Source: Squatina squatina (taxonomy: Eukaryota). Taken from it: DNA of 34,160 nucleotides. Of this stretch, positions 1-34,160 are shown piece after piece. The stretch's first letter is position 1; each line of letters begins with the position of its first letter. Below the pieces are notes generated by a model that was not told where the DNA came from, did not search any database, and saw only the letters and a program-made list of their open reading frames with translations. The position numbers were made by a program, and so were the translations under genes. The stretch lies in contig JARFOE010000001.1 of assembly GCA_031763465.1 (NCBI GenBank), positions 8,248,407 through 8,282,566 on the forward strand. The letters run 5' to 3'.

Positions 1-93
1 GGTGACGGTGAACAACGTTATTGGCAGAAGATTTTGGTGGATAGACAAGCAAAATTAAACCGACCACGGGACAAAAAGCGGGGCATGGAGAAG
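1..93 (+). CDS. LARP7: La-related protein 7, penultimate coding exon (C-terminal xRRM helix); 5' edge at the window boundary
   Basis: Frame 1 reads [31 protein letters not shown], matching recalled human LARP7 [31 protein letters not shown]. It ends AAG|GTAGTT (donor GT at 94-95). Base 1 may be the G of the acceptor AG. Confidence 0.95.
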
Positions 94-182
94 GTAGTTT
101 ACAAGAATATAGTAAATCTGAGTATATGGAGTGCATTGCTCAACCTAACAAATGTGACATTTTGTGTTAAATCTTTTTTTCC

Positions 183-189
183 TACTAAC
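183..189 (+). promoter_or_regulatory. Candidate branch point of the last LARP7 intron
   Basis: Perfect TACTAAC about 48 nt upstream of the acceptor AG (236-237). Confidence 0.5.
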
Positions 190-237
190 ATTTCGAATGA
201 GAAAAAGAAATCAGCTCTTAAAACTTCTTTGTTGCAG

Positions 238-318
238 TTGATTGTCAAGGCTGAAAAAATAATCGTGGCCAAGACGCACAAAGCTGGCAAGCACATACAT
301 TTCTCTGACGAAGACTGA
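238..318 (+). CDS. LARP7: La-related protein 7, last coding exon
   Basis: Acceptor cttctttgttgcAG ends at 237. The exon reads [26 protein letters not shown] (TGA 316-318), matching recalled human [26 protein letters not shown]. Phase 0 join to the previous exon. Confidence 0.95.
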
Positions 319-599
319 AGACAGTCCTACCTTGAAGTATCTTCTTTCTGTTGAAAGGATTTTATTTCTACTTTGAAGAATTTTAAGTTTTATACTGAAT
401 ATAGATAGTGTTTGCAGTAGCTAGAAAGATGTTCAGTCGCAAATTAAGAATTACAGTAGCGTGTTTGACTTTTTGTGCTTTCTATGGATTGTGTAAAGTT
501 GGGTCTGCAGTACGTTCTCGTTATTACTTTGGTGTTATGATTTAAAAGCCACAAATCAACTTCCACAATTCTCTTCTGGTATTGAAGCTGCGTAGATGC

Positions 600-605
600 A
601 TTAAA
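600..605 (+). terminator. Candidate LARP7 polyadenylation signal (ATTAAA)
   Basis: ATTAAA about 280 nt after the stop codon, followed by GT-rich gttgtggttgg. No transcript evidence. Confidence 0.3.
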
Positions 606-897
606 ATATCAGTTGTGGTTGGATAATACTTTAGGTGTATGATTTTAAACGTAGTCCCAGAATTTTGCTTTGTGAAACTGCGTTTAAAATTGTCACTTTG
701 CAAACTTTTCATGTACGTGAACATTTTTCAAAAATGCCTTTTTGTATTTTGTTAGGGGCAGATCGACACACACATTTGTAAGTGGTTTGTGAATATAGAC
801 GATTGAGCCTGCCTTACTAGATAGGAAAATTCCAACAAAATGTGATATTTTCCATTTCATTTTTCTTAATAGGCAGGTTCTACAAAGTAATAATTAA

Positions 898-1150
898 GTC
901 ATTGGTTTGATTTCCCAGGCTGTCAGTGCCTCTTCACTGGGGAAGAGAAAAATCATCCAAAGTTTCTGCTCCTGATTTCAGTGTCCTAGCTTCTGCTGGA
1001 AAGTGTATATATGTCGTTATGAGGTGAGAACGGTAGATTCTCTCCAGTCAGTAGCCACTGACCTCTACTCTCAATGCCCTCACGTGGAGAATGGCCACAT
1101 GATTGAGATACTGAAGGCTCATGGAGCTGTACCTGTAGGAGGGGGAAAAA
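898..1150 (+). mobile_element. Degenerate tRNA-derived SINE, AmnSINE2-like family, copy 1
   Basis: Shares ordered blocks with 19351-19712 (ggggaag..aaaaa / ctcctgat / tgagaac / tggccac~tggtcac / tggagc..tac) and with the reverse complements of 1793-1995 and 30465-30709. Family name is from a recalled consensus. Confidence 0.6.
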
Positions 1151-1792
1151 TAGCTCATCTTTTCTTGGTATTCCCAGTGACTGAGCATTAATTCCCCATA
1201 TGGTTAGGAAATCTCACTGATACCAATGTAACGGTGTAAGCAGATGGTACTGATCCCAGAGTAAGATTTTGATCTCCACATTTTCAGGCAAATCAGATGC
1301 CTGTGGAGTCACTTCTCACTTGTACTTTGTTTAATGTTAAAACAGATATCCAAATTTGAACATGGCTCCATTCAATTTTCATTCACAAAATGACAGCTTT
1401 TACCCTGTGGCTGAAAGAATAAGTGAAATGTTCAGGCAGTTGTGCTTTTTGTCCACTTGTAAGCTGGGTGGTTCCTTCTACCATTGCAGCCAGAAAAGGG
1501 CTTGCGAGTTACTTGCATATGAGCCTTTGTTTAGTGTTGTTTTGGCTGCTGTCGAAATTGTCTAATATAAATGGGGGTGTTTTTTTTTACAGTACCCAGC
1601 ATCTGAGCCAGGATTGCTTCCTAAAGCGGTTCTAGAAAATAAATGTGACCTATCTTTTGAGCTAGTTTCTACCCCTCCTTTTTCCTGAAGTCAATTGGTG
1701 TACAGGTCCATGGATCCTCATCATCCTCTTTGTGTGAGCCTAGTGTTGACAGGTTATTCAATTGCATGTGGGGGTGGAGGGGGTGGGGGGAA

Positions 1793-1995
1793 AACTCACT
1801 CTCATCCTGTCTTCAACCAACTGCACTTCCTGCAGAATCACTGGATTGTGATCAGATGTAGGAATTATTCTCTTTATTTCCCTATCCTTAATTGTAGCAT
1901 CTTATCACTGCCCTGGCTGAAATCAGTTACATCAACACAGATCAGGGATTGTATCTGAAACCTTCCTGGCCTGTATGGCTCAGCTCAACTCACTG
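1793..1995 (-). mobile_element. Degenerate tRNA-derived SINE, AmnSINE2-like family, copy 2
   Basis: Reverse complement reads tgagccatacaggccaggaaggtttcagatacaatccctgatctgtgttgatg...ctgatttcagccagggcag...gctacaatt...ctgatcacaatccagtga...gaagacaggat, typical of this SINE body. Confidence 0.65.
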
Positions 1996-4852
1996 TTAAC
2001 CACCGTGGTAGGGGAGGATGGGCGACAGCAGACGCTGGTCTCTGTTACAGGAGTAGCAAGCATAATAAGTGCCAGAGGGTGCATATCTCCATTTGTATAA
2101 TCTGCCTGTGGTTACTAGCAATGTACTATCTACAGTGATGTCTCGTTCCCCTGACATTGGCATGGTCCACACCTAGAAACAAAATGTAGTTATTTTTGGA
2201 AAAACTACATGCATTACTGTTTGTGTTGCTGCTGGTGCTCTGAAATCCACCAAATCTAAGCAGGGTAAACTCCTTGAGCGCCAATGACCTCCGGACACTA
2301 TGGAAATACACCCATTGGATATAAATGTGATGGAAAGGGAAGCAGCAAAGAAAGTTGCCTAAGGCCACTTGGGGTGTTCTGATATGAATACTTTGAGAGG
2401 ATGGTACATGCTCACCCCTGTGAGTTTTTAATATGCAAGACTTGTCTCTGCATGGGGTAGAGACTTGTAATATGCAGGATTGTCTCTCAGCATGTGGTCG
2501 ACCTCCACTTGATGAATGAGAGCCACTAGCACTTCAGTGACCAATCTGCTTTCAGAGGATACTTAATTGTGAATTCTTTTGGAATGTCATTCTTTGCAGT
2601 TCCACAGGCAACTGGTCAATGTGTTTTATATTCATTGGGTTATTCACAGCTAACAACTACTTCCTCTTTCACACCTCCCACATCAAATTCTCGGTGCAGA
2701 CTTTGTGTAAAATTACTTGTGAAATCAAAATATAAAATCCAAGAAAAATATCATGTAATCCTAATTCATTCAATGCTAAACTATCTACTAGATATGTTTG
2801 GTAATTGTAGATCCAAAGTAAAGTAGGTTGTAGAAGTGCACATTAATGTCTGTTTTAAAATGTATGGAATTTTTTTTTAAACTGTGTGCAAACCGGTCTC
2901 TAGTGAGCCTTTTGAGTTGCTCTCCCTCCAGCAAAACAAAAAGTGGGTCTTCTCTGCTGTCGAACATGTCGAAGTCCAGTAAGTGCATGTTTGCCATTGC
3001 TGTTGGCTCTGTAACTACTGCGCGCCGGGAGTCAATGACACTGGCGGACAGAAAAGGGACTAAAGATGGAGCAGACTTCCATGTTGGGAGCTCCAAATCT
3101 AATCTAAATTCATGGATATTTTTCCAGAAAAGGAGCAACCACAGGCAAGCCAAACTCTCCCCTTCTCCACGCTCAGTAACAGCCCATTAAAGAATGGAAT
3201 TCTCGGATGCCTGAGAGCAGGTCACCTGACCACCCCACCAGGAAAATGATCTGGAGATTATAACATTTCTAAATGAGGGGTGAAGAGAAAGAAACTAGCA
3301 ACAAAAAGTTGGAAATTAATTGTATCTTAAAGATTCTATCCAAAACCCAACAGTAAATCCACAGAAAAGTGACCATCTGTTTTTCCGGGGGGAAAATGAT
3401 AGTGCTTTAAAAAAAAATTGTAACCCTCCAACTGCTGCCCAAACTGAGATCATCCAAACCTAACATCAGATACCAGAAGGTGACTTTAGCAACTAGGTCA
3501 TTGAGGGAGTTCTGAGTATTGGCTTTAACTTATATATGAACAAGTTTTTAATCAAATGACATCACCATTTTACACTTTTCAGTCACATTTGTACTGCATG
3601 TTTACGAGTAAATTCTGAAGAACTATTTCTTTTCTGTACAATAAAGGAATATGTGTTTTGACAGCTAGCAGCGACTCAGGCAATGTGACTTGTAAAGGAA
3701 AACTAATGAGCTTTCTGAAGTATGTTTCCGGTTTCCAGATTCCACTAAAAACCTACCTAGCTGTAACCATCAATTACTACAGCTGCTTTGTGTCACCCAC
3801 TGTTTCCACACAAGAAAAAGAAAATAAATGTTTTAAATGCCCTTTCAAAGGAAAATTCCAGGATCCATCAGCTTATATTTACTACATGCAACTTTGCAAC
3901 ACCAACAAAATTCTGCAGCACATGATGCCCATAAGTATTAAAATAATTGTTTTGTTGATTGCTAGGTTTTCTTCAGTGATGTCTAGTGTCCAGTTTTTGC
4001 ATACATTTTATTACCTCTCTCTTAACTGAGGTGATTTAATAATCTGTAAAATGCTCAGATCCCCTTTACTCTGCTCATCATGTTTATTTCTCTTCATTTT
4101 ATGAGGGAAAATTTGCACTAATAAAGATTAAGGCCTTTTATAGAAAAATTAACTTTCGATTCAGACATAAAGCACAATCTCCATCTGGGCCATTAATGTT
4201 CCAGCAGTGGTCTTTTTAGAAAGTATGTTTATGGAATTTACATTTTAATTAAATTGTTTCTCATAAGAGCTAGAAGTGGTGAACACAGCACCAATCTCTT
4301 TTCAGGTTATTTGGAGACCTCATGAAGTCTCATTCATAGCTGCTTTTACATTTGTTTAATGCCGTAGTAAGGCCAATATAACTCCCAATCCACAGGTCAT
4401 ACTAAGTTGGCAGTAACACTAAAGTAGACTTTAATTAAAAAGGCAATTAAAATGTACTGAACCAAACAATTTTATTCTGTCAATATTTAAGAAAAGCCAA
4501 AGTGCAACACACATGATGGTACTTTCTGAGTGTAAATATAGTTGGGTGTGGAGGCACTCAATGATAATCCTATTGTTTGCTCCTGTCGTTTTTATGTTCA
4601 AGCTACAGGGTTCTGGTACTTTAATGAGAAAAGTGTCCTCCACCATCTGCAGTTAAGTAATACAAAATTATGGGCATTGACAAAGCTGTTCCTCTTACCA
4701 GGGTTCATCTCGTCAAGGTTTGAGAACACCACCACCTAATGTAAACAAAACTTCTGTCAGGACTAGAGGTAACATTTTTTGTAACAAGCGGCTTGTAAAT
4801 TGAGGTTCCATGGTATGAACTGAAAGCAGTGTTATGTAACTGCAAACTGAGT

Positions 4853-5041
4853 AGAACCATAGAAAAGATACAGCACAGAAGGGGGCCATTCGGCCCATCA
4901 TGTCCGTGCCGGCTCAAAGAACAACTAGGTACACATTCTAATCCCACCTTCCAGCCCCCGGTCTGTAGCCCTGCAGTTTACAGCACTTTAGGTGCAGGTC
5001 CAGGTACCTTTTAAAAGAGTTGAGGGTTTCTGCCTCCACCA
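4853..5041 (-). mobile_element. CR1 LINE 3' end (ORF2 C-terminus and 3' UTR), truncated by a gap
   Basis: Minus strand encodes VEAETLNSFKRYLDLHLKCCKLQGYRPGAGRWD*, then gatgggccgaatggccccc-ttctgtgctgta...ttctatggttct, the CR1 3' tail. Confidence 0.9.
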
Positions 5042-5141
5042 NNNNNNNNNNNNNNNNNNNNNNNNNNNNNNNNNNNNNNNNNNNNNNNNNNNNNNNNNNN
5101 NNNNNNNNNNNNNNNNNNNNNNNNNNNNNNNNNNNNNNNNN

Positions 5142-5332
5142 AAAAAACTGCAGTTGCAGGATATCAAGAAAAAAACAAAAAATGATGGAAGCACTCAGCG
5201 TCTCAGACTGCATCTGTCCAATTTTGAATTTTGACGAAGAGCCCACACCTGAAACGTTGACTCCTCTGTTCTTTCCACAGAAGTCTCCTGATCTGCTGAG
5301 TGTTGCCAGGAATTTGTGTTTATGTTTTCTAT
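5142..5332. mobile_element. Palindromic non-autonomous repeat (Penelope-associated/MITE-like)
   Basis: The left arm tggaagcactcagcg..tcagactgcatctgt mirrors the right arm acagaagtctcctgatctgctgagtgttgcca. Core tgacgaagag...ctgaaacgttgactc. Related ends lie at 13614-13687 and 22025-22050. Confidence 0.65.
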
Positions 5333-5499
5333 AAATCCAAGTTGTTGCAGCTGGGAGTCTGGAATTCTTCCCACTTGGCTCTAAGTAACCCTGCAAACAG
5401 TGCCCTAATGATGGTGGTCCTGGCTGGACAAGTGGCAAATTCCAGATTTTAAAAGCTTGCAGTTTTGGACTTCTACAATGAGGTTTTGAGCATGGCTCA

Positions 5500-5588
5500 A
5501 AAAACTGGAGTGGGATTAATTGGATAGCTGTACCACAGGCACGATGGGCCGAATAGCCTCCTTCTGGTGCTGTACCTTTCTATGATTT
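5500..5588 (+). mobile_element. CR1 LINE 3' UTR fragment
   Basis: gagtgggattaattggatagct...caggcacgatgggccgaatagcctccttctg.tgctgtacctttctatgatt is the same tail as 4853-5041 in the opposite orientation. Confidence 0.85.
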
Positions 5589-6388
5589 CAGTTTACATTT
5601 CAATAACCAAACGTATAAAATCAAAGAGACTATTAAAACTCATTGCACAGCAGGGCAATCCCTATGTATGGTCTCCCTCATTATCCACTTGTAAGACTGC
5701 TAGAATTTTCCTCCAGGTGTGCTTTTTCAGCTGGCTATGTCAATACTGATAACAGCTTCTTGCTATTTAATGTACTTTGTTGATAACATTACGCAATGGC
5801 TCTTTGTCTGGCATTGTCTATTGCTACAGTACCCATGAAAAACCTGAAATGTTGTTTAAATCAGATACTGAGAACACAAAAAAAAAACAAATATTTGCAA
5901 GGGAAAATCACCATTGAGCCCAAATCTCTGAATACAATGGGATCCTTTTCAAACAAAAAAAGGAAAGATAAGCACATTTTGCANNNNNNNNNNNNNNNNN
6001 NNNNNNNNNNNNNNNNNNNNNNNNNNNNNNNNNNNNNNNNNNNNNNNNNNNNNNNNNNNNNNNNNNNNNNNNNNNNNNNNNNNCACATCAGGGCTGCGCT
6101 TCTTGTGACTCTTGTGCATGAGAGGCCTGCAGTAGCAAGAATGACTGCTAGTGTCAGAGCTTTTTGGCTGCTTTCTAAAAACAGCAGCCAGAAGGCCAGC
6201 ACTGCTGATCCTGTATCTTGGGTTGTGTCTCTTGCTGTCTGTCCCTCTCAGATTGGAGAACGGTTGGGTACAGGGCTCAAGTCCAACTTCTTCTAGGTGC
6301 CCATCAATACGGATGGCCCTGGACAATCCAAGGAATAAGGAAGGAGACCAGGAACACGCACTCTGACTTTGTTAACAGGACTGAGCCT

Positions 6389-6452
6389 TTGGCTTAATGG
6401 TAGCATTCCAGCCTCTTGAGTCAGAATGTGCAGGGTTCAAAACTGCTTCAGA
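6389..6452 (+). mobile_element. tRNA-derived SINE head (DeuSINE/SacSINE1-like) with Pol III A/B boxes
   Basis: TGGCTTAATGGTAGCA (A box) ... gcctcttgagtcagaa ... GGGTTCAAA (B box). No cloverleaf, and the SINE body is absent. Confidence 0.6.
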
Positions 6453-6969
6453 CAGTCCTAGTTTGTGTGAAAACCGGAGGTCTGGCTCTGAATTCTGTGT
6501 TGAGAGCCAGCGGAATACTCACATGTGATGGGTGTGGGTGCGATAACCCTCTCGCCTTATCAGACTGACTACCGACAAATGGTTACCCACAGAAGGTGCA
6601 TTTATGTCACGGCCTGTCAGACTGTTAATAAGCCTACAAATCCTTCCACGACTTCACACTGCTCTCCAAGGGAAGAGTATGAAGACAATGGTCTCATTAA
6701 CATGGTTGCGCTTCAGCTGGGTGGAGCTATTGGGCGTGCCCTTGGCAAAAACCTTGGAAATCCCAGATCACTGTAAAGGTAGTAGATAACCATAATACCA
6801 AGTCTCCACTCTCTTATTCTGTGCTTTGTAGCCAGAGAAAAGTGTTCTCTGGGCATAATATACAGGAAANNNNNNNNNNNNNNNNNNNNNNNNNNNNNNN
6901 NNNNNNNNNNNNNNNNNNNNNNNNNNNNNNNNNNNNNNNNNNNNNNNNNNNNNNNNNNNNNNNNNNNNN

Positions 6970-7137
6970 TCTCATTCTTCTAAACTCTAGAGAGTACAGG
7001 CCTAGTCTACTCAATCTCTCCTCATAGGACAATCCCCCCATCCCAGGAACCAGTCTGGTGAACCTTCGTTGCACTCCCTCTATGGCAAGTGTATCCTTTC
7101 CTAGGTAAGGAGACCAAAATTGTACACAATACTCCAG
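6970..7137 (-). mobile_element. CR1 LINE ORF2 fragment (downstream of RT)
   Basis: Minus strand reads LEYCVQFWSPYLGKDTLAIEGVQRRFTRLVPGMGGLSYEERLSRLGLYSLEFRRMR, a hallmark CR1 ORF2 motif. It runs into a gap. Confidence 0.95.
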
Positions 7138-8423
7138 GAAGGAGTAGGGTGGGGAATATCACAAAGGTCATATTCATTTGATTACATCACATATTGAATC
7201 AATAGCCGGCTATTTTAGTATATTTGTTTTTCCAGGTTACACATTATTCCCCAAATGTTAGAGAGCAAGGATGCTAACTTCTCTGGAACCTTGATTGTGC
7301 CGCTTTAAATTGAAGACTAGAAGATACTTAAGAGAACACAGGTTCAGCTGTCTCCTGTTTTCCAGTCTGACCTCTTTGGAAGTGCTTTATCTATACTCAG
7401 TGTTTCCTGCTCATGATGAGGTTGCACTTTTTAAAATTAACAATTCATGAAGATGGCTTAAAACTACATAAAAAAAAAACCCTGCAACCTTCTAAAAGGA
7501 AGTGTTATGGAACTGACTGTCTTTTCATAAAAATTTTGATCAAATGTATGGGCAATTCCACATTCCAATTGACTGCTTAACATTCTTTAATACCTATTCA
7601 AGTACAACCTCGTGAGGATGGCTCCTGTGTCCTGCTGCTAGTTAGACATTTGATAGTTAGACTTCACCAGATACTTCCAAACGGGAAAATGAATGTTCTT
7701 ACTTCAATTCATCTACTATTGTTTTCTTCAAATTATCAAAAGATATGACAATATAATATAGGATTGAGTATATAGTGTTCAATCAAACAATGTGGGCCTG
7801 GCCTTCAGTTAACCGCCCCACCCTCTATTACACGAGCACAGACATACATGCATGCACATATGGATGGACACACATGCTACTAGCAGGTTAATAGTTTACC
7901 TCAATAATTGAAAAATGCCTAATCAGTTTCAATCAAATTTTTAAAATCCAGTCACTGAATTCCCTTTGAAAATATGTATATAANNNNNNNNNNGAAAGAA
8001 TCCATTTATCCCTTTTACATCACTCTAAGATACACTGAGCTAGTCCAATAACTTGAAAAACAGCAAAACTTAAACTTCATATATGACCTTGCCTCATTAG
8101 CACTGGGTTCTTTGCAAAACTGTAAATGTGTTCCATTGGTGTAACTTTAAGAAGTTATTTGTCACTGTAGTAACTTCAAAATCTTACACCAAATGCCAAT
8201 AAAGTGTGAGACTTATCTAAGAAACTATTTTATGAACCAGTGTTAACATTGAATTATGATTAATATACTTTTTTGTTTACTTCTGTTGAGTTTTACAATA
8301 TTTTTTAGTGTTGAGTACTGATGATCTGACCTGGGTAACTGACTAGAGAAATAAGTGTCTGATAATATGGGAGAGTTGAGAGGGAAATGACAAGGTCGCT
8401 GAAGAGTCCCGGGTTAATAGCTC

Positions 8424-8492
8424 AAGGGCAACTAAGAATGGGCAATAAATGCCAGCTTTGCCAGCGATATCCATATCGTTAGTATGAAAAAC
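8424..8492 (+). mobile_element. 3' tail of an L2/CR1-type LINE or partner SINE
   Basis: agggcaactaagaatgggcaataaatgccagctttgccagcgatatccatatc resembles a recalled chondrichthyan retroposon tail. Confidence 0.6.
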
Positions 8493-11400
8493 AAATTAAC
8501 CAATGATATGTTATTTCTTGTCCCCCACATTGTCGGAGNNNNNNNNNNNNNNNNNNNNNNNNNNNNNNNNNNNNNNNNNNNNNNNNNNNNNNNNNNNNNN
8601 NNNNNNNNNNNNNNNNNNNNNNNNNNNNNNNNNNNNNNATTAATAACAGGGAAAATAATCACAAACCTAGTCCTGTTACATATAATAGTAACGATTTTGC
8701 ATGAACCTGCATGGCTTTTACTTCAACTTCTGCAATATTTTAAGTAAAGAAATTAGGTTGCATTATGTAGTTGACATTTCTTGTCCTTGGGAAATTGAAT
8801 GATTACCAAATTGCCAGCATGTTCACAGTGCCAAAGTATATCAGCCCCCAGATCAAAAATCTCCTTGCTGGGTTTGTTATTTGAATGTTATATTTGAAAA
8901 GTTTAAAATTTTTAAAAAATAAAACCCTCTGTTGTAGAAACGAGTCATATCTCCACTGTTGCAACAGCCTGTAAATGCTAGAAGTACCTGTGTCATGAGA
9001 GTCAGTTTTCTGGTTTTCTAATAGAGTATAACTGTGTTTGTAGTTAATTCAGTTTGCCAGCAGAAACAACAGTAGGTTCTTGCATTGCGGGTAGAGACAA
9101 TGCAGTACATATAAATCTGATTGCTGAATGACGACATTAGCGAGTGATGTACAAGTTAGCTTGTTGTTTCCACTCATCTATTGTGACTTATACATAAAAA
9201 GAATGTACTGACTGCAAAAATGAATTTCCCACCCTGCTCAAAGGTATCTGATAAATAACAGAAGGGGCAGGAAAAAAGGCAGTGGGAGAACAGTGATTGG
9301 TGTGTCTGCTTATGATGTAATTTGAGGGTCATGTGATATTAGGTGAGCTGTGAGTGGTGGAATTGAAGCACATGTATCAGTGTGGAGGTACCAAGAACAG
9401 ATTGCCTGCTAGACATCTTTTAGCTGGCAATTGTGAGGACTAACAAGCTCAGTACATCTTTGGTGTCTGAGCCAGTAGGATTTGACTGTTGAGCTACATT
9501 GATCTCCCCCAGAAACTGCAAAGTTGGAGCAAGGTATCATGAAGGCTTTTTGTCTTGTATTCGGTGGTAGGAAAAGAGTAGATGAATTTACATNNNNNNN
9601 NNNTGAATTAAATCAGCCTTTACTTTCCAGATGATTTTATCTGTAGCTGCATGCATTTAACCTTTTAGCCATAGATAATACATTAGATACTTTTTCTGTT
9701 TCCAAGCTTTGATGGTTGACTTTCATTTGTTTTAATATTGTCTCAATTTAATTATTTTTTAAATATGTGGAATAATCATTAAAAATGTAAATTCTGTGTC
9801 TTTTGCCAGTGAATCTTCTGTTCTATTTGCTGTCTTTGTCTTTTGGCTATTGTGGAGTGGATGGGTCAAGGTGTGTTTTTCATTGCTGTTACATCCTTTT
9901 GTTTACTGTTTTTGGGTGTGTACACGCCAACATTACTGATTCTGCCGCGTTAGTGCAAGTACAGACACTGGTAACTTAATGCAATTATGTAATGGAGAAA
10001 GTGATGTTCAGGGCTCAGATGTTAATATACAGCAACATTTTTTTTTGTTGCTGTCTGTAAAATCTGTGCCACCTTTCCTTCATTAATCAGGGGACTGCTG
10101 GAGGCAAAAGGGACAGCTTTAACTGTCTAACCACTGGAAGACTGTGCAGTACAGGAAATTGCCCCACCCTTGCCTTTGTGTCCCACCTTCTAGGCAACAT
10201 CACCAAATTACTTTTGCCTGTTTCTCTTCAGTAGGGCATTTTTAACAATGATTTTTTTTTACAGTAAACTTTAGTGTAGGACTAAATTAAGTTACAGTAT
10301 TTAAATATATTCTCAAACAGATAAAACATAGTTTTGTTGTGCAATAGGCAACTAGCTACGAACTGATGTTGCATTATTGTCAAATTTCACTGTCATTTTT
10401 GATCAATAGAAGCAGTGTGTGTCAAAAAAGACTAACAATTCTGACTCTGCAGGTTTGCAAAATTTACGCTTTAACCCCTTGTGTTCAGAAGACCTTCAAA
10501 TCTCCGTCTCGTTTTCGCAATCCGTTTTGTATGTAGTATTCCTGACAATGTTTAAGAAAATATTTAACCCTACAGTGTGACTGAAATAGTCAAAACTGGA
10601 AAGAAGGAAAGTGCTAGAATCAGTGTGGTGTGGCCTCTGATGAGCCATTTTATGGATGAAGGGCACGNNNNNNNNNNNNNNNNNNNNNNNNNNNNNNNNN
10701 NNNNNNNNNNNNNNNNNNNNNNNNNNNNNNNNNNNNNNNNNNNNNNNNNNNNNNNNNNNNNNNNNNNATTGCTAATGGTATTGTTGGCTTATTACATTAG
10801 TTGGCGCTAGCAATCTGCTTACTCTGGTGTATTGTGGGTAATAATGCAGGTTGCATACAGTGCTTAAATGGCTCAGTGACTCTAGTTTCTGAGCTGTACA
10901 GTAGGCAAATGAGTCAGCTACAGAAGTGTCAGCTCCTAAGTACAGCCCTGGTTTATAGGAAATGTTTTAGCAAGACAGAAAGATGTTTAAGTTTTGCCAT
11001 TGTCACACCAATGATAGCACAATAGTAATAGTGAAAGATTAGTATGGTATTTTGTAAGCGACAGCGTTGAAAGTAAAGAAATGGTAATCTATAATAAACC
11101 AACAGCAGATTGAAGCTAATCCTCATTTGGTTTGCATTGAAGATAAGTATTAAAGTATTAAGATTTTTCTTAATTTGGGGAGCCATCATCTGTTTATACT
11201 TCTATTTTAGATGGGCTTTAAAAATGCACAATTTGTGTGGACATGAAAATAACATATGGCATTTAAGGAGTTGCTGAAGTTCAGAATTATTTTTTAATAT
11301 AGTACAGGCTCTGTGTGACTTTACAATATGCAAAGCTGTTAAACCAGAAAATATTTCTATGTCTGGTTCTGGAACATTCCTTTGAATGATGACAGTTGCT

Positions 11401-12572
11401 GAGCTTTGCCAAAAAGAAATATGAACGGCATGGCAAAAGGATGAATCAGATGCCAACAAGTGTCATAGGATTGAGTGAAGTGAATACTAACACTGTGCTC
11501 AGTCCATAAAAGACCTCTAGTGTCACTAGTTATATTCAGAATACAGATGAATGCAGCACAGTGCATGAATGTGTAGTGCAAAGTGGGGATTTCTACAGCA
11601 ATCACTGACTGTTACTGAGTCAGTCTATACTTTTGGGCATTAGAAATAGTAAACAAGCAGATCAGATCTAGAATAACGGGAGTGTGTCACTTTCTCTTCA
11701 CTGGGTATCTGCATTAGCATAGTAATGTAAGGAACCCAGCAATGATTTCAGTCCAGTCACTGGCTTGGAGGTATGGAATAGTGTTGCTGATAGGAAAATT
11801 GTTCAAATCATCAGTTGCCTCAATGTTTGCATTAATGCAGCATTAATCATGTTGTTGTGTATTAATGAGTTTTCAGGCTATGCTAATTACTGTCATAGAT
11901 TCTGCAGCAGACCATTAAATATACAAATTACCGAATTAAAGATCCGGGCCTTTTCATGATTAATCTTAAATGGGTAAAAACTAATGATGTTTATAGAAAG
12001 TTTTCCTTTACTTTTAGATTATTTTGTGATTATGACTAAATATAATCAATCTAATTTCTTATAAATGATAGACTGTATTTTTTATAAAACTAGTTGATTT
12101 CCTGTGGGGTTGCTCACAGACAAAGGTAATGCTAAAATTGGGTTTTTCTTCCTGTGGCTGTCTATCTGCTTGTTCTTCTCAGTTTTCCCTCTCCCTCTCT
12201 TTCTCTGCTTCCATTCTTCTCTTTCTGGCTGTCACATGCTTTCTCTATCTCCGTTTGTGTTTGGCTCTTTTCTGTTAAATTAATCAAAATCGTATTTCTT
12301 AAAGGAAATCATCAGTTCTCAACATGTTAAATAAATCCTGATGCCACAAAAACATGCACTTTATTATGAAGCCAAAATACTAATATGAATATATATAAGT
12401 CTACAAAAAGGAATGAATACAATAAAGAATTGTTCAAAATCAATTATAATAGGACATAGGAAGCACAGTTTAAATTTGTATTAATTATGTATTTTTTTAA
12501 GGAAATGTAAGTGTACCTTTTATGTTTTACACTGTACTTTTTCCTCGATTNNNNNNNNNNAGCAGAAACTAA

Positions 12573-12738
12573 GGGGGAATGTTAACCTAACCTGGCAGGA
12601 TCAGATCAGAACCCATTTTATACTCTGCTCAATTTTACTTTCCATTGATGTCAACGAAAGATAAAATCAGTCGGGTTGTAAAACATGCACCTGATTAGAT
12701 CAGTTTCCTGTCGGGTAATCTAGGTTAAATTTACCTCC
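12573..12738. mobile_element. Palindromic MITE, PIF/Harbinger (Tourist-like)
   Basis: Terminal inverted repeats gggggaatgttaacctaa ... ctaggttaaatttacctcc. Central palindrome attttactttccattga-tg-tcaacgaaagataaaat. TAA on both sides (12570-12572 and 12739-12741) is consistent with a TWA target-site duplication. Confidence 0.8.
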
Positions 12739-13059
12739 TAAGTCGAATATAACACATTTCTTTAAACTTATATAAGTTAATTAATATATATTTTACTCAC
12801 TTTTTCTCTTCTCTCAAATTATTGCTTTAGCTCTGGAAGTATTCTCTTGATGCATTTGGGTCGTCTAGCTTGTAAAACCAGCAGACGGGGTGGATTCTGG
12901 GGTGGAACCTGTTTATGATGGGTCTCGGCCCCATAATAGTAATGCTGGCGGTCCATCATCTTTGACATCACATCAAAAACAATGACATCCTCCAGAATTC
13001 TTGCTAGTTCCACCTCTGGTGCCCCCAACATACTGGAACTGTCAGAATCTTAAAGAATA

Positions 13060-13500
13060 GGGGCACCCAATTGGTCTGCCGGCGCAAGTGCAAAATGAGC
13101 ACTGCACGGGCACTAGGGGTCTGTGTTTGGCGCTAAAGAGCTCCGATGCTAAATTGGCATTGGAGCAGCGCTGGTGCTAAATGGGCGCTGCTCCAGCAGC
13201 AATTCAAACTTGGTGCAGGCGTTGGATGGCGTCCATGATGTCATCATCAGGCGCAGTGCCCAAAATGGCCACCCAACATTGAATTCACTTCCATACCAAA
13301 CCTTTAAAAGTAGCAGTGAAACCGCCCAGTTTTTTGGGCGGTGACACACTCCCTCCATTGTTTTTTGGCGCTATTTAAAGGGCCAGGTGGGTTGCACATC
13401 TTGGTTGTTTAAATCGCATTGGTACCGCTTGAATCGCATTGGAAGCATTGTTTGCGAGTCGGCAGCTGTGTTTCCCACACTAAACTTTGCCTTTGGCTGA
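13060..13500. mobile_element. GC-rich DNA-transposon-like remnant (possibly Harbinger-type)
   Basis: Abrupt GC-rich block beginning gggcacccaattgg, with repeated ggcgc/gcgct motifs and an internal 11-bp inverted repeat (13161-13171 / 13185-13195). No coding signal. Confidence 0.4.
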
Positions 13501-13613
13501 GCATGTAAGTGCTNNNNNNNNNNNNNNNNNNNNNNNNNNNNNNNNNNNNNNNNNNNNNNNNNNNNNNNNNNNNNNNNNNNNNNNNNNNNNNNNNNNNNNN
13601 NNNNNNNNNNNNN

Positions 13614-13687
13614 CTGCTGAGATTTTCCAGCATTTTTTGTTTATATTCTAGATTCCAGCATCCGCAGTATTTCGCTTCTGTAAATAT
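13614..13687. mobile_element. End of the palindromic Penelope-associated/MITE-like repeat
   Basis: ctgctgagattttccagcattttttgttt...ttccagcatccgcagtatttcgcttctgtaaatat. A near-identical terminus lies at 22025-22050. Confidence 0.7.
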
Positions 13688-16600
13688 TAGGGCTATTGTC
13701 TCTGGGTTCTGGGTATAAATCCAACTGACCAGTATAATGAAAGTTACCTTTGGCTCTTGGTTGTGAGGGTGCTCTGTGAAGCCTGTTTGTGCAGTAACAC
13801 AGTTACTGGAAATTGTGGAGCCCATAGCACAACATTGCACTGTATTTGACTCTATTGGCTAGATTTTTTTTTCAATCCATTCATTATGAATGGGCAGAAA
13901 ACCTAGCCCTAATTTAGCAATTCAGGGAGGCCAAGCGGAAAGCTGTGGCGGAAAAGGAAAACAATGTCCTGCGAGTATAGTCGGGCCTAAAGTAGATATT
14001 AGCTCTCCTTTTCCTCTGACTTGTGCAATACTGACCTGCCATTGAGACACTGAGTCCCAAGCATCTTTCACTGTAACTGCTAGTCAGTCAAATTCACTGT
14101 TGTACAGTTGCTAATGTCCATTCCTGTTCTCTTTCATAAATATTGGTACCGCACTACTTTAACTTCCAGCAAAATATTGAATCTCATGCTACACCTCACT
14201 AGTGTTTCACAACAGACTGGTATATCACTCTGCTGGACTAAAGAATAAAAGTATTAATTTAGCTAGTAGCTAAAGAGTGACACACGGCCAGACAGACAGC
14301 ATAATGCCAGTATCAGTTAATGTATTTGGCTGCGATTCAAGTAGCAATGGAATTGTCTGGAAAATTGTGCTAGCAGAAAATTCAATAATAACTTTAGAAA
14401 AGAGCTGTGGGTAAGATAGTGACAGCCAATCAAGTAACTGCACTTTTTCACCACCTGTTTGCAAGAATTGATCTCTAAATGTTTCTCAAAATGAAAACAA
14501 TCCATATATGCTTCATGGTTCACAATTTGTTTTGGCAAATAGCAAACTGTTTNNNNNNNNNNNNNNNNNNNNNNNNNNNNNNNNNNNNNNNNNNNNNNNN
14601 NNNNNNNNNNNNNNNNNNNNNNNNNNNNNNNNNNNNNNNNNNNNNNNNNNNNAGGTGAAAGGGCCGTGCCTATTGTATCAACCGTTCTCCTCCTCATTTT
14701 AGGTTTTTAAATGTAACTATGTTGCAATACATTGGCCAGGGTATCAACTTAGCAGTAGGATCATTTTTACAGCTACTTTTCATAGTCAAACCTCAAGGGT
14801 GGGAAAAAAAAAATTTTTTTTTTGACTTGTGCTATGCTATGATAAAGTGACAGAGCAGATTCTGTGAACCACCCTGTATCATTTCTTTTAATGCATTCTA
14901 CACTGGCTCTAATTGTATTGTGTTTGTCAGTTGAACTCTTGCTCCCTTCCAGGCAAGCAGTACAAAGGATGCATTTATTCTGATGCTGGTGTCCCAGTGA
15001 TTCAATTCAGGGCATTTTATTCAATCAAAGGGAGGCTGAGGAGAGGTCAGACAAAAGATCTGAGTTAAAGCCCAGCAAATAAAATGGTGGCATTTTCTAA
15101 TGCACAACATCAGTTGTACAGTATTTTGCATCTTGGATCTAGCCATTAATCATCTGGTTTTGAATAAAATGTATCTCTGAAGAGCATATTTTCATTTGAA
15201 TCTCTACACAGATAAAAAATAAACCCCCCCTGACTGCCTAATGGAGAAAGGCACCACCCAAAGCAGCATTAAGTCATAACGACCAGAAGGAATGATACCT
15301 GGACTGAGCTGAGCAGTTGAGTTCAGCCAGAGCAGCAGTTGGTTACAATGTGCTTCAGCCTTTTATTGGGGAGGGAGCCAATCAGATAGGGTTTTCCCCT
15401 ACTTATCAGTAAGTTCTGGTGGAAAGTACATCAGGTGACAACAGAATTAGGCTCCGTTGCGATGTTGAAAGGCCTGCCGGCACCCANNNNNNNNNNNNNN
15501 NNNNNNNNNNNNNNNNNNNNNNNNNNNNNNNNNNNNNNNNNNNNNNNNNNNNNNNNNNNNNNNNNNNNNNNNNNNNNNNNNNNNNNTGATGACAAGTCAT
15601 TGCAGCATATGTTTGCCCTCTGGCCATATATAGGAAATCTGGTTCAACCTGAACTGACCCCAGCCTATTCAATTTGATCCCAGATACAAACTACATTACA
15701 TGGGTGGAAACCGGTCTTAGCTTTCTGGTTTTCCAACTTGCACTGCAAGATGGTGTTAATGAACAGAGAGATCAGCCTTTTTACAAGAAATCTGAACTAA
15801 GCCAACTGAAACCAGGCCACAGCATGGTTGAACTGACTAAACCTTAGATGGGTTTAACTTTTTGACCTAGCTCTATGCTCACTCTTGAACAATGTTGACT
15901 TCAGTATTAGATGGAAAAATTAGGTAATCTTCAGTTGGATAGAATTCTGTGTACACGTCTGCTGCTTTCATTTCTTCATTTTGGGTTGATATTCACAAGC
16001 ACCTTAAGTAATTCAGGAACTGATATGTAAACTACGTGATTTGCAGTGAACATAACTCACGTGATGATCGAGACTAAATTCATTCTTTCCCTTTACCCAC
16101 TTCCTTGAAGCAGGACATTGGGTGGACTTGGACAGTGTCAGATTCATTATCTAATATATGTTTTGCCGACCATGTGGTGAGCAGGGTCAGAGTATACATC
16201 AGATTGATTATAATCCATTGGTCCTGAAAATCCACAGGGTGCAATCTCCTGTTGGTGCTGCCTAGCGTTACCCAACTGGGATCAACCAGAATCACCTAAT
16301 ATAAGTGAGGCTGGTGGACGCCCTCCAGGGAGAGTTGCCCTGCCCTNNNNNNNNNNNNNNNNNNNNNNNNNNNNNNNNNNNNNNNNNNNNNNNNNNNNNN
16401 NNNNNNNNNNNNNNNNNNNNNNNNNNNNNNNNNNNNNNNNNNNNNNTCTGGCTTCTGAAATAAATGCTTTTCACGTCATTGTGTTGTACAATTTGTCAAT
16501 CAATATTATAGTTATATTAACCTGTATATCCCTGGACTTTTGTTTAATATTCCAAATCTACAAGAGTGAATTAAGCATATGTTCCAGTGAATAGTTTATT

Positions 16601-16889
16601 GCAATTGTGTTAATTGTTAGAGCTTGGGGTCATGACATTTCTGGAACAGCAAATGATGTGAAAAAGATAGTTTACACCTTCATGGCAGATAAATCCCACT
16701 CAGAACATGCTGTGAAACAGTTGGTAAAACAAATACTTTTGAAGCACCTTCAATTTCCATCCTTATGACGAATTACAGGTAAATTGTTAATTTCCAGCAT
16801 CTGTGCATGATGAGCAGGCTTTTTGTATATTATAAACTAGGAGCTGGATGAGCATGTTTTTGTATTCCGTAGATGTAGAAATGTATTTG

Positions 16890-17100
16890 GCACAAAATTG
16901 GAATAAAAGAACCAGAGGACATGAGTTTAAGCTAAAGAAGCTACCAGTTAAATTTGATTTACAGGAACAACTTAATCCATGTTTGAAATTGTTCAGTGCT
17001 GAAACAGATTGCCACTTAGCGGAGAAAATAGCAACCAAAGGACTTGAGAATTAAATTGATCCCTGGTTCAGGGAGTGGAGGGATTTAGTTTGGTGCAGGT
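16890..17100 (+). mobile_element. Old, degraded CR1 ORF2 C-terminal fragment
   Basis: RTRGHEFKLKK matches the CR1 RTRGH(S/x)(L/F)KL motif. Downstream sequence is decayed. Confidence 0.6.
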
Positions 17101-18512
17101 ATATGGACTTGACAAGATGATAACTTATCAAAATAAATTTTGAAATAGGACCTAGATCAGTGTGTCAAATATTGGCACTTTCCTAGGGAGCCACTGTAAA
17201 TATCTGATACACTCTGCAGGCCCCCATTTCTTAACTTCCAAACAATAGGTCAACTGACCAAAGGAAAACAGTGTCATCACTTAAAGTGTTACTTTTGCTG
17301 CTTTAGGAGTGACTTGCCCCAAATGTATCTTGGAGTCACTTTGCCGCTGTCAGAATACCAACAAAGAGAACATCTGCTAACCTGTCATGCTAGGTCATAG
17401 ATGCAACTGTTAGGGGAGATTATAGCATGTCTTTACCCTATTTTCTTTAAGTGGGTTCTATTCCCCAGATCCTAACTGATATTAATGGAATTGCTTTATG
17501 CACCTGCTCCATAAGACGACCATGACTGAAATTATGNNNNNNNNNNNNNNNNNNNNNNNNNNNNNNNNNNNNNNNNNNNNNNNNNNNNNNNNNNNNNNNN
17601 NNNNNNNNNNNNNNNNNNNNNNNNNNNNNNNNNNNNTAATGGATTGAATAGATTTCACTGCATGCTTCCTCCAATTTGTCCCCCTTTGGACCAAGTAAAC
17701 GAAGGTTGGGAGGAGATTGGGTCAGGGCATGGGGAGAAGGTACATTTTATGAATTAACACTTCTGGCACAAAGCTTTGAGCAATGGGACTGCATGTTGGG
17801 AATTCAGTGGTAGAAACCAGTGTACCCTGGTGACTGAAAAGTCAAGAAACTCACACAATCAGTTGGATCTAACTGAGTTCCAATTCTGCAACAATTCATT
17901 CATGTAAAAGGCAGATGCTCATTCCATAATTTTAATGCAGTGTGCAATCATCCTGCCATTAAAATTAGGTGTCATGAGCAACCTATGCTCCGGATGAGAC
18001 GCTCATTGTGAAATGGGTTGTCTCCGTTGTAAATGGCAATGACACATACTTCTGAGCACACTTTGTCATTATTAGAAAATGCAAAGGGACAGCTGTACCT
18101 CTTAAGAAACGTCTCTTGACAAATTACTACACGCTAACATTTAACAGTGCAGTTTTTGTTTTTGTTCAGCTGGACAAATAATGTTCAATGTGTACCAGCA
18201 AGATTTATAGGTATCACACAATAGCACAAAGCTTATTTGTTGTCATGGTTTGAAGCCAAAATTCCCCATATGCAGTCCTTGTGAGCGAAGCTTTGTGTCG
18301 GGAATGCAATTTATAAAATTTCCTCTTGCGCATCATCAGAAATTTCAGTTTGGAAGCCAGATTTCCTGTTGATAGAGTTCAGTGATAGCTAAAGTAATGT
18401 TTCTAAGGACCCTGCTGTTGCAACTATCTAAAATGATGCTTCCGTTTTAGCGTGAAACATCCTAGCTAATCAATATTGATTAAAGATATGAAAATGGCTT
18501 GAAGTAAAAGGT

Positions 18513-18605
18513 AGGGAGTAATTTTCACTTTACAGGGGTGGAAAACTACTGGTAGCAGATCGGTTGCCCATTATAAACCCCGTCCGTTTTTTTTTCTTTC
18601 CAGTC
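18513..18605. mobile_element. Half copy of the palindromic Harbinger-type MITE
   Basis: agggagtaattttcac...cagatcgg...cccattataaaccccgtccgttttt...ctttcca parallels the left arm of 12573-12738. Confidence 0.55.
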
Positions 18606-19350
18606 AAAAAAGTCTTTGGGACTGTTTCATTTACAATCTACATTTAGTGGATCAAGACCAAGTCCGAAAGCTTTAAGTCCTTTTCAGAGGACATATTTCT
18701 CAGTTGTGTCTGAAAGTCTGTGCTTGTGTCTTAATGTGTTATTACTTCAGAACAGGTTAACTGTCCAGCAGTGAATGAATATGTCACCATAATTACTTAG
18801 ATTGAATGAGGATTAAAGAAAAAGTCTGTCTGTCAAGCACTGAGTAGGCAAAAACAGATGCAATTAAAATAATTAGTGATGCATCATTCAACATAGCAGA
18901 ATGAATATGAGCTTAATTGGTTTGATTTTCTCTGTTTGTACTTGCTTTCAAAAATATACACAGTAACTAATTCACACAGATCTCATTTTAGTATGTGATT
19001 CTTTTTCCCACTTTGGTTCAAATGTAGATCAATTTAGGAAAAAATAGAAATTAAGTGAAATTCAATCGCATCCCAGGGATATCAGTCAAACTCATTGTTG
19101 TAATCTCTATCTTGAGACACCCTAGAATGTGTTAGTTTAATGTTGACAACTATGATGGATTACCATAAAATGATGGCACCTGCTCACAGTGATTAGTATG
19201 TCGGACTCGGTACATAGCCAGACTTCCTGATTTGAGGGCTTTTTTGACCACCATTCTGTTTTATTGTCATGCTGATGTTATATTTCTGCTGTAATGACAG
19301 AGCTCTGCGAACTACATCAGGAATAAGCCATTAAAATGGTCAAAAGAAGC

Positions 19351-19712
19351 TTTGTGGCAATGTGACATTGAAATAGTCTGGACCAGAAAGGGTCTGGTTT
19401 GATCACTGGTTGGATTTCATTAGTTGATCTTATGCATGGCAATTCTGGGGTTGCTGTAATTGGCTTTAGGATGCCCTGTTGGGGAAGAAAAAAACTGGAT
19501 TCCCGCTCCTGATTATTCAACCTAAATACTGATTAATATGCCCGGATGAGAACAGGTTATAGCCTCCANNNNNNNNNNTCGCCAACTGACAGTCACTGCC
19601 TACACATAAAAAGTGGTCACAGAAAGGTACAAGAGAGCCAGCACTGCCTGTGGAGCCATACATCTGCATGAGCTGCTACGTTCAGTAGAGGCAGATAAAG
19701 GGGAAAATCAAA
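19351..19712 (+). mobile_element. Degenerate tRNA-derived SINE, AmnSINE2-like family, copy 3 (longest)
   Basis: gaccagaaagggtctggtttgatcactggt...ttagttgatct...ggggttgctgtaattggc...ggggaagaaaaaaactggattcccgctcctgat...gatgagaacagg...gtggagccatac is colinear with copies 1 and 2. Confidence 0.65.
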
Positions 19713-22024
19713 GGGAAAGTTAGAAGAGGAAAAAATGATTCCTCATAAAAGCCATCTCATTATGTTCTAAAAGCTATATAATTCTAAAGCAACAAACCTA
19801 TGCTCAGTTCTTTATTATTTGGCCCATACAGTGTCCCTGATGATTCTAGGTAAAACTACCTTGAGTAGTCACAAGTGACATGAAATTAATATGGTTTAAC
19901 AATAAATCACATCCGTGAATACTTCAGCAAGTGAATAACACTGACCTTTGTGATAATGCTTTAATTCCTCCTGGCCTGGATCGCTATATTTTGCTTTTAG
20001 AAACTTCACTCTTTTTTACCCCTTTGCCTCTCTTCTCATTTTGCTTGTGCACTATTAGCTACTCACTTAGAAATAAAATAGCTTTACCTCCCTCCAATCT
20101 CCGGGGAGGGGTCAGAATGGCTTTACATATGCTGCACTGCATGTGCTCTTGGAACTGTTAGGAAATCTGTTTAATTGAAAGGAGCCTGACTATGTCTTTA
20201 AAAGCTTGATTGTTTTCTTTTTACTATTTTATTTCTTGTTCAATTTCTACTTCCTATCTATATGTTTCGTATAGATTCACTTAATCTGTTATTCACTTAA
20301 CGGATTTGTGAAATGCATACTACAGTCATATTTTAAATGAACGCTGCTTGCAAAATGTTGTGAAAGTGCAGGATATTTATGAACTGCATTTATTGTGGAG
20401 CTGGTATCCAATTGCTTCAATTATGCTTTAAAAAAATATATTGAAATTCGGCGGGAACCCCCACAGTAATACGATAATGTTCCTGCACTATTCACTAGGG
20501 ATGAGCGTTTGAATTTTGGCTGTGTCTTTGGAAGATGAAAATTTGCCTGTTCTTAAAGGCAAAGTTAAAGAACAATCCTGACAACCCACAACAGTCTCAT
20601 GATACCTTCTCTGGATATACCAGGAAACAGCACATTCCTTCTTGAGATCTGTAGACATCATGTCTATATGCATCACTAGGCTTGTAGGGAATGTGCACAT
20701 AAACCCACAAGACCAGCGGAGTCCAGACAAATGCATATTACTTAAACTCCCATCCCACCTGCACCAGCACTCAAGACTGATATCACATAGGTACGTAGCC
20801 ATCTCAAGACCATTTGAAGACTGTGTCCCTGTTGACCTCTTGTTTTCACACACCCCCTCCCCCCCCCCCCCCGCCCCAAACTTGCCAGCATTTTTGGGGA
20901 AATTGGAATACATACTTACTTACAATGAGACCATTAGAAATTTAACCCATGCTTACAACTCCCNNNNNNNNNNNNNNNNNNNNNNNNNNNNNNNNNNNNN
21001 NNNNNNNNNNNNNNNNNNNNNNNNNNNNNNNNNNNNNNNNNNNNNNNNNNNNNNNNNNNNNNNCCCATGCTTACAACTCCCGCCCCCTTCCACAAACCAC
21101 CTAGAATGCTAACAAATATATTGATTACAGGACTGCCAAGAATTAGACAGTCTTTGAGGTCAGTAAAGATTAGACCTATACTCATCATTAAGGAACATAG
21201 AACCATCTCCTGTTCCGCTACCTGGAATCAAGTCTTCAAATAAATTTCAATTGTTTAAAGTACATTTGGTGCTATAATTTGGGCCATAGCTACCAAATTT
21301 AAAAGGAACAAGACCTGGAAAATACACGTCATTGTGAATAAATTTAAATATCAAATTCTGACCACTTTGGGTTTTCAGTTTGGTTGAGCGCTCATCCCTA
21401 TTGTTCACAGAAGGTTGCTTATCAGTAAAGTGTCACTTTGCAGCAGCTTGAATTGCAGGAATTGAAAGCTCCTGTTATTTGCTTGCAAACAGTATAATAC
21501 CACACTGCATTGCCATTGATTTAACTTCTTACACCATAACTCTTCTTTTCTTAATTCCCACATGACAGCAAGGTGGGAGTGAAATCCCCCCCATTCCCCG
21601 GGAGAGGTTGTTACGTCACAGGGTAACTTTCCAGGATCAGATGGTCCCAAGTCGTCAGGAGGTAAAGGCTTAATAAGCACGTACTTCTGTCATAAGCTCG
21701 AAAGGAATCTTGAGACTTGAATTACAAGAAGTCATGCTTTGCCTGTCCATGTAAAAGTCACTCCAGCATTATTCATCAGCTTTTCCCCAGCAATAACAAA
21801 TTGGTGAAGCAAGTGCATTTTGTGGCTTGAAACCCCTGCGGAACCATCATTTGCATGTATTAACAGTGTCCCTAAATGTTGCGGTTCAGCAAAATAAATT
21901 GTTTTGTAAAATGTTTTGCTGGTANNNNNNNNNNNNNNNNNNNNNNNNNNNNNNNNNNNNNNNNNNNNNNNNNNNNNNNNNNNNNNNNNNNNNNNNNNNN
22001 NNNNNNNNNNNNNNNNNNNNNNNN

Positions 22025-22050
22025 CCGCAGTATTTTGCATCTGTAAATAT
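22025..22050. mobile_element. Terminus of the palindromic Penelope-associated/MITE-like repeat at a contig edge
   Basis: ccgcagtattttgcatctgtaaatat versus ccgcagtatttcgcttctgtaaatat near 13662-13687. Confidence 0.6.
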
Positions 22051-22708
22051 CTGACTGGTTTGCCAGTGTCCTTCAGGGAAAGAAACCTGTGTTTTACTGA
22101 TGATCATTTTTCACTTCCTTCGCCTGGCCTTAGGACTGTGACTGTCTTAAAATGGGTTCCATAACCTTATCACACCGATGCGACTGCTTCAGTCTGAAAG
22201 GGGCCTACTTCTGCATGTCCAAAGCAGCTGCCAGTTTCAGGCGATGGCCCCTTTTAATATGGAAATCAGGGTCCTGTGACCTAAATAAGACCCTGGTTGT
22301 CATTTTAAGTCAGAACTCTCTGGATCTTGGGCTTTGCAATATTGAAATGAGGGTCCTTGGCCTCTTTCAGTGCCTATTTGTGAAATTCATCAAGTCTTGT
22401 CAGAGCTTATGCTGCATATGTTTTGACGACTAGTTTTTCTGGATCTACAACTGCTTAATCAGTGGGCCTTGTGGAAATTTGGGTTGAGTGTTTTTCTAAA
22501 CGTAATTTCTGGGTTTGATATCGGGCAATATTAACATCTTGAGGAATTTTATTTTAAAATAGTATTGCATTGAACAATCTGATGATTATTGTGTGTCCTT
22601 CCATTTCTTTGTATTCAATAGTGAGAGGAAGTGGTGATTTTTCTGCTTAACACTTCTTAAAATCCCAGAGGATTCTGTGCAGTCAGATTGACTCCAGCAG
22701 GGAATCCA

Positions 22709-22722
22709 GTTGCCATAGTAAC
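22709..22722. promoter_or_regulatory. RFX X-box motif
   Basis: GTTGCCATAGTAAC fits the GTNRCC-N2-RGYAAC consensus exactly. Confidence 0.5.
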
Positions 22723-23859
22723 AGCTATGTAGCATCTGACACGACTGTAATTACAAGGTACCTGCAAGCCATGTGTGTACGTGTATCGTTGCCACTTTGT
22801 GACATCTCTGTCAAGTCATTGTTTACATCGGGTGGCTTCGTATTATTCTGGTTTGGCTGAAGCCAGCCAGCTGCATCAGCACGGTGGAGCCCTAGGTAAC
22901 CAGTGGAAACCCCTCATTAGAAAGAGTAAGGAAACTCTCAGTAGACCCTCACTGCAGTCTCTTTGGCGACTTGTATACTAATTAACAAGCCATCCAAACA
23001 GGCGAAAGACAATGAAAATGACAGAGTGCCATCTGCTATTAAGTAGGTTAAATACAAATAATTATTGAAACTGAACTAAAGAAATCTGTACTTTTGGCCT
23101 GCTCAGAATTAAATAAGGATTTCAGCATGAATGATTTGTGTTACAAACAGCAGCTGTGTGGTTGTTGGAAAAGACAAGCAGTGCTTCTCAGTCGCTCTAT
23201 CAGTTGCAGAAAAACAATAAACCTAGTCAAACCAGAAAATGAGATTTCTGAGTATAAATAATGGGGTAGAAATGGTTTTTTTAAAAAATAAGTCACAAAG
23301 CATACCAATTTAACAATGGGACGGCCTGTGCCCAGTCAGCACAGGCCTTGGTCGCACTGTCAAATTTGTGGGGCCCACTTTTTAGGTATCCTGAGCACAC
23401 GCCATAAACCGGCGTTTGGTCTCTTGAATACGTTACCTGATGGCCACTGCTGGGGAGACAGGCGGCCAGACATTGATGCTTCGCTCGGGCTCGCTGTCTG
23501 TGGAGGCACAACCCGCGCAAGTATGCTGATAAGGTCCAAGGGCCAATTTCCATCGATACCCAGGTCAGTTGGGATCCACGAAACAGGATCCCAGTCAGAA
23601 TCAGTGCCTTTAGGAAAAAGTTGACAACACTGATCCTTTTAGAGCATCGCACTGATTTTATAGTTGTACTGCTTTGCTCCTGCCCTCGCCCTCCACCATA
23701 AGCATAAAAACATTTGAATTATTTCAGGTGCACTTGCAGGGTAAAGAGGCAGATGCACTGTGGTAGCCCAGATGTTCTCCATCCTCACTTGTCTTTCTGC
23801 TTATATCACTACACTGATTCTAATTGGTTATATCAAGTTCAGCAGCACATTCAGATAAC

Positions 23860-24830
23860 NNNNNNNNNNNNNNNNNNNNNNNNNNNNNNNNNNNNNNNNN
23901 NNNNNNNNNNNNNNNNNNNNNNNNNNNNNNNNNNNNNNNNNNNNNNNNNNNNNNNNNNNNNNNNNNNNNNNNNNNNNNNNNNNNNNNNNNNNNNNNNNNN
24001 NNNNNNNNNNNNNNNNNNNNNNNNNNNNNNNNNNNNNNNNNNNNNNNNNNNNNNNNNNNNNNNNNNNNNNNNNNNNNNNNNNNNNNNNNNNNNNNNNNNN
24101 NNNNNNNNNNNNNNNNNNNNNNNNNNNNNNNNNNNNNNNNNNNNNNNNNNNNNNNNNNNNNNNNNNNNNNNNNNNNNNNNNNNNNNNNNNNNNNNNNNNN
24201 NNNNNNNNNNNNNNNNNNNNNNNNNNNNNNNNNNNNNNNNNNNNNNNNNNNNNNNNNNNNNNNNNNNNNNNNNNNNNNNNNNNNNNNNNNNNNNNNNNNN
24301 NNNNNNNNNNNNNNNNNNNNNNNNNNNNNNNNNNNNNNNNNNNNNNNNNNNNNNNNNNNNNNNNNNNNNNNNNNNNNNNNNNNNNNNNNNNNNNNNNNNN
24401 NNNNNNNNNNNNNNNNNNNNNNNNNNNNNNNNNNNNNNNNNNNNNNNNNNNNNNNNNNNNNNNNNNNNNNNNNNNNNNNNNNNNNNNNNNNNNNNNNNNN
24501 NNNNNNNNNNNNNNNNNNNNNNNNNNNNNNNNNNNNNNNNNNNNNNNNNNNNNNNNNNNNNNNNNNNNNNNNNNNNNNNNNNNNNNNNNNNNNNNNNNNN
24601 NNNNNNNNNNNNNNNNNNNNNNNNNNNNNNNNNNNNNNNNNNNNNNNNNNNNNNNNNNNNNNNNNNNNNNNNNNNNNNNNNNNNNNNNNNNNNNNNNNNN
24701 NNNNNNNNNNNNNNNNNNNNNNNNNNNNNNNNNNNNNNNNNNNNNNNNNNNNNNNNNNNNNNNNNNNNNNNNNNNNNNNNNNNNNNNNNNNNNNNNNNNN
24801 NNNNNNNNNNNNNNNNNNNNNNNNNNNNNN
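23860..24830. other. 971-nt assembly gap over the likely promoter/5' UTR of canonical ANK2 exon 1
   Basis: The run of N ends 92 nt before the ATG at 24923. Confidence 0.9.
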
Positions 24831-24922
24831 CCAGCAAGTGACAACACACTCCGTCTGGTGTGTGCAGTCGAGAGATTTTGATGGGAGAACAGTGTTCTTT
24901 CCCAAAAAAAAGGTAGAAAACG

Positions 24923-25000
24923 ATGAGCGATGAAGCCCAGAAAAATGATGGTGGTGATAAGTACAATGGCAACAATCAGAAGCGAAAGAGACCTAAAAAG
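24923..25000 (+). CDS. ANK2: Ankyrin-B, canonical first coding exon
   Basis: MSDEAQKNDGGDKYNGNNQKRKRPKK versus recalled human [28 protein letters not shown]. In-frame TAG at 24914-24916 upstream, A at -3, and a phase 0 donor AAG|GTAAGA at 25001. Confidence 0.95.
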
Positions 25001-27303
25001 GTAAGAGTAGACATTGTTGTTGGGAGCAGGGTTTGGCGAGGGATGCTGGAGAGTTGCTCCCTCAGAGAGCAGGCAGACGCTTCAGCTCATCATTATATAT
25101 CTCTATATGAGTGTCTCTCACTCTGTGAGCAGAGAAGCTATTAGAAGTAAGTGTTGATCAGATAATTGAGCTGATAATGACCACAAAATTGCCTTTGAGA
25201 ATTTGACTTAAATCATTGCATTTAAGATCAAATAGCTCAGGAAATGGAATGACATGATTATGGTTCTGATGATGATGGTGTTTTTTAGTTTGGTTTTGTA
25301 TGGTGAATAGAGCTGTTGTTTAGGTGTGTATATTGTAAGGACTATAAAATGCTCCTGAGGAGAATTAATTAGTAGAATCTATATTTTTGTCTGAATAAGT
25401 GCAAAAGATTAAAAATGGTGTCTTTGTAAGAGAGAGAGAAAAGATTTTTTTTTTAAATCATATAAAGAAATCATTTGTTTTTGTAAACCAAGGAAATAAA
25501 ATAATGGATCAGCAGTAGTATTCTGACACCTTAAATGAAAATCAAATTGAAACAATGGAAGGACCAATGTAAATCAAGGAAGGCACCAAATAAACTTGTT
25601 TATTAGGCAAAGCTCTTTACCATTCAATTGTCATTCTCTATCAGTGGCAGAAACAAATCCCGATAAGTTAGCAACAGTTCAATGATTTATCATACAGTCC
25701 AATATAAAATGTTTGCACTTAATTCCATATTCACAGGCAGTTCACTCTTTTCAAAATTACACCTTTAAAACTCTGTTTTCTCAATTTGCATAGTCTCCAT
25801 GGCAGCCAACAATAAAATGTGGCATTGATAGATTTCAGGAAGGTATCTTTCATTGCAGGCTGCCATTTGAGCTTGAGCAGAGTTTATCCATAAAATATGT
25901 CTCGGGTCAATATCTTTCATGCCCATTTAAGAAAGAGACACACAGGCATGACACACGTAAAAGACAGAAGGTGGCATTATCTCTACAATATATCAGNNNN
26001 NNNNNNNNNNNNNNNNNNNNNNNNNNNNNNNNNNNNNNNNNNNNNNNNNNNNNNNNNNNTAGAATTTAATCTGTGACAACAGGCATAATGAGAATTTTAG
26101 TATAGCTTTGTCCAAACCAGACTAGAGGTTCACTTGCTTTTATTCTGATAGATAATGCAGTCAGAGAAATAAAGGGTTCTGTTATATGTTGGCATTCAAA
26201 TTACTTTTTAGGATTGTCAACAAGGATTTTCTTTTTGCTGTTATCCCAACTTCATAATTCTCCTTTCTTATTTCACTATATGAACCCTCAGAAGTCCAGA
26301 ACAACTTGATGGCATAACAGTAAAACGTTTGCTTCCCACGTCAGTGGTGATGGGTTAAAATCCCAACTGATATAACTGTTCTACCATTAAGTGTGATAAT
26401 CCTCATTAATGCTCACCCTGCTGTTAATGAGGACAGTCCCACCCAGGGAACACCAATAGAAGTCTGGCTCACCCATGTAACTCTGGCACTTCTGTGTAAA
26501 ATCTTTGTAGAGAGACTTCTAGAAAATAATTAAATCAAACAAGCGCTGATTTCAGGACTGAGGAAATGTACACTGCTGCACATCCACCCTTCTGGTCACC
26601 ATGGAGAAGTAGAGACTGAGGGAAAGGAGTTGTTTCAAATTTCAGAAAATATGCACAACAAATCCAAGTGAAAAATCCATGATCTGAAGACTCCAAGCAG
26701 CATATAATGTNNNNNNNNNNTACTGGTTAACCCAAAGGAATTCCAGACAGTAGAATTACTGTCCTGCAATGAAGAATTACATCTTAACCCAAAAATTAGA
26801 CAAAAGACACAGACCATGTATTATTTATAATTAATATACTTATAAAATATTAATGAAAAAGCTTTAGATTTTTTTTCATTCTATTAAAGAATATATACTG
26901 TTATCTCTTTTGGGATGGGAATTTAAAATGAGATTTGGATCAGATTAAGACAATGAGAGACTGGGAGCCCTCTAGTGTGTTCCAAATATGAATATCTATT
27001 CAAGTGCAAAAGGTTACATCAAATTTTAAGCCTTAAGGTGCTTTGTCACGTGTTGTTTTCTTTGTTAACTATATGGATTTTCTATTAATTGAACATGGTA
27101 CAGATTGAAGTGAATCTCCCAAAGGCAAAATTTTGTTTTGGTTTGATTACGTGCAACCCATCATGCATTATGATGAGCATTTATAGGGTTGGCCTATACT
27201 TTTNNNNNNNNNNNNNNNNNNNNNNNNNNNNNNNNNNNNNNNNNNNNNNNNNNNNNNNNNNNNNNNNNNNNNNNNNNNNNNNNNNNNNNNNNNNNNNNNN
27301 NNN

Positions 27304-27434
27304 AGGGAATCAAGGGTTATGGGGAGAAGGTGGGAAGGTGGACTTGAGAAATGTCGGATCAGCCATGATCCAATTGAATGACGGAGCGGGCTCGATGGGC
27401 CGAATGGCCTACTCCTGCTCCTACTTCTTATGAA
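27304..27434 (+). mobile_element. CR1 LINE 3' end
   Basis: agggaatcaagggttatggggagaagg...gatcagccatgatc...gaatgacggagcgggctcgatgggccgaatggcctactcctgctccta.ttcttatg is a typical CR1 3' UTR. Confidence 0.9.
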
Positions 27435-28825
27435 CAAGCATATCGAGAGGGCGTGCTCCAATGCTCAAGACGACAAGGGTCATTAGAGTTTTGGATTAAT
27501 TGGAGTTTGTGAAGGATGGAGGAGGGAGGCCGTGGAAGAAGGAATTTGAGTCGTCAGTTCTCTACATGATGATGGGGGTGAACCCAGATATGCAACAAGT
27601 GTCTGACGGTGACTTTGTGGAGGAAATGTTGTTAACCCTCCAGTGTTTAACCCATTGTGCACTGTGCCTTATAAGAATTTTAAGCAGACCAAAAATGACA
27701 TTTAAACCTGCATGAGGTTAAAGATTGCTGTTTTAATTATATCTTGCAAAAGAGAACATTGAAAGAAGCAAGTGTGGGAAATCTGAGTGTCTTTTAAACA
27801 GCTTTGTGGGCTTTCACTTGTATGCCACAATGTTTGACACTCCGTGCTTCTGGTGAGCACTTACACTGATTATTTGCATATCTGTTTCCTCCAGACTTAA
27901 AGATTATTATTGATGGTTTGTCATTGCTGACTTTACTGAAAAAAGCTTGAATGAGCTGCACTCGCTCTGAAATTTACATGCCTTTCAATTAAATACCTGC
28001 TTTTAGATGAATTTTCAATATTTGGCTGTTGTTGGAAAGAAATAACTGGTGCTGGAGCTTTTTCCAGCGAATTAGATATTCATAATTACTTAGGTTGCTA
28101 CCCGGGAAACCCAAGGATTGAGCGATCTGCTATATTATGCAAACAGACCCTGAAGTCATCTTTGGTTAAGTGCTTATTTCAGATTTTTGAGCACAAAATC
28201 ACATGCAAGGTAAAAAGAAAGTCATCAAGTCCTCTCTCCCCACATACCGATAGATATAAATATAATTGCTATTTGCTGACAAAATTGTAGAAACCCATCT
28301 TCACGAAAAGACCTGCTTTAAATGGCAAGAGAAAATATCCAGTGTTTCAGCAGAGACAGCAGCAGTTGCAGCACCAGTGATTAAAGCAGACTGCACCATT
28401 TCTCGGCACGTAGTGAGGTGTAGCTTAAGCTAGAAGGATTTTTCTCCCCCTTCAGTTTCCATTAATATGGGTCCTGCCTGCTCTCGTCGGGGGACACAGC
28501 CAGTCCCAGGGCCCCAGAAGGCCTTGTTCTGGCGCTCTGTGCTCAAGGATATGCTCTAAGTCTGTCGTCTTATTACCCATTGCAGCTCCAAGGAGAGCTG
28601 GTCTCAAACTTGCTTCACATTCTTGGGGAGGATTGCGTCTGTGGAACTGAATTACATTTTGAATTAAGGACGTTGCAAGTATTTTGTTTGAGATGTGACC
28701 TTTCCAGTGGGATTGGAGTCCTTGATTCCTGCCTCCTTTGCACTGTCCTTGCTAATAAGCCATTTGAATTTGTGGTCGGGTGACGTGAATTTTTAAAACC
28801 AGGGTCTTGGTGTTTCTCTTCTGGT

Positions 28826-28951
28826 ATGGCTCATGCTGCAGCTCACCTTAAAAAAGCCCGGGAGTTTGATCATGACGAGAAGGAGAAGGAGAAGGAAAAG
28901 GAAAGGGAAAGAGAGAGGAAGAGGGAATCGAGGAGAAATCGTAAACGCAAG
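28826..28951 (+). CDS. ANK2: Ankyrin-B, alternative first coding exon (MAHAA-type, paralogous to the ANK3 MAHAASQLKK exon)
   Basis: MAHAAAHLKKAREFDHDEKEKEKEKERERERKRESRRNRKRK (42 aa). Kozak ggtATGG, upstream in-frame TGA at 28781-28783, and a phase 0 donor AAG|GTACGC at 28952, in frame with exon 2. Confidence 0.9.
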
Positions 28952-29349
28952 GTACGCCACCTCACCAAAAATATNNNNNNNNNNNNNNNNNNNNNNNNNN
29001 NNNNNNNNNNNNNNNNNNNNNNNNNNNNNNNNNNNNNNNNNNNNNNNNNNNNNNNNNNNNNNNNNNNNNNNNNNACTAGCCCTGTATTTTACGCTCCAGG
29101 CCACTATTTACATACATAGCTTGCCTGGTGGGTGTAAAAATAGCCAGGCAGTGCCTGAATTGGGAATGGTTGGAGTTTGCTGCCAACTGTGTGGGGTTTC
29201 TAGTTCTTTCAGAGTTGGGTGGCCAGCAGTGACTGTGAGGAGTGGTTTAGGGCAGCAGAGCGGCAGTGACCATCTGGATTACTTGTGTTTGTTTGGAGAG
29301 CCTGGTGGCTGGAGTCCTTCACACGGGTAACTGTTGACAGGGGACTGCT

Positions 29350-29475
29350 ATGGGCAATGCACCACTTTGCCATTCTTGTCATACAGACAAGGGTATTCAG
29401 AGGAGTACGGAGTGTCAGAACATAGAAACATACACTGACTATTACACTGATATAAGCAAAGAACCCGAGGCACTG
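29350..29475 (+). CDS. ANK2: Candidate third alternative first coding exon of ankyrin-B (MG-/Cys-containing N-terminus)
   Basis: MGNAPLCHSCHTDKGIQRSTECQNIETYTDYYTDISKEPEAL (42 codons, no stop). Strong Kozak gctATGG, in-frame TGA at 29335-29337 upstream, and a consensus donor CTG|GTGAGT at 29476 in phase 0, compatible with exon 2. No homolog confidently recognised. Confidence 0.6.
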
Positions 29476-30464
29476 GTGAGTCTTGTGTGAATGAAATCTG
29501 AAGTGTCACGTTTAAAGAATGACCCTGCTATATAGAATGTGAAGTTGAATTAAATAAATTACACCTGACTCTTAGAGACTGATGCTGTAACCTGCTATAG
29601 CAGGGGAATGGTGCTGTGGAGGTGTTTGTAGGAAGCTTGTCTCACTTTGCTGTGACAGCTTCTGTGATTATAGAGTTATTTGGTTTCNNNNNNNNNNNNN
29701 NNNNNNNNNNNNNNNNNNNNNNNNNNNNNNNNNNNNNNNNNNNNNNNNNNNNNNNNNNNNNNNNNNNNNNNNNNNNNNNNNNNNNNNTTCCTCTGGGTAT
29801 CATGTATAGAAAAATTTGTAAACACAAAACACAAAAAGGAGATCTTGCCATGATTGGGTGAAAGTTAAAACTCTGGGATGAGGACTGGGCTAAAAACAAA
29901 GAGTTTTATTTTTACATCATGTGCGAGTTTGGACAAGGGTGTCAAAGGTTATGCACTTGCTCGAGCATCACCACCAAGCCTAAATCTATCCAAAACTATA
30001 ATCATTACACTACCCGTACTAGTTTATTATCACTTTTTTCTTGATGCCTCCAGCAACTTCTGAATAAAAGTATTTGTTTCACATTGGTAAAAATCTAACA
30101 GCAGCATATCACATTTGAATTGGGCTTGTTTGCTTTGTTTGACTACATTTTGTGGGATGCAAGTCATATTCAACATGTGTTAAATATTCCAGTTTCATGT
30201 TCCTAATGGAATAATTTAGCATAGCAATGAATCTCTGAATGAAGTGAGGCTTGTTTGAGGTGATTTTTATCTTGCATCTCAGATGGAAAGAGTTAACAAG
30301 CTCCTTTTTGTTTTTCTATGCGCTGTTTCGCAGATGACCTCAGGCCAGTGTATTCGCGTTGTTTTAAGCCAATGCTTCACCATCATTAGTGATCAGTACT
30401 ATGCTTTTGACTTTGGAATGTTGCATAGGTCAAAGATACTTCTCTCTGCTATTTTTACTGCAGT

Positions 30465-30709
30465 TTTCTCCCTTTATGGCTCCTTTCCTGAAGGTGGTGA
30501 CTAATGTTAAGTACTGTTCCACAGTAGGCCTCCAACAGCTTTTCCAAGAGGCCATTTTATAGGTTTGGGCTGATGATATGTTAGTTGATCGATCCCAATT
30601 TTCCTTCTCTTGCCCAAAGCAGAGGTCTTGAGGCCATTTGTAACTCTCCATTACCTGTTCATAGAATTTGGAAGTAGGTGGCGCATTTACCCACTGAATC
30701 ACTGAGGGA
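30465..30709 (-). mobile_element. Internally deleted AmnSINE2-like SINE, copy 4
   Basis: Reverse complement has the head gattcagtgggtaaatgcgcc, then tacaaatggcctcaag...gggcaagagaaggaaaatt, aaatggcctcttgg, gtggaacagtac and agtcaccaccttcaggaaaggag. Confidence 0.55.
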
Positions 30710-31461
30710 GTTAAACTACTTCTTTTTGATTGTGTCTTCATAGAGATGTACCNNNNNNNNNNNNNNNNNNNNNNNNNNNNNNNNNNNNNNNNNNNNNNNN
30801 NNNNNNNNNNNNNNNNNNNNNNNNNNNNNNNNNNNNNNNNNNNNNNNNNNNNCTCCTCATCCACCAACGATCTATGATTTGACTGACTTAAGCATTGCTT
30901 GTGTCTCTAAAACAAACACCTTTAAGGGCTGAGGTGGCCTGACACTTGATAGCAGCTCCTTAGATCCGTCCCACAATTCCTGAAATAAACTAAGATAATC
31001 AGCACTAAGTAAGTGCCCTTTCGCGCTGAAATTAGAATGGTTTTAAAGCTGTCTGAAACTTTTTTTTCCAAAGTGTTAAAATGCAGGCCTTAAAGTGAAA
31101 TTTCAAAGGCCTGAACTTTGCGGTCCCCAATCAGCCCCTTAGCGCCAGAAACTCAGGGCAGTCGAATCAGGCGCCCCTAATCAATCTGTGTGGAGTGGGC
31201 AAATGCATATGATGTGAATGGAGTATTCCATTGATGTACTCGGGAAAGGGATTTGCAGTTTTAAAACTTCAGTGAATTAAATAATTTAATAAAATCAATC
31301 TTCAATTAAACCAGCCTCAGGCCAGCAGTGCTATGGACTTGGGTAGGTTTGCATTATGAAGGTTGCATACTGCTGCTGTTTCATGCAAATTCCCATTTGC
31401 TGTGCGTATTCTGTTAGTGGAAGAAAATGCATTGCTAATTCATGGTATTTCTCTTTTGCAG

Positions 31462-31563
31462 TCTGACAGCAATGCAAGCTTCCTCCGTGCTGCGAGAGCA
31501 GGAAATCTGGATAAAGTGCTCGAGTACCTCAAAGGAGGGATAGACATCAACACATCAAATCAG
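31462..31563 (+). CDS. ANK2: Ankyrin-B exon 2 (start of ANK repeat 1)
   Basis: [34 protein letters not shown] versus recalled human ANK2 [34 protein letters not shown]. It is 102 nt, with acceptor tttctcttttgcAG, branch-like CTAAT at 31435-31439 and donor CAG|GTATGC. Confidence 0.97.
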
Positions 31564-31630
31564 GTATGCACAGTTTGTGCATTATGGAATCATTCCTTAT
31601 TGCAATTTCCTGTGGCTTTGGTAAAAACAT

Positions 31631-31780
31631 GGGGCAGAAATTTGCTCAGAGCTGCTTCCACTCCATGGCCGAAACTTTGCTGGAAGTGCGATGGAAATCC
31701 AATTTTACATGTGCGTAAACGGGGTTTCTACCACCTGGTGATGTTTATCAGTGAGCGGGAGGAGTTCTGAGAAAATTTGC
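31631..31780. mobile_element. Palindromic MITE in ANK2 intron 2
   Basis: The left arm gcagaaatttgctcagagctgcttccactc pairs with the reverse complement of the right arm gagcgggaggagttctgagaaaatttgc (gcaaattttctcagaactcctcccgctc). Confidence 0.7.
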
Positions 31781-32312
31781 AGTTGTGATCATTTTTATAA
31801 AAGATAACTTGCCATCAGCTCCCCTTGAATTGTGCATGTCTCATTCTTTTAACAGCCATGTAATTGCTGTGCTGTTACACCAATAATGTCACATTCTGGT
31901 TGATCATCTAATCATTGAATAGCCAAGAAGTTACACTGGGAAAATGGATGGTGACTGCTATTGAAATCATAGAAGAAGTGATGCTTTCTTTCCTATAGAG
32001 CAGAGGCAATAAAATATACATTAATTGTGTGGTACATATCTCTCATTGAATTGGATATTTCATATTTTATTACTGGTGATGCAATTAACCATACATTTTC
32101 TGAGGTTCAGCAGCAGTCAAGAAGATTGGAGTCACCGTATTCACATCAGATCAGGGCCAGTAATGCACTATTACACAGAAGCATAAATCCAAAACAATTA
32201 TTTTGACAGACTATATCAACCAGTAAACTGGTGTGAAAAAGGCTCGTGTAAAAACAGGCTTCCATACCTAGTGGCTGAAACGGCCGACTGCTTGAATATC
32301 GTGCAGAACATC

Positions 32313-32479
32313 AGGGCCCGGAATTTGTGCCGGTCTTTCTGGAGCACTCCAGCAGAAGACTGCCATCTGCACCAAACAGGGTCACCCACCTCCGCAGCGG
32401 TAGGCCAGAAGGAAGGGAGTTTCAATCTGGGAGTTTCCTCAGGCATCGCCTGGGATCCACTGGGTGGCTGGTACGCTGG
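32313..32479. mobile_element. GC-rich DNA-transposon-like end, cut by a gap
   Basis: Starts agggcccggaattt (Harbinger-like terminus) with an abrupt GC rise, and ends at a contig break. Confidence 0.35.
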
Positions 32480-32579
32480 NNNNNNNNNNNNNNNNNNNNN
32501 NNNNNNNNNNNNNNNNNNNNNNNNNNNNNNNNNNNNNNNNNNNNNNNNNNNNNNNNNNNNNNNNNNNNNNNNNNNNNNN

Positions 32580-32913
32580 ACATTAGGACCAAGAGTAGGC
32601 CATTCAACCCCTTGAGCTTGCTCTGCCATCCAATTAAAACAAGGTAGAATTGCACCACAACTCTATTTTACCCGCCTGTGTACCATATCATTTGATACCC
32701 TTGCCTAACAAAAAATCTTCAATTTTCCTTGCATCCACGACCCTTTGCGTGAAAAAGTTCTCCCTGATGTCGCTCCTGAATGACCGAGCTCTAATTTTAG
32801 GATCATGCCCCTTGTTCTTGATTTCCCCAGCAGGGAAATAGGTTCTCCATATCTGCCCTATCAAATGCTTTTGACATTTTGAACACCTCAAATAGATCAC
32901 CCCTCAGTCTTCT
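32580..32913 (-). mobile_element. CR1 LINE 3' end with frameshift and internal deletion
   Basis: Minus strand gives RRLRGDLFEVFKM..., then NKGHDPKIRARSFRSDIRENFFTQRVV...DFLLGKGIK, followed by the ggttgaatggcctactcttggtcctaatg tail. Confidence 0.9.
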
Positions 32914-34130
32914 NNNNNNNNNNGTGTCAAGTTTATACAATCACCAGGGAGTGTTTTTATTTTCTTAGCAGCATGAAACACAGGAGATGGGACTAGTTTA
33001 TGATTTCAGATTTTCTGAAAACTTTGCTACTTCCTCCTTCCCACAGAGATGCAGAAAATGCAAGAAAGTTCAAGAATAATCTGTGCTGCAGTCCAAATTC
33101 CTTTGCGAGAGCCACCAATGGAGGAACTTGGAATCACAATGCCCTTGCAGAGTCACAGGCTTGTTTGAAAATTGGTTCCAGTGAGCTCGTTGCACCCTTT
33201 CTTTATCTTCTCCCATCTTTTGATCTGACTTTGCCACATTCACTGTGGTTTTTCAGGCTGTTCTCACACATTTTGTGGTTTCCAGCCAGATACTCAGTCT
33301 GAGAAAAGCCTGTGAGTTCATGGCACAGTGAGTTTTAATAATATGGCAGGTGTGAGAGGTTCAAGGCAAGATCATGATTGGATTCTGGTCTCATGGCACT
33401 GCTGTCAGCTTCTCCCTTAGTGCACTCAATTTGCATTTGAAATTTTCAAGTGCATTTAGAAAGAGCCAAACTCCTGATCCAGAAATTAATGAACCATTCA
33501 CGCAGCTGAGTTCACAACTAGTGGGCAGAACTCAGCTTGATGCATTTACATGAGGCATACGTTCATTAACTCACCTCATTTCAGCCACGTTGTTTCAATC
33601 CCAAGGGTAAGATGCATTGAGACTGCCAATGAAAACTAACCTTCCATTTCTTTCATCACAGGTAACGCTTTTGGTTCTTTGGCTTTCAGTTGCGTTTTTT
33701 AAAAAGTTCTATTAGCCATTAGGAAAAGGGATTTCCCACCAGAGGCACAGAAAATGACATTGCAATTATTAGTTTAACTCTGAATCATAGATTTTTATAG
33801 TAGAGAACATTCATCCGATTATGACTGCACTGCCTCTCCGAAAGAGCTATCCACTTAATTTCATTTCCCTGCACTTTCCCCAGACCCTTTCATTGTTTTC
33901 TTTTTCAACTGAGGCTTATATGAGAAGGTGTCCAGTGTCCAATCAGTGCACAACAAGCACTCTTTGCTTAAACGTTTTTATGTGCACGACAAAAAATTGG
34001 TTAGGTCAAAATAAGACCATGTTGAAGGTTCTGTAGCTAGACATCCTGCCACGTTACAGTTTTGTTCAATTATATTTTTTAAAAGATTCTGATCTCTCTT
34101 TCCCCCTGCCGCCGCCCCCCCCCCCCCCAA

Positions 34131-34160
34131 TTTTCTTTCCTTTGGTTGTTCTCACCTTCA
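34131..34160 (+). other. Polypyrimidine tract, probable acceptor of the next ANK2 exon
   Basis: ttttctttcctttggttgttctcaccttca ends on CA at the window edge. A G at the next base would complete a CAG acceptor; the exon itself is not visible. Confidence 0.5.

Follow-up and report, generated by a model that had tools for sequence, protein, structure and literature searches.

An old alternative first exon of ANK2 in Squatina squatina encodes a candidate lipid-anchored N-terminus of ankyrin-B

Within the 34,160 nucleotides of Squatina squatina DNA analyzed here (contig JARFOE010000001.1, positions 8,248,407 to 8,282,566 of the forward strand; hereafter the window), the segment at 29350–29475 is, judged by comparison with its homologues, a genuine and old alternative first coding exon of ANK2, and its splicing to exon 2 is predicted in this species. 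We consider the exon real because it is conserved, with orthologous peptides joined to exon 2. It is not new to databases: the original prediction had left open whether it was annotated in other species, and it is already present in predicted isoforms of RefSeq and UniRef. For the first-exon product of 42–45 residues, we lean by a little towards N-myristoylation on Gly2, followed by likely S-palmitoylation on Cys7/Cys10. A lipid-anchor function of the exon is plausible and apparently undescribed.

The exon and its orthologues

The original prediction, made from the window alone, had described a 126-nt stop-free frame with a gctATGG start context, an in-frame TGA upstream and a phase-0 CTG/GTGAGT donor (slash, exon–intron boundary), placed between an exon of the MAHAA type and exon 2, and all of these features were confirmed in the sequence (Table 1). 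The donor is in phase with exon 2, all three exons being phase 0, and the upstream TGA pins the start in this species to the ATG at 29350. A scan of the window, which spans the 5' part of an ANK2 gene, for phase-0 ATG-to-donor frames returned four on the forward strand, which are included in Table 1, and two on the reverse strand.

Table 1. Coordinates of the ANK2 first exon and of neighboring features in the window
Feature	Position	Strand	Details
Further alternative first exon	24923–25000	+	26 aa, basic end; phase 0; donor AAG/GTAAGA
MAHAA-type alternative first exon, basic	28826–28951	+	Phase 0; purine-rich repeat coding for a Glu/Lys/Arg run; weaker donor AAG/GTACGC; duck ANK2 models such as P0139 begin with this type
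Assembly gap	28975–29074		
MEF2-like site	29134–29143		One mismatch; about 210 bases 5' of the exon ATG
Upstream ORF	29166–29330		54 codons, out of frame, strong context; ends 20 bases 5' of the exon ATG
In-frame TGA upstream of the ATG	29335–29337	+	Nearest in-frame stop, 15 bases 5' of the ATG
Kozak context	29344–29353	+	gctATGG; G at -3, G at +4
ANK2 alternative first exon, coding part	29350–29475	+	ATG at 29350–29352 opens 42 stop-free codons (42 aa); Met-Gly-Asn start, Cys7-x-x-Cys10, Lys14, Asp30-Tyr31-Tyr32
Splice donor GTGAGT, phase 0	29476–29481	+	Exon end CTG/GTGAGT; read-through homologues agree
Assembly gap	29688–29787		
ANK2 common exon 2, where ankyrin repeat 1 starts	31462–31563	+	Phase 0; acceptor ...TTTTGCAG/TCT
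Ser codon (TCA) in exon 2	31555–31557		Position of ankyrin-B Cys60 / ankyrin-G Cys70
ATG-to-donor frame downstream of exon 2	33550–33606	+	19 aa; phase 0; likely chance

The most upstream of the forward-strand frames is probably a first exon of the canonical ANK2 type, its product resembling what we take to be the canonical human ANK2 start. The upstream ORF at 29166–29330 could lower translation of a transcript that begins 5' of it. The MEF2-like site is putative. As the exon has an assembly gap on either side (the window contains 25 runs of N), the sequence may lack part of the promoter, and distances should be taken as approximate.

Our first protein search gave one match, the horn shark ankyrin-2b isoform X9 (XP_067895787.1); its N-terminal 42 residues agree with the window peptide at 34 of 42 positions (81% identity) and run directly into exon 2, bearing out the proposed assignment to an ANK2 first exon. 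With residues 1–60 of this protein as the query, 942 matches were found, and the best 120 of the 942 all carry the exon and come from the horn shark, the coelacanth and 17 birds. A profile of nine peptides, compared with 1.84 billion representatives, matched 44 sequences, of which 40 carry the exon and 4 are spurious, and the species include the sterlet (4168 aa), Daubenton's bat (3962 aa), the hedgehog and the gerbil. A mammal-type profile matched 298, and the named rows among the best 120 of the 298 are 32 carnivores, cetaceans, ruminants and camel. Human and mouse were absent from the best 120 of the 942 and the best 120 of the 298 matches, which is no evidence of their lacking the exon; among the matches listed, there were no primates, and no named row bore the name of ANK1 or ANK3.

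In total, spliced orthologous models are found in at least 55 named species of shark, sturgeon, coelacanth, birds and mammals and include 440-kDa forms; the exon is thus already machine-annotated. Together with ten CxxCG peptides that, from their sequence, look teleost-like, this distribution is broader than the one originally proposed. Examples of models with this N-terminus, all of them database predictions, are those of the horn shark (XP_067895787.1), coelacanth (XP_014347613.1), sterlet (RXM35185.1) and bat (XP_059551506.1). The predicted isoforms in RefSeq and UniRef have the same exon and the same junction to exon 2 as the window; they are automatic models, and we saw no functional annotation on them. 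RefSeq XP models are usually supported by RNA-seq. The exon is 42 codons long in the window and the horn shark, whereas it has 45 codons in tetrapods and the coelacanth.

Among the 335 proteins collected, 320 contain the motif. The filter demanded MGN and CxxC, and the 15 proteins that it discarded were the two other exons of the window, nine cluster members with other starts and four spurious matches; no version of this exon was lost. Of the 320 motif carriers, 275 run straight into exon 2, three of the exon-carrying proteins are giant forms, and 271 of the 275 spliced models have the Met at position 1. In unspliced homologues that read through the exon end, the sequence goes on as Val-Ser/Arg/Gly in 42 of 44 cases, the mark of a phase-0 GT donor. 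Both the MG..C..C pattern and the donor, which the original prediction had proposed to look for in orthologues, are conserved. Mean identity, computed over 15 distinct sequences, was 0.20 in the 15 residues preceding the Met and 0.63 in the 15 following it. Conservation thus begins at the Met, which is the pattern expected if position relative to the N-terminus matters.

A few homologues depart from the common arrangement. The RefSeq models of the hedgehog (P0190) and gerbil (P0191) join the exon to exon 2, yet are catalogued separately, as uncharacterized LOC genes. In another homologue (P0178), what follows the exon resembles neither exon 2 nor the usual read-through past a donor, and the exon is possibly spliced to another exon. 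One coelacanth ANK2 model (P0134) starts with a different first exon of the MASPT type, for which tblastn gave no match in the window.

Candidate acylation sites and the NMT consensus

We counted residues over 69 distinct orthologous peptides. Met1, Gly2 and Asn3 are present in all 69 and Ala4 in 68, and CxxC is likewise invariant, at positions 7/10 in 68 peptides and at 6/9 in one. Position 14 is Lys or Arg throughout (69/69), and DYY is kept in 65; three mammal-like homologues (P0197–P0199) retain MGN and CxxC and have lost DYY. At position 5, 39 peptides have Ala and 26 have Pro; at position 6, 64 have Leu, Ile, Val or Met. The ESM Atlas gave no usable match for the peptide, and Rfam gave none within the window.

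Myristate-plus-palmitate anchors are built in just this way: an invariant Gly2, a disordered tail, and cysteines that keep a constant, short spacing from the glycine. Cys7 and Cys10 lie within about ten residues of Gly2 in the N-terminus, and AlphaFold predicted no folded domain in the peptide (mean pLDDT 57, pTM 0.17), a low-confidence, unfolded result that is consistent with a disordered anchor. Under this reading, a separate promoter would start the transcript carrying the exon, the Met would be removed, and N-myristoyltransferase (NMT) would attach myristate to Gly2 during translation. The weak myristate anchor would deliver Cys7/Cys10 to a zDHHC enzyme and a stable, reversible anchor would result, the other ~30 residues forming a flexible spacer in which the conserved DYY may serve as a site of tyrosine-based regulation or binding. 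The isoform would reach membranes without prior binding to a membrane partner, a step normally blocked by the ankyrin-B linker, and, through the choice of exon, ankyrin-B would gain a membrane anchor of its own, N-terminal to the ankyrin repeats.

The consensus of NMT is absolute for Gly2 and has any of Ala, Asn, Cys, Gly and Ser at residue 5 and Cys, Ser or Thr at residue 6, Met being residue 1 (PMC4692089, available text). All 69 peptides have the Gly2, and their Asn3 means that position 3 is never Pro or aromatic; the window, with Pro5 and Leu6, lacks the combination of a small residue 5 and Ser, Thr or Cys at 6. The original prediction had correctly pointed to Leu6 as a departure and understated its extent: as Pro5 is off the consensus too, the fit in the window species is worse than had been said. 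A PROSITE-style NMT pattern fitted five of the 69 peptides. From its sequence, the exon product is a candidate NMT substrate only, and the preference at positions 5 and 6 has known exceptions.

These exceptions come from the supplements of Thinon 2014 (PMC4200515). LRRC57, which starts MGNSAL and thus shares MGN and Leu6 with the ANK2 exon, was negative in both predictors and yet 144-fold enriched, its labelling dropping to about 0.05 under an NMT inhibitor, and ABL1-1b, which shares Pro5, showed inhibitor-sensitive myristate labelling; the well-predicted GOLIM4 gave no inhibitor response (PMC4200515). Unlike the ANK2 exon, neither LRRC57 nor ABL1-1b combines Pro5 with Leu6, and neither has CxxC. 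Among the MGN-starting rows that we examined in supplement 2, Leu6 occurs in 1 of 18, Pro5 in 0 of 18 and the two together in none, so that the mammalian form is a better candidate than the form of sharks and birds. ANK2 had no matches in the six supplement files of the study, whose cell lines may not express the isoform.

Competing readings of the motif and of the exon

The main rival to the lipid anchor is a zinc-clasp role for CxxC. The exon would be real and Cys7-x-x-Cys10 would provide half of a zinc site, clasping a partner tail or a second ankyrin, or would act as a redox pair, in either case with or without myristate on Gly2; we find this fairly unlikely. The constant CxxC spacing of all 69 peptides, with a following His in 55 and Gly in 10, is a feature also typical of zinc knuckles, and Lck pairs acylation with a CD4 zinc clasp. 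A PDB search returned six matches, all at chance level, led by an HNH endonuclease matched at its CxxCH (E 0.36); in the low-confidence structure model, a bridge around the motif links residues 6 and 13. However, the second conserved Cys/His pair of a self-contained zinc finger or ribbon is absent from the exon, a later Cys occurring in 46 of 69 peptides and in neither the window species nor the horn shark; the site may instead be an intermolecular clasp. Pfam gave no match (0 of 9), and the cysteines keep a constant distance from Gly2 in 68 of 69 peptides, as expected for acylation beside a myristate. A predicted zinc-bridged homodimer scored 0.01 and 0.00 with the alignment unused and is evidence neither for nor against. 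The same motif could be read as haem-binding CxxCH and the isoform as a haem sensor, and four of the six weak PDB matches are c-type cytochromes (E 0.85–7.1). This is extremely unlikely: the His found in 55 peptides gives way to Gly, Gln or Ser in the other 14, among them all 10 teleost-like ones, the PDB matches do not rise above chance and, to our knowledge, covalent haem attachment does not happen in the cytosol. The haem reading was dropped for the variability of His11. Another account, which we judge unlikely, accepts the exon and has NMT reject it, with Gly2 free or acetylated as a stability signal (Gly/N-degron) and any membrane binding due to palmitoylation alone. The Pro5 and Leu6 of the window species and the low number of consensus fits speak for it, and proteins starting with Gly are also NatA substrates (PMC4692089, available text). 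On the other hand, the invariant Gly2-Asn3 is shared with many labelled substrates, as in the 18 MGN rows, LRRC57 indicates that Leu6 is tolerated after MGN, and where residue 6 is not aliphatic it is Thr, Ala or Cys (5/69), a shift toward the consensus.

The exon itself could be misread in two ways. If it were an internal cassette exon, or if translation started upstream, the Met-Gly would not be N-terminal. An in-frame AG at 29339–29340 offers a possible cryptic acceptor, and four of the 275 spliced models (three chicken, one seal) have an upstream extension; but the AG lacks a pyrimidine tract, the in-frame TGA lies just 5' of the ATG, the remaining models begin at this Met, and conservation falls off upstream, which makes such an arrangement very unlikely. 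A chance intronic ORF is of negligible probability. In 200 Markov simulations of the 28.8-kb upstream region, comparable patterns arose in 6 regions under a strict rule (Kozak-ATG-G-G, at least 20 open codons, G/GTRAG) and in 26 under a loose one (any ATG, at least 30 codons, G/GTRAGT), both rules having been picked after the exon had been seen; by the sequence itself, the exon pattern is just moderately unlikely by chance. It is the conservation, with the orthologous peptide joined to exon 2 across the named species, that refutes the chance reading.

Relation to known ankyrin lipidation and to ankyrin-B biology

The known palmitoylation sites of ankyrins are Cys70 of ankyrin-G (PMC3527982) and Cys60, 305, 347, 375 and 406 of ankyrin-B (PMC10098127), both cited from the available text. 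They have fatty acylation as a membrane route in common with the proposed function of the ANK2 exon, but are located within the repeat domain and occur in every isoform that includes this domain, whereas the exon site is isoform-specific and N-terminal and would include myristate. Numbered from exon 2, the seven repeat-domain cysteines of a falcon model are 32, 277, 319, 347, 378, 454 and 708, and these numbers plus 28 correspond exactly to the published Cys60, 305, 347, 375, 406, 482 and 736 (PMC10098127); residue 32 of exon 2 is therefore Cys60, the principal palmitoylation site, whose loss cuts ankyrin-B palmitoylation by 60% according to the same text. At this residue, 18 of 281 sequences have Ser, including the window, the horn shark and the coelacanth, and the other 263, including mammals and birds, have Cys. 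The shark and coelacanth Ser are exceptions to the statement, in the available text of PMC3527982, that this Cys is conserved across all vertebrate ankyrins. As birds and mammals have both the exon and the Cys, the exon is not a simple replacement for Cys60.

The choice of first exon as a lipid switch is known from ABL1, PDE2A3 and PSD-95 alpha. By analogy, the closest functional precedent appears to be HK1S, the sperm hexokinase-1, which, as described in the available text of PMC4736023, has an isoform-specific, non-consensus Met-Gly N-terminus with a nearby Cys, as the ANK2 exon does, and moves to the plasma membrane through myristoylation and palmitoylation. The HK1S anchor was shown by experiment and uses a single Cys5, whereas that of the ANK2 exon is predicted and has CxxC at 7/10, and the two sequences are unrelated (PMC4736023). 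Mouse Ank3 has five alternative first exons, some of them tissue-restricted, spliced to a common exon 2, and so resembles the ANK2 window in its several first exons leading to one exon 2; acylation is not mentioned in the available text of PMC4449188.

Our literature search, which most subscription papers lay beyond, found no description of the exon or of a myristoylated vertebrate ankyrin. Four seven-residue N-terminal motifs had no matches in the literature searched, "myristoylated ankyrin" referred only to engineered anti-HIV ankyrins, and the string "myrist" has no occurrence in PMC10098127, PMC12202978, PMC9386378, PMC3527982, PMC3663501 or PMC4449188; the available parts of PMC7048800 and bioRxiv 2022.02.10.479914 contain nothing altering our reading of the exon. 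As the ankyrin papers examined are silent on this N-terminus, such a pool of ankyrin-B could have been missed. With the exon already in databases and this kind of switch known, the surprise is limited.

An anchor of its own would matter to ankyrin-B because the protein is autoinhibited from plasma-membrane binding (PMC3663501, available text) and its dendritic membrane localization requires palmitoylation (PMC10098127, available text). We regard as doubtful the wider proposal that jawed vertebrates, probably humans too, make a myristoylated and palmitoylated ankyrin-B in 220-kDa and giant forms, which would anchor itself, bypass the linker autoinhibition, switch its CxxC from palmitate to a zinc clasp and back and be the main anchor in sharks and coelacanth without Cys60, and that variants in the exon are overlooked ANK2 heart and autism alleles. 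ANK2 being an arrhythmia and autism gene, the exon would be clinically relevant if intact in humans. Sharks and bony vertebrates split about 450 million years ago, and an exon with invariant Met-Gly-Asn and CxxC has been retained since. Ankyrin-B is a scaffold protein of heart and brain, and fatty-acid anchors, if true, would tie this isoform directly to membranes; how ankyrin-B gets to particular membranes is a question that a promoter-selected lipid anchor would then address.
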